DNA of 64,000 nt, from the NCBI GenBank assembly GCA_040388985.1, contig JAZKAU010000002.1, positions 420,114 to 484,113 of the forward strand. Direction: 5' to 3'. The first letter of the stretch is position 1; each line of letters opens with the position of its first letter. The position numbers and the translations under genes were made by a program. Source of the stretch: Patescibacteria group bacterium. Lineage in GTDB: Bacteria; Patescibacteriota; Minisyncoccia; Phycocordibacterales; Phycocordibacteraceae. This document shows, piece after piece, positions 1-64,000 of the stretch. A model generated the notes under the pieces. The model was given only the letters and a program-made list of their open reading frames with translations. It had not been told where the DNA came from and did no database searches.

Positions 1-485
1 CCATGCTTTCGCTCGCTTCGCGCAGCTCCGCCTTCTACGTGGCGAATCAGCTTATCGCCGCCGGTATCGTTTCCAAGGACAAGCAAGGCAAGCTCATCCC
101 GGCTGCGGGGCTTTATGCGGCACCCTTGCTCGGCCATATCCGCGCCGGCTTCGCAGCGCCTGCAGAGGAGGAGCTGGCTGACACCATTACGGTGGGGGAG
201 TATCTGCTGCCGCGTCCGGACGCGAGTTACCTCCTCACGGTCGAGGGGGACTCGATGATAGACGCGGGCATACAGTCGGGCGATATGGTGGTCTTCGAGC
301 GCACGAGCGACGTGAAGGTCGGCGATATCGTAGTCGCGCTCACCGAGGACGGGTACACACTCAAGTACCTGCGGCGCAAGGCCGGACGGTTGTGCCTGGA
401 GGCGGCCAACGATGCCTATCCTGATATACATCCCCGCGAAGGCGAAATCGTGGGGAAAGTGGTGTCGACCTTTAGAACATACTAA
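1..485 (+). CDS. lexA: LexA repressor, C-terminal S24 peptidase domain (5' end outside window)
   Basis: Translation carries the S24 autocleavage region (AAGxP linker; 'VEGDSM' Ser motif; downstream Lys 'TLKYLRRK'). Architecture matches the LexA C-terminal half. A Y-family polymerase gene follows immediately. Confidence 0.8.
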   Translation, partial: MLSLASRSSAFYVANQLIAAGIVSKDKQGKLIPAAGLYAAPLLGHIRAGFAAPAEEELADTITVGEYLLPRPDASYLLTVEGDSMIDAGIQSGDMVVFERTSDVKVGDIVVALTEDGYTLKYLRRKAGRLCLEAANDAYPDIHPREGEIVGKVVSTFRTY

Positions 486-487
486 AA

Positions 488-640
488 GTCCCATCTGCTT
501 TGTTACTCATTCCGGTGCCTCGTCACGTACGCCCCTGTTTACTTACGAGTCATCGAGTTAGTAAACAGGAAGTGCCCTTGGGGCGCAGCCCATACGGCTC
601 CTTCGGCTCCTCACTCGCGCCTCGCATCTGAGAGCTTTTA
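488..640 (+). repeat. Intergenic repeat family 1, copy H (contains an extra internal palindrome)
   Basis: 'gtcccatctgctttgtt...cgtcacgtacgcccc...cgcgcctcgcatctgagagctttta' aligns to copy G. Carries an inserted 10-bp-arm palindrome, cctgtttact-N16-agtaaacagg. Confidence 0.7.
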
Positions 641-677
641 GAGATGTTCTAACCTGCTTAGTACGCGCATTTCGTCT

Positions 678-1970
678 ATGAAAGAATACCCAAGAGCTAT
701 CGTGCATTTTGATGCGGATTCATTCTTCGCCTCCGTCGAGCAGACGATGGACTATCGGCTACGCGGGAAGGCGGTGGTGACGGGCGGCGAGCGCGGTGCC
801 GCTACCTCGGTCTCGAAAGAGGGGAAGAGACTCGGTCTCTATCGGGGCATGACGCTGCGCGAGATGAAGCGGGTCTGCCCGGACGTCGTGGTTGTGTCAT
901 CCGACTACACGAGCTACTCGCTCTACGCGCGAAGGATGTATGCCATAGCGCGGCAGTTCACTCCACTTGTCGAGGAATACAGCATCGACGAATGCTTCGC
1001 GGACATCACGGGCCTAGAAGAGAAATTCGGTATGTCCTACGAAGAGATCGCCCAGGCCATACAGAAGAAGCTGCATGCGGATCTCGGCATCACCTTCGGC
1101 GTGGGACTAGGACCGAGCAAGACGCTCGCCAAGATCGCAAGCAAGCTGGGTAAGCCGGCAGGCTTCGCGGCTATACCTGCCGATCGCATTCCTGAATTCA
1201 TCAAAGACGTACCCATCGGGAATATCTGGGGCATGGGCTTCCGTACGAGCCTGTACCTTGAGAAGCGCGGCGTGCATACGGCGCTCGACTTCGCGCGCAA
1301 GGACGACGGGTGGCTCAAAGAGCACAAGATGAGCAAGCCATACCGGGACATATGGCTCGAACTGAATGGTGCCTTCGTAAGGTCGCTTAATCTCGGCACA
1401 GACGACTCGATGGGTTCCATCCTTCAGTCGAGGACCTTTAAGCCGACGACAGATCGAGCCAGCATCCTCTCCTCACTCGCCAAGAATATCGAAGGCGCGT
1501 GTACGAAGGCCAGGAGGCACAAAGTGAAAGGAAGCTCTTGCCGCTTCTACCTTAAGACTCAGGAATTTACGTATGCGGGAAAGAATCTGAGTATGTCGGT
1601 GCCTCTCTCAGATCCACGAGAGTTCCTGCGGCTCGTAGAGGAGTATTTCGATGATGTATACGTTCCGGGAACGCTCTATCGCGCGAGTGGATTCGGACTC
1701 TATGGCATAACGCCCGACCGGGCGGGCATGAGGGATCTGTTCGGGGACAGCATCCGCGTAGAGCACGCATCTTCGCTCCTGTCAGTCGTGGACTCTATGA
1801 ACCGCAAGTACGGAAAGCAGACGCTTCACCTGGGAGCGAGTCTCGGCGCGATCGTGCGCGAGAACGCCTCGGACACCGAGCGCCGTAAACGTTCGCGAGC
1901 GCATATCAAGCTTGATATCGATAACCGCAAGAAGACGATAAATATTCCGTATCTGGGCGTCGCTCATTGA
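678..1970 (+). CDS. dinB: Y-family DNA polymerase (DinB/UmuC-like, catalytic residues intact)
   Basis: N-terminal 'HFDADSFFASVEQ' and 'SIDECFADIT' acidic catalytic motifs are present. 430 aa. Lies immediately downstream of lexA, the classic SOS pairing. Confidence 0.8.
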   Translation: MKEYPRAIVHFDADSFFASVEQTMDYRLRGKAVVTGGERGAATSVSKEGKRLGLYRGMTLREMKRVCPDVVVVSSDYTSYSLYARRMYAIARQFTPLVEEYSIDECFADITGLEEKFGMSYEEIAQAIQKKLHADLGITFGVGLGPSKTLAKIASKLGKPAGFAAIPADRIPEFIKDVPIGNIWGMGFRTSLYLEKRGVHTALDFARKDDGWLKEHKMSKPYRDIWLELNGAFVRSLNLGTDDSMGSILQSRTFKPTTDRASILSSLAKNIEGACTKARRHKVKGSSCRFYLKTQEFTYAGKNLSMSVPLSDPREFLRLVEEYFDDVYVPGTLYRASGFGLYGITPDRAGMRDLFGDSIRVEHASSLLSVVDSMNRKYGKQTLHLGASLGAIVRENASDTERRKRSRAHIKLDIDNRKKTINIPYLGVAH

Positions 1971-2124
1971 AATATGCAAAGGCTCGACCTTTGGCTTCCT
2001 AAACAAGAACAGGAGTACGAGATTTCTCGTTCTAATAAATAATTATGACTAGTCTTACGCACAATCACCTTAAGAAAGTAAAGGTCTGAAACTATACCCA
2101 GTCTTAGCTACTCAGTTAACTGAT

Positions 2125-2157
2125 CAGGCGTCGCGTTCCAGTGGAACGCGACGCCTG
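2125..2157. terminator. Bidirectional hairpin terminator (perfect 16-bp stem) between dinB and a convergent gene
   Basis: caggcgtcgcgttcca-g-tggaacgcgacgcctg sits between the convergent gene ends. Confidence 0.5.
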
Positions 2158-2179
2158 TGCGAATTTTGTCGCTCTCGGC

Positions 2180-2743
2180 TCAGCCGAGCCTTTCAATCCC
2201 TTCGAACCCGCCTGGAGGGTTTGTGCCACAATAGCCCCCGCCGAAGCTGCCGTCATCCGGGTGAAACCCGAAGACAATCCGATGGTTAGGCCCGCCCTTG
2301 CCAGTGCCGTAGAAGGCGATCTGAGCGTTCACGCTGGAATCGTGGCTGTCCACGATGAAGGTCGCGACGCGCACAGCCTTCGAGAAGCCGTGCTGGACGT
2401 TCTCGAACCAGACGAAGCCCGTGTGCAGGAACTCCTCCATGTGAGTAGGAGGACTTTCTCCCGTCCAGGGTCGTGGCACGAGATACGCGCAATACATCCG
2501 GGACGCGAACGTGAGCAATAACTCGAAATGCGGCATTGCCCGCTTTTCGTCGCTGACGTTCTTGTGAATGAGCGTTGTGAACTTGAGAGCACCTTTCACC
2601 GCGATTCTCCTTTTAAAAGATGGCTCGCTATGGCCGTATACCAGTTTCAAGCTGGAATAATGAACTATATAATCTAATAGCATCCGCGTCAAATTCATAG
2701 GTAGGAAATCCAAGGCAGACCGCCTCGAGGACTCGAGATACAA
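2180..2743 (-). CDS. Hypothetical protein; Cys..His(W)..Asp spacing loosely reminiscent of a transglutaminase/papain-fold peptidase (speculative); start uncertain
   Basis: Long minus-strand ORF in a GC-rich block flanked by AT-rich DNA. The downstream terminator hairpin fits this gene. The first ATG lies in AT-rich sequence; an alternative ATG is at 2536. Confidence 0.4.
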   Translation of the reverse strand: MYLESSRRSALDFLPMNLTRMLLDYIVHYSSLKLVYGHSEPSFKRRIAVKGALKFTTLIHKNVSDEKRAMPHFELLLTFASRMYCAYLVPRPWTGESPPTHMEEFLHTGFVWFENVQHGFSKAVRVATFIVDSHDSSVNAQIAFYGTGKGGPNHRIVFGFHPDDGSFGGGYCGTNPPGGFEGIERLG

Positions 2744-2772
2744 GGTAGGTTTTTAGTAACACCACTATAGAT

Positions 2773-4017
2773 TTAATGAACACGGCCACGTTCATGGAAG
2801 GTTATGAAGAAGACGCCGGCAATGCCGATGATGCCTGCGGCGAAGAGGATAGGGGTCGTGGGCGCGAATATGGCAGCGACGGCGCCCGCGAAAAGGGGAG
2901 GGATAGACTGCGCAAGCGACTGGATGCTCGAGTTTATGCCGAGCACGCTTCCTTGCTCGTCATCATCGGAGCCTGCGCTCACGAGTCCGGTAAGGTTCGC
3001 GCCGATGAGGCCGCAGCAAATGGCGACCGGAACGGTGAGGATGTAGAGCTGTATGGTATCGGTCACGAAGTACAGGCCGGTAAGCGAAGCGCTCATGATA
3101 AGAAGTCCTCCTGCAGCGATGGCATGCGGAGTGAATCTCTTCGATAGGGGTCCGGTCACCGCTACTTGCGTTATGGCGAGCAGAGCGCCCACGAAGGCGA
3201 AGATATATCCGATATCACCCTGCTCGAAATTGAATTTCGCCACGAGGTATACGCCGAAGAAGGTGATGATGAAGGCGAAGCCGCTCTGGAAGAGGAAGGC
3301 GGTAGCGTAGAGCGCGCGATGACCGTGCGAGACGAGTGCTTCTCGTATGTTCTGGAATCCTTGCCAGGCTCGGATGTACTCCTTGGTCTTTGTCTTGAGG
3401 GTCTCCGGCAAGAGAAAGATCACGAAGAGCATGTTAATGATGGAAAGTCCGGCAGCGAGCCAGAAGGGAGTTGGAGCGCCGAAGAACCATGCTACATGCG
3501 GGTCGGACAAGAAGGCGCCGAGCAGCGGACCGATGATGAACCCGATGCCGTTTGCGGCACCGAGCAGGCCGAAGCTGCGCACGCGCCGCGAGGCAGGCGT
3601 AGAATCCGCGATCGCAGCTTGCGCCACCGCCGTATTGCCGCCCGTAAGGCCGTCAATCAGGCGAGCAATAAAAAGAAGTGGGATGCTGCGCACGAGTATG
3701 CCGATAGCGAACAGGATATAGGCGATACCGGTGCCTAGCAGCGAGAGCGCGAGTATGGGTTTGCGACCGAAGGTATCGGAAAGCTGCCCGAGGATGGGTG
3801 TCGCAATGAACATCGCGAAGGGATAGAGCGCGGTGAGCGCGCCGAGCAGGAGGTAGCCGGTGTGCGCGTCTATGGGCAAGTGATACGGATAGGCCGGATC
3901 AGCGAACAAGAGCGGAATGACGGGTATGAGGATGCCCACGCCCAGCATGTCCACCAGCACGATGGCGAAGACGACCCACAGCACCTTTCTCTCGGTAGAC
4001 TCTGCGGACGTTGCCAT
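2773..4017 (-). CDS. MFS transporter (drug:H+ antiporter-like)
   Basis: About 12 predicted TM helices. MFS signature 'SDTFGRKPIL' is in loop 2-3. Last gene of the efflux operon. Confidence 0.8.
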   Translation of the reverse strand: MATSAESTERKVLWVVFAIVLVDMLGVGILIPVIPLLFADPAYPYHLPIDAHTGYLLLGALTALYPFAMFIATPILGQLSDTFGRKPILALSLLGTGIAYILFAIGILVRSIPLLFIARLIDGLTGGNTAVAQAAIADSTPASRRVRSFGLLGAANGIGFIIGPLLGAFLSDPHVAWFFGAPTPFWLAAGLSIINMLFVIFLLPETLKTKTKEYIRAWQGFQNIREALVSHGHRALYATAFLFQSGFAFIITFFGVYLVAKFNFEQGDIGYIFAFVGALLAITQVAVTGPLSKRFTPHAIAAGGLLIMSASLTGLYFVTDTIQLYILTVPVAICCGLIGANLTGLVSAGSDDDEQGSVLGINSSIQSLAQSIPPLFAGAVAAIFAPTTPILFAAGIIGIAGVFFITFHERGRVH

Positions 4018-4058
4018 AGTTGCTCAAAGTATACGATGTCTTCGCACGCATCGCGCAG

Positions 4059-7000
4059 TTATCCTACGCTATCTTTAGTGTACTGTGCGCGTATCTTTTT
4101 CCCTGGCCATCGGAAATACAGCATCGGAATAAGAACGAGGGTGAGGAGGAGCGAGAAGGCGAGACCGGACATGATGGCGAAGGCCAGCGGCGCCCAGAAG
4201 GCGGAGGCCAAGGTGAGCGGCACCATGCCGATGACGGTCACGATCGTCGTAAGCAGTATCGGACGCAGACGTGTGCTCGCCGCTTCGACGACGACTTCTT
4301 CGAGGCTGTAGTCAGCATGCTCCCGGTGAATGCGCGCGACGGAGTCCATGAGGATGATAGCGTGATTGATGATGACACCGGCTAGCGCGATGACGCCCAG
4401 CATGGAGGTCAGCGATAGCGGCTGACCTACGAGCGTAAGGCCGGCGAAGACTCCCACCAAAGAAAGCGGAATTATCAAGAGAAGGTAGAACGACTGGCGG
4501 AAGGAGTTGAATTCGAGGACGAGTATGGCGAGCATGAGCGCAGCGCCCGCGATGAGCGCGACGAAGAGCTGCGTGAAGGAGTCCGACACGTCTTCGGATG
4601 CTCCACCGACTTTCATGGTTACCCCTTTGCCGAGCATGTCGGGGGTGAAGCGCTTCTGGAACTCATTGCTAATCTGAATGGCATTCGCACTCGCTGCGAT
4701 ATCGGCAGTCACGGTCGAGATGCGGTTACCAGCTTCGTGGGAAATGGATGTCTGAGCTGGCTCATACGTGATGGTCGCGATACTCGAAAGCGGGACCGGA
4801 CCCGCGCTTCCCGGCACGGTAAGCGCCCGTACGGCGTCGATAGAGACGTCCGTCGTCTCGCTCGGATCCTTGTAGTTGGGGTTGAGGTTCAGCTTCGTGC
4901 GCACTTCGATATCGTCCTTGCCGGTGCGTATAGACGTAGCCTTGGTGCTGAAGAGCGCCGTGCGCAGCGTATCGGAGACGACGACAGGGGAGACACCGAG
5001 CTCGCTTGCTCGGCTCGGGTCAAGCGCGACTACGAACTCGCTGCTCGCATTCTTGGTGTCGGTGTTGACCGTGACGACGCCGGGAATGTCGTTCAATACG
5101 CGCGCGGCAGCGTCAGCGCTCCCCGAAAGCTCGCCGAGATCCTCGCCGGTGAAGGTGAGGGTGACGGGGGCCGCCGCAGGCGGCCCTCCCGCAGGCTCGC
5201 CTACGGTCACGGTAGCTGACGTGATAGGCGCGAGCTCCTTGCGCAGTTCTTCTACGAAGGCAGCGCTCGTCTCCTTGTGGCCTTTAGGAAGGTTGACCGT
5301 GATGTTCCCGATATTGCCGCCTCCCGCGCCCCCGCCGAACCCGCTTCCCGCGAACGACGAGCCAGAGCCCGTCTCGCTCACGAAGGAGGCTACGTGCGGA
5401 TTAGCGTATAGCACCTCCTCTACCTCGCGCATGGAAAGATCCGTGCCGCCGAGGTCGGTGCCTTGCGGCTTCTCGATCTGCACGTAGACGAAGTCGCTAT
5501 CGTCTGACGGGAAGAAGATCGACTTGAGCAGACCGGTCGCGGGAAGCGCGAGCGCTAGCACGAAGAGCAGGGCCATGGCGACGAGGAACCGATTCTGATT
5601 CTTTCTGTTCGCGAGGAATCGGTGCAGGAAGCCCTGATACCAGGTCTTAGCTGCCTGGTTATAGCGTTCCTGGCGCATCTCGAGCTTCCCATGGGTCGGG
5701 TGTACGAAATAGACGGCAAGCAGCGGAACGATGCCGAGCGCTACGAAGATGCTCGCGAGCAGGACGAAGATGACCGTGAACGGGATGCTTGCGAGGAACT
5801 TGCCGATGATGCCTGAGAGGAAGAAGAGCGGCACGAAGACGGCGATAGTGGTGAAAGTCCCGGCGAAGAGCGGCCAGGCATATTCCCGTATGGCCGCGAC
5901 GGCTGCCTCGTCCTTATTCCCGGTCTTTATAAGCCGGGTATGGAAGGCCTCGACCACGACGATGCCGGAGTCCACCAATATACCGATGGCAAGGATGAGG
6001 GAGAAAAGCGAAACATTATTGAGCGTGTTCCCGAAGGCGACCATGCCGATGAAGGCGATAAGGAAGGAAAGGGGGATGGAGGCCGCTGCGACTAGGGATT
6101 CGCGTAGGCCAAGCGTGAAGTACAGGACGATCATCACGAGGATGACGGTCTCGATACCCGCGCGCGTAAGCTCGACGAGGCTCTTGTTCACTTCCTGCGC
6201 GCCGTCGTAGGAGATGACGGTATTGGTGCCCGCAAGGATGCCGGTCTGAAGTTCCTTGAGCTTATTCTCAACTGCCTGGCCGGTGCGTACGATGTTGCCA
6301 CCGCGGCTCTTGAATACCGTAAGGGTGAGTGATGGCTGCGCTGGGGCGCCCGCGACTGAGACGCGCGAATACGTACTCGGGTCTTCAAGCCCGTCGACCA
6401 CGTCCGCCACGTCGCGCACATGGATGCTGCTACCTGCGGCCGAAGGAATGACGACATCCGCTACCTGATCGGTAGTGGTGACGGCTGATTCGAAGCGCAC
6501 CGCATACCGTACGCCATCTACCGTGATGTTGCCTGCAGGGGAGGCGACACCGGCAGCGCGGATGGCGTTAGTGACGTCCGATAGCGAGAGGTTGTACTGG
6601 CGCAAACTTTCCTGGCGGGCGATGACCTGCACCTGGCGCGCGCGTATGCCCGAGATGCTTACCTTCGAGACACCTGGCACACGCTTCACTTCATCGCTCA
6701 CTTGCTCGCTGAGCGCGGTCAGCTCTCCGGCAGCAAGGTTTCCGGATACGGAAATGATGAGAATAGGCTGGTCAGCGAAATTGACGTCCGAGACGGTGGG
6801 AGCGGTCGCTTCCGTAGGCAGATCGGGCCGTACTTTGTCGACGGCATCCTTGAGAAGTTGTATGGATTTATCGATGTTGGCAGAAGAATCGAATTCGACC
6901 GAGACTGAGGAGATGCCTGCGCCAGAGCTCGAAGTAACTTTCGAGACATGCTCGACGCCGAGCACGCCACTCTCGATCTTGTCGGTTACGAGGCGTTCGA

Positions 7001-7178
7001 CATCGCTTGCCGAGGCTCCGGGAAGCGCCGTCGTGACGATACCAAGCGGTATGGAAATATCCGGACTCGCTTCCTTAGGAATGCTAGCGACTGCATAGAA
7101 GCCCGCGATAAGCAGGACGATAACGAGGAATATCGTAAAGCTGCGCTTGCGAAGGAAGAAACTCCAGAAGGACGTCAT
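4059..7178 (-). CDS. RND superfamily efflux permease (AcrB/HAE-type)
   Basis: 1039 aa with two large periplasmic loops and 12 TM helices. AcrB-like N-terminus. Sits directly downstream of the MFP gene. Confidence 0.85.
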   Translation of the reverse strand: MTSFWSFFLRKRSFTIFLVIVLLIAGFYAVASIPKEASPDISIPLGIVTTALPGASASDVERLVTDKIESGVLGVEHVSKVTSSSGAGISSVSVEFDSSANIDKSIQLLKDAVDKVRPDLPTEATAPTVSDVNFADQPILIISVSGNLAAGELTALSEQVSDEVKRVPGVSKVSISGIRARQVQVIARQESLRQYNLSLSDVTNAIRAAGVASPAGNITVDGVRYAVRFESAVTTTDQVADVVIPSAAGSSIHVRDVADVVDGLEDPSTYSRVSVAGAPAQPSLTLTVFKSRGGNIVRTGQAVENKLKELQTGILAGTNTVISYDGAQEVNKSLVELTRAGIETVILVMIVLYFTLGLRESLVAAASIPLSFLIAFIGMVAFGNTLNNVSLFSLILAIGILVDSGIVVVEAFHTRLIKTGNKDEAAVAAIREYAWPLFAGTFTTIAVFVPLFFLSGIIGKFLASIPFTVIFVLLASIFVALGIVPLLAVYFVHPTHGKLEMRQERYNQAAKTWYQGFLHRFLANRKNQNRFLVAMALLFVLALALPATGLLKSIFFPSDDSDFVYVQIEKPQGTDLGGTDLSMREVEEVLYANPHVASFVSETGSGSSFAGSGFGGGAGGGNIGNITVNLPKGHKETSAAFVEELRKELAPITSATVTVGEPAGGPPAAAPVTLTFTGEDLGELSGSADAAARVLNDIPGVVTVNTDTKNASSEFVVALDPSRASELGVSPVVVSDTLRTALFSTKATSIRTGKDDIEVRTKLNLNPNYKDPSETTDVSIDAVRALTVPGSAGPVPLSSIATITYEPAQTSISHEAGNRISTVTADIAASANAIQISNEFQKRFTPDMLGKGVTMKVGGASEDVSDSFTQLFVALIAGAALMLAILVLEFNSFRQSFYLLLIIPLSLVGVFAGLTLVGQPLSLTSMLGVIALAGVIINHAIILMDSVARIHREHADYSLEEVVVEAASTRLRPILLTTIVTVIGMVPLTLASAFWAPLAFAIMSGLAFSLLLTLVLIPMLYFRWPGKKIRAQYTKDSVG

Positions 7179-7203
7179 GGTATGGGTGAGGCAGGGGGCC
7201 CTG

Positions 7204-8781
7204 CTACGAGTCGGTGGCGACGTTCACTTTCTGTCCCTCGGACAGGCCACGCACGTCGGTGACGATGCGCATATCGCCCGTGAGTCCCGTGAGTACTTCG
7301 ATGCGATCGCCACGTACCTCGCCGATGGTAACCGGATGCGCGACCAGACGTCCGTCACTCCCTACCGTGAAGACCGAGCGGGAGTTAGCCATGAGCTTTA
7401 CGGCAGTCAGTGGGATGAGTTGCACGGAGGATGTTGCGACAGGGGCGACTGCCGCTGCTGGTGCGCTATTGGGAAGCGTAATACGTACCGACTGGCCGTT
7501 CGTAAGCGCTGGCGTTCCCGAAGGCGCGCTCGCCGTATCAACCGCTATATCGACCTCTATCTGCTTCGTCGTCGGATCAAGGGCGGGAGCGACGGTAGTG
7601 ATGATGCCCGTATAGCCGCCTTCGACCTGTACCTTCATGCCAGCGGTAAGGTTCTGGCGATCGGATTCGGAGACGTACGCCACAATCTCGAGCGCGCCGT
7701 TCTGGGCCACGGTCGCCACGTGCGTGAAGGCCGTCACGTAGTCGCCCACATGCACCGATAGGAAGTTAACCGTTCCGCCGATGGTCGCGCGGATACGGGT
7801 CTTCTCTAAGTTGGCCTGCGCGCCACGCAGCACGCCGAGCGCCTGCTTCACGCTTGCGTCCGCGCTTGCGGTCGCTCCGACCGTGCCGGTACGAAGGCTT
7901 CCCTTGGCTGCAGCCAGTTTCGCAAGCGTAGCGTCAATGTTCGCTCGTGCACTGGCGAGCGCGGCGATCTGTTCGGGAGTGGCGCGGGAATCGCGGTCGT
8001 TTGCTGCTGCCGAGAGTTCGAGGAGGAATTCAGAGACTGCCTGGGTGTCGGTAGTGGCCTGGGCAAGCAGGGTAGCGGGATCGGCACTTGCGGCGCTCCC
8101 AAGCTTCTGCTGCCACGCTATGATGCGCTTACCGAGCGCATCGCGCTTGCGATCGAGGTCCTTACTCGGCCCTTGATTGATGAGCAGGCGCGGCCCCGTA
8201 GCGGTCGGTCCGCCGAAGAACTGGTCGATGTCGTTCTCAAGTATGGTATCGACCGTCGTGTATGCGGCTGCGTACGTATCGGCAGCCGAGGCTCGGGTAT
8301 CGGGAAGCGACTGCGCGCTGCGCGCTGCGATAGCGGCGTCATAGGCGCCTTCTGCCTGCAGCACTTGCGCCGCTTCGCTTGCGTTATCGAGTTCAGCGAT
8401 GACGGCGCCTGCGGATACGGAGGCGCCGAGCTTCGTATTCACGCTCCTCACCGTGCCGCCTGTCTGCGCGAGCAGATCCGCCTCGGTCACTGAGCGCACC
8501 GAGCCGAGTATCGAGACGCCGTCGCCGTTTCCAGAGAGAGAGGAGACGCTCGCGAGGGTCACGGTGCGCTCCTGCGGGCTCGCATCGGTGGCCTTTCCGC
8601 CGTGCGCAAGCGCAAAACCTGCGACGAGGAGAATAGCGACGAGAATGGCTATGGCCCACTGTAGCCATCGCTTGAGGCCCCGATACTTCTTCCACAAGGA
8701 AGAGAGGCGGGTTGTGATACCTATATAGAGGGAACGGAAGAAATTGCGCAGAGAAGTCATGAGACCTTGTTTATACAGCAT
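7204..8781 (-). CDS. Efflux RND periplasmic adaptor (membrane fusion protein, HlyD/AcrA family) with long coiled-coil
   Basis: N-terminal TM, long Ala/Gln-rich coiled coil, C-terminal beta-barrel/lipoyl-like motifs. First gene of the MFP-RND-MFS operon. Confidence 0.75.
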   Translation of the reverse strand: MLYKQGLMTSLRNFFRSLYIGITTRLSSLWKKYRGLKRWLQWAIAILVAILLVAGFALAHGGKATDASPQERTVTLASVSSLSGNGDGVSILGSVRSVTEADLLAQTGGTVRSVNTKLGASVSAGAVIAELDNASEAAQVLQAEGAYDAAIAARSAQSLPDTRASAADTYAAAYTTVDTILENDIDQFFGGPTATGPRLLINQGPSKDLDRKRDALGKRIIAWQQKLGSAASADPATLLAQATTDTQAVSEFLLELSAAANDRDSRATPEQIAALASARANIDATLAKLAAAKGSLRTGTVGATASADASVKQALGVLRGAQANLEKTRIRATIGGTVNFLSVHVGDYVTAFTHVATVAQNGALEIVAYVSESDRQNLTAGMKVQVEGGYTGIITTVAPALDPTTKQIEVDIAVDTASAPSGTPALTNGQSVRITLPNSAPAAAVAPVATSSVQLIPLTAVKLMANSRSVFTVGSDGRLVAHPVTIGEVRGDRIEVLTGLTGDMRIVTDVRGLSEGQKVNVATDS

Positions 8782-8884
8782 AATTTAAGCTGAGTCAAAA
8801 GATGTGCTGGGTGTTTCTTCTATACCAAGGGTCTGGATAGGGGTACGCACATGGCTGCGTCATGACCCCTTCACCTTAGGCTGG

Positions 8885-8890
8885 TATACT
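8885..8890 (+). promoter_or_regulatory. Extended -10 element (TGGTATACT) 6 nt before the ATG, which would give a leaderless transcript
   Basis: 'ctggtatacttcaccaATG'. The same TGgTATAMT box precedes rnpB and several other genes in the window. Confidence 0.4.
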
Positions 8891-8896
8891 TCACCA

Positions 8897-9772
8897 ATGA
8901 AAAAGACCTACACCATCATAGTGATCGTACTCGTGCTACTCATGCTCGCCGGTATATATGTCGTTTCGCACTACCGCGCAACGCCTCCTATACCCGCCCC
9001 GACCACGAGCGTCACTTATGCTTGTAACGACAATAAGACGATACAGGCCGGGTTTACGGACACGGATGCGGTACTTACGCTTTCTGATGGCCGCACGGTT
9101 ACGCTCCCGCACGTCATGTCAGGCTCCGGCATCCGCTATGAAGCGAACGGCATCGTGCTAGTGGGAAAGGGAGACAACGCCTTCCTCGAAGAGAATGGCA
9201 CGCAAACCTACGTGGATTGTATCGCCAATAGCAGTGCGGACGCACCCACTACCGGCGACGCCACACAATTTATGGATTCGGGAAAGACTTTCTCCTTCAG
9301 CTATCCGAAGGCGTTTACGCTCTCAGGCGGCGACCTAGGGTACACGCAGTCATGGATGGAGAACGCGACAACGAGCGGTCTCGTGCTTGCCAAAGTCACC
9401 CTTCCTAAATCCTTCCAGCCGAGCACGAACTTCAGCGAAGCAGTATTCACGGTCGGCACGAGTCCTGATCCGACCGCAGTCGCTACCTGCCTCACCTACA
9501 ATCCGTCGGGAGGTCCCGCTACGTCTTCGTCTTCTGAAACTATCAACGGCACGACCTATACGGTCTTGCATTCGAGCGACGCAGGAGCCGGAAACCTCTA
9601 CGAGACGACGAGCTATCGCACGATACGTAATAGCCAGTGCTATGCCATCGAATACACCATCCATTCGACTAACATCGGAAATTATTCTCCTGACCAGGGC
9701 ATAACCGCCTTCGATCGCGATTCGGTCGAAGGAGCGCTCAAGGGTATCGTGCAGAGCTTCAAATTCCTCTAG
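8897..9772 (+). CDS. Membrane-anchored protein with an MliC-like (lysozyme-inhibitor fold) N-terminal domain
   Basis: 'MKKTYTIIVIVLVLLMLAGIYV' signal/anchor. 'C..SGSGIRYEANGIVLVGKGDNAFLEENG...C' matches the MliC pattern (two Cys, SxSGxRY, KGDxA). Confidence 0.55.
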   Translation: MKKTYTIIVIVLVLLMLAGIYVVSHYRATPPIPAPTTSVTYACNDNKTIQAGFTDTDAVLTLSDGRTVTLPHVMSGSGIRYEANGIVLVGKGDNAFLEENGTQTYVDCIANSSADAPTTGDATQFMDSGKTFSFSYPKAFTLSGGDLGYTQSWMENATTSGLVLAKVTLPKSFQPSTNFSEAVFTVGTSPDPTAVATCLTYNPSGGPATSSSSETINGTTYTVLHSSDAGAGNLYETTSYRTIRNSQCYAIEYTIHSTNIGNYSPDQGITAFDRDSVEGALKGIVQSFKFL

Positions 9773-9782
9773 GCAGTTACGA

Positions 9783-9827
9783 GTAGTGGCAATGCCCGAC
9801 ATCCGATGTCGGGCATTGCCACTACTG
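9783..9827 (+). terminator. Strong hairpin (about 21-bp perfect stem) after the MliC-like gene
   Basis: agtagtggcaatgcccgacatc / gatgtcgggcattgccactact. Confidence 0.55.
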
Positions 9828-9831
9828 CTCT

Positions 9832-9889
9832 AAGAATCGAGACAAAAAACCACTATGATATATCATAGTGGTTTTTTGTCTCGATTCTT
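9832..9889. repeat. 58-bp perfect palindrome
   Basis: aagaatcgagacaaaaaaccactatgat|atcatagtggttttttgtctcgattctt is exactly self-complementary. Confidence 0.9.
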
Positions 9890-10115
9890 TCACGATATAT
9901 TCACCCCACCTTATATATGGTGTGCGGGTATGACGTACAGGACCTATCGGACAAGCAATCGGCACAGCCTGCGATTCAAGATGAAGCTGTTACTGCGCAG
10001 GACGCGTACCCGTATACTCACGAATCTCATAGAGCTTCTCGACACGGATACCCGCCTTGCGGCATAAGGCCGTAATCTATAGTGAACATATAGTGGTCCT
10101 GGCGCGGATGCTAGG

Positions 10116-11135
10116 ATGAGGGGAATGAAGATAGGTACGGTAGTTCGCAGCAGTATCCGGCATTGGAAACGCGCGATGAAATTCGCGCTGCTCGGAGCAG
10201 TCGCTCTCCTTATCCTGTTCGTCCTTGCCTATTCGCATTTTTTCGGGCCTGCGCAGAAATACGGTGCCACCGAGCAGTTCATTATCCAGCCGGGAACGAG
10301 CGTGGCGCAGGCCGCGGCAGCGCTCCGGACCCAAGGACTCATCCGCAGTACCTGGGCCGTGCGCTTCGCGCTCCTTGAGATGTCGGGCGGACGGGCGGTA
10401 CGCCCGGGCGGCTATGAGCTATCAGGCAGCATGGACGCGTGGACTATCGCGAAAGCTTTAGTAGGGCCGCCACAGCTGGTCTTCGTCACGTTCCCACCTT
10501 CGATTCGAAAAGAGCAGATGGGAGCTATCTTGGCTGACGCGCTTAACTGGAGCGACGACGAGAAGACGGAGTGGGATACGACGGCCACCGAACCCGACCC
10601 CGACTTCGCCGAAGGCGTCTATTATCCCGATACGTATCTCATCCCGGGCGATCAGACTCCTGCCCAGGTGGCTGCGCGCATGCGGGGCCGGTTCACGGAT
10701 GTCTTCGCGCCGTACGCGAAGGAAGCGCTCGCGAAGGGACTCAAGTGGACGGACGTGCTCACGCTCGCGAGCATCGTCGACCGCGAAGCCGGACACAGCG
10801 ATAAGGCGCTTGTCGCTGGCATTCTCTGGAATCGGATCCATCATCATATGCTGCTCCAGGCGGACGCGACACTGCAATATATAAAAGGGACAGAAGGGAA
10901 CTGGTGGCCTGTACCGACTGCCGCAGATAAGTATCTTGAGTCAGAATTCAATACATATAAGCACGTGGGACTTCCGCCGCATCCTATCGATAATCCGAGC
11001 CTCGACTCCATCGCCGCCGTGCTTGATCCCGAATCGACGAATTGTCTTTACTACCTACATGACGACAGTCACGGTATCCACTGCTCGCTTACCTATGCGG
11101 GGCAGAAATCGAACGTCGATAAGTATCTAAAATAA
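10116..11135 (+). CDS. mltG: Endolytic murein transglycosylase MltG (YceG family)
   Basis: N-terminal TM plus the YceG domain with the conserved '...YKHVGLPPHPIDNPSLDSI...' motif. Confidence 0.85.
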   Translation: MRGMKIGTVVRSSIRHWKRAMKFALLGAVALLILFVLAYSHFFGPAQKYGATEQFIIQPGTSVAQAAAALRTQGLIRSTWAVRFALLEMSGGRAVRPGGYELSGSMDAWTIAKALVGPPQLVFVTFPPSIRKEQMGAILADALNWSDDEKTEWDTTATEPDPDFAEGVYYPDTYLIPGDQTPAQVAARMRGRFTDVFAPYAKEALAKGLKWTDVLTLASIVDREAGHSDKALVAGILWNRIHHHMLLQADATLQYIKGTEGNWWPVPTAADKYLESEFNTYKHVGLPPHPIDNPSLDSIAAVLDPESTNCLYYLHDDSHGIHCSLTYAGQKSNVDKYLK

Positions 11136-11321
11136 TTCTAAACCTCCTTATGGGTACAAGACGCCATTAGCAGTGATTGGGAGGAGTGTTGCGTTTAAAG
11201 GTTGAATGTACCAGGTTCCAATGTCCCATACTGCCAGCAAAATACGCATAAAAGGTTCTTTGACGTTGCAATAAGAAGGAGTATGATGCATACGGGGACC
11301 ACGGCTATTAGGAGTACGGCC

Positions 11322-11594
11322 ATGTATCGTTCATCGCTTGTTGCATTGCTTCTGGCAGGCGCATGCTCTGCATCTTCGCCGGGCAGTACGCCGTCCACTT
11401 CAAACGCGGTCGGGTATAGCTTCACCATCACCGCCGATACCAGCGAGCAGGACATCGCGCTTCTCAACCAGATCGGATCGACCTGTGACAAGGAGCCGAA
11501 GACCGAAGACCGGCTGAAGTGCGTGACGCACCGGCTGGCCAAGGAGCAAGATACGGGGCGGCTCGTGGGTGTAAGCGTCCAGGCATGGATGTGA
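11322..11594 (+). CDS. Small lipoprotein (signal peptide with lipobox LLAGAC)
   Basis: 'MYRSSLVALLLAGAC'. RBS 'aggag' sits 8 nt upstream. A GC hairpin follows at 11620-11643. Confidence 0.5.
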   Translation: MYRSSLVALLLAGACSASSPGSTPSTSNAVGYSFTITADTSEQDIALLNQIGSTCDKEPKTEDRLKCVTHRLAKEQDTGRLVGVSVQAWM

Positions 11595-11801
11595 GTATCC
11601 GAATCCGAGCCTCGGAAGGGCCCGCGCGCAAGCGCGGGCCCGATCTGTGTACCTGTGTTCAGTCTCACAGTACCGAATCAACCGAGATCGCGTTCCGGTA
11701 ATTCTCGTTAGACAAGGATATAGAGCGTGGTAGGTTGAAGGCGGACGTTCTGTCCACGGAGTTGCGACTCCACCACATCAAGTATGAAAGGAGATTCCGT
11801 C

Positions 11802-12464
11802 ATGGTTGCGACCAACGGAAGAGTTGAAATGTCTATCCCTGACTTCGTGCAAGGGAAAAGAGCGATCGATCCCGCTACGATTCCGGCGCCTGTCTTCTTC
11901 CAGCTCATCTGGGACACGGTTGTTGGGCTCAAGCTCCTGAAACGCTCCAGCAGATTCATGTCAATAAAGAAGCTGCTCGAGGCTGGACGGGTGGCCACCT
12001 GCCAGATCGAGCGCATCATCGACCCCAGGGTCATTACGCACAAAGAGAAGGGGAACCCTAATCCTGCGAATACCTACGCGTTGCTTCACGGCACCGATCC
12101 GTTCGCCCGCTCGTGGGGAGAAGAGTCGAGGAAACCGGTTCAGTCGCAGCATGTCGTGATTTCGCCCGTAAACGACCTGTTCGTCTTGACGACGGACTGG
12201 AACGCGCGCGAGGAGCGGGATCCTGTCGGTGTCCGCAAGACAGTGACCAAGTTCTGGTATGAGGCCAGGCTGATCCTCATGCAAGACCAACACCAGCTGA
12301 TCGGGTACCTGGAACGGAATCCCGCGGCCGGCTCGGCGATTCTCAATGCGCTGCATACCATAGTTTCCGATGTCGAGAGAAGTCTGAAGCTCGAATATGA
12401 CACCGGCACCTCGCAGCGCAGGCAGCTCAAGGAACAGCTCAGGAGACTGAATCTCCGCTCCTGA
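11802..12464 (+). CDS. Hypothetical protein (no recognisable domain; atypical AGA/AGG Arg codon usage)
   Basis: ORF with RBS 'aaggag' before the ATG at 11802. A terminator follows. Codon usage differs from its neighbours. Confidence 0.55.
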   Translation: MVATNGRVEMSIPDFVQGKRAIDPATIPAPVFFQLIWDTVVGLKLLKRSSRFMSIKKLLEAGRVATCQIERIIDPRVITHKEKGNPNPANTYALLHGTDPFARSWGEESRKPVQSQHVVISPVNDLFVLTTDWNAREERDPVGVRKTVTKFWYEARLILMQDQHQLIGYLERNPAAGSAILNALHTIVSDVERSLKLEYDTGTSQRRQLKEQLRRLNLRS

Positions 12465-12472
12465 GGTCGAAG

Positions 12473-12498
12473 ATGGCCCGCACTTCGGTGCGGGCCAT
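12473..12498 (+). terminator. Hairpin terminator (atggcccgcac-ttcg-gtgcgggccat)
   Basis: Perfect 11-bp stem with a tetraloop, placed after the stop codon. Confidence 0.5.
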
Positions 12499-12608
12499 AC
12501 CTCTATCGCCGTACCTGGCCGAGAGTCGTTTGACCGAATACTCTATAATTAGTATGATATCCCTATCAGCCCTGTCGGGCATTTTTATTTCTATACCTCC
12601 GCATTCTC

Positions 12609-14393
12609 ATGGAAATCCGTAATATCGCGATCATCGCCCACGTGGACCACGGCAAGACCACGCTTACCGACGCCATCATGAAGCAGACAGGCGCTGCTCC
12701 TGAAGGCACGTCTATGGACAGCAACGCGCTCGAGCACGAGCGCGGCATCACTATCTATTCGAAGAACACGTCCATCGAGTACAAGGGTACGAAGATCAAC
12801 ATCGTCGATACCCCAGGCCACTCTGACTTCGGCTCTGAGGTAGAACGCGTGCTACGTTCCATCGACTCAGTACTCCTCATCGTCGACGCGCAGGAAGGCC
12901 CGATGCCGCAGACGCGCTTCGTGCTCAAGAAGTCGCTTGAGCTGGGCCTCAAGCCCATCGTCGTACTCAACAAGATAGATAAGCCTGCAGCCGACCCTGA
13001 TCGCGCTGAAGAGCAGGTCCTCGAACTCTTCCTCGAGCTCGGTGCTTCCGACGAACAGTCTGATTTCACTACGGTATACGCTATAGGCCGCGAAGGCGTC
13101 GCGATGCGTAAGCTCGATGACCCTCGTGTGGACCTCACCCCGCTCCTCGACGTCATCCTCGAGAATGTCGCCCCTACCTCAAGCGATGAGAGTTCAAGCA
13201 AGCCGCTCAAGCTTCAGACATTCAATCTCGCCTATGACAATTTCCTCGGACGTCTCGCCATCGGGCGCGTATACGAAGGCGTCGTAAAGGCTGGACAGGC
13301 AGTCATCGTGAAGAAGCCGGACGGCGAGGCTCGCAGCGCCAAGATCACGAAGGTCTTTACCTTTAAGGGTATCGAACGCGTTGAAGTGCCTGAGGCAGTA
13401 GCAGGAGATATCGTTATCGTCGCGGGTATCAGTGACGCATACATCGGTGAGACCATCACCACTGACGCATCGGTTGAACCGATGAGCGCCATCGCTATCG
13501 ACGAGCCGACGATCACCGTGAACTTCCTCGTGAACAACTCACCATTCGCAGGTCGCGAAGGAAAGTACGTGACGAGCCGCCAGCTCCGTGAATACCTTGA
13601 GAAGGAACTGGAAGTGAACGTAGGTCTCAAGGTAGATTTCGTCTCACCGGATGCCTTCAAGGTCTCCGGTCGCGGCGAACTCCATCTCGCCATCCTGCTC
13701 GAGAACATGCGTCGCGAAGGGTATGAGATGCAGGTCAGCCAGCCGCAGGTCATCATCCGCGAGGAGGAAGGACAGAAGCTCGAGCCGTATGAGGAGGTGA
13801 CTATCGATACGCCGAGCGAATACCAGGGCGCAATCATAGAGCGTCTCGGTACCCGCGCCTTCGTGCTCCAGAATCTCGTACAGCATGACAATTCGGTGCG
13901 TCTCACGCTCGAAGGTCCGACTCGCGGCCTCCTCGGCTATCGCAATCAGTTCGTCGTCGACACGAAGGGAGAGGGCATCCTTTCGACGCGCGTCGTGGGC
14001 TTCAAGCCGTACGCGGGAGAGATAAAGAAGCGTCAGGTGGGCTCCATGATCTCGATGGCAACCGGCAAGGCGCTCGGCTACGCGCTCTGGAGCATGCAGG
14101 AGCGCGGTACGCTCTATATCGTTCCGGCTACCGAAGTCTATGAAGGCATGGTCGTGGGGAACACGAGCAAGGGCGAGGAAATGGTCGTGAACCCGACCAA
14201 GGGCAAGAACCAGAGCAACGTCCGCTCTTCGGGCATGGACGAGGCTATCAACCTTGTTCCGGCCTTTACCCTCAGCATCGAGCGGGGTCTCGAGGTCATG
14301 ACCGATGATGAGTATCTCGAGATCACGCCCGTGTCAGTGCGTCTGCGCAAGCAGGGACTTACGGAAAGCGATCGCTCGAAAGCACGCCGATGA
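12609..14393 (+). CDS. typA: Translational GTPase TypA/BipA
   Basis: '[16 protein letters not shown]' G1 motif, EF-G-like domains, 594 aa. Confidence 0.9.
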
Positions 14394-14413
14394 TTTTAAT
14401 TCTTCGAAACGGA

Positions 14414-14445
14414 AAAGCCCGTATCCAGTGGATACGGGCTTTTTC
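14414..14445 (+). terminator. Rho-independent terminator after typA
   Basis: aaaagcccgtatc-cagtg-gatacgggctttttc. Confidence 0.7.
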
Positions 14446-14524
14446 ATGAATTCTTCAGATTCAGTAGGGTATAGTCGTTAGACCTTAAGCCTTGTCTTAA
14501 GCGCTTAACCCTAACTTTTCAATT

Positions 14525-14676
14525 ATGCTTACGACCATCGCAGTCATCCTCATCGTTCTCTGGGCCCTCGGCCTCGTGACGGCTTACACGCTCGGCGGCT
14601 TGATCCACATCCTCCTCGTCGTCGCCATCATCTTAATCCTGGTCCGTCTCATCCAGGGAAGGAATCCCATAGCCTA
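14525..14676 (+). CDS. lmo0937-family small membrane protein (50 aa)
   Basis: 'MLTTIAVILIVLWALGLVTAYTLGGLIHILLVVAIILILVRLIQGR' matches the widespread lmo0937-type two-TM micro-protein. Below the ORF-track size cutoff. Confidence 0.6.
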
Positions 14677-14689
14677 ACCTCGATGTCCT

Positions 14690-15022
14690 ATGCCTCGCGG
14701 TGAAAAAGGCGCATATACGGACAAACAGAAGCGCCAGGCGAAACACATAGAAGAAGGATATGAGAAGCGCGGAGTAGCGAAGTCGACTGCCGAAGCGCGC
14801 GCCTGGGCGACGGTAAATAAGGAAGACCACGGCGGAAAGAAATCCGGCAGCGGTCGCGGAACGAAGAAGGACACGAGTTCGTCCAAGAAACACCCCACAG
14901 TAGGAACTGCAGGGCATAAAGGCGGCGCGAAGGGAGGAGCCGCATCTGCTGCCCGCCCGAAGGCAGCTAGGAAGGCCTCAGCGAAAAAAGCTGCAGCGAC
15001 CCGGAAGCGTCGAGGAAACTGA
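14690..15022 (+). CDS. Conserved small basic protein (stress-induced KGG-like, Lys/Ala-rich tail)
   Basis: 'MPRGEKGAYTDKQKRQAKHIEEGYEKRGV...' conserved N-terminus plus a K/A/G-rich tail. A terminator hairpin lies at 15035-15067. Confidence 0.55.
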   Translation: MPRGEKGAYTDKQKRQAKHIEEGYEKRGVAKSTAEARAWATVNKEDHGGKKSGSGRGTKKDTSSSKKHPTVGTAGHKGGAKGGAASAARPKAARKASAKKAAATRKRRGN

Positions 15023-15138
15023 GTGTGTGTTTCAGAACAAGGCCGGCACGATGTGCCGGCCTTGTTCGTTGACATGCGTTCCGGAAATAGTATTGTGGGA
15101 ATCACCCGTCAGTACCTGACGGTAACAGGAGACTTGTC

Positions 15139-15249
15139 ATGGGGAAACCTCGAATCTTTGCGTCGCTCCTTCTGATCGCTGCGTGCCTCGCCACGTCCGC
15201 GTGTATGCCTGCAGACTGCAGGGGAGCTGATTGCCATGCCCGCAACTGA
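15139..15249 (+). CDS. Putative 36-aa Cys-rich secreted/lipo-peptide
   Basis: RBS 'aggag' sits 7 nt upstream. 'MGKPRIFASLLLIAACLATSACMPADCRGADCHARN'. A GC hairpin follows at 15281-15303. Confidence 0.25.
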   Translation: MGKPRIFASLLLIAACLATSACMPADCRGADCHARN

Positions 15250-15372
15250 GCGGCGTTCGTTCGTCCAACCGGACCAGTGCGTGCCCCTCCAGCGATGGAG
15301 GGGCTTCACTTTATCTTGAGAAGAATTCGTAGACTGTATACTGAGACATATATACTAAGTAATCTTTTACGT

Positions 15373-15771
15373 ATGAACCGACCTACGCATTTCGAGATAC
15401 AGGCTGAAGACCTAGAGCGAGCTGCGAAGTTCTATCGCGATGTGTTCGGATGGAGCATAGAGAAGTGGGAAGCCCCTGGCATGGAGTATTGGATGATCAT
15501 GACGGCACCCAAGGATAGTTCGGACGCAGGTATCAATGGCGGACTCCTGAAGCGTTCAGCGAAGACGCCGCCGCACGAGTTCGGGACGAACGCATATGTC
15601 TGCACAGTTGAAGTCGAGAATTTTGATGCGACAGCGCAGAAGATACTCGCAGGCGGCGGTATAGTCGCGATGCCGAAATTCGCTATGGCCGGCATGGCGT
15701 GGCAGGGATATTTCCTGGACACGGAAGGGAATACGTTCGGGCTGCATCAGACTGACAAAAGCGCTGCCTGA
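15373..15771 (+). CDS. VOC/glyoxalase-family protein
   Basis: Glyoxalase/bleomycin-resistance fold motifs ('HFEIQAEDLERAAKFYRDVFGW', C-terminal 'GNTFGLHQ'). Confidence 0.7.
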   Translation: MNRPTHFEIQAEDLERAAKFYRDVFGWSIEKWEAPGMEYWMIMTAPKDSSDAGINGGLLKRSAKTPPHEFGTNAYVCTVEVENFDATAQKILAGGGIVAMPKFAMAGMAWQGYFLDTEGNTFGLHQTDKSAA

Positions 15772-16046
15772 TATATGTCTAGGTGACACCTAGACAGCCT
15801 AGGTAAGTACCGCAGCCGTAAGGGCTGCGATACTTGCAATTTCTAAAAGAATCTGTCATACTGTCCTCACAACCGTTCTCCTAGTTTTGATCTGCGTGAT
15901 CCGCAGTATCGGGAATCCAGGCGCATCGCGCCCTTGCCCAAGAAACTCTTGAGACCGCTTGGGTCTGGATTTGACGCCAGAATTTATTCTGTCCGGCGCG
16001 CGCGATATTCTTTGCGTTCTTGTGCTGGATTTCACCAACATATCAA

Positions 16047-17339
16047 ATGGCAACAACGTATATACGCCGTACCGACGGCCGCCGCGCACCACAGACGCGC
16101 AGCAATTTCGGACGACCGAGCAGCGGGGGACCAAGCCGTGGAGGCTTCGACCGTGGACGCTCTTCATATGATACCCGTGGTAGTGGGGGAGGATCGCGCG
16201 GAGGCTCTAAGGGCAAGCGCGGACATCAGGAGATGGATGTCGATCTCAGCAAGCTCATCAATAAGGCGAAGCCTGCGGAGGATGTCGTGGCATACGTGCC
16301 GGACGTCGCCTTCATCGACTTTCCGATAGACGAGCAGCTCAAGCAGAACATCGTATCCAAGGGATACCTGCACCCGACTCCTATCCAGGACAAGGCCATT
16401 CCGCACGTCCTTAATGGCGAGGATATCGTCGGCATGGCGAACACCGGAACCGGCAAGACGGCGGCATTCCTCATTCCGCTCATTGATAAGGTCATTAAGG
16501 ATCGTACGCAGCGTGTGCTCATCATGGTGCCTACGCGCGAGCTCGCCATCCAGATAGAAGAGGAATTCTACGGCTTCGCCAAGCGTCTCAACGTGCACGC
16601 GGTAACCTGCGTCGGAGGAGCTGGCATCGAGCCTCAGATGCGCGGACTGCGTCGTAATCCGAACTTCGTCATCGGTACGCCGGGACGCCTCAAGGACCTC
16701 ATGGAGCGCCGTACGCTCTCGCTTTCGAACTTCAACACCGTCGTACTCGACGAGGCTGACCGCATGCTCGACATGGGATTCATCGGCGATATGCGCGAGA
16801 TCATGGGCACGATGCCTAAGGAGCGCCATACGCTCTTCTTCTCGGCGACCCTTTCGCGCGACATCGAAGCGCTCATCGGTGCCTTCCTGAATAATCCGGC
16901 TCGCGTATCGGTAAAGACTCGCGACACGGCGCACACCATCGACCAGGACGTCGTCCGCGTACGCTCGCAGGACAAGCTCACGAAGCTCGTAGAGCTCCTC
17001 TCGGACGCTGCCGAGTTCGACAAGGTGCTCGTCTTCGGCCGCACCAAGCACGGTGTCGAGCGTCTCACGAACGATCTCAACCGTGCGGGCGTTCCGTCTG
17101 AGAGCATCCATGGCGACAAGACCCATGGCCGCCGCCAGAAGGCGCTCGGGCTCTTCAAGCAGAATCACGTGCGCGTGCTGGTCGCTACCGACGTCGCTGC
17201 GCGCGGCCTCGATATCTCGGGCGTCTCGCACGTCATCAACTATGACCTGCCGGCGACCTACGAAGACTACACGCATCGTATCGGACGCACTGGTCGTGCT
17301 GGTAAAACAGGCAAAGCCCTTACGTTCATTGCTGAATAG
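16047..17339 (+). CDS. DEAD-box ATP-dependent RNA helicase with N-terminal RGG/RG-rich tail
   Basis: Q-motif, 'GTGKTAAF' (motif I), 'DEAD', 'SAT', 'HRIGRTGRAG' (motif VI). N-terminal 'RGGFDRGRSSYDTRGSGGGSRGGSKGKRG'. Confidence 0.9.
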   Translation: MATTYIRRTDGRRAPQTRSNFGRPSSGGPSRGGFDRGRSSYDTRGSGGGSRGGSKGKRGHQEMDVDLSKLINKAKPAEDVVAYVPDVAFIDFPIDEQLKQNIVSKGYLHPTPIQDKAIPHVLNGEDIVGMANTGTGKTAAFLIPLIDKVIKDRTQRVLIMVPTRELAIQIEEEFYGFAKRLNVHAVTCVGGAGIEPQMRGLRRNPNFVIGTPGRLKDLMERRTLSLSNFNTVVLDEADRMLDMGFIGDMREIMGTMPKERHTLFFSATLSRDIEALIGAFLNNPARVSVKTRDTAHTIDQDVVRVRSQDKLTKLVELLSDAAEFDKVLVFGRTKHGVERLTNDLNRAGVPSESIHGDKTHGRRQKALGLFKQNHVRVLVATDVAARGLDISGVSHVINYDLPATYEDYTHRIGRTGRAGKTGKALTFIAE

Positions 17340-17391
17340 CGAACGACCAGGCGAACTTCTTGTTTTCTAACTCGAGCACTCATAAGAAACA

Positions 17392-17517
17392 ATGTCGCGT
17401 ACTGGCCGCGCGGGGAAGACAGGTAAGGCAGTTACCTTCTTGCAGAGTAAGCAAGGACTCGTCTCGAGCGAGCAAATCCCAGAACATGTATGTTCTGGGA
17501 TTTGCTTTATATAAAGA
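17392..17517 (+). pseudogene. Relic fragment re-encoding helicase motif VI, plus a terminator hairpin
   Basis: Translates to 'RTGRAGKTGKAVTF', duplicating the 'RTGRAGKTGKALTF' found 70 nt upstream, but with diverged codons. Followed by hairpin caaatcccagaacat/atgttctgggatttg. Confidence 0.35.
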
Positions 17518-17552
17518 ATCATTGTATTATGCTCAGAGTTCTTTGAAACTCT

Positions 17553-17604
17553 ATTCGCCACAGCAGATAGCGGCTTAATCAGGCCATTCTCTGCTGTGGC
17601 GAAT
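17553..17604 (+). promoter_or_regulatory. Structured leader candidate: perfect 14-bp stem enclosing a 24-nt loop
   Basis: attcgccacagcag...ctgctgtggcgaat. No U-tract follows, so it is not a terminator. A second small hairpin (gggcaccgtagccc) abuts the RBS. Confidence 0.35.
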
Positions 17605-17670
17605 GCTTCACAGTCCTGCCTCGGGTTAGAGGAAAAGAGCCAGCGGGCACCGTAGCCCAAGGAGATACCC

Positions 17671-18429
17671 ATGACCGCAGATACGGAAGACTACTTTGCA
17701 AGTAAAGATTTCACAGCAGGCGAGCTCAACGCCCTCGTAAAGCTGATTGGTGGCGATCAAGCCGCCCGTCGCATGCTTCGCGGTGATCTCGTCGCCGTGC
17801 CGCCGGATGTCGCCGAGGTCGGCAAGCATTTCTGGAGTCGGCAAGGAGATGGCGGCGAACCGGTGTTTACCAAGAACTACGAGCGGCTTACGGCCGTTGA
17901 ATCGCTGATGATCGGTGGGGTAAGCAAACGAGAGCTTTACTCGCGCACTTACGCTATCGCTGCCAACCCAAGCGGTGGTCCTAGCGCTCTCACTCTGCTG
18001 CATAAGAGCCAGTTCGAGGTTGTGCGTAAGCAGCGCGAAATTAAGACCATCATCCTGAGCCCGATGGATATGGGTCGTACCGAAGTGGGAGCTCGCCAAT
18101 TGCTCAGATCCCGTCACCTCGATTATTGGAGTAGACAAAACGCGTACCGTCTTCCGGTGGGATATGTCGTTGACCTGCTTCCTCAAGAAGCCCTTTTCTG
18201 GAAAGCACTGAACCCCGGAAGTCTGGCGGGCAAAGGACCACTTTGGGCCGGCATGAAGCCTGTCGAAGAATTTGGCGAGCGCAAGATCCTTGCAATGGAT
18301 CAATTGCACGGCGATTCACGGTTGTACTCCGAATGGGTCAGCGGCCCCGGAGATCACGCAAATCACGAATACACGTTCAGGATGGGCCAGCCACTACTTT
18401 TCTGGCTTCGTGAAATAAGCGAAACCTGA
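17671..18429 (+). CDS. Hypothetical protein (252 aa, no recognisable domain; atypical codon usage)
   Basis: Strong RBS 'aaggagataccc ATG'. CGT/GGT-rich codon usage unlike neighbouring genes. Confidence 0.6.
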   Translation: MTADTEDYFASKDFTAGELNALVKLIGGDQAARRMLRGDLVAVPPDVAEVGKHFWSRQGDGGEPVFTKNYERLTAVESLMIGGVSKRELYSRTYAIAANPSGGPSALTLLHKSQFEVVRKQREIKTIILSPMDMGRTEVGARQLLRSRHLDYWSRQNAYRLPVGYVVDLLPQEALFWKALNPGSLAGKGPLWAGMKPVEEFGERKILAMDQLHGDSRLYSEWVSGPGDHANHEYTFRMGQPLLFWLREISET

Positions 18430-18578
18430 CCCGACGAATTCTTGGAATCCTCTGCTCCCATGTCGCTCGCGCGGCACTGGACAGAGGGTTTCTTTTTTAT
18501 ATTGATGCCCTAATTTCCGTGGCCATGTGTTGAAAACATTGACCGGGCACGGTGTATACTATAGGGGTTCCCAGACCT

Positions 18579-18866
18579 ATGGACCCGTTCCTGAAAATGG
18601 ATATCTTCTTCATCGCCGCTACGATCGCGCTTGTGATCGTGACGGTTCTTGCTGCGGTCGTCCTTATCTATCTCGCTCGCTTCCTTGCGACGCTCGACCG
18701 CATAGCGAACAACGCCCTGGAGGAAGCGGAAGCGATACGAGAGGATCTGGACGACATGCGCGAACGGATGAAGAAGAGCCGGCTCTGGTTTGTACCTTTG
18801 TTCTCGTTCTTCGGGAAAACGGCAAAACGTTTCTCCGCTCCGAAAAAGAAAGGCAAGAAGACTTAA
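18579..18866 (+). CDS. DUF948-like small membrane protein (TM plus coiled-coil)
   Basis: 'IFFIAATIALVIVTVLAAVVLIYLARFLATLDRIANNALEEAEAIREDLDDMRERM' matches the DUF948 architecture. Often paired with YtxH. Confidence 0.5.
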   Translation: MDPFLKMDIFFIAATIALVIVTVLAAVVLIYLARFLATLDRIANNALEEAEAIREDLDDMRERMKKSRLWFVPLFSFFGKTAKRFSAPKKKGKKT

Positions 18867-18883
18867 TCATCATTTGAAATACT

Positions 18884-19381
18884 ATGGCAACTAAGAAAGC
18901 TACCAAGAAAGGCAAGACGGGAGGACAGAGTGCGGCCGTAACGGCGATGGAGGTAGGTGCAGGCGTTCTCGCCGCAGCTGCGGCAGCAGGAGCAGGCTAT
19001 TACTTCTATGGCGACAAGAACGCGAAGAAGCATCGCGCTGCAGCCTCCAAGTGGGCGAAGGGCATGAAGGCTGACGTCGTTAAGGAGGCGAAGAAGCTGA
19101 AGAAGCTTGATCAGAAGGCGATGGCAGCCATCGTCGACCGCGCAGCGAGCGCATACAGCAGCATGAAGTCAGTAGACAAGGCAGACATCACGCGTGCAGC
19201 AGCTGAGCTCAAGAAGAACTGGCAGCACATCGAGCGCGAAGTGCGCGGCATGGCTGGCAAGGCACGCCCAGCTGCGAAGAAGGCTGTCACCAAAACTACG
19301 AAAGCAGTCAAGAAATCAGCAGGCGTAACCAAGAAAGCTGCGAAAAAGGCGGTCAAGCAGTCCACAAAGCGCTCTCGCTAG
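18884..19381 (+). CDS. YtxH-like protein with Lys-rich histone-like tail
   Basis: Gly/Ala zipper 'GAGVLAAAAAAGAGYYFYG', then coiled-coil, then K/A-rich C-terminus. Confidence 0.5.
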   Translation: MATKKATKKGKTGGQSAAVTAMEVGAGVLAAAAAAGAGYYFYGDKNAKKHRAAASKWAKGMKADVVKEAKKLKKLDQKAMAAIVDRAASAYSSMKSVDKADITRAAAELKKNWQHIEREVRGMAGKARPAAKKAVTKTTKAVKKSAGVTKKAAKKAVKQSTKRSR

Positions 19382-19425
19382 GGAGTGGTAGAATTGCAGG
19401 ATAGGAATAATCAGCAGGAAATTAC

Positions 19426-20148
19426 ATGGAAACTACGAAAGGAAATAACGTCTTTGTGGAACGCTACCTGACGCCGATAGCGGTCCTGCTCGCAGCAGTC
19501 ATCATCGCCTTCGCCTTCATCTTCGGGCGCGGAGCGGGCGCTCCGGCGACCCAGCCGGTAGGCACGGCGGCACAGCCTACGGTGAATATCGCGGACGTGA
19601 AGACGGATAATGAGCCATTCATCGGCGACAAGAATGCGCCGACGACTATGGCGCTCTACTACGACTATCAGTGCCCGTTCTGCAAGCAGTTCGAAGAAGG
19701 GGTAACGCCGCAGCTCATAGAGAAGTACGTGTCGACCGGAAAGACGAAGATCGTCTTCAAGGACTTCCAGTTCCTCGGGAATGACTCCATCGACGCTGCC
19801 GTATTCGGACGCGCGCTCTGGGAGAGTCAGCCGGATAAGTTCTATCCGTGGTTCGTCGCCATGTTCGGCGCCCAGGATGACGAGGGAGATAAAGGTTTCG
19901 GCGACATGGCTTCTATCGATAAGCTGGCCGCGACCGTTCCTGGCCTCGATGTCGCTAAGGTCGACGCGCTCATAGCGAAGAATCGTCCGGCATATGAAGC
20001 ACTCGCTGCCGCTGATCGCGCAGAAGGCGCATCGTTCGGCATCAACGGTACGCCGACCATCATCGTCGGGACGCAGATATTCTCGGGCATGTCTCCTGCG
20101 CAGTTCTACACGAGCATCGCAGGCGTTCTCGACTCCGAGTTGAAGTAA
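19426..20148 (+). CDS. DsbA-family thiol:disulfide oxidoreductase (membrane-anchored, CPFC active site)
   Basis: N-terminal TM. 'YYDYQCPFCKQFE' CxxC. 'GINGTPTIIVG' cis-Pro loop. Confidence 0.8.
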   Translation: METTKGNNVFVERYLTPIAVLLAAVIIAFAFIFGRGAGAPATQPVGTAAQPTVNIADVKTDNEPFIGDKNAPTTMALYYDYQCPFCKQFEEGVTPQLIEKYVSTGKTKIVFKDFQFLGNDSIDAAVFGRALWESQPDKFYPWFVAMFGAQDDEGDKGFGDMASIDKLAATVPGLDVAKVDALIAKNRPAYEALAAADRAEGASFGINGTPTIIVGTQIFSGMSPAQFYTSIAGVLDSELK

Positions 20149-20152
20149 GTCA

Positions 20153-20262
20153 CTTGAAATTCCCCGATCTGCTGCGTTGCTTATTCCGAGCCTCCTTCAC
20201 CGTACGCTCTAGTACGACTCAGTTCGGTTCTCATTCGCGCCTTGCATATCGGGTTTTTCAGG
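20153..20262 (+). repeat. Intergenic repeat family 1, copy A
   Basis: gaaattccccgatctgctgcgttgc...ccgtacgctctagtacgactc...gcgccttgcatatcgggtttttcag. Confidence 0.85.
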
Positions 20263-20290
20263 CGACTTAAGAAGTTGAAATCTCAAGTAC

Positions 20291-20323
20291 ACAACGGGCG
20301 CAGCCTTCGGCTGCGCCCGTTGT
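20291..20323 (+). terminator. Perfect 15-bp stem / ttcg tetraloop hairpin
   Basis: acaacgggcgcagcc-ttcg-gctgcgcccgttgt. Confidence 0.5.
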
Positions 20324-20342
20324 GTTGTATCCTAGAAGCATC

Positions 20343-20984
20343 ATGACCCATCGGACTTTAATCCCACGCGATCCATGGTGGCATGTAGCGGGCCTCCTAT
20401 CCGGTCTCGCCTTCGCGATGATGCTCGCCTTCGCACGCCTCGACATCGACGAGTTCGCTGCGATTGATCCGCTCGTCTCTCAGCATCTCATCGCGCTCCA
20501 GAATCTAGGGACGGTCGAGATATTCCTCGCGATCACCGTGCTCGGCAGTACGCTCGGCATACTCCTGGTCACGCTTGCCGTGGCGTATTTCCTCAGGCGT
20601 AACCTGAACGCAGTATTCAAGCTCTTCTTCCTCATCATAGGCGCAGGGGCAACTATGGGTATCGCGAAGACCTTCGTTGAGCGCGCGCGTCCTGACGTGC
20701 TGGCGTGGCTCGACCCGCTCTCATCCTTCTCTTTCCCGAGCGGGCACGCGACTCTTACAACCGCGCTCTATGGCTTCATCGCGGTAGAGTCATACCGGCG
20801 CGGGCGTGCGCGTACCGCCAAGAGTATCGGCGTCATCCTGCCGGTCTTCGTCATCATCCTGGTCGCGCTCAGCCGCATGGTGCTCAGCGCGCATTACTTC
20901 ACCGACGTCATTGCCGGAGTCCTGCTCGGCCTCTTCTGGCTCTCGGTCATATATATGCTGCCTCGCATACGTCTCGGTATCTGA
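20343..20984 (+). CDS. PAP2-family phosphatase (undecaprenyl-diphosphatase-like)
   Basis: PAP2 motifs 'KTFVERARP', 'SFPSGHAT', 'SRMVLSAHYFTDVIAG'. Start taken at ATG 20343; the ORF-track start is a GTG inside the upstream hairpin. Confidence 0.75.
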   Translation: MTHRTLIPRDPWWHVAGLLSGLAFAMMLAFARLDIDEFAAIDPLVSQHLIALQNLGTVEIFLAITVLGSTLGILLVTLAVAYFLRRNLNAVFKLFFLIIGAGATMGIAKTFVERARPDVLAWLDPLSSFSFPSGHATLTTALYGFIAVESYRRGRARTAKSIGVILPVFVIILVALSRMVLSAHYFTDVIAGVLLGLFWLSVIYMLPRIRLGI

Positions 20985-21077
20985 AGAAAAGCTTATTGAT
21001 ACCTCTTCGCACTATCCCCACCTAACCTTCATACCCGCTCTGGTATAAGGAGGTATAGCCTCTAACCTACTATCCCC

Positions 21078-21629
21078 ATGAATACCTACAATCTGCTCGC
21101 CATCTCCGGCAGTCTCCGTGAGAAGTCATATAACACGATGCTCGCGCATGCCTTCAAGGCGCTTGCGCCCGAAGGCGTCGATATCACGATAGCTGACATC
21201 AGTACGCTGCCTCTCTTCAATCAGGACCTGGAAGCAGACTTCCCGAAAGAGGCGAGCGACCTCAAGGCGCTCATATCAGGCGCTGATGGCATACTCGTCA
21301 TAACGCCTGAATACAACCGCGGCGTGCCGGGCGTCCTCAAGAACGCCATCGACTGGACGAGCCGTCCGTACGGGCAAGGCGCCTGGAACGGCAAGCCGGT
21401 ATTTGTCGCAGGAGCGTCTGTGGGTGCGGTAGGTACTGCACTCTCGCAAGCAAGCCTGCGCCAGTCGATGCTCTTCATGGGCGCGCTCGTGCTCGGACAG
21501 CCGGAATTCTATCTCGGCTCCGCACAGGATAAGTTTGCCGAGGACGGTACGCTCACGGACGAGAGTACGAAAGAGCATATCCGGGGCGCACTTTCCGCTT
21601 TCACGGCATTCATAGACAAGCTTCGATAG
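21078..21629 (+). CDS. NAD(P)H-dependent FMN reductase
   Basis: 'LLAISGSLREKSYNTML', 'ITPEYNRGVPGVLKNAIDW' flavodoxin-like motifs. Confidence 0.8.
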   Translation: MNTYNLLAISGSLREKSYNTMLAHAFKALAPEGVDITIADISTLPLFNQDLEADFPKEASDLKALISGADGILVITPEYNRGVPGVLKNAIDWTSRPYGQGAWNGKPVFVAGASVGAVGTALSQASLRQSMLFMGALVLGQPEFYLGSAQDKFAEDGTLTDESTKEHIRGALSAFTAFIDKLR

Positions 21630-21641
21630 GAACACCGGTGC

Positions 21642-21680
21642 GAACCACACATGCCTCACGGCGCGCGGCATGTGTGGTTC
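21642..21680. terminator. Bidirectional terminator hairpin (14-bp stem) between convergent genes
   Basis: gaaccacacatgcc...ggcatgtgtggttc. Confidence 0.5.
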
Positions 21681-21703
21681 CTAGCATGATCTTGCCCGAC
21701 CCA

Positions 21704-22753
21704 CTACTTGGCTTCCTTTGAATCCTGCGGCGCGTATATCGACAGAAGACCGATAAGCAGGCTCACGGTGAGCGGTCCCAAGAATACGCCGGCCGCGCCG
21801 AAGAGCGCGATGCCGCCGAGCACGGAAAGCAGGATGAGGAGAGGGTGGATGCTCGCGCGGCCTCCGACCAGCCGCGGATTGAGGAAGTTATCGATAAAGA
21901 CGACGACTATGACGCTCCAGATAAGTAGGCCGATGCCATGCACGGTGTGGCCCGCGACGAAGAGATAGATGATGGTCGGTATGAGCACGAGTGACGTGCC
22001 GACACCCGGAACGAGCGCCGCAAAGCCCGCCATGGTGCCCCACAGCAGGGCATTGGGTACGCCAAATATGGTGAAGCTCACGCAGGCAAGCACGCCTTGC
22101 AAGAAGGCCATGGTCAGGTGCCCCTTCACGACGGAGTCGACCGTGTGAGCCAGTCGGGTCAGCAGCGTGTCGGTCTCCTCATCGGTAAGTGGGGAGAGGC
22201 GCAGCAAGGCCGCATGCGTCGCATGCTCTTCCTTCAGGAAATAGTAGAGCGCCATGAGGAATATGAAGAAGTCTAGGAGAACTTCGAGAACGCGAGAGAA
22301 TGCGTCAGCTGCATGCGCGAGCAGCCAGGCAAGTGCCTGACGAGAATACCCTCGAACGTTCTGCGGGATGTTGCGGATGTAGTCGCCGGACCCTGGTGCC
22401 TTCCGGTCAAACGCGTCTGCCACGTGATCGGCCGCGCCTTGGATACGGACCAGGCTCGCCGGAGCCGCGACGGAAGAATAGACGTTCTGAGTCTGCGAGA
22501 AAAGTTCGATGCTGATGAAACTCACGGGCACCATGATGCATATCAGGCCGATAAGTAGTGAGAAGAAGGCCACGAGACCTCGCCACCGCGGCATCGCGCG
22601 CAGAAGGCGCTTGAAAAGAGGACGAAGGATGACGGAGAATATGGCGGCTAGCGCGAGCGCGACCAGGAACGGTCGGAAAAGCGAGAAGGTGAGCACGAGC
22701 ATGACCAGGATGACGGACGTCAGGAAGTACGGACGGATAGAGGCGTGATTCAT
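21704..22753 (-). CDS. AI-2E family transporter (PerM/UPF0118)
   Basis: Eight TM helices with AI-2E N- and C-terminal signature. Start at 22753 (MNHASIRPYF) preferred over 22819. Confidence 0.7.
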   Translation of the reverse strand: MNHASIRPYFLTSVILVMLVLTFSLFRPFLVALALAAIFSVILRPLFKRLLRAMPRWRGLVAFFSLLIGLICIMVPVSFISIELFSQTQNVYSSVAAPASLVRIQGAADHVADAFDRKAPGSGDYIRNIPQNVRGYSRQALAWLLAHAADAFSRVLEVLLDFFIFLMALYYFLKEEHATHAALLRLSPLTDEETDTLLTRLAHTVDSVVKGHLTMAFLQGVLACVSFTIFGVPNALLWGTMAGFAALVPGVGTSLVLIPTIIYLFVAGHTVHGIGLLIWSVIVVVFIDNFLNPRLVGGRASIHPLLILLSVLGGIALFGAAGVFLGPLTVSLLIGLLSIYAPQDSKEAK

Positions 22754-22913
22754 AGGAGAAGCATAGCCTGAAGGGCCTCGCAAAGCGAGGCCCTTCAGCC
22801 GCGTTGGTACTATCCACACTTATCTCTCGAATGGTCTTCCGTCCGATTTGCGACGCTATACTTATAGATGATAGGGCCGAGCGCCTGTATCAATCTAGTA
22901 ACCTCAATTCATT

Positions 22914-23309
22914 ATGGCTAAAAAGATTGCCGTGCTGTTCGGTGTCATCTTCGTACTCGTGGGAATCCTGGGCTTCATCCCGAACCCGCTCGTAGGCCCG
23001 ACCGGTCTCTTTGACACGGATACGGTGCATAACCTGATTCACCTCATCTTCGGTGTGATCTTGCTCATCGTCGCGATGTCTTCTCCGATGAAGTCCGCGC
23101 TCTGGCTGAAGATCCTCGGCATCGTATATCTGCTCCTCGCCATCATCGGCTTCCTGACCGTTCCGGATGGCGGTTCGCTGCTTGGCATCGCGATGACGAA
23201 TATGGCTGATCATTGGCTCCATATCGTCCTCGGTATCGTGCTTCTGGTCGCTGGCGTTGTTTCGAACAAGCCATCTGCACCAGCTCCTGTGCCTCCGACC
23301 TCGATGTAA
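22914..23309 (+). CDS. DUF4383 membrane protein
   Basis: 'MAKKIAVLFGVIFVLVGILGFIP...TDTVHNLIHLIFG' is the canonical DUF4383 N-terminus. Confidence 0.7.
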   Translation: MAKKIAVLFGVIFVLVGILGFIPNPLVGPTGLFDTDTVHNLIHLIFGVILLIVAMSSPMKSALWLKILGIVYLLLAIIGFLTVPDGGSLLGIAMTNMADHWLHIVLGIVLLVAGVVSNKPSAPAPVPPTSM

Positions 23310-23329
23310 TACCTGTTCGAGCATAGGTG

Positions 23330-23366
23330 AAAGAGCGCAGGGGCCTTCGGCCCCTGCGCTCTTTTC
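23330..23366 (+). terminator. Rho-independent terminator
   Basis: aaagagcgcaggggcc-ttcg-gcccctgcgctcttttct. Confidence 0.7.
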
Positions 23367-23857
23367 TACTTCGTATGAAAACAGTTGCCGAACAACAAGG
23401 TTGTTCGGCGGGCGGAAAGAGAGAGAATTACGGAAGGGAAGAGAGAGGTATCGAGGGAGCTTGCGGGAGCGAAAGAGAGGGATGGGATGAAAGCGAAACG
23501 GATGCGCTTCCTGCCGATCCAGCTAATTGTGCTGCGGCGTCTGCAGAGATGCGGGCGCCATGCAAGAACGATACGGCGGTCTGTTCACCTTCGGAAAGAA
23601 CGGAGGGAATCATGAGTCTGAGGATAATAAGAAGTATCCCGAAACCTATGGCGCGGAAGATAGGCATACGAGTAGGATTACGGTAGTAAGTCGCATGAGT
23701 CAGGCTCATAACGACGGAACAAGTGCGTGTTCCCAGTCGATGCATCTCTCCCTCCACTTCTTATAACTACGTTTTTCCGGGAAGGTTGCAATCCAGCATC
23801 CCTTATCCCCCTACCCTTCATGAAGGGATTACCACCCATAGGTGCTACTATCCGGGT

Positions 23858-24589
23858 ATGAAAGATACTACCTGGCACTCATTTATGGATAATCAGTTCG
23901 TGCGTCTTGCGGTCGTCCTCGGGCTCGCGCTTATCGTAACTGCCGTCATAGCAGCCGGAGTCGCGATAACGTTCCTGAATCAGCACAATACCGTTACGTC
24001 CTCAGGAGTCGCTCGAACTACCGTCCAGGCGGATTCCGCCTATCTTCTCGTTACCATCTCAACCGACTCGGCAGATGGCTCGGATAGTGGCGCGAATAAG
24101 AAGCTCGAAGCTGATACCAAGACCGTCACGGCATTCCTGGGGAAGCATGACGTACTCGATATGGAAATGACGGTCGAGCCCATTACCACGACCAATTCAT
24201 ACGAGGGAAGCAACGCAAGCGCTCGCGACATACAGATACGTTCGAGCCGCGTTTCCGATATGGCTGCGCTCGCCGGAGCCCTCTCGACCCTCTCAGTTGC
24301 GGGAGAAACTATCAGCGTCAGTACGCCGGAATACTATTACACGAAGATTCCTGAGCTACAGATTACCTTGGCAGGAGAAGCGCTCGCAAGTGCGCAAGCA
24401 CAGGCAAAGGCCATCGCACGCCAGAGCGGCCACTCGCTCGGCAGTCTCCAATCTTCGAGTTCGCGCGATCCGATCATACAGATACCGAATACGGAGGGTT
24501 CGTACTCGTACAACAGTAACGCTAACGAAATCAACATGATACAGAAGGAAGTCGTCATGACCGTGGATGCGACGTTCTATCTTAAGTAG
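23858..24589 (+). CDS. SIMPL-domain (DUF541) protein, membrane-anchored
   Basis: N-terminal TM. '...QAQAKAIARQSGHSLGSL...' SIMPL core. Confidence 0.6.
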   Translation: MKDTTWHSFMDNQFVRLAVVLGLALIVTAVIAAGVAITFLNQHNTVTSSGVARTTVQADSAYLLVTISTDSADGSDSGANKKLEADTKTVTAFLGKHDVLDMEMTVEPITTTNSYEGSNASARDIQIRSSRVSDMAALAGALSTLSVAGETISVSTPEYYYTKIPELQITLAGEALASAQAQAKAIARQSGHSLGSLQSSSSRDPIIQIPNTEGSYSYNSNANEINMIQKEVVMTVDATFYLK

Positions 24590-24600
24590 CTGATATGCAA

Positions 24601-24641
24601 GGTAAGAGGCGGCCCCCATGGGGCCGCCTCTTACCTTTTTA
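24601..24641 (+). terminator. Rho-independent terminator
   Basis: ggtaagaggcggcccc-catg-gggccgcctcttacc ttttta. Confidence 0.75.
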
Positions 24642-24675
24642 TTGAATGACCTTGTGCATACGGGTCGAGCGATAT

Positions 24676-24705
24676 CTTGACAAAAGAGCATATATAGTAG
24701 TATAA
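24676..24705 (+). promoter_or_regulatory. Sigma70-like promoter (TTGACA-18-TATAAT)
   Basis: 'atcTTGACAaaagagcatatatagtagTATAATac' lies upstream of the small-ORF pair. Confidence 0.4.
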
Positions 24706-24735
24706 TACACACAGGAAATCAAAGGAGAGATTCCG

Positions 24736-24936
24736 ATGTATAGCGGTCGTGAGTACCGGTCAGATCTCAAGCGAGCCTGGAAGCCGGTAGGGAAATCGAT
24801 CGCAGTCTTCGGGAAATCTCTCTCGCTACGCGATCCTTTCAATTCGTTCATGCCGTGCTGCCTGATGGTCGTCCGGTTGGTATGGTTTTTCTTTCAGCTC
24901 GCGTTCTTCACCGTTCGCAAGCTGCGCAACCCTTAG
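24736..24936 (+). CDS. Small hypothetical membrane protein (66 aa)
   Basis: RBS 'aaggagag' sits 6 nt upstream. Hydrophobic C-terminus. Confidence 0.4.
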   Translation: MYSGREYRSDLKRAWKPVGKSIAVFGKSLSLRDPFNSFMPCCLMVVRLVWFFFQLAFFTVRKLRNP

Positions 24937-24947
24937 GGAGGGAATCA

Positions 24948-25220
24948 ATGACTCATCTACTCCAACTCCTGCTCCGGATATTTCTCGGGACATGGCGCCG
25001 TGTCCTGGGGACGACAATTCTCGTTCTCCTCCATGTCCTTTTCCCGGAGCAGGCAAAGATCGCATGGGGGAATGTCTTGGACGTGATCGGCTACATCTTC
25101 GCCCGGTTCTTTGCTGTTATCGTTGAGGCTCTGGGACCGAGTGCCCCGGGACTCACCGGTATCGCGGTTGCGCTCGGGGCCATCTGGTTCGTGTTCCGCA
25201 AGCTCAAGCAGCAGAAGTAG
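24948..25220 (+). CDS. Small hypothetical membrane protein (90 aa)
   Basis: RBS 'gggaggg'. Two predicted TM helices. A terminator follows at 25259-25292. Confidence 0.45.
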   Translation: MTHLLQLLLRIFLGTWRRVLGTTILVLLHVLFPEQAKIAWGNVLDVIGYIFARFFAVIVEALGPSAPGLTGIAVALGAIWFVFRKLKQQK

Positions 25221-25296
25221 GGAAGAGGCGCGCGGTTACTGATCTTTCTGTCCGTTCACAAGCTCCACGCCAATCCGGGTGTGGAGCTTTTAGGTT

Positions 25297-25686
25297 TTAT
25301 GATTGCTTCTCGAAATCGAGACAGACGGAGTTAATGCAATATCGCTTGCCGCCCTTGTCAGCAGGTCCGTCATCGAAGACGTGACCCAGGTGGCTGCCGC
25401 AGTTCTTGCAGAAGACTTCGGTGCGCCGCATGCCGTGCGTGTCGTCGCTGCGAAGACCTACGTTCTCTGCGACGGCTGGGTCCGTGAACGACGGCCAGCC
25501 GCTTTTCGAGTCGAATTTCGCATCAGAGCTGAAGAGGGCAGTGCCGCAGACCTTGCAATGATACATACCGTCCTCGTGATTATTCACGTATTCTCCTTTG
25601 AAAGGCGCTTCCGTGCCGCCTTCGCGTAGCACCTGATATTCTTCGGGCGTAAGCCGTTTCTTGAGTTCTTCCTCGTTCATTTCCAT
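25297..25686 (-). CDS. msrB: Peptide-methionine (R)-S-oxide reductase MsrB
   Basis: 'YHCKVCGTALF', 'GWPSF', 'CKNCGSHLGHVFDDGP' are the zinc and catalytic motifs. Confidence 0.9.
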   Translation of the reverse strand: MEMNEEELKKRLTPEEYQVLREGGTEAPFKGEYVNNHEDGMYHCKVCGTALFSSDAKFDSKSGWPSFTDPAVAENVGLRSDDTHGMRRTEVFCKNCGSHLGHVFDDGPADKGGKRYCINSVCLDFEKQS

Positions 25687-25768
25687 GAATACAGTATACC
25701 ACCGGTCCTTTCTAGCGCCCGCGTCACGTCATGGACATCAAGAACTCAGGCAGTAGAATATAGAGACT

Positions 25769-26218
25769 ATGAGCCGAACGACTCTTCTCATCTCCATACT
25801 CGTACTTTCTTTCCTGGGACTTGCTGATGCTATCTATCTTGCGCACAGCGCACTCACGGGTTCAGCGCTCGCCTGCGGTATCACTGCGCTCGACGGGTGC
25901 AATGTCGTCGCGCAGAGCGCGTATTCACGGCTCTTCGGCATTCCTCTTGCCGTCTATGGCGTGGTCTTCTATACGTTCCTGCTCGCGCTTTCCGGCCTAC
26001 TGCTCGTCGTCTCTCGCCGGCATTTCTATCACGCATTATTCGTCGTCGCCATCCTCGGCATCCTCTCCTCGATATATTTCATCGCCTTGCAGATCTTCGT
26101 CATAAAGGCGCTCTGCATATACTGTCTCGGTTCCTTCCTTATCGCGCTACTTATCTTCCTGTGTGCGTATACGTTCTATCGGTCGCATTTGCCGCGGCAC
26201 TCGGTGCCCGCGCTATAA
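25769..26218 (+). CDS. Vitamin K epoxide reductase (VKOR) family protein, the DsbB analogue
   Basis: Loop Cys pair 'ACGITALDGC' and TM CxxC 'CIYC'. Partners the DsbA-like gene at 19426. Confidence 0.7.
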   Translation: MSRTTLLISILVLSFLGLADAIYLAHSALTGSALACGITALDGCNVVAQSAYSRLFGIPLAVYGVVFYTFLLALSGLLLVVSRRHFYHALFVVAILGILSSIYFIALQIFVIKALCIYCLGSFLIALLIFLCAYTFYRSHLPRHSVPAL

Positions 26219-26225
26219 TCTCGGT

Positions 26226-27410
26226 ATGATACGAACACTCCGCACGCTTTCGTTCCTCTTCCTTCTCGTAGGGTTAGTGACGCCCGGAGCAGGTTCGCAT
26301 GCGCATGCGGCGCAGGGGACGACGAGCGGTGCGACGACCACCTCACCTAACATCTACATCGCCGATACGCAGGTCGTCATCTCGACTCCCGTATCCGCTG
26401 ACCTTTCGGCGCTCGGTGGTTCCATCGATGTCTATGCGCCGGTCGCAGGTAATGTGCTCGCGCTCGGCGGCACGGTGCTGGTGGAGAAGCCAGTGGAGCA
26501 TAGCGTCCGGGCGGCGGGCGGACGCGTTATCGTGAGCGGGAGCGCAGGTGGCGACGTCGCAACTGCCGGCGGCTCTGTTACTATCACCGGCACGTCTTCA
26601 AATATCTTCGCGCTCGGCGGTACCGTGAATTCGACTGGCGGCTCCACGGGCGACGTAACGCTCTATGGCGCGAACGTGAACCTTGCGGGAACGTATGGTG
26701 GCAATGTCACGGTCATCGCCTCCAACCGCTTCACGCTTGGGGACGAAACGCATATCAAGGGCAATCTCCGGTATAACGCGCCGCAGCAGATTGTCGTTCC
26801 GGCCGGAAGCAGCATTGCGGGAGCGGTAACGTACACCGGCTCATACTCCTATGTCCCAACGAACGAAGAAGCGCGACGCTATGCAGTGGCCGGAGCAGGC
26901 ATTTTCTTCATCGTTCGGGTACTGGCGGGCATGATAGTGGCGGGACTCATCGCTGGGCTGTTCCCGCAATTTGCGAACGCCGTCATCGACTTCGTAGTTC
27001 CGCGCGGAGCAAGGCGTATCGTGCTTTCGGGACTCCTCGGCTTCGCGCTCTTCGTCGCGACGCCTATCTTGATATTGCTCCTCTTCATCTCATTCGTGGG
27101 CGCGGGCCTGGCCTTCGTCTTCGGACCGCTCTATCTCCTCCTTGCACTGCTCGCCTATGTGTTTGCCGGCATACTCGTGGGCGCTGTCCTGCGGAAATTC
27201 GTACTCTTCCGACTGCGCGGATATACGCTATTCACCTGGAAGGACGCCGTGATCGGAACTATCGTCCTTCACCTTATCGCCCTGATTCCCGTAGTCGGGC
27301 TCATACTCACGCTTCTGCTCACCGCTATCTCTGCGGGCAGCATCGCAGCGCTTAGCTACGGCTTTGCCTTCCGCGCGCGTGATACGTATAGCAGCGACTC
27401 ACTTGCCTAA
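26226..27410 (+). CDS. Secreted beta-helix-repeat protein with C-terminal multi-TM anchor (hypothetical)
   Basis: Signal peptide, ~10 degenerate 'GG.V.V.G...G' repeats, then 4 TM helices. Confidence 0.5.
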   Translation: MIRTLRTLSFLFLLVGLVTPGAGSHAHAAQGTTSGATTTSPNIYIADTQVVISTPVSADLSALGGSIDVYAPVAGNVLALGGTVLVEKPVEHSVRAAGGRVIVSGSAGGDVATAGGSVTITGTSSNIFALGGTVNSTGGSTGDVTLYGANVNLAGTYGGNVTVIASNRFTLGDETHIKGNLRYNAPQQIVVPAGSSIAGAVTYTGSYSYVPTNEEARRYAVAGAGIFFIVRVLAGMIVAGLIAGLFPQFANAVIDFVVPRGARRIVLSGLLGFALFVATPILILLLFISFVGAGLAFVFGPLYLLLALLAYVFAGILVGAVLRKFVLFRLRGYTLFTWKDAVIGTIVLHLIALIPVVGLILTLLLTAISAGSIAALSYGFAFRARDTYSSDSLA

Positions 27411-27412
27411 TA

Positions 27413-27879
27413 TGATGCCAATAATCGGACAGCACGCCCCTGACTTCACGCTTCTCGATCAGGATGGCGCCACGCGTACGCTCGAGGAATATCGCGGTCG
27501 CTACGTCCTTCTCTACTTCTATCCGAAAGATGATACTCCCGGCTGCACGAAGGAAGCCTGTGCCATTCGCGACGCCTTTCCGGATTTTACAGGCGCAAGC
27601 GCCGTCGTACTCGGCATCTCGCCTGATAGCGTGAAGAGCCATAAGAAGTTTACAGAGAAATACGAATTACCGTTTACGCTCCTGGCCGATGAGGGACATG
27701 CAATTGCAGATATGTATGGCGTATGGGGAAGGAAGAAGTTCATGGGGAAAGAGTATGATGGCGTCTTCCGCACATCATTTCTCATAGCGCCTGACGGCAC
27801 GATCGCCAAAGTCTACGAGAGCGTGAAGCCGGAGCTCCACGCAGCTGAAGTGCTCAAGGACCTGCAAGAACTATCATGA
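27413..27879 (+). CDS. bcp: Thiol peroxidase Bcp (peroxiredoxin)
   Basis: 'FYPKDDTPGCTKEAC' peroxidatic Cys motif. Confidence 0.85.
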
Positions 27880-28583
27880 CGTCGTTGCCCGTGCTGAGCA
27901 CCCCCGGATTACCTCCAGGCACAAGCACCCAGGAAGAACGCACACAACGCGCGGGGAAGATGGTCGCCTATCTGAAGCATGCGTATCCGGTGCCTTCGAC
28001 AGAGTTGCATTACCAGACTCCATTCCAGCTGGTGGTTGCCGTCATGCTCTCGGCGCAATGTACAGATAAGAAGGTGAACCAGGTGACAGATACGCTCTAT
28101 AAGAAATACAAGAACATAGAAGATTTTGCAGATGCCGATTGGGATACGCTTACCGAGGAAACGCAAGGCATCACCTTCCACAGGACGAAGACCAAGCACG
28201 TAATCGCGGCAGCGAAGCTGCTGCGGGATGAATTCGCGGGTACGGTGCCGCAGACAGAAGCAGAGCTCGTACGCCTTCCGGGTGTCGCGTACAAGACCGC
28301 GCATGTCATCATGGGCGAGCTCTATCAGATATGGGAGGGCATCCCGACCGATACGCACGTCAGGCGTTTCGCGTTACGGTTCGATCTCACCGGCAATACC
28401 GAGCTTACGAAGATATCAAAAGACTTGGAGGCGCTCATTCCAAAAGCTGACTGGAAATATGTAAATAACGGCCTCGTGCTCTACGGCCGGTATGTGTGCC
28501 CGGCGCGTCCGCATGACTGCGACGAGCATCCTCTGACCAAGATATGGCCGCCAGCAGCCCATCGCTGGCCGAAGGCGAAGTAG
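27876..28583 (+). CDS. nth: Endonuclease III-family DNA glycosylase (HhH-GPD); FeS-cluster loop apparently reduced to 2 Cys
   Basis: 'LLSAQCTDKKVN', HhH 'LVRLPGVAYKTAHVIMG', catalytic Asp region. C-terminus 'CPARPHDCDEHPL' lacks the 3rd and 4th Cys. Confidence 0.75.
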   Translation: MTSLPVLSTPGLPPGTSTQEERTQRAGKMVAYLKHAYPVPSTELHYQTPFQLVVAVMLSAQCTDKKVNQVTDTLYKKYKNIEDFADADWDTLTEETQGITFHRTKTKHVIAAAKLLRDEFAGTVPQTEAELVRLPGVAYKTAHVIMGELYQIWEGIPTDTHVRRFALRFDLTGNTELTKISKDLEALIPKADWKYVNNGLVLYGRYVCPARPHDCDEHPLTKIWPPAAHRWPKAK

Positions 28584-28902
28584 CTTGACTGAAAGGGAGG
28601 ATACAGATATAGTCTGTATGTTCTCGGCTCTCAGGAATGACGCGAGGAGCACATTAGGCGGATCAAGTTGCTGATATCCAGGTTCGGTTTCCGATTAGCT
28701 ACCGGAAAATCAATGAGCGGCGTCGACGATATATATCGACATCGATCAAAGAACCTGCGGGCCCATTAGCACGCGATCTTAACATGAAGCGACATGCGTC
28801 ATTCCTAGAGTCGAGGACACGAGTTCTTTCTTTTGCAGATTATGGCACTTCCAATCCGGGGAGTGTCTTTTGCTTTTATGGGGAAGATGTACCATAGAGA
28901 TA

Positions 28903-29594
28903 TGGAAGGGAAGCGGCCGGTAGCAGTGTTCGATATCGACGGGACGGTCTTTCGCTCGAGCTTGCTCATCGAGCTCGTTGACCGGCTTATCTTGCGTGAC
29001 GTCTTCCCCGAGACCGCTCGTACGGTTTATGAACGCGCGCAGGAAGAGTGGCTTGATCGTAAAGGCGACTATGAGGCATACGTCAAGAAGGTCGTCATGG
29101 CGTTCTTGAAACATATAAAAGGACTTCCGTACGGCGAAGTCGCGGATATCGCGGGAGAGATAATTGAAGAGATGCATAATCGAACCTATCGGTATACGCG
29201 CGACCTCATTCAAGAACTGAAGGGAAAGGGATACTTCATGCTTGCGGTCTCGCATTCGCCCAAGTTCATCGTGGATGGTTTCGCATACGAGCTCGGGTTT
29301 CATAAGTCGTACGGCACGTTCTTCGCAACAGGGGCTTCTGGTCGCTTCACGGGCGAGATAGAGGATGAACATATCATCATGAATAAGGCCACGACTCTAA
29401 ATCGAGCAATCGAGAAGGAGAATCTGACGCTCATCGGCTCGGTAGGGGTGGGTGACACGGAGAGCGATATCTCCATGCTGTCGCTAGTTGCAGAACCCAT
29501 TGCCTTCAATCCGAACCGTGTTCTCTATCGACATGCGCAACAAAATAACTGGAAGACGGTCGTCGAGCGCAAGGACGTGATATACGAGATTTGA
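28903..29594 (+). CDS. HAD-IB family hydrolase
   Basis: 'VAVFDIDGTVF' motif I. 'GVGDTESD' motif IV. Confidence 0.7.
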
Positions 29595-29606
29595 TATACT
29601 GGATAT

Positions 29607-29852
29607 ATGAAAAAGCTTACGCGCAGCAGGGATAATCGGGTGATCTGGGGCGTGCTCGGGGGAGTCGGCGAATACTTCAATATCGACCCCGTTATATGCC
29701 GTCTCATCTTCATACTCCTCACGCTTCCAAGCGGGCTCGTTCCAGGCATCCTTATCTACATCGTGGCGACCATCATCATTCCTGAAGAGCCGCTCGCCGT
29801 ACCCAACAACAAACCTGCATCGGGTACGACCACTAACGATGAGGCTGTGTAA
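29607..29852 (+). CDS. PspC-domain protein
   Basis: 'RSRDNRVIWGVLGGVGEYFNIDPVICRLIFILL' is the PspC signature. Confidence 0.7.
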   Translation: MKKLTRSRDNRVIWGVLGGVGEYFNIDPVICRLIFILLTLPSGLVPGILIYIVATIIIPEEPLAVPNNKPASGTTTNDEAV

Positions 29853-29861
29853 AAACGCCAA

Positions 29862-29960
29862 ATGCAAGGCGCTGAGGAGTGAAAGGCCGAGTCGTACTCA
29901 GGCGTACGGTGAGGCCTTGAACGACGAGAGCAACGCAGCAGTTGGTGGAATTTACGCAGT
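29862..29960 (-). repeat. Intergenic repeat family 1, copy D
   Basis: Reverse complement: ...ctgctgcgttgctctcgtcgttcaaggcctcaccgtacgcctgagtacgactcggcctttcactcctcagcgccttgcat... Confidence 0.85.
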
Positions 29961-29963
29961 CTC

Positions 29964-30773
29964 ATGACGATACAGCAGTTTAGGACAATAGTCTGGAAAC
30001 ACTATAAAGCCCACGGCAGGCACAGCCTGCCGTGGCGTGCTACGACTGATCCGTATCGTATACTCCTCTCGGAAGTGATGCTCCAGCAGACGCAGGTGGA
30101 ACGAGTCATCCCGTACTATCGCTCCTGGATGAAGGTGTATCCGACGCCGAGACGACTCGCCGGCGCATCGCTCGCTGATGTCCTTACGCATTGGCAAGGA
30201 CTCGGCTATAACCGCCGCGCGAAGATGCTGCATGAGGCGGCGAAGGCAATCGTGCGCGACTACGACGGAAAGATGCCAAAGTCGGTCGAGGAGCTAGAGT
30301 CCCTTCCCGGCATAGGACCGTACACGGCGCGCGCCGTAGCAGCCTTCGCCCATAATCAGGACGTTATTTTCATAGAGACGAATATCCGCACGGCTATCAT
30401 CCATCACTTCTTCAGAGCGCGAAAGATAGTCGACGATACGGAAATACAGAAAATTCTCGAGAAGGCCTTCCCGAAGGGAAAATCGCGGGAATGGTATGCC
30501 GCTCTCATGGACTACGGCGCCTCTCTCAAGCGCTCGGGCATTCGTCTGAACGATAAGAGCAAAGGACATATGAGGCAGTCAGCCTTCAAGGGCTCAGGCA
30601 GGGAGGTCCGGGGCGCGATACTGCGGGAACTCGCGCGAGGCTCTGCCTCGCGCGCAAAGCTCCTTTCGATACTTGGGCCCGCGCGCAAAGAACAAGCCAC
30701 CGAACAGTTGGAGAAGCTGCACCGTGAAGGCATGATCTGCAAAGAGGGACGTTCATATTCTCTACCTGCCTGA
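29964..30773 (+). CDS. HhH-GPD DNA glycosylase (MutY/EndoIII-like, no Cys cluster)
   Basis: 'SEVMLQQTQVERVIPYY', HhH 'LESLPGIGPYTARAVAAFA'. Short (269 aa), with no NUDIX-like C-terminal domain and no FeS Cys. Confidence 0.7.
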   Translation: MTIQQFRTIVWKHYKAHGRHSLPWRATTDPYRILLSEVMLQQTQVERVIPYYRSWMKVYPTPRRLAGASLADVLTHWQGLGYNRRAKMLHEAAKAIVRDYDGKMPKSVEELESLPGIGPYTARAVAAFAHNQDVIFIETNIRTAIIHHFFRARKIVDDTEIQKILEKAFPKGKSREWYAALMDYGASLKRSGIRLNDKSKGHMRQSAFKGSGREVRGAILRELARGSASRAKLLSILGPARKEQATEQLEKLHREGMICKEGRSYSLPA

Positions 30774-30795
30774 TTTGCTACACTGTCTGCCTATG

Positions 30796-30932
30796 CCCGG
30801 TATGACAACTTCGGATATATTTCTTTCTGCGCGACTCGATGCTGATAGTAATTTCTTCATTGCTACACTAACGGGCGATTTAGCAACTGGACCGCGAGAA
30901 ATCAAGCGCGATCCGAAGTTGTCATAACCGGG
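30796..30932. repeat. 137-bp element bounded by 21-bp inverted repeats, ending 1 nt before the alkB ATG
   Basis: cccggtatgacaacttcggat ... atccgaagttgtcataaccggg. Termini resemble those of the 42978-43100 element. Confidence 0.8.
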
Positions 30933-30933
30933 T

Positions 30934-31521
30934 ATGCGCGGACGTGGAGCGGATCAGTACCCTTTATTCGATTTCGGACAGGCATATCCTAACGGCTTCA
31001 CGTATCACTCGGAATTCATAACGGCTTCGGAAGAGGCGGCGCTTATCGCTTGCATCCAGAAGCTGGAACTTACTCCTGCACCCTTTCGCGAATACACCGC
31101 CAAGCGGCGCATCATGAGTTTCGGCTGGACCTATGATCCGGATACGCTCGTTCCGGTGCCCGGAGAGTCGCTTCCGGACTTTTTGCTGCCGCTCGCACAT
31201 AAGGTAGGGAATCTTGTGGGTATTGCGGGCGAACGCGTCGTCGAAGCGCTTATTACCGAATACCGCCCCGGTACCGGCGTCGGCTGGCACCGGGATAACG
31301 AATCGTTCGATAAGATCATCGGCATCTCGCTTGCCGGCTGGTGCAGATTCGACATGCGTCCATGGAGTGCGCGCGATGACACGGAAATGATATCAGTCAC
31401 GGTCGAACCGCGCTCAGCCTATGTCATGCAGGACGAGAGCCGCTGGGACTACAAGCACCGCGTCGCACCTACCAAGGGTCTGCGATATTCCATAACCTTC
31501 CGCACCCTCGCATCTCGATAA
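30934..31521 (+). CDS. alkB: AlkB-family Fe(II)/2OG dioxygenase (alkylated DNA repair)
   Basis: 'GWHRDNE' (HxD) and 'DYKHRV' (H) iron ligands. 'RYSITFR' 2OG-binding Arg. Confidence 0.8.
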   Translation: MRGRGADQYPLFDFGQAYPNGFTYHSEFITASEEAALIACIQKLELTPAPFREYTAKRRIMSFGWTYDPDTLVPVPGESLPDFLLPLAHKVGNLVGIAGERVVEALITEYRPGTGVGWHRDNESFDKIIGISLAGWCRFDMRPWSARDDTEMISVTVEPRSAYVMQDESRWDYKHRVAPTKGLRYSITFRTLASR

Positions 31522-31523
31522 CC

Positions 31524-31554
31524 AGGAACAGCCGCGCGAAGCGCGGCTGTTCCT
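31524..31554 (+). terminator. Hairpin terminator after alkB
   Basis: aggaacagccgcgc-gaa-gcgcggctgttcct. Confidence 0.55.
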
Positions 31555-31711
31555 ATATCTATCTATACACTCCCGACGAAGGAAAGAATCCTAGCGTAAA
31601 ATTCCCTAAGACGAGGCGCGGGAAAGCAATTTTTGAAAACGTACTGATCGTACGGTGGAAAAAATTGTAGGGGCCCGCAACGAAGTATTAGGGGATTTTA
31701 CGCGGATTCGT

Positions 31712-33715
31712 TCACACCCCGATAAGTACAGGGATAACCATCGGTGCCTTGTTAGTGCAATTGAACAGATACCCCGCCATCACATCCGTCAGATTGTTCT
31801 TCACGTAGTCGAGATCGACCGGATTCATACCTTGCGTCGAATCTTCCACGGTCTTCTTGATCAGAAGGCGCGCCTGGTTGAGAAGTTCCTGGCTCTCACG
31901 CAGATAGATGAAGCCGCGAGAGATGATGTCGGGCGACTTGCGGAGCTTTCCGGTCTTGAGGTTCACCGTCGCGATGATGACGAACATGCCGTCCTTCGCG
32001 AGCATCTGGCGGTCTCGGATGACTACTTCCTGCATATCGCCGATAGCGAAGCCGTCGACGACGAGTGGCGCTGATGGCACCTTCTCCTTATGTATGTTGA
32101 GCGTCGTGCCGTCGACGACGTCGATGACGGTGCCGTTATCCGCGAGGATGATGCTGTCGCGCGCTCTGCCTGCCTGCTCGACCGCTTTGGCGTGCGAGAA
32201 GGTCATGGAGTAATAGCCATAGCCAGGCATGAAGAACTTGGCATTCACCTGCTGATTTATCCAGACGAGCTCGCCTGAGTTACCATGGCCGGTCGAGTGC
32301 ACGTCGCTCGTGCGGTAGTTGATGATGGTCGCGCCGTTGCGATAGAGATTGTCTTTCAGCTTCTGTACGCTCACCTCGTTGCCTGGAATGACGGAAGACG
32401 AGAGGACGACGGTATCGCGAGCGGTGAGCGCTATGAACTTATGTTGTTTGGTAGCGATGCGCATGAGCGCGGCGAATTCCTCGCCCTGAGCGCCGGTCGA
32501 GAGGATGACGATCTTATCCGGAGGATAGTCGCCGATTTCCTGCGCTGAGATGATCGTCTCCTTCTTTACCGTGAGAAGCCCGGTCTTCTGTGCGATCTCG
32601 AGGTTCGTGCGAATGGAGCGTCCCTCGGTAACGATCTTCTTGCCCATGCTCTCGGCTATCTGGATGATGCGGATCATGCGCTCGAACTGCGAGGCGAAGG
32701 TACCGATGATAAGGCGGCCGGAGACGGTGCGCACTATTTCCTCGAGCGTAGTGTTCACGCGGCTCTCAGGAATGGAGAAACCGTCGCGCTCAGCGTTCGT
32801 CGAGTCGGCGATGAAGAAAAGGTTATTGTCTTTGGCGAGTTCGCCCCATACCCGCTTCTCCTTCTCGGACGGGATGCCGTCCTCATGCTCGAGCTTCAGG
32901 TCGCCGGTCACGACGACGTTGCCGTAGGGAGTCTCGACTGAGACGCCCATAGAGTCCGGAATAGAGTGCGTGACCGGGAAGAACTTCACGGTGGTCGAGC
33001 CGATTGAACGACTCGTACCGGTCTCGACGACGATGATCTCTGGCCTCGGCATGTCGGGATACTCTTCCTGGCGCTTTGCGATCATCACCGCGGTCAGGTT
33101 CTGGGTGTAGATAGGCGGATTGCCGAAGCGATTCATCAGGAAGGGGATGCCGCCGATGTGGTCGAGGTGCCCGTGCGTGATGATAGCTGCGCGTACGCGA
33201 TCCTTATTGTGTTCGAGATACGCGGTATTCGGAAGCATATAGTCGACGCCCGGTGTTGTCTCTTCCGAGACGAACTGGAAGCCGACATCGAAGATGAAGA
33301 TATCGTTTCCGACCTCGAGCGCGACCATGTTGCGGCCGACTTCTTCGACACCGCCGAGCGGGACGATACGCACGACGTTCGGCGCTACTGGCTCTGGGAA
33401 ATAATCGGCTCCTCGCTTCTGTGCGGGTGCAGGGCCGCGACGACCGCCGCCTCCGCCGCGACGCGCGTCACGCATGCCGCGATTACCTCCGCCGCCTCGT
33501 GGAGGACGGTTTGAGGATGAGGATCCGCTGTTCGGGCGTCCTGCGCCTTGCTGGCCTTGAGGACGCGACGCGGGTCGCGCGGGACCGGCAGATGCTCCCG
33601 GTGCGCGACGCGGGCCTTGGGGCCTGCCACTGCTACGCGGATGTGGTCGGTCTGATATGGGTTGCTCTCTGCGCGGCGACTGCGGCGCGGGTGCTGGAGC
33701 GGGTGCTGGAGACAT
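31712..33715 (-). CDS. rnj: Ribonuclease J (MBL/beta-CASP) with ~125-aa Arg/Gly/Pro-rich N-terminal extension
   Basis: 'IITHGHLDHIGGIP' MBL motif, beta-CASP and C-terminal domain. N-terminus 'APAPAPAPQSPRREQ...RPPRGGGGNRGMRDARRGGGGGRRG' is in-frame low-complexity sequence. Confidence 0.85.
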   Translation of the reverse strand: MSPAPAPAPAPQSPRREQPISDRPHPRSSGRPQGPRRAPGASAGPARPASRPQGQQGAGRPNSGSSSSNRPPRGGGGNRGMRDARRGGGGGRRGPAPAQKRGADYFPEPVAPNVVRIVPLGGVEEVGRNMVALEVGNDIFIFDVGFQFVSEETTPGVDYMLPNTAYLEHNKDRVRAAIITHGHLDHIGGIPFLMNRFGNPPIYTQNLTAVMIAKRQEEYPDMPRPEIIVVETGTSRSIGSTTVKFFPVTHSIPDSMGVSVETPYGNVVVTGDLKLEHEDGIPSEKEKRVWGELAKDNNLFFIADSTNAERDGFSIPESRVNTTLEEIVRTVSGRLIIGTFASQFERMIRIIQIAESMGKKIVTEGRSIRTNLEIAQKTGLLTVKKETIISAQEIGDYPPDKIVILSTGAQGEEFAALMRIATKQHKFIALTARDTVVLSSSVIPGNEVSVQKLKDNLYRNGATIINYRTSDVHSTGHGNSGELVWINQQVNAKFFMPGYGYYSMTFSHAKAVEQAGRARDSIILADNGTVIDVVDGTTLNIHKEKVPSAPLVVDGFAIGDMQEVVIRDRQMLAKDGMFVIIATVNLKTGKLRKSPDIISRGFIYLRESQELLNQARLLIKKTVEDSTQGMNPVDLDYVKNNLTDVMAGYLFNCTNKAPMVIPVLIGV

Positions 33716-33991
33716 ATGCTAGATGCTAATTGGGAGATTAATAGACTGAACTAAGAATGCACGAATTGCGTGCGTACGAAAACGAGGACGAACGGTCAGG
33801 AACGGGAATACCCAGGAACACAGATGAGGGAAGGCTTATATCCTTTATACACTATCTTTTACGACTTGCCAGCTCCCACGTCGTGGATAAGCCCGCTGAA
33901 AAACTCGGTATCCAAGGCGCGGGAAGGAATTTCAGGGGAGCGCGACGCATCGGAGTACCCGAAGGGGTGCAACGCAGGAGAGCGAGGAATT

Positions 33992-35716
33992 TCAGCGGGC
34001 GAACCATGGCCAGACGTGCTCCGTATACGTATACCAATGACTCACGTCCCAGAACCTGTCCGAAGGCGATCCGACGCGCGTGAGCGCGACTCCCGAAAGG
34101 GAAGAGGGCACAGAATACAGGAAATCAGGCGTATAGAGGAAGGCGGCCGGATAGTCGCTCGCGATGCGATCCTGTATCTGGTCAAGCGTTTCCAGCCGTC
34201 CCTGGCCGTCCGTTCCTGCGCGCACGCTCTCAAGAAGCGCATCCGTAGTCTTGTCAGCATAGCCGGTGATATTGAGTCCCGGATCTTTCTGCTCATTCGA
34301 GCTCCAGAAGGCGTAAAGGTCAGGATCGCTGCCGATGACTTCGCCGAAGAGGAGTGCGCCGTAGGCGCGCGGCCGGATGACCGTCTGCGTGAGCTCGTTC
34401 GGTTCATATAGCTTCAGCTCCGTCGGGATGCCGAGGGCCTGCCAGTCGCTCTGTACTGCCGCTGCTACTGATTTCAGTTCCGGCACGTTCGAAGTGGTAA
34501 GCGTGAGGTGTAATATCTCACCCTTCTTGCTCCATACGTTCTGGTCGGTATCGAATGTCCATCCCGCGCTCGTGAGTGTTTGCCGCGCTTCATCAAGCCT
34601 GGTCGCAGGATCCGGAAGCGGTACCGGATTCACGCCGCTGCCGCCTGGCAGCGGCCCCATGAGCGGCGTCGCGTAGTTGCCAAGGACATCTTTTACGAGC
34701 GCACTTCGATCGATGGCAAGCGAGAGCGCCTTGCGCACGCCTGCGTCCGTCAAGAGCGGTTCCTGCGTCTGGTTAAAGAAGACGCCGAAGATGCGGGAAT
34801 AGGGAACTGCGTGCGCATCCTTGCTTGCGATGCCGTACGCACTCGTAATGGTGCCTGATGCGAAGGCCTTCTTGAGCGATGCCTGGTCCGCGAAGAAGGA
34901 CATGGTGATATGCGCGAGATACGGCCGACCAGTCGCGAACGCTCCAAAGGCGGACAAGCGATAGCTGGTGATGACGCCGTTAGAAGCGCGCGTCACGGAA
35001 TCGACCTTGAACGGTCCTGCGCCGATAGGATTCGTGGCGTAGGGCGAGAACGGGAATTCCTCATTCGCGACATCACGCCACACATGCTGAGGCAATATGC
35101 CGAGCGTCGTGTCTTCAAGGAACGGAGCGTAGGCCTTCGGAAGGATGAAGCGCACCGTGCGTGCGTCTACCGTCTCGGCCCGTATGTTCGCCCAATTGGC
35201 GAGCAAAGGACTCTTAAGGCTCGGATCCTGCGCCTTCTCGACCGTATAGACTACGTCGTCTGCGGTCACGGGCGTGCCGTCCGAGAACGTCGCATTGGGC
35301 CGTAGCGCGAAGGTATAGGTAGTGCCGTCTTCGGAGACCGTATACGACTGCGCGAGCACGGGCACGAGCGCGCCGGCCCCGTCATGGCCCATGAGGCCTG
35401 CGTAGGTGAGCGCGACCAGATCCCGGTCAGTATCAGATATGGCCAAGAGAGGATTCACGAAGCGCGGAGCTCCTACTACTCCTTCCCTCAGCGTCCCGCC
35501 ATAAGCAGGCACGACGACCTGATGCGCTCTGGCAAGGGCGAAAAGGCCGACTAAGCTCGTCAGTATGACGAGCACGCCGAGAACCAGGGCTATGAACTGG
35601 TCGCCCGGCGAGAGTTGCCTGACGAATCCTCGTACTCCGGAAAAGACCGAATCTGCTCGCAGACTGAGCCTGCGACTCTCGTGCAACTGGGTAGAAGGGA
35701 AGGATGAAGGGGACAT
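33992..35716 (-). CDS. ABC transporter substrate-binding protein, family 5 (oligopeptide/nickel type), orphan
   Basis: N-terminal TM anchor and SBP_bac_5-like length and motifs. No adjacent permease or ATPase genes. Confidence 0.75.
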   Translation of the reverse strand: MSPSSFPSTQLHESRRLSLRADSVFSGVRGFVRQLSPGDQFIALVLGVLVILTSLVGLFALARAHQVVVPAYGGTLREGVVGAPRFVNPLLAISDTDRDLVALTYAGLMGHDGAGALVPVLAQSYTVSEDGTTYTFALRPNATFSDGTPVTADDVVYTVEKAQDPSLKSPLLANWANIRAETVDARTVRFILPKAYAPFLEDTTLGILPQHVWRDVANEEFPFSPYATNPIGAGPFKVDSVTRASNGVITSYRLSAFGAFATGRPYLAHITMSFFADQASLKKAFASGTITSAYGIASKDAHAVPYSRIFGVFFNQTQEPLLTDAGVRKALSLAIDRSALVKDVLGNYATPLMGPLPGGSGVNPVPLPDPATRLDEARQTLTSAGWTFDTDQNVWSKKGEILHLTLTTSNVPELKSVAAAVQSDWQALGIPTELKLYEPNELTQTVIRPRAYGALLFGEVIGSDPDLYAFWSSNEQKDPGLNITGYADKTTDALLESVRAGTDGQGRLETLDQIQDRIASDYPAAFLYTPDFLYSVPSSLSGVALTRVGSPSDRFWDVSHWYTYTEHVWPWFAR

Positions 35717-35788
35717 GTGCCGTATGCCGTTGCGCTCCAGGAGCGCCCTATACAGATGCAGAACCCGCAGGCAGTACTGCCGTGCGGC

Positions 35789-36025
35789 CTATGGCGCGAG
35801 AACGAGGCTGGCGAGCGCGGCAATCACGAAAAGAATCGCGATCACGATAGTCGCTCGGAACAGGAACTTCTCCGCGCCTCGGCGCTTATAGAACGTCGAT
35901 GCGAAATTGTCGCCTCCGAAGGCTCCTCCGAGCGAAGCGCCGCGCTGCTGAAGCACGATGCCTAGTATAAGGAGGAGGGAGAGGACTATTTGAATGTAGG
36001 GCAGTGCTGCCGTGAGTTTCTCCAT
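35789..36025 (-). CDS. secG: Preprotein translocase subunit SecG
   Basis: 'MEKLTAALPYIQIVLSLLLILGIVLQQRGASLGGAFGG' is the canonical SecG N-terminus. Confidence 0.75.
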   Translation of the reverse strand: MEKLTAALPYIQIVLSLLLILGIVLQQRGASLGGAFGGDNFASTFYKRRGAEKFLFRATIVIAILFVIAALASLVLAP

Positions 36026-37038
36026 CTGTAGGCGCCAGGATAGCACGGATGTGGAAAGAGAACAATGTAGTAATGCTAAACCCCCGAAGTCTGGGGACCT
36101 CAGGGGCGGATTGGGTATGCAGCGTGCTGCTGCCAGCTAACGGCCAGAACACATAGGACTGAGGCGCTCGACGAACTTCAATGAGCTCGGAGCGTGACTT
36201 GAGTCCAGCGTGTCGTGGCAAGTATAGTCGGCAGGGCAGCTGCACGTATATATTTGGGTGCATTTCTCATCGAATCGCACGCCTACGTCTGTCGAAGAGC
36301 GTTTCAGTATGGTGCGCTAGCGTACCTTTCAAATCCCACTGTGCAGCAAGCTGCAGATGGAGCGAGAATCTCGACCGGGAACTACGTTCCGAACCAAGAT
36401 GCTGGCAGATTCTCAAGATAACGCTTCCGCAAGACATACTGATAGCTCGTCAAGCACGATCGCGGGCACTCGCGTCACGGACTGCCTGGCTCCCTTCAAG
36501 TTTTACTCGCTTGAGTAGACGGGAAGCTATAGGCAATCGTTACGTCAGCTGAACTCGACTGGCGAAGGCAATTCGGAATGCTGCTCATGCGGAACCGTCT
36601 CGGAAAATCCGAGCAGGGCTCCCAGAGGGCTTCGAATCAAGCCTTCGAAGAAGAGGTCGCTGGCGTTCCGGACGTCAAAGCGGGTCTTCCGATGGAAAAA
36701 TGCGGGTAGAAAACGGCGCATGGCCTGTCTCCTGCCGCAGTCGTTTTGGGAATCACCCCGAATATCTGCGGCCCTATCCAAGGGCAATCCGCCAGCTTCA
36801 TCCGGGCGCGCAGGACAGGGAAGTCGAGCGGGAATGAAGGCAATGGATTGCCCTTGACGCATTGAACAATGGTCCGTCTATTACCATAACATCTTTCACA
36901 CTTGTGGTCAAAATCCTGTCAGCTGAATTAGCAGTCAAACAGCATGTATGGCTCCATTCACTCGATAGTAAACGAAAAGCCGCAGGAGAAGAGAATAAAT
37001 CCCTTGCCTGCGGCTTCGGTCGTCTTCCTGCTGGCAGT

Positions 37039-37284
37039 TCAGCCGAGCAGATTCTTGACCGTGATTCGGTCCTGAGTGCGGACGCATTCGTCGATCGCCT
37101 TGGCGTGCTCGGCGCGGATGAAAGCGCTCGAACTCGGCGTGAGGCCGGCGATGCTCTTCTCGCACTGCGCGACGGTCGCCATGTGCTGATTGGCCGACGC
37201 GTATCGCGTGCCGGGCTGGGCGAGCCCATTGCCGTTGGCGGAGACGAAAACCAGGAATCCGAGACCGAAAAGAGCGCGTTTCAT
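37039..37284 (-). CDS. Small secreted protein (signal peptide, 81 aa)
   Basis: 'MKRALFGLGFLVFVSANG' signal peptide. A hairpin follows downstream (aagccgcagg...cctgcggctt). Confidence 0.45.
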   Translation of the reverse strand: MKRALFGLGFLVFVSANGNGLAQPGTRYASANQHMATVAQCEKSIAGLTPSSSAFIRAEHAKAIDECVRTQDRITVKNLLG

Positions 37285-37575
37285 TGCGGGGTACCCCTTC
37301 TGAAGCTGATTAAACGTAACATACCTAATAATACAGAAATATGTGATTCTGTCAACTCTCTAGATTCGAGCAAGGGAATCGTCATATGGCGAACGAATAT
37401 AGTGAATCCGGGTAGCAGTTTCCGCAGAAGCAGCAGGTAGCTAGGATTTCTATGACTTGAAGCGATTTTCTGGGCGAGCTATACTGTGGATAACTTTTGC
37501 GGGAGGGAAGTCGCTCTCGCAAAAAGCAAAGGAATACGTGCGATCTTTATTCGTCTGTAAGAACGCTCATTTTCT

Positions 37576-37881
37576 ATGGCACTATCAAAAAACAAACTGT
37601 CAATATCTCCGCTCGGCGACCGCGTCGTAGTTAAGCCTGCTTCGGGCGACGAAGTGTCGGTCTCAGGCATCATCATCCCGGACACGGCCAGCCGAGAAAA
37701 GCCGGAACGCGGGACGGTCGTAGCAGTAGGTCCCGGCAAGTACGATGACGGCGCTCTCGTGCCCATGACCGTGAAGCCCGGCGATACCGTCCTCTTCTCC
37801 AAATATGGCTATGACGAGGTGAAGATCGACGGCCAGGAATACTTCATCCTTTCTGAGTCGAGCATCCTCGCGATCATTTAG
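37576..37881 (+). CDS. groES: Co-chaperonin GroES
   Basis: 'LSISPLGDRVVVKP...GIIIPDTA...GTVVAVGPG' is GroES. Confidence 0.9.
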   Translation: MALSKNKLSISPLGDRVVVKPASGDEVSVSGIIIPDTASREKPERGTVVAVGPGKYDDGALVPMTVKPGDTVLFSKYGYDEVKIDGQEYFILSESSILAII

Positions 37882-39576
<1,695 letters not shown>

Positions 39577-39672
39577 ATAAGAGTTCGGGAATTCACTTCC
39601 CTGTTTTATACAAGGGGTCGCACGAAGTGCGGCCCCTTGTATTTACTTCGCGTTGTCCTACACTATACCTAT

Positions 39673-40233
39673 ATGACACCACTATATATCGTGATCGGCA
39701 TTCTCGTTCTTATCGTGCTCTACGTGATCGCAGCCTATAACGGTTTCGTCTCGAAGGTGAACCGTACCAAGGAAGCATGGGCCGATATCGACGTGCAGTT
39801 GAAGCGCCGCTATGACCTCATCCCGAACCTCGTCGAGACCGTGAAGGGCTACGCCGCGCACGAGAATGCGGCTTTCGAGAACGTCACGAAAGCCCGCAGT
39901 GAGGCTATGCAGGCAGGAACTCCGGCCGCAAAGGCTGACGCTGAGAATCAGCTCACCGGTACCCTCAAGACGCTGTTCGCGGTCGCTGAAGCCTATCCGG
40001 ACCTCAAGGCCAATCAGAACTTCCTGCAGCTCCAGCAAGAGCTCGGCAATACCGAAGACAAGATCCAGGCTGCTCGTCGCTTCTACAACGGCAACGTGCA
40101 GGAACTCACTACTTCCATGCAGTCATTCCCGGGCAATATCATCGCGAATTCCTTCCACTTCCAGAAGATGGACCTCTTCGAGCTTGCAGACAGCGATGCA
40201 GCTGCGCGCGAACCGGTGAAGGTCTCGTTCTAG
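39673..40233 (+). CDS. LemA family protein
   Basis: N-terminal TM plus 'NRTKEAWADIDVQLKRRYDLIPNLVETVKGYAAHE'. Confidence 0.8.
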   Translation: MTPLYIVIGILVLIVLYVIAAYNGFVSKVNRTKEAWADIDVQLKRRYDLIPNLVETVKGYAAHENAAFENVTKARSEAMQAGTPAAKADAENQLTGTLKTLFAVAEAYPDLKANQNFLQLQQELGNTEDKIQAARRFYNGNVQELTTSMQSFPGNIIANSFHFQKMDLFELADSDAAAREPVKVSF

Positions 40234-40244
40234 CCATTCGCTTC

Positions 40245-40556
40245 ATGTTCAAGGACGCGCAGAAGAAGCTCGACGACTGGGCGCAGACGCTTGAAGAGCC
40301 GTATTGGCCGCCCTTGTCAGAACTCGCTGCGCTTACGGAGGAAGTGGGCGAAGTCGCCCGCCTCCTGAACCACATGTACGGCAGCAAGCCTAAGAAAGTC
40401 GAAGAGGCGCAACAGGAACTGGGCGGCGAACTCATGGACGTCATCTTCGCGACCATGTGTATCGCAAACAGCCACGGCATCGATCTCGATCCGGAATTCG
40501 AGAAGATGATGGACAAATGCTACGGCAGGGATAAGGACCGCTTCGCGAAGAAATAG
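40245..40556 (+). CDS. MazG-like nucleotide pyrophosphohydrolase
   Basis: 'LTEEVGEVARL' and 'ELGGELMDVIFATMCIANSHGIDL' EExxE/D motifs. Confidence 0.7.
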   Translation: MFKDAQKKLDDWAQTLEEPYWPPLSELAALTEEVGEVARLLNHMYGSKPKKVEEAQQELGGELMDVIFATMCIANSHGIDLDPEFEKMMDKCYGRDKDRFAKK

Positions 40557-40559
40557 TCT

Positions 40560-41456
40560 ATGGCAACCCTCTATCAAGAACGCTCACATAATGTCTGGCG
40601 GACGGCTTTGCTCATGGCTGTCTTCTTGGCGATAGTAGTCGCTATCGGCTACTTCGCGTCCTATTACTACCAGAGCCCCGTCATCCTCTACGTCGCGCTC
40701 CTGTTCGCGGTGTTCATGAATTTCTATAGCTACTGGTTCAGCGACCGTCAGGTGCTCCGAATGACGAACGCGCGCCCCGCTTCCCGCGAGGAGTTCTTCG
40801 ACTTCTATACCGTGACCGAGAACCTCTCCATCACGGCAGGCATTCAGATGCCCAAGCTCTATGTACTCGACGATCCCGCACCGAACGCCTTCGCGACCGG
40901 CCGCAATGAGAAACATGCCGTAGTAGCGGCGACTACGGGTCTTCTCTCCATGATGACCCGTCCGGAACTTGAAGGCGTCATCGCCCACGAGCTCTCGCAT
41001 GTGCGCAATCGCGATATCCTTCTCATGACCGTAGCAGTTGTCCTGGCCGGCTTCATCGCTATCATCGCCGACATCTTCCTGCGCATGTCGATGTGGGGCG
41101 GCGGGAGGCGTGACGATAATAATCAGGGCGGCGGCCTGCTGCTCGTGCTCGGCATAGTAGCGCTTGTCCTCGCGCCCATCGCCGCGCAACTCATCCAGCT
41201 CGCCATCTCCCGCAGGCGCGAGTTCCTTGCGGACGCCTCTGGCGCCTTGCTTACGCGCTACCCGGAGGGTCTGGCCTCGGCGCTTGAGAAGATCGAAGGA
41301 TTTGGCCGTCCGATGCAGAAGGTGAGTCACGCCACCGCGCACCTCTTTATCGGCGACCCGTACGGCGCCAAAGCCACCGGCTGGATCAACCGCCTTTTCT
41401 CTACCCATCCTCCGACCGCCGATCGCATCCGCGCGCTACTCGGTCGTTCTTCATAA
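40560..41456 (+). CDS. htpX: Zinc metalloprotease HtpX homologue (M48)
   Basis: 'HELSHVRNRD' HExxH. Four TM helices. Lies downstream of lemA. Confidence 0.8.
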   Translation: MATLYQERSHNVWRTALLMAVFLAIVVAIGYFASYYYQSPVILYVALLFAVFMNFYSYWFSDRQVLRMTNARPASREEFFDFYTVTENLSITAGIQMPKLYVLDDPAPNAFATGRNEKHAVVAATTGLLSMMTRPELEGVIAHELSHVRNRDILLMTVAVVLAGFIAIIADIFLRMSMWGGGRRDDNNQGGGLLLVLGIVALVLAPIAAQLIQLAISRRREFLADASGALLTRYPEGLASALEKIEGFGRPMQKVSHATAHLFIGDPYGAKATGWINRLFSTHPPTADRIRALLGRSS

Positions 41457-41530
41457 TTAAAAATAAAAGGGAAGTTGGGGGAGCCAGAATTGAGCCTCTG
41501 CTTCCCTTTTGTGCTATAACAATCAATAAC

Positions 41531-41615
41531 GGAGGCGTCGCATAGTGGTCTAGTGCGCACGCTTGGAAAGCGTGTGAACCGCAAGGTTCCGAGAGTTCGA
41601 ATCTCTCCGCCTCCG
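41531..41615 (+). tRNA. tRNA-Ser (GGA)
   Basis: Cloverleaf with 7-bp acceptor (ggaggcg/cgcctcc), anticodon loop ttGGAaa, long variable arm, T-loop ttcgaat. No encoded CCA. Confidence 0.85.
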
Positions 41616-41657
41616 CAGATGTCAAAGAAGGCGCGAGAGCGCCTGATTTGCTACAGC

Positions 41658-41788
41658 TGCGAGAGGCGGAGAGATTCGAAAGCCGGAGGCGCGAAGCCGA
41701 ATCAAGTCTTCGAGATTCGTTGCCGAGGCGTGGTCAAGCGCACTTAGCGAGTCTTCGAGCTTAGTGACGAGTGACCGAATCTCTCCGC
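41658..41788. repeat. Inverted plus direct partial copies of the tRNA-Ser 3' end downstream of the tRNA
   Basis: 'gagaggcggagagattcgaa' (the reverse complement of the tRNA 3' end) at 41658-41679, and 'gaatctctccgcc' (direct copy) at 41776-41788. Confidence 0.6.
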
Positions 41789-41895
41789 CGCTAAACAGCA
41801 GGTGAGCTTTGCAACTATGTTTTAGCAGGATGCCGAGTAATCTCGGCGCCGCTAAGACTTTAGATTCCATGCCAAATTGTAGGGTAGTATTGAAT

Positions 41896-42633
41896 ATGCC
41901 CATGGACAGACAGCCGACCATCTCCGTCATCATCATCGCCCATAACGAGGAGGAGCATATCGGCGCATGCATAGAGCATATCTTGCATCAGACCAAGAAG
42001 GCTGATGAGATAGTAGTCATCGTGCATAACAGCACGGACAGAACGCGGGAGATCGCAGAGTCATATCCGGTCACGGTCGTGTCGTACGAAGGACCGGTAG
42101 GTATCACCTATGCGCGCCTCAAAGGCCTACAGTCCGTTTCCGGGGATATCATCCTATGCACTGACGGTGATTCTCGCGCGAAAGTCGATTGGGTAGAGAC
42201 TCTCGCACGTCTTCTTGGGGCTCGCGATAATAGGCTGGTCGGGTCATACGTACGCCTCGAAGGGAACTTGTTCGTACGGTTGTTCAGCATCGTGCATAAG
42301 TACTCGTGCGCCCGGAAGGACGCCGCAGCCGCTTCGTGGGTGTGGGGCGCGAGCATGGGATTCTGGGGGAAAGATATCGGGCGAGTACGACCGATCTTCG
42401 AACAGGGCAGTTCCCTGTCGAAAGAAATCGGACTATCGCGTAATCCTGAAGATTACTGGCTCGCCCTATTCATGAGTCGGGCAGGAAATATCGAAGTGAC
42501 GAATCACACCTACGTCGCAGTCCGAGCGAAAGAGACGTCATTCTGGCACGGACTCAAGCGAAATCGTGAAAATATCGGTAACGGGGAGCGGATGCTCAAA
42601 TATTTCAAAGAGCATCCCGAGCTTACGTCTTAG
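41896..42633 (+). CDS. Family 2 glycosyltransferase
   Basis: 'ISVIIIAHNEEEHI' and the 'TDGDS' DxD motif. Confidence 0.75.
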   Translation: MPMDRQPTISVIIIAHNEEEHIGACIEHILHQTKKADEIVVIVHNSTDRTREIAESYPVTVVSYEGPVGITYARLKGLQSVSGDIILCTDGDSRAKVDWVETLARLLGARDNRLVGSYVRLEGNLFVRLFSIVHKYSCARKDAAAASWVWGASMGFWGKDIGRVRPIFEQGSSLSKEIGLSRNPEDYWLALFMSRAGNIEVTNHTYVAVRAKETSFWHGLKRNRENIGNGERMLKYFKEHPELTS

Positions 42634-42937
42634 GAATCCACTGGGACTCCTTGAGATCGACTTTCTCACCGCGGAAGATGACTCCTTCCTTCCGAAGCAT
42701 CAGACCCTTAGTCTTGGTACCGTCACCGTAAGCATAGCCCGCAAGGGCTCCAGTAGAACCCACGACCCGGTGGCACGGTACCGCCTCAGTATCCTTATTC
42801 GTGCTCATACAGGTACCCACCGCACGCGCGGCTCCCGGCCTTCCCGCGAGTGCTGCGACTTGGCCGTAGGTTGCGACCTTGCCTTTGGGAATGCTCGCGA
42901 CAACCGCATATACCGTCTGTTTGAAATTGCTTTTCAT
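42623..42937 (-). CDS. ogt: Methylated-DNA--protein-cysteine methyltransferase (Ogt/MGMT, DNA-binding domain only)
   Basis: 'PCHRVVGSTG' active site. 'YGQVAALAGRPGAARAVG' HTH. Confidence 0.85.
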   Translation of the reverse strand: MKSNFKQTVYAVVASIPKGKVATYGQVAALAGRPGAARAVGTCMSTNKDTEAVPCHRVVGSTGALAGYAYGDGTKTKGLMLRKEGVIFRGEKVDLKESQWIPKT

Positions 42938-42977
42938 ATGAAGGCAGTATAGCGCAGACTGAACGATCGCAGCTAGG

Positions 42978-43100
42978 TAGTATACCCCGTATGACAGCTA
43001 GGACTGAAGATAACGAATGCCAGACGTGCAGGTTCACGTGCCCAAGTCTTTCATTTCAGGAATGCCTCTATACGTTGAGGCTGTCATACGGGGTATACTG
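42978..43100. repeat. ~120-bp element bounded by a 20-bp perfect inverted repeat, in the ogt/DUF192 divergent promoter region
   Basis: gtagtataccccgtatgacagc ... gctgtcatacggggtatact. The right arm carries a TATACT -10 six nt before the DUF192 ATG. Confidence 0.8.
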
Positions 43101-43105
43101 AGCAT

Positions 43106-43630
43106 ATGAACCTTAAGAGACATTATGTCCTTTATGGGCTGCTCGCGCTTATCCTCATCGTCGGACTACTACTCCTTCTGTTCCCAAGGCCCGAATTCAT
43201 GTCCTTTACGGCACCCGCGCCTACTAGCGGCGTAGCTACCAGCAGCCCCGGATTACTTCCGGCTACAAATACTCAATCGCTTCAGCCAGCCATGCATTTC
43301 GAGGTAGTGACGAGTACTTCTTCCCAAGCCCTGGGTCTTGGTGGCCGCGCTGATGTGCCCCAGGACTACGGCATGCTCTTCGTCTTCGCAAAACCTGACC
43401 GCTACGGATTCTGGATGAAGGATATGCTGGTACCTATCGATATGATCTGGCTTTCGGACACCGGAACGATACTTTCCATCGACAGCTCGGTAGCACCAAG
43501 CACCTACCCGAAGTCATTCTACCCGCCCGTGCCGGTGCGCTATGTCCTTGAGACCAGGGCAGGCGAGGCAGCTCGCCGCGGATGGAGGGTGGGCACCTAC
43601 GTTGATCTCCCCATCCCATACGGGAAGTAA
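43106..43630 (+). CDS. DUF192 domain protein (secreted/anchored)
   Basis: N-terminal TM. 'DYGMLFVF...YGFWMKDMLVPIDMIWL' is the DUF192 core. Confidence 0.7.
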   Translation: MNLKRHYVLYGLLALILIVGLLLLLFPRPEFMSFTAPAPTSGVATSSPGLLPATNTQSLQPAMHFEVVTSTSSQALGLGGRADVPQDYGMLFVFAKPDRYGFWMKDMLVPIDMIWLSDTGTILSIDSSVAPSTYPKSFYPPVPVRYVLETRAGEAARRGWRVGTYVDLPIPYGK

Positions 43631-43783
43631 CTCCTCTATTCCATCTTGCTCCATCGTCGGAATGAGCAAGTCGCGCGAAGGACAATAGTTCCCGAGAAGG
43701 GCGAGGTCGTGCAGGCCTCGATGCGAGCACTTTGCAAGGAAGCTATTGTCGCATCAAGGCGTAGCGAATGGAGAGTTTCGTGG

Positions 43784-43789
43784 TATAAT
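43784..43789 (+). promoter_or_regulatory. Extended -10 promoter (TGGTATAAT) for rnpB
   Basis: 'cgTGGTATAATgcaactcgg' lies 7 nt upstream of the predicted P1 start. Confidence 0.55.
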
Positions 43790-43795
43790 GCAACT

Positions 43796-44160
43796 CGGAC
43801 CGGCACAGACGATCGCTCGGTCGCAAGATCGAGAGGAAAGTCCGAACACAGGCCAGGGCGCAAGTCCTGGCAGCAGGGTAGCGGGTAACGCCCGTCCGCA
43901 GCGATGCGCGAGGTGCGAGCAGAAACGTTCGATTCCGAAAGGATAGAAGCTCTCCAGCAGAGCGTTCTGGCGGCGACGCCAGAGTGAAACGGCTAAATCC
44001 TTACCTCTGTGCAAGGCCGTGCCGAGCCTATTCTTTAGAATAGGCTCGGAGCGCCGCTTGAATCTTCTAGTAATAGAAGATCTTAGATAGATGGTCGTCT
44101 CCGTCATCCGCCAGCTGGCGGATAGCGGAACAGAATTCGGCTTATCGTGCCGATCCGAAC
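43796..44160 (+). ncRNA. rnpB: RNase P RNA, bacterial type A
   Basis: 'GAGGAAAGTCCGaacACAGgCCAGGGcGCaAGtcCTGGcagcAGGGTAgCgGGTAACGCCcG' matches the conserved P4/P7-P10 core. The 3' 'ACAGAAttCGGCTTA' pairs with 5' 'AGTCCGAA' (P4). P1 pairs 43793-43804 with 44147-44158. A terminator follows. Confidence 0.85.
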
Positions 44161-44165
44161 ATGCG

Positions 44166-44187
44166 AAAACCGCCTTACGGCGGTTTT
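44166..44187 (+). terminator. Terminator after rnpB
   Basis: aaaaccgcc-ttac-ggcggtttt. Confidence 0.65.
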
Positions 44188-44318
44188 CGCTCATTCATCT
44201 GTGAGATGAAATCTGCACGTTCTCCCCACCATATGTGCTATACGGGCGCGATTCCTGGGTATACTTCATAGGTACTTATTAGGTTCAGGGTTAATCCCGT
44301 AATTACGGAGTAAAAAAT

Positions 44319-46754
44319 ATGAACGATACACCAATCGTACCTTCTGCGTCACACCCGCGACGCGTAACGTTCGACATGCTTGCCATCTGGGCACTCTCGC
44401 TTACTGCGGCGGTGGCTGTCTTGGCTTTTATCCCTTCGGCAACGATTCCCTTCATCTATAGCAAGGTATCTCTTATCGCTATAGGCGGACTCATATCGCT
44501 TGTCCTCTATATACTGGCGCGACTCACTCGCGGCAATATAATCGTCCCGCCGGTGGCGCTCGTAGGCGCGTTCTGGCTCGTTCCGCTCGCCTACGCCTTA
44601 TCGACGCTCTTCTCGGGTGCCGGCATGCGCAGCGCACTGCTTGGAACTGAGCTCGAATCCGATACGTTCGGATTCATGCTCATCCTCGCGGTTTTCGCGA
44701 CGATCGTCGCGCTCGCATTCCGCAGGTCAGCTCAGTACCGCCTCTTCTTCAAGATAGGGGGTATCGTGCTTGCTATCGCGCTCGCGCTTCAAGTGCTCTT
44801 TATCATCATAGGTCATGTGACCAGCACGTTTGCCGTAACGACGAACGTCGTCGGCTCATTCGCTGACATGGGTATGCTGGTCGGGCTTGGCGTCACATTG
44901 TCCTTGCTCGCGCTCCGCTTCCTTACCGTAAGCAACCGCAACCGCAAGTTCCTCTGGGCGCTTATCGTCGCCGGACTCGTCGCCCTCGCCCTCGTTAACT
45001 CGGGTCTCATATGGGGCCTCGTCGGTCTTACGGCGCTCGGTCTCTTCATAGAAGCCATCATGCGCAGGCGGGTGGGATCAGTCGACGAAGATTTCGACGG
45101 CGTCGCGACGAGTATCTCAACAGAATCTGAAGCGAGAAATGACGGAGAAACGCAGGGCCTGGGAGCGCCGCTCGCCGTGCTAGTAATCGCGCTCTTCTTT
45201 ATCATCGGCGGAAGCACCATCGGCGCATCCTTGGTCAATGCCTTCGGCGCTAATTACCTGGATGTCCGTCCGTCATGGCAGTCTACTTTCGACGTAGGAA
45301 GCCATACGTACGCTTCTTCGCCGCTCTTCGGTTCCGGGCCCGGTACCTTCGGTACTCAGTGGCTCGCCTTCCGTGATCAGAGCCTCAATAACACCGTATT
45401 CTGGAACGTCGACTTCACGTCAGGCGTGGGCTTCATCCCGACGTCCTTCGTGACCACCGGCATCGCAGGCGCGCTTGCCTGGATCGCCTTCCTCGTCCTC
45501 TTCCTCTATATCGGCATCCGAGCGCTTCTGTTCCGGGCGCCTGAGGAGCCGTTCGTGCGGTACGTATCCATCGCGACGTTCGTAGGCAGCATCTATGTCT
45601 TCACGCTCGCCTTCTTCACGATTCCGGGCCCTGTCGTCTTATTGACCGGATTCGTGTTCGCCGGACTCTTCGTGTCGAGCTTGCGCTATGGCGGAAGCCG
45701 CCGCGAGTGGGGCATCGTCTTCTCGAAGAATCCTCGGGTCGGCTTCGTCATCGTATTCGGCCTTACTCTGCTCCTGCTTGCAAGCGTACTCTCTGCCTAT
45801 GTCGTCATCGAGCGGTATCTGGGCAGCGTCGCGTACGCTGAAGCGGCACAGGCACTCCAGGCAGGGAATATAGCGAAGGCTGAGACCGACATACAGCGCT
45901 CGATACTGTTCGCTCCGAGCGACCGCGCGTATCAGCTGCTCGCGACCGCGAGCGTCATGCAGATGAATGCGATAGCGAATAACTCGACCCTGAGCCCGTC
46001 GGAAGCGCAGCAACAGTTCCAGGCAGCGCTCTCGAACGGCATCTCAGCCGCGACGCTCGCCACGCAGATAGCGCCGCGTAACTATCAGAATTGGGTGGTT
46101 CTCGGCAACGTATATCAATCAGTCGTTCCCTTCAAGATAGCGGGCGCCTACGATAACGCGAAGGCAGCCTTTACCCAGGCCGTGAAGCTCAATCCGACGA
46201 ATCCGACGCTTCCGTTCGCCCTCGCGCAGCTCGAGATAGCGCAGGGTAACGCCGCCGCCGCTGAGACGGATCTGGCGACCGCCATCGGACTCAAGCGCGA
46301 CTACACGCAGGCCATCCTGGTCCTGTCGCAGCTCCAGGTATCCGAAGGTAAGGCTGCCGAGGCGCTCCAGGCTGCTGAAGCTGCCATGTACTTCGCGCCA
46401 AACGACGCGAACGTCCTCTTCCAGGTCGGTATCCTGAAGCTCGGTACCGGTGACGCCGCTGGCGCCGTACAGGTACTGACCGCAGCGGTCAATCAGAACG
46501 CGCAGTATGCGAACGCTCGCTTCTTCCTCGCCGTCGCACTTGCGACCACCGGAAAGAATCCTGAGGCGCTCGCGCAGCTCGAAGCTATCGCCGCGCTCTC
46601 TCCCGAGAACGCACAGGCTGTAGCTGCTGATATCGCGAGTCTCAAGGCAGGAAAGAATCCGTTCACGGCCATCCGCCAAGGAGCGCTCGGTATCCCACAG
46701 ACTCCGGTGAAGGACGCTCCGAAAGCAGGTACCGCTCCGGTTCCGGCTCAGTAG
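44319..46754 (+). CDS. Large polytopic membrane protein: O-antigen ligase/polymerase-like (Wzy_C) domain plus C-terminal TPR repeats
   Basis: At least 12 TM helices, with a large loop characteristic of the RfaL/Wzy family. The C-terminal 300 aa is Ala-rich TPR-like repeats. Confidence 0.6.
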   Translation: MNDTPIVPSASHPRRVTFDMLAIWALSLTAAVAVLAFIPSATIPFIYSKVSLIAIGGLISLVLYILARLTRGNIIVPPVALVGAFWLVPLAYALSTLFSGAGMRSALLGTELESDTFGFMLILAVFATIVALAFRRSAQYRLFFKIGGIVLAIALALQVLFIIIGHVTSTFAVTTNVVGSFADMGMLVGLGVTLSLLALRFLTVSNRNRKFLWALIVAGLVALALVNSGLIWGLVGLTALGLFIEAIMRRRVGSVDEDFDGVATSISTESEARNDGETQGLGAPLAVLVIALFFIIGGSTIGASLVNAFGANYLDVRPSWQSTFDVGSHTYASSPLFGSGPGTFGTQWLAFRDQSLNNTVFWNVDFTSGVGFIPTSFVTTGIAGALAWIAFLVLFLYIGIRALLFRAPEEPFVRYVSIATFVGSIYVFTLAFFTIPGPVVLLTGFVFAGLFVSSLRYGGSRREWGIVFSKNPRVGFVIVFGLTLLLLASVLSAYVVIERYLGSVAYAEAAQALQAGNIAKAETDIQRSILFAPSDRAYQLLATASVMQMNAIANNSTLSPSEAQQQFQAALSNGISAATLATQIAPRNYQNWVVLGNVYQSVVPFKIAGAYDNAKAAFTQAVKLNPTNPTLPFALAQLEIAQGNAAAAETDLATAIGLKRDYTQAILVLSQLQVSEGKAAEALQAAEAAMYFAPNDANVLFQVGILKLGTGDAAGAVQVLTAAVNQNAQYANARFFLAVALATTGKNPEALAQLEAIAALSPENAQAVAADIASLKAGKNPFTAIRQGALGIPQTPVKDAPKAGTAPVPAQ

Positions 46755-46770
46755 CGTACAATAGAGCGTA

Positions 46771-48483
46771 ATGGTGCGTCGCATCCTCACCCGAATCACG
46801 GCGCCCGTGCGCAGCATTACCCGACCGATACGCGGCCTGCATCAGGCCGCGTATCTGCTTGCCGGGCTCACGCTTGCCTCGCAAGCGCTCGCCCTGCTGC
46901 GCGATCGCATCTTCGCGCACATGTTCGGTGCAGGCCAGGTGCTCGACCTCTATTACGCTGCCTTCAAGGTCCCTGACCTGGTGTATGCGCTGGTCGTATC
47001 GCTCGTGTCGGCTTACGTGCTCATCCCGAAACTATCTGAACGTATAGAACGTGAAGGGAAGCCGTCGGCGCAGAAGCTCATCTCGCAGGCGGCCACCTTC
47101 CTGCTCGCCTTCGGCGGCATCGTCTGCATCGTCTTCGCGCTCTTCGCGCCGTTCTTCCTCTTCAAGCTCTTCCCGACGTTCCAGGCGTCCGCGCACCGCG
47201 GGGAATTCATCTTCCTGGCGCGACTGCTACTCATCCAGCCAATCTTGCTCGGACTCTCGAGCGTGCTCTCAAGCGTCACGCAGATAGAGCGTCGGTTCTT
47301 CCTCTTCGCCATGTCCCCGGTCCTCTATAACCTGGGCATCATCCTCGGGACCGTCTTGCTCTATCCGAGCCTCGGGCTTGTCGGTATCGGTATCGGGGTA
47401 GTCATAGGCGCTCTCGTGCACCTGCTGCTGCACGTGCCGGTGGTGGTGCGCGCAGGCCTCATGCCGCGACTCACGCTTCCGAACATGCGGGAACTGCTCG
47501 CGCTCTTCAAGGACTCGCTACCGCGCTCGCTCGCGCTCGCTATGGGTTCGCTCACGACGCTCCTGCTGATATCGCTCGCTTCGCGCGAAGGGGAAGGCGG
47601 CGTGGCCGTATACACGCTTGCGGGGAATCTCGAAGCGGTACCGCTCTCGCTCATAGCGGCGTCGTACGTTACTGCCGCCTTCCCGGTCATGGCCGAGCAA
47701 GCGGGCGCGGCTCGGTTCGATGCATTCAAGGAAACCGTGACGGTGGCCGCGCGTCACATCATCTTCTGGTCGTCGGTCGTGACGGTCCTTGCCGTGGTGC
47801 TGCGCGCTCACATCGTACGTATCGTGCTCGGCTCCGGACAGTTCAACTGGGACGATACGCGTCTCACCGCAGCGATTCTCGCCGTGCTGGTCATGGGACT
47901 TCTCGCGCAGGGAATCATCCTCCTGTGTTCGCGCGCTTTCTACGCGGCGGGACGCTCGTGGAACCCGCTGCTCGTGCAGCTCGGGGATGCGGGCATATCG
48001 GTGGCTATCGCCTACGGCCTCGTGCATCTTGCGCGCGCCGAACCGATGATCCGCTACTTCATGGAGGCGCTGCTTCGTGTCGAAGACGTGCCGGGAGCCT
48101 CCGTGCTCTTCATCGCGCTCGGCTATACCATCGGCCAGTTCGTGATGGTTACGGTCGCGCTCTGCACGCTCAAGGTTGTGGCGGGCGGCGTCGCACGTTC
48201 GCTTACCAGATCCTTGTTCGAAGGACTCGGCGCAGCCATACTCGGCGGCGCGGCCAGCTACGGCGTGCTCACCTTCGTGGGTACTATCGCGCCGCTTACG
48301 CGGGTAGGGACCGTCTTTGCGGACGGTGCCCTTGCTGGTATGGTAGGACTTATAGTGGCTGGTAGCGTGCTCGCCCTCCTTGAGAACCGGGAATTCCGCG
48401 ACCTCGTCGACTCCCTAAAGCGCCTCACTTCGACCAAGGCTCTCCAACCATTCAGTCCTATTCATGACCGCACGGATCCGTAA
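46771..48483 (+). CDS. murJ: Lipid II flippase MurJ (MviN)
   Basis: N-terminal 'LLRDRIFAHMFGAGQVLDLYYAAFKVPDL' signature. 14 TM helices. Confidence 0.85.
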   Translation: MVRRILTRITAPVRSITRPIRGLHQAAYLLAGLTLASQALALLRDRIFAHMFGAGQVLDLYYAAFKVPDLVYALVVSLVSAYVLIPKLSERIEREGKPSAQKLISQAATFLLAFGGIVCIVFALFAPFFLFKLFPTFQASAHRGEFIFLARLLLIQPILLGLSSVLSSVTQIERRFFLFAMSPVLYNLGIILGTVLLYPSLGLVGIGIGVVIGALVHLLLHVPVVVRAGLMPRLTLPNMRELLALFKDSLPRSLALAMGSLTTLLLISLASREGEGGVAVYTLAGNLEAVPLSLIAASYVTAAFPVMAEQAGAARFDAFKETVTVAARHIIFWSSVVTVLAVVLRAHIVRIVLGSGQFNWDDTRLTAAILAVLVMGLLAQGIILLCSRAFYAAGRSWNPLLVQLGDAGISVAIAYGLVHLARAEPMIRYFMEALLRVEDVPGASVLFIALGYTIGQFVMVTVALCTLKVVAGGVARSLTRSLFEGLGAAILGGAASYGVLTFVGTIAPLTRVGTVFADGALAGMVGLIVAGSVLALLENREFRDLVDSLKRLTSTKALQPFSPIHDRTDP

Positions 48484-48537
48484 TTTTAGTTATCTATTAT
48501 AGCTCCACTAGCTCACGTCATGATATAGTATGAGGGT

Positions 48538-49374
48538 ATGGGAAGATCCAAAGTCCTTATACCTGAGGACGACTTGAAGCGACTGTATATTAGTGAGCAT
48601 TGGTCACCCGCAAAAATTGGTGATACATATGGTTGCAATTCCATCACTGTACGTTCCCGCCTGATTGAAGCCGGAATCCCATTGAAGACAAAAAGCGCCG
48701 CCCATACGCGGTATCCTAAAAGCGATTTCAATGGATCAGATATTGAAAAAGCATATATGCTGGGTTTTCGATACGGAGATTTGAACGTCTACTTGCCTCG
48801 AGGAAAATCAGAAACCATAGTCGTGCGTTCGCATTCGACGCTTGCCGTGCAAGGAAATTTGTTCAAGAGACTTTTTGAGTCCTACGGAACGATTACTGTT
48901 TCTAAGAATGTAAGAAGTACTCAAATGACTACATATCTGAATATGAGCTTCAGCTTTCTTCTCGGTAAGTATCCGACTGAAATGCGAGAATGGCTTGCCT
49001 CGTCCAATGAAAGACTTTGGTCATTTGCAGCGGGGTACATAGATGCGGAAGGAACATTCGGACTAAATCAAGGTAAGGGTAGGTTCAAGATAGACGCATA
49101 CGATTACGAAATTCTATTCGACATACATTCTCTTTTTCTTCACTCAGGCATCAATAGCAAATTTCGCGTCATTGCTCGAAAAGGAGAGAATGATTATGGT
49201 TGGATATGGAAACATGACCTTTGGAGGATCTCCGTGAATGAAGCGAAATCAATCGAAACGCTGATACACAAAAGCAAACCTTACATGCTTCACGAAAAGC
49301 GCATTACTGACGCAAATATGGTATTACAGAATATAGCTGAACGCAGAGTACATGGAACCATTGCATATCACTAG
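48538..49374 (+). mobile_element. Free-standing LAGLIDADG homing endonuclease gene (two motifs, N-terminal HTH-like region); GC ~45% versus ~60% for the flanks
   Basis: 'YMLGFRYGDLNVY' and 'AAGYIDAEGTFGL' LAGLIDADG motifs. Sharp GC drop across 48490-49380. The 3' end overlaps the lepA start by 23 nt. Confidence 0.75.
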
Positions 49375-51160
49375 TATCAGGAATTTTAGTATTGTGGCGC
49401 ATGTGGACCACGGAAAATCGACCCTCGCGGATCGCATGCTTGAACATACCGGTACGATTGAAGTACGTCATATGAAAGATCAGGTGCTTGACCGCATGGA
49501 TCTTGAGCGCGAGCGGGGCATTACTATCAAGATGCAGCCGGTGCGCATGAAGTTCAAAGCCAAGGACAGTCAGGAGTACACTCTGAATTTGATTGATACG
49601 CCAGGCCATATTGATTTTGCCTATGAGGTTTCAAGGTCCCTCTCGGCCGTCGAGGGCGTCATTCTGCTCGTCGACTCGACCCAGGGCATCCAGGCGCAGA
49701 CCCTTACCACGCTCGGTATGGCGCGTGAGGCTGGCTGCGTAATCATTCCGGTCATCTCGAAGATAGACGCGCCGGCGAGTCGCCCGGACGACGTCATCCT
49801 GGAACTCTCCGCGCTCCTTGACGTCGATCCGTCGAGCGTACTCGCGGTATCGGGTCGTACCGGTGCGGGCGTCGAGGAACTGCTCGAAGCCGTGGTCTCC
49901 CGAGTTCCTGCGCCGCGGGCGAGCGAAGGCACCGACTCGCGCGCGCTCATTTTCGATTTTTCCTTCTCAAGCCATCGCGGTATCGCCGTTTTCGCGCGCG
50001 TATTCGACGGCTCCTTCAAGAAAGGGGACGTGCTCAGGTTCTCAGCCGCTGGAGAGCGATTTACGGCCCTTGAAACGGGTGTCTTCATGCCTGACGAGAC
50101 ACCTACCGAGACGCTTGGCGCCGGCGAGATAGGCTACATCGTGACGGGCGTGAAGGAGGCGGGTGTCGTTGCCGTGGGAGACACTATACTGACCGACCGC
50201 GGCTCGCGCGAGCCGCTCGCAGGCTTCGAGCTGCCGCGTCCGGTCGTCTGGGCCTCCGTCTATCCTGAGAGCCAGGACGATCTTACGGAGCTACGCCAGT
50301 CGCTCGAGCGTCTGCGTCTTTCGGACTCCTCGCTCTCCTTCGAGGAGGAGTCCTCCGGCGTGCTCGGCCGTGGTTTTCGCTGCGGCTTCCTCGGCATGCT
50401 GCATCTGGAAATCGTCACTGAACGCTTGAAGCGTGAATTCAATCTCGAGCTCATCGTGACCATCCCGACAATCGCCTACAACGTGACGACCAAGGACGGC
50501 AAGCGCGAGACTATCTATACGCCGTCCAGGTTCCCGGCCTTCGGGGACGTCGTGAGCATCGAGGAGCCCTGGGTGAAGGTCGTGCTCATGACCCCGAACG
50601 AGTCCCTATCCGGCATGATGCAGCTTTTCCATGACCATGAGGGAGACGTAAAAGACACCGAGACACATCTGGATGGCCGTATCGAGCTTACCGCCGAGAT
50701 GCCGCTGCGCGAGCTCATGCGCGGCTTCTTCGATAAGGTGAAGAACGCCTCGAGCGGGTACGCATCCCTTTCCTACGAATTCCTTGACGAGCGTCCGGCG
50801 GACGTCGTGAAGCTCGAGATATATGTGGCTGAAGAGCCTGTGCCAGCGTTTGCGCGCGTGGTAGCGCGTCGTCGCGTCGAGATAGAAGGGGAGAAGATGG
50901 TCGAGAAGCTCGAGAAGATCCTGCCACGGCAGATGTTCGTGCTCAAGATCCAGGCGCATGCGCTCGGCCGCATCATCGCGAGTAAGTCCATCTCGGCGCT
51001 CCGCAAAGACGTCACGGGATACCTCTATGGAGGCGATATAACGCGCAAGATGAAGCTGCTTGAGAAGCAGAAGAAGGGGAAGAAGAGACGCGGTGCTCAC
51101 GCAAAAATGGATATACCGCAGGATGTTTTTATGAAAATGGTCCAGGACTCCGAGCGTTGA
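49352..51160 (+). CDS. lepA: Elongation factor 4 (LepA)
   Basis: 'IRNFSIVAHVDHGKSTLADRML', 'DTPGHIDF', and the LepA-specific C-terminal domain. Confidence 0.95.
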   Translation: MEPLHITSIRNFSIVAHVDHGKSTLADRMLEHTGTIEVRHMKDQVLDRMDLERERGITIKMQPVRMKFKAKDSQEYTLNLIDTPGHIDFAYEVSRSLSAVEGVILLVDSTQGIQAQTLTTLGMAREAGCVIIPVISKIDAPASRPDDVILELSALLDVDPSSVLAVSGRTGAGVEELLEAVVSRVPAPRASEGTDSRALIFDFSFSSHRGIAVFARVFDGSFKKGDVLRFSAAGERFTALETGVFMPDETPTETLGAGEIGYIVTGVKEAGVVAVGDTILTDRGSREPLAGFELPRPVVWASVYPESQDDLTELRQSLERLRLSDSSLSFEEESSGVLGRGFRCGFLGMLHLEIVTERLKREFNLELIVTIPTIAYNVTTKDGKRETIYTPSRFPAFGDVVSIEEPWVKVVLMTPNESLSGMMQLFHDHEGDVKDTETHLDGRIELTAEMPLRELMRGFFDKVKNASSGYASLSYEFLDERPADVVKLEIYVAEEPVPAFARVVARRRVEIEGEKMVEKLEKILPRQMFVLKIQAHALGRIIASKSISALRKDVTGYLYGGDITRKMKLLEKQKKGKKRRGAHAKMDIPQDVFMKMVQDSER

Positions 51161-51164
51161 CCGA

Positions 51165-51285
51165 CCTCTAAAAGACCTCATCTGCGTTGTTGCAGCTTCA
51201 AGAATTTCTTCCGCCGTACGCTTCAGTACGTTTCCAGAAATTCTTTCGCTGCGCCTAGCACCTGAAGCCTTTTTAAAGGCCGTTC
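51165..51285 (+). repeat. Intergenic repeat family 1, copy E
   Basis: ...catctgcgttgttgc...ccgccgtacgcttcagtacgtttcc...gctgcgcctagcacctgaagccttttta. Confidence 0.75.
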
Positions 51286-51337
51286 AGTTGGTCAAACGAA
51301 CGTTACGAGTTGCCGAGACTTGCTATACTGAAGGACA

Positions 51338-51697
51338 ATGGCACGGCACCCAGCACCACGGAATCGTATGAAGGAATTGGTAACGGCAGTGATACTGTCG
51401 TTCGCCATCGTCTGGCTGGTCTTCCTGGTCGTAAGCATCTTTCGGAAGGAGGAGATAGCGCGTAAGACGGTAGCCGGGACGAAGGTCGAGCTTGCGGCAC
51501 TCGATACGCGTAAGAACGACCTCTCGAAGACCGTAAGCGACATGGATACCGAGCGCGGTCAGGAGGCATCACTGCGCGAGACGTTCGGGGTTGCGCGGCC
51601 GGGCGAGGACGTTATCATCGTAGTGCCGAAGACCGAGACAGCGCCTCCGCCGCAGCTCACGCTTTGGCAGCGGATCAAAGGCTTCTTCGGGCTCTAG
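51338..51697 (+). CDS. Septum formation initiator family protein (FtsB/DivIC-like)
   Basis: TM followed by a coiled-coil ('ELAALDTRKNDLSKTVSDMDTERGQEASLRE'). Confidence 0.55.
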   Translation: MARHPAPRNRMKELVTAVILSFAIVWLVFLVVSIFRKEEIARKTVAGTKVELAALDTRKNDLSKTVSDMDTERGQEASLRETFGVARPGEDVIIVVPKTETAPPPQLTLWQRIKGFFGL

Positions 51698-51821
51698 AGT
51701 GCGTCTAGAATCTCCATCTGCTGCGTTACGGGTCCCTGCTCGTTTCTCCGCCGTACGCCCTAGTACGTCTACGAAACTCGCTGTCCCGCGCCTTGCATAT
51801 GAAAATTCTAGACGCACTCTT
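51695..51821 (+). repeat. Intergenic repeat family 1, copy F (flanked by a 16-bp perfect inverted repeat)
   Basis: tagagtgcgtctagaat-[ctccatctgctgcgtt...ccgccgtacgccctagtacgtc...cgcgccttgcatatg]-aaaattctagacgcactct. Confidence 0.85.
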
Positions 51822-51831
51822 AATTACCGTT

Positions 51832-51902
51832 GCGGGTATAGTTTAGTGGTAAAATGGGACCTTCCCAAGGTTCAGATCGGGGTTCGATTCCCCGTACCCG
51901 CA
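51832..51902 (+). tRNA. tRNA-Gly (CCC)
   Basis: Acceptor gcgggta/tacccgc. Anticodon loop ttCCCaa. T-arm ggggttcgattcccc. 71 nt, no encoded CCA. Confidence 0.85.
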
Positions 51903-51954
51903 CAAAATAAGGAAAAGGATATGTAAATATCCGATGACTATATTTTGTGACGTA

Positions 51955-52082
51955 GGTACGGGGAATCGAACGGCGGAGCCGGTATACAAGACGAGTCCTC
52001 GAGTGCTTGTCGGCGAGCCGCGGCCAGCGTTCTTAGGAGCGCAGCGAGTTAGAAAAAGCGGGCCGATTCCCCGTACCCGCAC
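51955..52082. repeat. Chimeric repeat: inverted tRNA-Gly 3'-end copy, a ~60-bp core that recurs at 62427-62487, and a direct tRNA-Gly 3'-end copy
   Basis: 'gtacggggaatcgaac' is the reverse complement of the tRNA-Gly 3' end. The core 'ggcggagccggtatacaagacgagtcctcgagtgcttgtcggcgagccg' is identical to the reverse complement of 62427-62474. 'gattccccgtacccgcaca' is repeated at 52065-52083. Confidence 0.8.
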
Positions 52083-52125
52083 AGGTAGGGCTGGGAAAGT
52101 AGATTACTATTCCAGCTATAAGCAA

Positions 52126-52782
52126 TTAATCCGAGAGATATCTCACTACGGAACTGCAATAGTCCTCGAACGAATCTCCGTTTGGAGAGAAGAATCCGTA
52201 TCCGTGTTCTTTAGCGATGCGCTCGACTCTCTTATTCTTTATGACCTCGTCCGCAAACCATTTTCGAACGGCAGAGTCGTCACCGCCGTCTTCCTCAACT
52301 ATCTTCTTGTAGACCCAGTCTTTCTTCGCATGCGCATATCCAAGGATCGTATTCAAATATGAATCATCCGTAAAGCCTACAAAGACAGCCTTTAATACTA
52401 GATGCTTGAGCGACAAGCTGTTTACGAGTTCGGGCGTTATGGCCATCCCTTCAATAGCTAAAGATGCAGTTCCCGCCTTTCGATCGTAATAATTGATTAA
52501 TCCTACGATTGTCTTCCAGGTCAGGTCCTCTTGCGTTATTTCCTGCCGAAAATGTTTCGTGTGAGATTCGTCCTTACTTTCTCCCGAACGATGGAACGAC
52601 ACATCGCCTTCGAAAGATAGGTGATTAACGTTTATGAAAGATTCGTCTGTGAGCGTGTATCTCGCAGCCTCTCGCAAAGCATCCGAGGAAATAGCGGTCA
52701 TGGGGTTTTGCCGTATCAGTTCATTGAAAATAATAGTCTTTCCTGAGCGAGGAGACCCGCCGATGAGGTATAGAGTAGTCAT
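52126..52782 (-). CDS. P-loop NTPase/kinase-like protein (Walker A 'GGSPRSGKT'), low-GC
   Basis: Walker A at residues 8-16, about 218 aa. AT-rich relative to the genome. Confidence 0.6.
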   Translation of the reverse strand: MTTLYLIGGSPRSGKTIIFNELIRQNPMTAISSDALREAARYTLTDESFINVNHLSFEGDVSFHRSGESKDESHTKHFRQEITQEDLTWKTIVGLINYYDRKAGTASLAIEGMAITPELVNSLSLKHLVLKAVFVGFTDDSYLNTILGYAHAKKDWVYKKIVEEDGGDDSAVRKWFADEVIKNKRVERIAKEHGYGFFSPNGDSFEDYCSSVVRYLSD

Positions 52783-52849
52783 GTCAATTTAGTATACGAC
52801 AGTATTTCCTGCCACTGAGGCGTCCTGATTCCAGGGTATACTTCTCATA

Positions 52850-53410
52850 ATGGAACATCGCGAAGTCGAGGTGCGCTTCCTTGAGATAGATAAAGAGCAG
52901 CTAATCGCAAAGCTGCGAGATCTGGGCGCCAAAGATTTGGGTGAGGATATGCTAGAAGAGGTGATTCTCTACGACAAGCCAATGACTTGGCAGGAGAAGG
53001 GTGGGAAAGTGCTCCGTCTGCGCACACGGCAAGGGAAGACGGTGTTGACCTATAAGCATCATGAGAAAGCATCAGTAGGAGGGACTGAGGAGATAGAATT
53101 CGAGGTCAGTGATCCTCACAAAGCCGAAGTTTTGTTAGACCGGCTCGGATATGAAGTATATAGACATCAACAGAAGAAACGACACACATTCGAGCTGGGA
53201 AGCGTAGTCGTCGATATTGATACCTGGCCCAAGATACCTACCTACGTGGAACTCGAAGGCGTCGATGAAGAGTCACTGAAAGCGACAGCTATGGCTCTCG
53301 ATCTTGACTGGAAAGACGTCGAATTGCGAAACCCACGGCTGGTGTTGGAAGAGAAGTACGGAATCCCGATCGCGACCATGCGCTGGTTTACGTTTGATGG
53401 GTTCGAGTAG
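52850..53410 (+). CDS. CYTH-domain protein (triphosphate tunnel metalloenzyme / CyaB-like)
   Basis: N-terminal 'EVEVRFLEI' (ExExK-type start) and conserved acidic and Lys/Arg tunnel residues through the length. Confidence 0.6.
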   Translation: MEHREVEVRFLEIDKEQLIAKLRDLGAKDLGEDMLEEVILYDKPMTWQEKGGKVLRLRTRQGKTVLTYKHHEKASVGGTEEIEFEVSDPHKAEVLLDRLGYEVYRHQQKKRHTFELGSVVVDIDTWPKIPTYVELEGVDEESLKATAMALDLDWKDVELRNPRLVLEEKYGIPIATMRWFTFDGFE

Positions 53411-53447
53411 GGTAGGACATTCGCCGTACCTGTTGATAACTGAAAAT

Positions 53448-53456
53448 GGTATACTG
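53448..53456 (+). promoter_or_regulatory. Extended -10 (TGGTATACT) upstream of the glutaredoxin gene
   Basis: 'aaaaTGGTATACTgag'. The same 'ggtatactgag' string occurs at the DUF192 promoter. Confidence 0.4.
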
Positions 53457-53480
53457 AGAACATAGTAAGAACCTATCTAT

Positions 53481-53723
53481 ATGGATACGAACATCACCAT
53501 CTACAGCACCCCTACCTGCCACTTCTGCCACATGGCTAAGGATTTCCTGACCGAACACAAGGTCCCGTTCACTGACTACGACGTGCAGTCGAACCTCGAG
53601 AAGCGCCAGGAGATGATCGAGAAGAGTGGCCAGATGGGCGTACCTGTCATCTTCGTGGGCGACGAGATGATCATCGGCTTCGATAAGGAGAAGCTCTCCA
53701 CTCTTGCGGGCATAACGGCATAA
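53481..53723 (+). CDS. NrdH/glutaredoxin-like small redoxin (CHFC)
   Basis: 'ITIYSTPTCHFCHMAKDFL...GVPVIFVGDEMIIGF' thioredoxin-fold CxxC. Confidence 0.8.
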   Translation: MDTNITIYSTPTCHFCHMAKDFLTEHKVPFTDYDVQSNLEKRQEMIEKSGQMGVPVIFVGDEMIIGFDKEKLSTLAGITA

Positions 53724-53736
53724 GGGCACGCAACAT

Positions 53737-53765
53737 GAAACCGCCCTCCATCGGAGGGCGGTTTC
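53737..53765 (+). terminator. Rho-independent terminator
   Basis: gaaaccgccctcc-atcg-gagggcggtttc. Confidence 0.7.
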
Positions 53766-53900
53766 ATGTTAGTCTCCAAATGCAGGTACACGTGTAGTGC
53801 CTCGCTTGCCCTTGTAAGCAGTTCTCCATGAGTCGACTGCTTGCTCGGACTTCGCTCGGCGTGATAGTAACATGAATACTTGTTCCTCTCAGCCTCGCTC

Positions 53901-53972
53901 GCCCTTGTAGTTCAATGGATAGAACGGAAGTTTCCTAAATTTCTGATCCAGGTCCGATTCCTGGCAAGGGCA
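53901..53972 (+). tRNA. tRNA-Arg (CCT)
   Basis: Acceptor gcccttg/caagggc. Anticodon loop ttCCTaa. T-arm ccaggtccgattcctgg. A partial copy of the 5' end ('cctcgcttgcccttgta') lies 90 bp upstream. Confidence 0.8.
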
Positions 53973-54029
53973 CAATCCTGAAGTTCCAATATGGCTGTAA
54001 GCATAGCTATAACGAGGTATAATGTAGAT

Positions 54030-54770
54030 ATGCAAAAGAAAGAACTTGTCATCCCGCTCGTAGCGATAGTGCTTATTGTCCTTATAGCTGTTCTGCTGGT
54101 CTGGCACAGCGCAGGTCCGGAGAACGGATCGCCTGTCTTAGGAACTTCAGCAACGACATCCATTGCTTTGCCCGCGACATCTACGATCACGCAGAGCACG
54201 ACGATCGTATCTACGTCTGAGACCTATTATCCCTATGGTTCCGTCACGCTTAGCTTGAACGAGCCAGCGGGTTTCAAGGACGGTTTCTCCATTCGCCCTA
54301 CAGCGATACTTGAAGACAGCCGATGCCCGGAGGATGTCGAGTGCATTCAAGCGGGAACCGTGCGAATCTCGCTCAAGGCAAGTTCACCAAAGGACTCGAG
54401 TACGGTACAAGTCAGTCTCGGCAAGAGTATCACGGTAGGCAGCGAGACGATTACCTTCGAATCCGTAGTGCCTGCGCGCGCCGAAGGCGTGCGCATCGCT
54501 GACAGCGCATATCGCTTCACGCTGCGTGTTGAGAAGACTGCAGTAAGTTCCGGTCCGCCTCCCGTGGTTACCACTAAGCCCTGCTACATCGGCGGCTGTT
54601 CCTCCGAGCTCTGCACTGACGCGCCGGGCGGCGTCTCGAGCTGCATCTACCGCTCGGAGTATGCCTGTTATCGAGGAGCGACATGCGCGCGCCAATCTGA
54701 CGGGAAATGCGGATGGACGCCAACGCCTGAACTTAAGTCGTGCTTAGCCAATCCTCCGGCTCTTCAGTAG
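54030..54770 (+). CDS. Membrane-anchored secreted protein with C-terminal 8-Cys domain (hypothetical)
   Basis: TATAAT sits 6 nt before the ATG. N-terminal TM. C-terminal 'CYIGGCSSELC...CIYRSEYACYRGATCARQSDGKCGW'. Confidence 0.5.
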   Translation: MQKKELVIPLVAIVLIVLIAVLLVWHSAGPENGSPVLGTSATTSIALPATSTITQSTTIVSTSETYYPYGSVTLSLNEPAGFKDGFSIRPTAILEDSRCPEDVECIQAGTVRISLKASSPKDSSTVQVSLGKSITVGSETITFESVVPARAEGVRIADSAYRFTLRVEKTAVSSGPPPVVTTKPCYIGGCSSELCTDAPGGVSSCIYRSEYACYRGATCARQSDGKCGWTPTPELKSCLANPPALQ

Positions 54771-54789
54771 CATATCGTTGCCTCCTGCC

Positions 54790-55092
54790 ATGACTGACGA
54801 AGCATCTATCTCGCGCATCGAGCAGCTCCTTGAAGAGACGAAGGAGCTTGCCGAAGAGAATAATCGCTTGCTGCGGGACATACGGCGCACGAATCGCATC
54901 TCTTTCTGGTCCAAGGTCATACTCTGGACAGTAGTCCTTATCCTTCCGTTCATCTTCCTCGGCCCATTGCTTCGCGCCCTCGTGCCAGCTACAGGCACCG
55001 GAGTCGGTGGCGGGACCCTTTTCGGTCTTCCATCTCCGACTGAATTCCAGAAGATAATTGATACCTATCGGGCCGGTAATACGAGCCAATAA
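54790..55092 (+). CDS. Small hypothetical membrane protein
   Basis: Coiled-coil N-terminus, one TM, Gly-rich tail. Confidence 0.4.
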   Translation: MTDEASISRIEQLLEETKELAEENNRLLRDIRRTNRISFWSKVILWTVVLILPFIFLGPLLRALVPATGTGVGGGTLFGLPSPTEFQKIIDTYRAGNTSQ

Positions 55093-55172
55093 TAAGGGCT
55101 TTTACATGGGCTGAAAGAATTTCCGACCCATGGTAGGATAGCCTTACTACTCGGTGCTAGAGTGGACATATC

Positions 55173-55245
55173 GCTTGGATAGCTCAGTTGGTAGAGCGCG
55201 CCCCTGAAGAGGGTGAGGTCGCCGGTTCGACCCCGGCTCCAAGCA
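55173..55245 (+). tRNA. tRNA-Phe (GAA)
   Basis: Acceptor gcttgga/tccaagc. D-arm gctcagttggtagagc. Anticodon loop ctGAAga. T-arm gccggttcgaccccggc. Confidence 0.9.
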
Positions 55246-55320
55246 CAAAACAGAGTCTTGGGATTGAGAAGAGGCTGCGGGGCAGCCTCTGTCCGGGCGT
55301 AGATTTCGTTACCAGTTCTT

Positions 55321-56466
55321 ATGGGTCAGGAAATCAAGTGTAGAGCTTCGAAGGCCAAGGTATTGTTGTCAGGTTATAGTAAATCTATGTGGAAATCTCA
55401 CCTCGAAACTATATTAGCGTGGCTGAAACGCTACGAGCGGCCGTTGGCCACAGCATTGTTCGTCTTCGGTTTCATTGGAGACGTTCTCACCTTCGGTCTG
55501 CTTGATCTATCAAGCGTGACTATCCTGTTTGCGGCCTATATCGCCATCGTTATCATCACGACGGTCGTCGCCCATGCGACCTTTGATCGACAGGATCGAC
55601 CTTTTATCCGCATCATAGGCGCCCTCGCGCCGCTTGCGGCGCAGTTCGTCTTCGGAAGCCTCCTGTCCGGATTCCTCATCTTCTTTACGAAAAGCGCCGT
55701 GCTTTCGATATCCTGGCCTTTCATCATCGTGCTTCTGATACTCTTCTTCGGGAATGAAGTCTTCCGCCAGTACCGCGACAGCCTCATCTTCCAGGTATTC
55801 CTCGTTTATTTCTCTATATATGCTTTCGCGCTCTTCGCGCTCCCGATTGCTATAGGGAAGCTCACTGAAGTTACGTTCTTTGAGAGTACGATCGCTGCGC
55901 TTATCGCCTTCGCGCTTTATATCGGCCTGCTCGCTGCTACCGGCTGGGCCCGTTTCAAACAATATCTTGTTCCAATCATCGTTAGCAGTGCGCTTATAAC
56001 CGCGATCATCGTCGGCTCGTACTTTGCCGGCCTTCTGCCACCCATACCGCTTACCCTCAAGCAGGGAGGCATATACCACGACATAACGCGCACAGCTGGC
56101 GCGTACGTGGTGCAAGGCGAATCTGTGCGAGCCTGGTGGGATCCGCGCGAACAGGTAGTCCACCACGCTCCCGGCACGCCGCTCTATGCCTATAGCGCCA
56201 TATCAGCGCCCCAAGCCTTCTCAGCCGGTATCATGCACGTCTGGCAGTACCAGGATCATGGAAAGTGGAGTACCCGCTCGACCGTAGCATTCGTCGTCTC
56301 AGGCGGCCGCAAAGAAGGCTACCGAGGCTACTCCATCGTTGATAATCCTGCTGCCGGCAATTGGCGTGTCCTCGTCCAGACTATCGACGGTCAGACTATC
56401 GGTAAGTTCTCATTTGTTGTTCAGAACGTCTCCCAAGAACCAGTATTAACTACCCAAAATCTCTAG
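55321..56466 (+). CDS. Polytopic membrane protein with C-terminal soluble beta-rich domain (DUF2914-like, hypothetical)
   Basis: 6-7 TM helices, then a ~130-aa domain. The start may be at 55384. Confidence 0.5.
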   Translation: MGQEIKCRASKAKVLLSGYSKSMWKSHLETILAWLKRYERPLATALFVFGFIGDVLTFGLLDLSSVTILFAAYIAIVIITTVVAHATFDRQDRPFIRIIGALAPLAAQFVFGSLLSGFLIFFTKSAVLSISWPFIIVLLILFFGNEVFRQYRDSLIFQVFLVYFSIYAFALFALPIAIGKLTEVTFFESTIAALIAFALYIGLLAATGWARFKQYLVPIIVSSALITAIIVGSYFAGLLPPIPLTLKQGGIYHDITRTAGAYVVQGESVRAWWDPREQVVHHAPGTPLYAYSAISAPQAFSAGIMHVWQYQDHGKWSTRSTVAFVVSGGRKEGYRGYSIVDNPAAGNWRVLVQTIDGQTIGKFSFVVQNVSQEPVLTTQNL

Positions 56467-56497
56467 CTCCCTCCACTTGAGTGGCACGCAGAGAGGT

Positions 56498-56612
56498 TTC
56501 TGAAAAACTCGATATGCAAGGCGCTGAGGAGTGAAAGGCAGAGTCGTACTTAGGCGTACGGTGAGGTCTTGAGCGACGAGAGCAACGCAGCAGATCGGGG
56601 AATTTCAGGAAG
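56498..56612 (-). repeat. Intergenic repeat family 1, copy C
   Basis: Reverse complement: gcttcctgaaattccccgatctgctgcgttgc...caccgtacgcctaagtacgactc...gcgccttgcatatcgagtttttcag. Confidence 0.85.
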
Positions 56613-56617
56613 CTCCG

Positions 56618-57115
56618 TTAGCCGGCCTTTACGCGCAGCTTAGTCTGCTTAGCCTTATCAAGCTTCGGAAGGACGAGGGTCAGGAGACCGTCCTTGGCGG
56701 TCGCGCTCGAGGCGTCGACATCGACTTCCTGCGGAAGCAGGATGGTGCGCGAGAAGGAGCCCCAGAAGAGTTCGCGTATGAAATACTCTGAGTCCGAGAC
56801 GCTGTCGCGCTCGGCGCGTGCGCCGTCTATGACGACCATGTCGCGGCTTATGGAGAGGTTAATCTCATCCGGCCGTACGCCTGCGATGAACGTACGGATG
56901 ACTATTTCGCCGGCAGTCTGATAGACGTCAACCGGAAGTTGCCCCTCGCTCGGCTCTTCTTCTGCCTCAGCGAATGCTGCGTGCGTTTGCGTGCTGCTTA
57001 CCTGCACCTGGGGAGATACGCGGCGGGCAGGTGTGACGTCGTCCTCGAAGGCGTCGTAGTCGTCAGTGACCGGGACGGAGCCGGAGAGTCGTTCGAAGAA
57101 AGAGCGCTTTTTCAT
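56618..57115 (-). CDS. Hsp20/alpha-crystallin small heat-shock protein
   Basis: 'PVDVYQTAGEIVIRTFIAGVRPDEINLSI' and 'AKDGLLTLVLPK' are the ACD motifs. Confidence 0.85.
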   Translation of the reverse strand: MKKRSFFERLSGSVPVTDDYDAFEDDVTPARRVSPQVQVSSTQTHAAFAEAEEEPSEGQLPVDVYQTAGEIVIRTFIAGVRPDEINLSISRDMVVIDGARAERDSVSDSEYFIRELFWGSFSRTILLPQEVDVDASSATAKDGLLTLVLPKLDKAKQTKLRVKAG

Positions 57116-57133
57116 AGGGTAAGGATAAGTTCG

Positions 57134-57883
57134 TTAGGCCGTGGGTTGGACTTCGGCGCGATACTGGAAATACTTTAATAGTTCGAAGAGTGCAAAGAAG
57201 ATGGCGGCTCCGCCCCAGACGAAGAGGAAGGCAGTCAGGATGCTGTGCGAGTCGTCTCGAGGAATTATAAGGAAATTAAAGGTGGTGTGCAATCCGATGG
57301 CGAGGATAAGTCCGCCGCTTGCGACGAGCGCGCGCCATCTCCGTCGCATGCGGAAGGAGAAGGCGAGTGAGAATCCGATGGCACTCGAAGCGATGACGTG
57401 CAGCAGCGTCGAACCGACGAAGCGCAGGTTGTCGGTGGCGAGCGCTGCGAGGAAATCATGGGTCGCGAACGGTTCGACGAGGAAGAGCATGTTCTCAAGC
57501 GCCGCAAAGCCGAGCGCGACCGTGAGCATGTAAATGACGAGATCGATGGACTCGTCGACGTCGCGCCGCCAGAGTACGAAGAGCGCGGCAAGGCCGTACT
57601 TGAGCGTCTCTTCGACGACGGCCCAGCCGGTGATGATAGGAAGGCAGAGCGTCGAGTACGCAGAGCAGCCGAGCGAGGCGTACGCATAGTCCCTGAAATA
57701 GGACTCAAGCGGCACCGCAAGAGGCACCGCCGCCATACCGGCCACGAAGGCGATAAGGAGCACCGTACGCGGCTCAGGATGCTTGTAGTCTTCCTTGAGG
57801 AGGAAATAGAGCCACATGAGCGCCGGGAGCATCCCGCCTATGAAGGCGTAGCCGACGGTCTGCATGGAAATGGAATCGAGCAT
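57134..57883 (-). CDS. PrsW-like intramembrane protease family protein
   Basis: Seven TM helices. 'VVEETLKY' (EExxK) and 'FxxxH'-type motifs. Confidence 0.5.
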   Translation of the reverse strand: MLDSISMQTVGYAFIGGMLPALMWLYFLLKEDYKHPEPRTVLLIAFVAGMAAVPLAVPLESYFRDYAYASLGCSAYSTLCLPIITGWAVVEETLKYGLAALFVLWRRDVDESIDLVIYMLTVALGFAALENMLFLVEPFATHDFLAALATDNLRFVGSTLLHVIASSAIGFSLAFSFRMRRRWRALVASGGLILAIGLHTTFNFLIIPRDDSHSILTAFLFVWGGAAIFFALFELLKYFQYRAEVQPTA

Positions 57884-57885
57884 GG

Positions 57886-60003
57886 CTACGGTGCTTTAGC
57901 GGTCTGTCCGGGCCACGGAGCTATCATGAGTAGCCCTTCGGTCTCCGGAAGACTCTGCCAGATCTCTTCGGTGACAAACGGCATGAACGGATGCAGGACG
58001 GCAAGCACGTCGCGCAACAGGGAACGCAAGAGCGCCTTGCGTGATGCTATCGCTGCGCTATCGTTCCCGGTGAATATCGGTTTTGATTCCTCGAGGAGCT
58101 CGTCGGCGAGGCGGTGCCAGGCGTAGTGATATATCTTCTCGGCGGCGAGGTAGATGCGATAGGCTTCCATATCGGAGGTAATGTCAGTGATAAGCGCATC
58201 AAGCTCAGTACGAAGCTCCTGGTCAGAAGGCGTAAGTTCAGCCATCTGATCAGCGCCGCTCGTATTCTCAAGTACGAAACGCGTGATGTTCCAGACCTTA
58301 TTCGCGAAGTTCTTGTATCCCTTTATCTTATCCTCGCGAAGCGCAAGATCGGTACCGGGCGTATTGCCAACGATGAGTCCTATACGTAGTGCATCAGTAC
58401 CGAATTTCTCCGTAAGCTCAAGGGGGTTGATGACGTTGCCTTTAGACTTAGACATCTTCTTATTATTCGCATCATTCACGAGGCCGTGCAGATAAACCGT
58501 GTGGAAAGGCGCCTTACCGCTCAGGTACAGGCCGAAACAGATCATGCGCGCAACCCAGAAGAAGATAATGTCGCGACCGGTCTCCATGACATCGGTCGGG
58601 TAGTGGGTAGCAAAGTCTTTTCCGTCGGGGTACCCGGTCGTCACGAGCGGCCATTGGCCGGAGGAGAACCACGTGTCGAACGTATCGGCGTCCTGGACCC
58701 ATCCTTCGCCCGGAGATTCAAGGCTCGCTATAGCATCGCCGTCCTTGAACCAGGCCGGTATCGGAATGCCCCAGATGATCTGTCGAGAGATATTCCAGTC
58801 GAGCGTATTCTCCATCCAGTGTCGGAATATCTTCTCCTCATGATCGGGAATGAAGCGCACGTTGCCTGCGTTCACCGCTTCGATAGCTTTCTTGGCAAGC
58901 GGCGCCATCTTCACGAACCACTGATCTTTCACTTGCGGCTCTATCATGGTCGAGCACTTATAGCAGCGCTTCACGACGTTCTGATATTTTTCATCGGTCG
59001 ATACGAGAAGTCCCTTGTTCGCGAGTTTCTCAAGTATCTTCCCGCGCGCTTCAGTTATCTTCATGCCTTCGAATTCGCCGGCAATGGGGAGAAGCTTCCC
59101 GCGCCAGTCGATGATCTGCTCCATATCAAGCCCGTGACGCTTGGCGATCTCGAAGTCCACCTGACTGTGCCAAGGCGTGATAGTCATGACACCCGTCCCG
59201 AATTCCATCTCTACGGCAGAGTCCTTGATGACGGTCGCGGTTATCGGACCATTTATCCACTCCAGCTCGAATGTGTCGCCATGCGCGTACTTCGCGTAAC
59301 GCTCATCTTCCGGATGCATGACCACGTATTTGTCGCCGAATTTTGTTTCCGGACGCACGGTACCTATCTCAAAAGGACCGTATTTCATCGTATAGAAAGG
59401 AGTGTTCTCTTCTACGCTCTCAGTCTCGATATCGGACAGGGAGGTCTGATGCTTCGGGCACCAGTTCACGGTACGCTTGCCGCGATAGACTAGGCCGTCA
59501 GCAAACATCTTTATGAATGTCTGCTGCACACGCTCGACCACATCCGGGTCAAGGGTGAATTTCTCGCGCGACCAATCGCAGGAGGCGCCGAGCGCTTTGA
59601 CCTGGCTTTCCATATTCGACTTGTTAGCGAGCGTGAAGGCGAGTATCTCCGCATAGAGCTCTTTCGGGTCCATGCCGAAGCGCGAACGTCCTTCCTTCTC
59701 AAGCTGCTTCTCATACACCACCTGGGTCTCGAAGCCTGCGTGGTCGGCGCCCGGTATCCAGAGCGCCCGGTATCCGCGCATGCGCTTGTAGCGTGTCATG
59801 AGGTCCTGAAGCGCCACGAAGAGCGCGTGGCCGGCGTGCAGGTTGCCGTTGGCGTTGGGCGGCGGCATCACGATGGTGAACGGCTCGCGAGACTCGGCAT
59901 CCGGCAGATTGTCGGGGTTAAAATACCCGCTTTCTTCCCACGCCGTATATATGCGCTGCTCGGTGTCGGCGGGATTGTAGGGTTTTAAAAATTTCTCATC
60001 CAT
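57886..60003 (-). CDS. valS: Valine--tRNA ligase (short form lacking C-terminal coiled-coil)
   Basis: 'PPPNANGNLHAGHAL' HIGH and 'KMSKSKGN' KMSKS motifs. Start taken at 'MDEKFLKPYNP' (60003) because the upstream in-frame extension runs into a repeat element. Confidence 0.9.
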   Translation of the reverse strand: MDEKFLKPYNPADTEQRIYTAWEESGYFNPDNLPDAESREPFTIVMPPPNANGNLHAGHALFVALQDLMTRYKRMRGYRALWIPGADHAGFETQVVYEKQLEKEGRSRFGMDPKELYAEILAFTLANKSNMESQVKALGASCDWSREKFTLDPDVVERVQQTFIKMFADGLVYRGKRTVNWCPKHQTSLSDIETESVEENTPFYTMKYGPFEIGTVRPETKFGDKYVVMHPEDERYAKYAHGDTFELEWINGPITATVIKDSAVEMEFGTGVMTITPWHSQVDFEIAKRHGLDMEQIIDWRGKLLPIAGEFEGMKITEARGKILEKLANKGLLVSTDEKYQNVVKRCYKCSTMIEPQVKDQWFVKMAPLAKKAIEAVNAGNVRFIPDHEEKIFRHWMENTLDWNISRQIIWGIPIPAWFKDGDAIASLESPGEGWVQDADTFDTWFSSGQWPLVTTGYPDGKDFATHYPTDVMETGRDIIFFWVARMICFGLYLSGKAPFHTVYLHGLVNDANNKKMSKSKGNVINPLELTEKFGTDALRIGLIVGNTPGTDLALREDKIKGYKNFANKVWNITRFVLENTSGADQMAELTPSDQELRTELDALITDITSDMEAYRIYLAAEKIYHYAWHRLADELLEESKPIFTGNDSAAIASRKALLRSLLRDVLAVLHPFMPFVTEEIWQSLPETEGLLMIAPWPGQTAKAP

Positions 60004-60020
60004 AGTGAAGCGTCCTAAAA

Positions 60021-60120
60021 CGTCCATCTGCTTTGTTATGGGTCCCGCTTCGCATCTGCGTCGTACGCCCAAGTACGCCTACAAAGCTTAGCTTCCCATG
60101 CCTCGCATCTGGAGCCTTTT
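60021..60120 (+). repeat. Intergenic repeat family 1, copy G
   Basis: cgtccatctgctttgttatgggtcccgcttcgcatctgcgtcgtacgcccaagtacgcc...cctcgcatctggagcctttta. Confidence 0.8.
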
Positions 60121-60183
60121 AGACTCGCTTCATCAAATATAGCAAATATAAGCTTAATTTTCCGCCCCGACCTGTTAGTTAGA

Positions 60184-60297
60184 GCTTCCTGAAATTTCCC
60201 GATCTGCCGCGTTGTCGCTATCGCTCAAGTCCTCATCGTACGCTCAAGTACGACTCGGCCTTTCGCTCTGCTACGCCTTGCATATCGGGTTTTTCAG
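60184..60297 (+). repeat. Intergenic repeat family 1, copy B (overlaps the tsaD stop codon)
   Basis: cttcctgaaatttcccgatctgccgcgttg...tcgtacgctcaagtacgactc...acgccttgcatatcgggtttttcag. Confidence 0.85.
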
Positions 60298-61487
60298 AAA
60301 CCTCTATTCATGAGTCTCAGATTCCCGTCCGCACGCAATTCTTGAGGGTCCGCAAACTCTTTTCGAAGGGCATGAAAATAGCCCGCAAGACCTATCATCA
60401 CGGCATTATCGGTCGCAAGATTAAAAGGAGGTATACGGAGCGCCACGTCAGGATGTTCGTCCTTAATCTTCTCTTCGAATACGCGCCGTATATGGAGATT
60501 CGCAGAGACCCCGCCGCTTACCACGAGTGTTTTCGCCCCGGTCTCTCTCAGGGCAGCATCTGTCTTTGACCAGAGTACGTCAGCAGCTGCGTCTTCGAAT
60601 TCAAGAGCCATGTATTCTTTATCGGTCTGGCTGATGTCCGGATTCTTCTTAAGAAGATAGAGTACGGCAGTCTTGAGACCCGAGAAGGAAAAGTCATTCG
60701 TTCCGGACTTGATCATCGGACGCGGAAGCGTATACGGATTCTCTCCGCCTCTCCCACGTGCCACCTCTGCCAGCCGCGATATCTCAGGACCTCCGGGATA
60801 GGGGAGTCCGAGCATCCGGGCTACCTTATCGAAGGCTTCGCCAACGGAGTCGTCGAGCGTGCCGCCGATAGTCGCATACGAGAGCCAGTCGCTCATGAGT
60901 ACGAGATCCGTGTGGCCGCCTGCGATGCCGAGCGCGAGCAGAGGAAGTCTAGGCTCTTCGACAAACAGGTCTCCGTCCTCGTCTTTCGCGATCGCGGAGA
61001 CGATATGTCCTTCAAGGTGATTCACCGCTATGAGCGGCTTGTTCCAGGCGAGTGCGAGCGCCTTCGCGAAATTCACGCCTACCCAGAGCGCAGGTTCAAG
61101 ACCGGGGCCTGCCGTGACGGCGATAGTATCGATATCCGGCGTTTCCATCTCGAGGACTGACGCGAAGAAAAGTTCCGTAAGGCCGGGCTCGCGCTCAAGC
61201 ACGGTCGCGATAGCCTCATGTACTACTTCTGGCATGCTCTGCGTATCTTCGCGTAGCATCTGTGCTTCCGCGAGCGCGGCTTCAAGGAGCGGCACCAGAT
61301 TCTTCGCGTGTTCGCGCTTGGCCATCATCGGGTAGACGCCGCCGTACTGGGCGTGCAGCTCTATCTGCGAGAGCAGCGCATTTCCGAGCACGGCGAAGCG
61401 CGCAGCATTTCCTTCACCCGTTGATTCGCATTCCAGTAGTGCGACCGCGGTCTCATCACACGAAGTCTCTATCGCAAGGAGTTTCAT
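60294..61487 (-). CDS. tsaD: tRNA N6-adenosine threonylcarbamoyltransferase TsaD (Kae1/Gcp)
   Basis: 'LAIETSCDETAVAL', 'GGV..N' motifs, ~60-aa insertion. The stop codon lies inside the terminal 'tttttcag' of repeat copy B. Confidence 0.85.
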   Translation of the reverse strand: MKLLAIETSCDETAVALLECESTGEGNAARFAVLGNALLSQIELHAQYGGVYPMMAKREHAKNLVPLLEAALAEAQMLREDTQSMPEVVHEAIATVLEREPGLTELFFASVLEMETPDIDTIAVTAGPGLEPALWVGVNFAKALALAWNKPLIAVNHLEGHIVSAIAKDEDGDLFVEEPRLPLLALGIAGGHTDLVLMSDWLSYATIGGTLDDSVGEAFDKVARMLGLPYPGGPEISRLAEVARGRGGENPYTLPRPMIKSGTNDFSFSGLKTAVLYLLKKNPDISQTDKEYMALEFEDAAADVLWSKTDAALRETGAKTLVVSGGVSANLHIRRVFEEKIKDEHPDVALRIPPFNLATDNAVMIGLAGYFHALRKEFADPQELRADGNLRLMNRGF

Positions 61488-61490
61488 CAG

Positions 61491-62330
61491 CTACGACTTA
61501 GATTTCCAGGGTATGGGAGTTCCCCATAGTAGAGAGAAGGCCGCCGCATAGGGATGGCCGTTGCCGCCGTACTTGCGCGCAAGCGCCGACACATCGGTAG
61601 TGCCGTCGCTCCGCAACGAGACGCGGACTCCCCAGGTATGTACGCTTGCGATAAGCGCTATAGGCGGGAGTTTTAATGATAGTTTATTTCCTACCGGCGA
61701 GACGAACTGTTTCGAGCATGAAGCGAGATAACACTCATATCCTTCAAATTCGATAAGCTCGGCCTGCGCCATGATCTGTGCGACGATTATCGATTTGTAT
61801 TCGGCATATACTCGCCCGTGCTCTATGATAGTCTCTCGTTCATGAGGATCCTCCATCTGAGCCTCGAGCGATTCCCACTCAAAGAATGTCTGAGGCCGCG
61901 TATAGAGATATGCGAGCGCTGATTCCGTATCGGGAAGGTCGGATCGATAGAGATCGCCCTGCTCTACGTACTGCAAGAGCATCGGTACGTTCGATTCAGG
62001 ATGGAAGTATTTCCAAGATATGACTGCGCCTGAGTGATCGCTCGTATACCGGTACTCTGGCATAGAAATAATGACATCTTCCACACCCTCGTGATGATCG
62101 AGTACGGTAACCGAAGCAGCCTCAGCTATATAGCGATCCATGATATCTTTCGGGTAGCAGAAGTCGACGAAGTAGAGATGGGCTCCTTCGAAGCCGGTAG
62201 GCGGTTCGATATCCCGCGACAAGGGAATATACTCAGCGCTATCGCCGAGCTTCTTCCAGGCAGCGTAGGCGCCGCCGAAGCCGTCAGGACAGTTGCCGTG
62301 ATAGAGGATGACGGTGCGGGGAGGTTCCAT
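61491..62330 (-). CDS. DHH-family phosphoesterase (NrnA-like)
   Basis: 'HGNCPDGFGGAYA', 'VLDHHEG' (DHH), 'YGGNGHPYAAAF' (GGGH). Confidence 0.65.
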   Translation of the reverse strand: MEPPRTVILYHGNCPDGFGGAYAAWKKLGDSAEYIPLSRDIEPPTGFEGAHLYFVDFCYPKDIMDRYIAEAASVTVLDHHEGVEDVIISMPEYRYTSDHSGAVISWKYFHPESNVPMLLQYVEQGDLYRSDLPDTESALAYLYTRPQTFFEWESLEAQMEDPHERETIIEHGRVYAEYKSIIVAQIMAQAELIEFEGYECYLASCSKQFVSPVGNKLSLKLPPIALIASVHTWGVRVSLRSDGTTDVSALARKYGGNGHPYAAAFSLLWGTPIPWKSKS

Positions 62331-62412
62331 AGGTTTACTGTATCGGTTTCAAAGTATAGTGGAAAGAGGACGGGATTCAGCCGCAGTCACTAACTCGCTA
62401 CGCTCCTAAGTG

Positions 62413-62495
62413 CTGCCGGCCCCGGCTCGCCGACAAGCACTCGAGGACTCGTCTTGTATACCGGCTCCGCCGTTCGAATCCCTCACCGCTGGTAA
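62413..62495. repeat. Second copy of the chimeric tRNA-end repeat (reverse orientation), fused to a tRNA-Val 3'-end fragment
   Basis: The reverse complement of 62427-62474 is identical to 51976-52023. 'gttcgaatccctcaccgc' (62475-62492) is an inverted copy of the tRNA-Val 3' end at 62541-62558. Confidence 0.8.
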
Positions 62496-62537
62496 AACAA
62501 TACTCGAAAACGGTTCCCGTTTTCTCGTTTGTTTTTG

Positions 62538-62610
62538 TGCGCGGTGAGGGATTCGAACCCCCGACATCGTCAACGTCAATGACGCGCTCTACCAACTGAG
62601 CTAACCGCGC
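62538..62610 (-). tRNA. tRNA-Val (GAC)
   Basis: Minus-strand gcgcggttagctcagttggtagagcgcgtcaTTGACGTtgacgatgtcgggggttcgaatccctcaccgcgca. Anticodon GAC. A terminator hairpin lies downstream at 62500-62535. Confidence 0.85.
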
Positions 62611-62738
62611 TGTAAGAGCCAGGATACCGCATATCGTCTCCATTTTCAATTCAACGGAAGGGTTCTCAAGGTCGCTTGCAATACCGGCTGATTGCGATAC
62701 ACCTAATAGCAGGAAACCTGTTCTGAGAGGAATTGTTC

Positions 62739-63029
62739 ATGAACGCGATGCTGCTTTTGTGCCGTCTGCGGCGCATGAGTATCGCGCTCATCGACGCGAT
62801 ACTCTGGATGCTCGGTCCTCCTTCCGGTGCCTTCTTCGCGATTGGAGGCTTGATGCTTTTCGGTAAGCGATACGACATCACGTTGTATATGACTTTCACG
62901 AGGAATGCATACGAGCGGATATATATCCTCATGGGCGCGCTGTACGTCCTGTGGATCACTGCTCTGGGCTGCTGGCTGCTCTCGCGGATATTGCGTCGAA
63001 TGACCGGAGGAAGACTGAACGGGAAATAG
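62739..63029 (+). CDS. Small hypothetical membrane protein (97 aa)
   Basis: RBS 'gagagg'. Two or three TM helices. A terminator follows at 63029-63054. Confidence 0.4.
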   Translation: MNAMLLLCRLRRMSIALIDAILWMLGPPSGAFFAIGGLMLFGKRYDITLYMTFTRNAYERIYILMGALYVLWITALGCWLLSRILRRMTGGRLNGK

Positions 63030-63116
63030 CCGCTGGTCCAGCGTGACCAGCGGCTTCGGCGTATCGTATCTTTTCCACACCGTCCTCCTTAGGGTGGTGC
63101 GGTATACCTAACCTAT

Positions 63117-63818
63117 ATGCAAACCATCATCCATCATGCAGAAGACCGCGGAAAAGGCGACTACGCTTGGCTTACTACGCGGTACAGCTTCAGCTTCGCT
63201 AACTGGTACGACCCGAAGCGGCTTGGCTTCGGGGCACTCCTCGTGATAAACGACGACCGTATCGAGCCCGAGCAGGGCTTCGGTACGCATCAGCACGAGA
63301 ATATGGAAATAATCACCATAGTTACCAGCGGTACGCTTACGCACAAGGACAGTATGGGGAATGTCGGCACTATAGGCGCAGGAGAAGTACAGGTCATGTC
63401 TGCCGGTACGGGCGTCGCGCATTCCGAATATAATGCGTCCGAGACTGAGCCGCTCATGCTCTTCCAGATATGGATTCGTCCGAACGTCCGAGACGTAGAG
63501 CCGCGCTACGACCAGAAGCAATTCCCGACAGATACCCGAGGCTTCACGAAGCTCGTGGGGCCCGTCGGAAGTAGCGACAGTCTCGGTATCCATCAGGACG
63601 CCTATATAACGAGCGCGACCTTGGCAGCGGGTGATTCGCATACCTATGACATCCGTAAGGAGGGGAACGGCATATATGCCTTTGTCGTCTCAGGCACGCC
63701 TGCTATCGCAGGCGTGCCGCTCCGCGCGCGCGACGCACTTGGTATTACCGAAACCGACTCGTTTGAGCTTACAGCAGATACTCCGGCCCAAGTATTGCTT
63801 ATAGAAGTCCCTATATAA
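63117..63818 (+). CDS. Pirin-family protein (bicupin)
   Basis: 'FGTHQHENMEIITIVTSGTLTHKDSMGN' His-rich cupin motif. Confidence 0.8.
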   Translation: MQTIIHHAEDRGKGDYAWLTTRYSFSFANWYDPKRLGFGALLVINDDRIEPEQGFGTHQHENMEIITIVTSGTLTHKDSMGNVGTIGAGEVQVMSAGTGVAHSEYNASETEPLMLFQIWIRPNVRDVEPRYDQKQFPTDTRGFTKLVGPVGSSDSLGIHQDAYITSATLAAGDSHTYDIRKEGNGIYAFVVSGTPAIAGVPLRARDALGITETDSFELTADTPAQVLLIEVPI

Positions 63819-63868
63819 ATAGTGAAGACGCGGCTTGTGGCCGCGCCTCCAGGTTTTGTAGTCGCCGT

Positions 63869-64000
63869 TATGGTTCGGCGTCCTGTTTCTTGAGCCATCG
63901 CGAGAGATGCCACGCCCCGTAGAGGGCAAGAGCGACTCCCAGCCATTGGACCGGCGTGAGGTGTTCTCCGAGCAGAAGCGCAGCGCCCAGGATGACCGCG
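63869..64000 (-). CDS. DMT/EamA-family transporter, 3' end only (gene continues beyond the window)
   Basis: The minus-strand frame translates to '...AVILGAALLLGEHLTPVQWLGVALALYGAWHLSRWLKKQDAEP*', which is EamA C-terminal helix-like. Confidence 0.45.

Follow-up and report, generated by a model that had tools for sequence, protein, structure and literature searches.

What is the repeat that follows the tRNA-Gly(CCC) gene in this patescibacterial genome, in which an inverted and a direct copy of the tRNA 3' end enclose a hairpin-forming core? An earlier note on this DNA had likened the arrangement to att-site scars of tRNA-targeting integrative elements, or to a tRNA-targeting MITE whose ends mimic the target. 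We analyzed the whole 64-kb stretch of DNA that contains the locus (referred to as the window), in which ARAGORN and Rfam identified five tRNA genes. Three of these five genes, tRNA-Gly(CCC), tRNA-Val(GAC) and tRNA-Ser(GGA), share a module that lies downstream on the tRNA strand. The module begins with an A-rich trailer containing a small hairpin, continues with an antisense copy (17-20 nt) of the tRNA T-loop, T-stem and acceptor 3' strand and with a core of two hairpins, P2 and P3, and closes with a direct copy of the tRNA 3' end from T-loop position C56 onward. At the Gly locus, the features are as follows.

51832-51902/3, plus strand: tRNA-Gly(CCC), identified by ARAGORN and Rfam
51904-51950, plus strand: trailer with an A-rich run, a small hairpin (51917-51932) and a T-rich run, from sequence and fold
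51951-51970, plus strand: antisense segment complementary to the T-loop, the T-stem 3' strand and the acceptor 3' strand (17/20)
51971-52020, plus strand: core hairpin P2, which has a GGA/GA internal loop as well as tandem G.A pairs and includes a 48-nt block at 51972-52019
52021-52064, plus strand: core hairpin P3, a variant of the consensus GGTC..CTTAG...CTTAG..GTGACC
52064-52083, plus strand: direct repeat of the tRNA 3' end that starts at T-loop C56 and includes the discriminator plus CA (20/20)

The inverted and direct copies that had been reported around the Gly core are real, with 17 of 20 positions matching at 51951-51970 and 20 of 20 at 52064-52083. The direct copy, CGATTCCCCGTACCCGCACA, was compared with 51885-51904; scored at 52062-52081 against the 20-mer of the tRNA 3' end, it gave 18/20. 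The tRNA-Gly discriminator is A51902, followed by CA and the A-rich trailer, and CCA is not encoded. In the predicted fold, the trailer and the antisense segment contribute to a long hairpin (HP1) in which the tRNA 3' end itself serves as the 5' arm, and the direct copy is able to pair with the same antisense segment (P1). The corresponding features of the Val and Ser loci are listed below.

62537/8-62610, minus strand: tRNA-Val(GAC), identified by ARAGORN and Rfam
62493-62536, minus strand: Val trailer with a hairpin at 62506-62524
62473-62492, minus strand: Val antisense segment (17/20), with an 18-nt exact run against the tRNA-Val 3' end
62380-62472, minus strand: Val core P2 and P3, including the 48-nt identical block at 62424-62471
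about 62366-62379, minus strand: degenerate Val direct copy tgaatcccgtcctc (tgaatccc), T-loop/T-stem part only
41531-41615/6, plus strand: tRNA-Ser(GGA), identified by ARAGORN and Rfam
41617-41660, plus strand: Ser trailer with a hairpin at 41630-41643, from sequence
41661-41680, plus strand: Ser antisense segment (18/20), with an exact 18-mer at 41663-41680
41681-41775, plus strand: Ser core P2 and P3, a diverged sub-family with a GCGAAGCC-type P2, closest to locus L056
41776-41789, plus strand: direct copy of the tRNA-Ser 3' end, 14 nt from T-loop C56

The 48-nt core block at the Gly locus (51972-52019, plus strand) recurs with 100% identity and in reverse orientation at the Val locus (62424-62471, minus strand), as had been noticed before, although the position first given for it (62427-62474) was 3 nt off. 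None of 100 shuffles produced any match. The likeness between the two cores reaches 68 nt at 96%, and P3 and the spacers differ between the copies. The reported 18-nt inverted copy of the tRNA-Val 3' end was recovered as an exact run inside the antisense segment. We infer that the identical block is a gene-conversion tract between paralogous copies, and it is no proof of a very recent jump. The Ser locus has the same layout with an inverted and a direct copy, as described earlier, but what had been taken for a different spacer is a diverged homologue of the core: covariance model R1 scored 87.7 bits at Ser, 88.3 bits at Val and 75.8 bits at Gly, and the next best match in the window scored 10.5 bits.

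The core is conserved as a fold. Across its 27 pairs, 94.3% of pair cells were standard, and 12 pairs carried double changes, amounting to 129 cells; none of 500 shuffles equaled this, and slid controls reached 25-40%. Compensatory changes were found in three helices. G.U pairs outnumbered A.C pairs by 41:15 and one pair was nearly invariant as G.U, which favors folding of the tRNA-sense strand. The antisense copy is followed by a short junction (GAAAGA or GAACGG), P2 has a conserved GGA/GA internal loop, and P3 has an invariant CTTAG...CTTAG with a U.U mismatch as well as a conserved G.U pair; loops and internal loops keep their sequence from one candidate phylum to another. When the full-length Gly and Ser units were folded, HP1 formed and the downstream copy completed the tRNA body. 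The antisense segment has two mutually exclusive pairings, with the tRNA 3' half (HP1) or with the downstream copy (P1). The Val hairpin at 62506-62524 passed a terminator scan on both strands and the Gly and Ser trailers failed it; hairpins and T-rich runs were seen in the trailers of family members. An intrinsic terminator would account for the trailer only, and not for P2/P3 or the tRNA copies.

A degenerate pattern based on P2 was run on one-genome-per-species references, and its matches were checked by covariance model. The pattern detected 62 loci, 57 of which were in Patescibacteria or in metagenome-assembled genomes (MAGs) of unnamed bacteria; the remaining five, from other taxa or from MAGs labeled only "bacterium", had no tRNA and failed the covariance model. 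In most loci the pattern started 63-76 nt past a co-oriented tRNA or tmRNA gene, and in arrays 140-260 nt past it. With an independent pattern based on P3 only, at least 120 metagenome loci were found, and 85 of the 112 assessable matches lay behind a tRNA or tmRNA gene, representing 36 anticodons and tmRNA. The core is tRNA- or tmRNA-linked essentially everywhere it was found with these two patterns. The Gly repeat is confirmed as one copy of a widespread, Patescibacteria-specific family of structured elements behind tRNA and tmRNA genes, a family that has apparently not been described before.

The core of the element measures about 115-150 nt, and the unit about 180 nt with its tRNA-derived arm and trailer. 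Core identity across candidate phyla is 70-87% over approximately 100 nt, and near-identical P2 sequences occur at different tRNAs in different candidate phyla; copies at different tRNAs of the same genome are sometimes nearest neighbors. An exact 28-mer of the window core had no match among the metagenome contigs. Tandem arrays of unlike sub-types were found at three loci (L043, L036 and L046) and a truncated copy at another (L047), and two orphans (L010 and L004) have near-consensus cores with no intact tRNA upstream.

To what extent is the element present in close relatives? The four closest relatives (L063-L066), in which the neighboring DHH protein is 72-74% identical, share the gene order tRNA-Val-DHH-TsaD...tRNA-Phe...tRNA-Arg...tRNA-Gly...LepA. 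No element was detected in 77 kb of these relatives (best match 12.7 bits), and their tRNA-Val and tRNA-Gly genes are intact. In L063 and L064, tRNA-Val ends in ..GCGCACCA and the DHH start codon lies 1 nt later; the window has 206 extra nt at this position. Orthologous Arg/Gly/Pro/Gly tRNA clusters are likewise not all occupied in the same way. The presence of the element is polymorphic in related genomes, whose empty sites lie at intact tRNAs; at 72-74% protein identity, the boundaries of these sites can be placed only approximately. The earlier note would have seen an ancient, fixed feature in a core unlinked to tRNAs elsewhere and in relatives with identical flanks; because the core is tRNA-linked and the relatives are polymorphic, neither holds.

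The remaining two tRNA genes of the window lie beyond the Gly element.

53901-53973, plus strand: tRNA-Arg(CCT), identified by ARAGORN and Rfam
55173-55246, plus strand: tRNA-Phe, identified by ARAGORN and Rfam

A partial copy of the tRNA-Arg 5' end, CCTCGCTtGCCCTTGTA, exists upstream of the gene as reported and is longer than claimed (53800-53816 against 53893-53909, 16/17), but it is a different kind of repeat and unrelated to the element family. The low-GC islet of approximately 2 kb that was said to lie between the Gly and Arg loci is indeed low in GC (0.49 at 52001-54000 versus about 0.56 elsewhere in the window) and consists of variable DNA, its gene content varying among relatives independently of the element. 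However, it is not delimited by tRNA-Gly end copies: a further copy was searched for at its far side and was absent. GC skew across the window gave no usable signal of replication direction.

We further analyzed how the arms relate to the adjacent tRNA, scoring only 13 tRNA-specific nucleotides in 52 elements. The antisense arm matched the element's own tRNA better than it matched 95% of other tRNAs in 40/52 elements, and the direct arm did so in 34/52; in 49/52, this was true of at least one of the two arms. The arms are therefore specific for the neighboring tRNA. The direct repeat spans C56 to N73 plus C(A), that is, to the exact gene end, with full-length copies in 50 family members, and the duplicated target is 8-21 nt long, with no fixed short length. 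The inverted pair formed by the antisense segment and the direct copy (P1) is target-derived and variable, and many members, among them those of type C, have a short P1 or none. The antisense arm is better kept than the direct copy across the family, and it runs past the discriminator into the trailer, giving an uninterrupted palindrome centered on the trailer hairpin. Some tRNAs that have no P2/P3 core also show long hairpins reaching over the acceptor 3' strand, so that a general mechanism, for example terminator-stem extension or quasi-palindrome correction, may have produced part of the antisense arm.

CCA is mostly not encoded in tRNA genes that carry the element, and N73-CA ends were found in 42/53 of them versus 30/64 of the genes without it. 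When the ends of the two copies were compared, CCA occurred 7 times in copy 1 and 10 times in copy 2, giving no direction; the idea of an ancestral CCA retained by the displaced copy, against CA in the gene copy, was dropped for lack of asymmetry (10 versus 7). Two other readings were rejected. A retroviral-type primer-binding site does not agree with a complementarity that leaves out the CCA end and continues into the trailer, and a spliced T-loop intron does not suit a family in which most members are without a complete downstream 3' half.

Database searches covered the possible identity of the core and the enzymes that might act on it. Rfam 15 gave no match to the core at E<=1 in the window or at E<=5 in eight near-consensus loci, and the unmatched families include ribozymes, omega/HEARO, retron, group I/II intron and Y RNA; permissive matches were only hairpin-type microRNA noise on HP1 (Gly 51884-51970). 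There is no ORF within the element unit. Pfam searches found no integrase or cargo between the repeats, and the neighbors of the three window copies are housekeeping genes. Among 133 ORFs within 2 kb of elements, no recombinase recurred (Phage_integrase was outside the 25 commonest Pfam families, and rve occurred twice), and no reverse transcriptase, TnpB/IscB or IS110-type gene was linked to elements among these ORFs or the window neighbors. A 233-aa ORF between two identical copies (L024) was considered as a recombinase and rejected; it carries an HExxH motif. The two family patterns had no matches in IMG/VR, blastn of a consensus-like element found none in phage and plasmid records, and no autonomous parent transposon was detected near elements or in the phage, plasmid and viral collections searched.

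Taken together, we favor, at a probability of roughly 0.55, a non-coding, non-autonomous insertion element of Patescibacteria that occupies tRNA and tmRNA 3' ends and targets the segment from the T-loop to the 3' end. The unit would be inserted by recombination within this segment, bringing a replacement tRNA 3' end and a terminator-like hairpin, and the original 3' end would be displaced and then decay, following the logic of tRNA-targeting integrative elements. The single-strand fold of P2/P3 may be recognized by a trans-acting enzyme, as folded ssDNA or as RNA, and the excised form, consisting of HP1, P2 and P3, would have a Y shape. Of the two readings first proposed, a tRNA-targeting MITE with target-mimicking ends comes close to the evidence of a tRNA-linked core, tRNA-specific arms and empty sites. 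Att-site scars of larger islands do not agree with a core that is a conserved, covarying fold across candidate phyla, with no cargo or integrase between the repeats. One family with arms matched to dozens of tRNAs is not the behavior of classical integrases, and any retargeting mechanism is only hypothetical. A bolder version holds that the element is a minimal protein-less integrative module, a Y-shaped strand of approximately 180 nt in which HP1 replicates a tRNA/tmRNA 3' end plus terminator and P2/P3 recruit a host or helper recombinase or polymerase, so that target choice could be rewritten for any tRNA; we consider this rather unlikely.

The proposed insertion element was compared with several known systems. 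tRNA/tmRNA-targeting integrative elements and their recombinase-less derivatives (cis-mobilizable elements) are exemplified by the Dehalococcoides ssrA genomic islands (PMC3146451). Like these, the present element shows apparent insertion at the T-loop, a direct repeat of approximately 20 nt that begins in the T-loop and stops exactly where the gene does, restoration of the gene by the element side, downstream tandem accretion and sporadic occurrence among relatives (PMC3146451). In contrast to them, the unit is only approximately 180 nt with no cargo and no integrase nearby, it uses one core with matched arms for dozens of tRNAs, it carries an antisense copy of the target, and its core is conserved as a base-paired single-strand fold and not as protein-binding arm sites. 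MITE and REP/BIME repeats are likewise small, non-coding, multi-copy, hairpin-forming and non-autonomous, with variable presence between genomes and concerted evolution within a genome. However, the present element is restricted to tRNA/tmRNA 3' ends in one orientation, its "terminal inverted repeat" (P1) is target-derived and changes with the target, and no parent transposon or RAYT-type gene was found. With integron attC sites and the forked hairpin of CTX-phi attP(+) used by XerCD, it shares a partial conservation of structure over sequence, a single folding strand, conserved mismatches or bulges and tandem arrays, and HP1 would rebuild the duplex of the chromosomal target; unlike in those systems, the P2/P3 sequence is also strongly conserved, and a link to an integron integrase, Xer/dif or ssDNA is hypothetical here. 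Group I introns of Patescibacteria tRNA genes lie in the anticodon loop at position 35/36 and match group I models (PMC13011429). They belong to the same phylum and are also structured, tRNA-associated and patchy (PMC13011429), but the element follows an uninterrupted tRNA and matches no intron model. Given that these introns lie at 35/36 (PMC13011429) and that the tRNAs here are intact, identity with a group I intron was ruled out.

A host RNA function would likewise be consistent with the strong conservation of sequence, the sense-strand fold and the fixed position. The element could be a cis-encoded RNA of the tRNA transcription unit, a co-transcribed, structured 3' trailer of the 3'-ETS type whose copies spread by duplication, in which an HP1/P1 switch controls termination, 3'-end processing or quality control of CCA-less precursors, or frees a stable sRNA. 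Several observations point this way: the covarying fold of the tRNA-sense strand with its conserved G.U pair, the strictly fixed position and orientation behind the tRNA, the loops and internal loops conserved across candidate phyla, the mutually exclusive antisense pairings with HP1 present in the full-length Gly and Ser folds, the better preservation of the antisense arm than of the direct copy, and the mostly CCA-less tRNAs that carry the element (N73-CA in 42/53 versus 30/64). Known tRNA trailer RNAs (3' external transcribed spacers) and tRNA-operon terminators also lie on the same strand directly behind the tRNA and have a terminator-like hairpin with A and T runs; however, the known examples are short, lineage-specific and not tRNA-complementary, without a duplicate of the tRNA 3' end or a common 100-nt core behind many unrelated tRNAs. 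Moreover, the element is dispensable, being absent at the same tRNAs of close relatives and present at a subset of tRNAs per genome, and near-consensus cores persist in orphans that have no tRNA. A terminator-like hairpin and T-run precede the core, whose transcription is hypothetical. The "switch" is not a conserved feature, as many members, type C among them, have only a short P1 or none. We regard a host trailer RNA, the main rival, as possible but doubtful.

A retro- or RNA-guided mobile element would explain a scaffold joined to a variable segment complementary to the adjacent target, and the sense-strand fold agrees with it. The core RNA might be copied into DNA, acquiring tRNA ends by template switching or by self-priming at the tRNA-trailer hairpin, and the palindrome that crosses the discriminator into the trailer does resemble a snap-back copy. 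Neurospora mitochondrial retroplasmids integrate at tRNA genes via hybrid plasmid-tRNA cDNAs, a precedent for such a route. Alternatively, the core might serve as a scaffold, with the antisense arm of 18-20 nt as the guide by which an enzyme encoded in trans is brought to the tRNA gene. Yet the window neighbors and the ORFs within 2 kb of elements included no linked gene for a reverse transcriptase, TnpB/IscB or an IS110-type enzyme, Rfam shows no match to omega-RNA, retron or bridge-type families, the complementarity enters the gene's trailer and not the mature CCA end, and the "guide" has decayed in many copies, which makes both versions decidedly unlikely. Finally, the repeats could be passive leftovers with no function or mobility of their own, either att-site scars of islands or prophages or fold-back and triplication errors between T-arm and terminator inverted repeats. 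Template switching between inverted repeats is known to produce direct-inverted-direct triplications, and hairpins that reach the acceptor strand without a core do exist. Direct repeats of tRNA 3' ends are also what integrases leave (PMC3146451). Such leftovers would not be expected to share a 100-nt core that is 70-87% identical between candidate phyla and shows compensatory changes in three helices, nor to carry the same core at 57 reference and at least 120 metagenome loci with no island between the repeats; this explanation is already disfavored and, in our judgment, scarcely credible.

tRNA and tmRNA genes are classic landing sites of mobile DNA, and the known agents are large and carry their own integrases. 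Here, the signature of integrative elements (T-loop insertion, a restored gene and a displaced 3' end) is found in a protein-less unit of approximately 180 nt. If mobile, the element would be among the smallest known site-specific insertion modules, with target choice encoded in nucleic acid, and its host phylum is one considered poor in mobile elements. As a host RNA, it would represent a widespread, undescribed tRNA-trailer RNA of Patescibacteria tied to CCA-less tRNA genes. Under both readings, the element is a common structured genome feature that neither Rfam nor tRNA finders name, and it accounts for recurrent "partial tRNA" fragments and intergenic repeats in Patescibacteria MAGs. Should the protein-less module prove true, these ultra-small bacteria would possess a naturally programmable, tRNA-end-directed form of insertion.

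Behind three of the five tRNA genes in the window, and co-oriented with them, lies one and the same arrangement of about 180 nt. In all three copies, the discriminator is followed by CA with an A-rich run, then by a small hairpin and a T-rich run. Next come an antisense segment, complementary to the T-loop and to the 3' strands of T-stem and acceptor, the core hairpins P2 and P3, and finally a repeat of the tRNA 3' end in direct orientation (the direct copy), which begins at T-loop C56:

51832-51903, + strand: tRNA-Gly(CCC) with element; trailer hairpin 51917-51932, antisense segment 51951-51970, direct copy 52064-83 (20/20)
41531-41616, + strand: tRNA-Ser(GGA) with element; trailer hairpin 41630-41643, antisense segment 41661-41680, direct copy 41776-89 (14 nt)
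62537-62610, - strand: tRNA-Val(GAC) with element; trailer hairpin 62506-62524, antisense segment 62473-62492, direct copy degenerate

A 48-nt P2 block at 51972-52019 recurs identically at 62424-62471, and shuffled sequences gave zero matches. With a covariance model of type A, the architecture seen in the window, the copies reached 88, 88 and 76 bits, and the rest of the 64 kb stayed at 10.5 bits or less. An earlier note had described this repeat correctly, save for a 3-nt offset of the block at tRNA-Val, but its view that the Ser copy has a different spacer did not hold, the model identifying that spacer as a diverged homologue of the same core. Because the Gly and Val copies have identical P2 while their P3 and spacers differ, we would read the P2 identity as a gene-conversion tract between older paralogues.

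To describe the fold, we aligned 55 family members over three helices: P2, P3 and the closing stem P1, in which the antisense segment pairs with the direct copy. The helices were 94.3% paired, with double changes at 12 pairs (129 cells); all 500 shuffles fell short of these figures, and slid partners gave 25-40% pairing. The invariance of P2 is partly a product of the search pattern; the 3' half of P3 (CTTAGTAACTCGTGACC), which lies outside that pattern, is equally conserved. The conserved features of the core outside Watson-Crick pairing are as follows: P2 has a GGA/GA internal loop of tandem G.A pairs, the two CTTAG boxes oppose each other with a U.U mismatch, one A is bulged, and one G.U pair is nearly invariant. 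Since G.U outnumbers A.C by 41:15 among variable pairs, the folding strand is probably the tRNA-sense strand, as RNA or single-stranded DNA. The antisense segment has two mutually exclusive partners, the downstream copy (P1) or the tRNA itself, with which the antisense segment, anti-trailer and trailer form one long, often perfect hairpin (HP1). The predicted minimum-energy folds of the full-length Gly and Ser units use HP1; there the downstream copy completes the tRNA body, and HP1-P2-P3 becomes an insertion in the T-loop. As P1 is the least conserved helix (84% paired), selection is not preserving the distal pairing.

The distribution of the family was examined with a degenerate pattern built from positions common to the Gly/Val and Ser copies, which yielded 62 loci in 185,579 species-representative genomes. 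Patescibacteria MAGs or MAGs labelled only "bacterium" accounted for 57 of these; the other five, in a Sinorhizobium plasmid, a Mycolicibacterium isolate and three MAGs (labelled Actinomycetes, Thermomicrobiales and only "bacterium"), had no nearby tRNA and failed the covariance model. Record titles of the true loci name Kaiser-, Yonath-, Lloyd-, Campbell-, Taylor- and Wolfebacteria, Paceibacterota, Minisyncoccia and "Saccharibacteria". In these loci the pattern starts 63-76 nt 3' of a co-oriented tRNA or tmRNA, or 140-260 nt where units are stacked. A second, independent pattern covering P3 only matched at least 120 loci in metagenome contigs. Among the 127 matches listed, 15 lay at contig edges, 85 had a co-oriented upstream tRNA or tmRNA (36 anticodons plus tmRNA), and most of the remaining 27 stood visibly behind tRNA-like 3' ends. 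By both searches, the core is linked to a tRNA or tmRNA nearly everywhere it recurs, in line with the earlier note's suggestion of a tRNA-targeting element. The core had zero family matches in Rfam 15 even at E<=5, and was absent from IMG/VR and from phage and plasmid collections.

We then asked how closely each arm follows its own tRNA, scoring only the 13 tRNA-specific nucleotides (the discriminator plus the 3' strands of T-stem and acceptor). The own tRNA beat 95% of other tRNAs for the antisense arm in 40 of 52 members, for the direct arm in 34 of 52 and for either arm in 49 of 52. The direct copy always starts at C56, and when complete it ends at N73 plus C(A), the exact gene end. The qualities of the two arms tend to be inverse: many members combine a perfect antisense arm with a short direct copy, the reverse case of a degenerate antisense arm beside a perfect direct copy is less frequent, and in some, including the window Gly copy, both are good. 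Three architectures were found in the P3-anchored sample. Type A has the layout seen in the window. In type B, which the type A model detects poorly, an extra hairpin with a conserved AACTGCTT loop lies exactly between the anti-acceptor and anti-T-stem parts, and the split antisense arm is followed on its 3' side by more hairpins and by the direct tRNA-end copy. In type C, the antisense arm covers the acceptor end and trailer only, and the downstream copy is a few nucleotides. A long hairpin with the acceptor 3' strand in it also follows some tRNAs that lack the P2/P3 core, so a segment antisense to the acceptor can exist by itself. Positions in the reference loci are:

L015 245-520; L060 5368-5640; L052 5400-5703 (- strand); L044 2346-2620; L043 3664-3840: type B elements behind tRNAs
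L006 6136-6190; L052 ~700-793 (- strand): core-less perfect hairpins of at least 20 bp, the 5' arm including the last 8 nt of the tRNA

At L050 5229-5330, several partial fragments resembling tRNA 3' ends (ggttcgagtcc...) come one after another behind tRNA-Ile(TAT), all in direct orientation.

All five window tRNA genes end in N73-CA followed by A-rich sequence and do not encode CCA, while the same tRNAs in the four closest relatives compared mostly encode CCA or CC. Across the family, C directly follows N73 in 50 of 50 gene copies; N73-CA is also the commonest ending at tRNAs without an element. The window further contains a bacterial class A RNase P RNA (43797-44160, + strand) that scores only 119.8 bits, with the cut-off at 100, and in which several helices of the model are absent or short; it is a reduced version, which would not be surprising in an ultra-small genome.

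The presence/absence variation raised in the earlier note was found in those four relatives, whose neighbouring DHH protein is 72-74% identical. They keep the gene order (tRNA-Val, DHH, TsaD, aminoacyl-tRNA synthetase, PrsW, HSP20, DUF2914, tRNA-Phe, tRNA-Arg, tRNA-Gly, DivIC, LepA), and an unfiltered search found zero elements in their 77 kb. In two of them, a single base separates the tRNA-Val end, GCGCACCA, from the DHH start codon, and at this place the window has 206 extra bases; the relatives' tRNA-Gly is followed by unrelated sequence. Elsewhere, the occupied tRNA differs among orthologous Arg/Gly/Pro/Gly clusters, tandem arrays of unlike sub-types occur, and one copy is truncated. Copies at different tRNAs of one genome are sometimes mutual nearest relatives, and almost identical P2 sequences occur in different candidate phyla. 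Three loci show copies in other states:

L010 2040-2173; L004 2945-3078: orphan elements scoring 137 and 127 bits, best or near-best, with near-consensus cores, an upstream tRNA remnant but no intact gene, and a downstream direct copy still resembling a tRNA 3' end
L024 5153-5451; 6449-6747: 299-nt direct repeats, 99-100% identical, each with an element behind a tmRNA-like 3' end, flanking a 233-aa ORF with an HExxH motif, perhaps a gene that was captured between two elements or duplicated there

The three window copies have housekeeping genes as neighbours (M48 peptidase, glycosyltransferase, LepA, CYTH protein, TsaD, DHH phosphoesterase). Of the 133 ORFs lying no more than 2 kb from an element at loci L001-L062, recurrent families were AAA ATPases, HD (6), UPF0102 (YraN-type predicted nuclease; 6), SmpB, CCA-adding enzyme (3) and NERD. 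The recurrence of UPF0102, HD and CCA-adding enzyme may be simple synteny with particular tRNAs. Phage-type integrases were absent from the top 25 families, and rve occurred twice. The element is non-autonomous.

Other repeats and variable DNA lie close by:

53800-53816 and 53893-53909: direct repeat at tRNA-Arg(CCT), 17 nt, CCTCGCTyGCCCTTGTA, 16/17, copies 93 nt apart
51190-51300; 51690-51830; 56470-56620 (- strand); 60000-60130; 60175-60325: second repeat family, ~110-140 nt, unrelated to the element

The islet between tRNA-Gly and tRNA-Arg (52.1-53.8 kb) has a lower GC content (0.49) and contains (52100-53800) the genes of a CYTH-domain protein and of a 218-aa protein that matches nothing in Pfam, besides a 113-aa ORF; a perfect 18-bp hairpin lies within it at 53732-53770. 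Given its lower GC and the different genes of relatives at this position (glutaredoxin, ABM, OmdA and others), the islet, which the earlier note had described as low in GC, is variable DNA. Copies of the tRNA-Gly end do not delimit it, and no link to the element was detectable. Likewise, the partial 5' copy reported at tRNA-Arg is real, but it involves the 5' gene boundary (8 nt of leader and the first 9 nt of the gene) and falls outside the element family; it looks like a small duplication or insertion footprint. The second repeat family, with five copies in 10 kb, one ending 11 nt before tRNA-Gly, folds into a long hairpin whose tip, CGTACGCnnnAGTACG, is invariant and which also has a conserved GCGCCTTGCATAT box; it shows some compensatory changes and has no Rfam match.

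We favor, with a probability of roughly 0.55, a non-autonomous insertion element whose folded core would be recognised in trans, because its traits match those of DNA integrating in the T-loop of tRNA or tmRNA genes but its scale, fold, antisense copy and many tRNAs differ. The likeness lies in the direct repeat from T-loop to exact gene end, the intact tRNA with a terminator-like hairpin right after the restored end, tandem stacking and sporadic occurrence. The Dehalococcoides ssrA islands have a 20-bp repeat, mid T-loop insertion, tandem islands and cis-mobilizable derivatives (PMC3146451). In contrast to such islands, the element is about 180 nt long and carries no gene, its core is a conserved covarying fold accompanied by an antisense copy of the target, and one core serves dozens of different tRNAs. 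The main rival, a co-transcribed trailer RNA with a host function, gains support from which strand folds and from the fixed geometry, but is rather unlikely, given that the element is dispensable, orphan copies exist and a terminator-like hairpin intervenes. RNA-guided or retro-type mobility seems improbable, and passive scars more improbable still.

For the insertion element, the mechanism beyond recombination in the T-loop-to-3'-end segment is one that we infer. A three-step history of its arms is plausible: insertion would create a perfect direct repeat, the antisense arm would become, or stay, complementary to the other arm of the palindrome, the constrained one in the tRNA, and the displaced copy would decay except for the 8-10 nt pairing in P1. 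In full-text searches the element was undescribed, and it appears so in the libraries and literature searched; its kind, a tRNA-end insertion element and structured repeat, is known, but its design is not. The feature itself is real, statistically secure and widespread.
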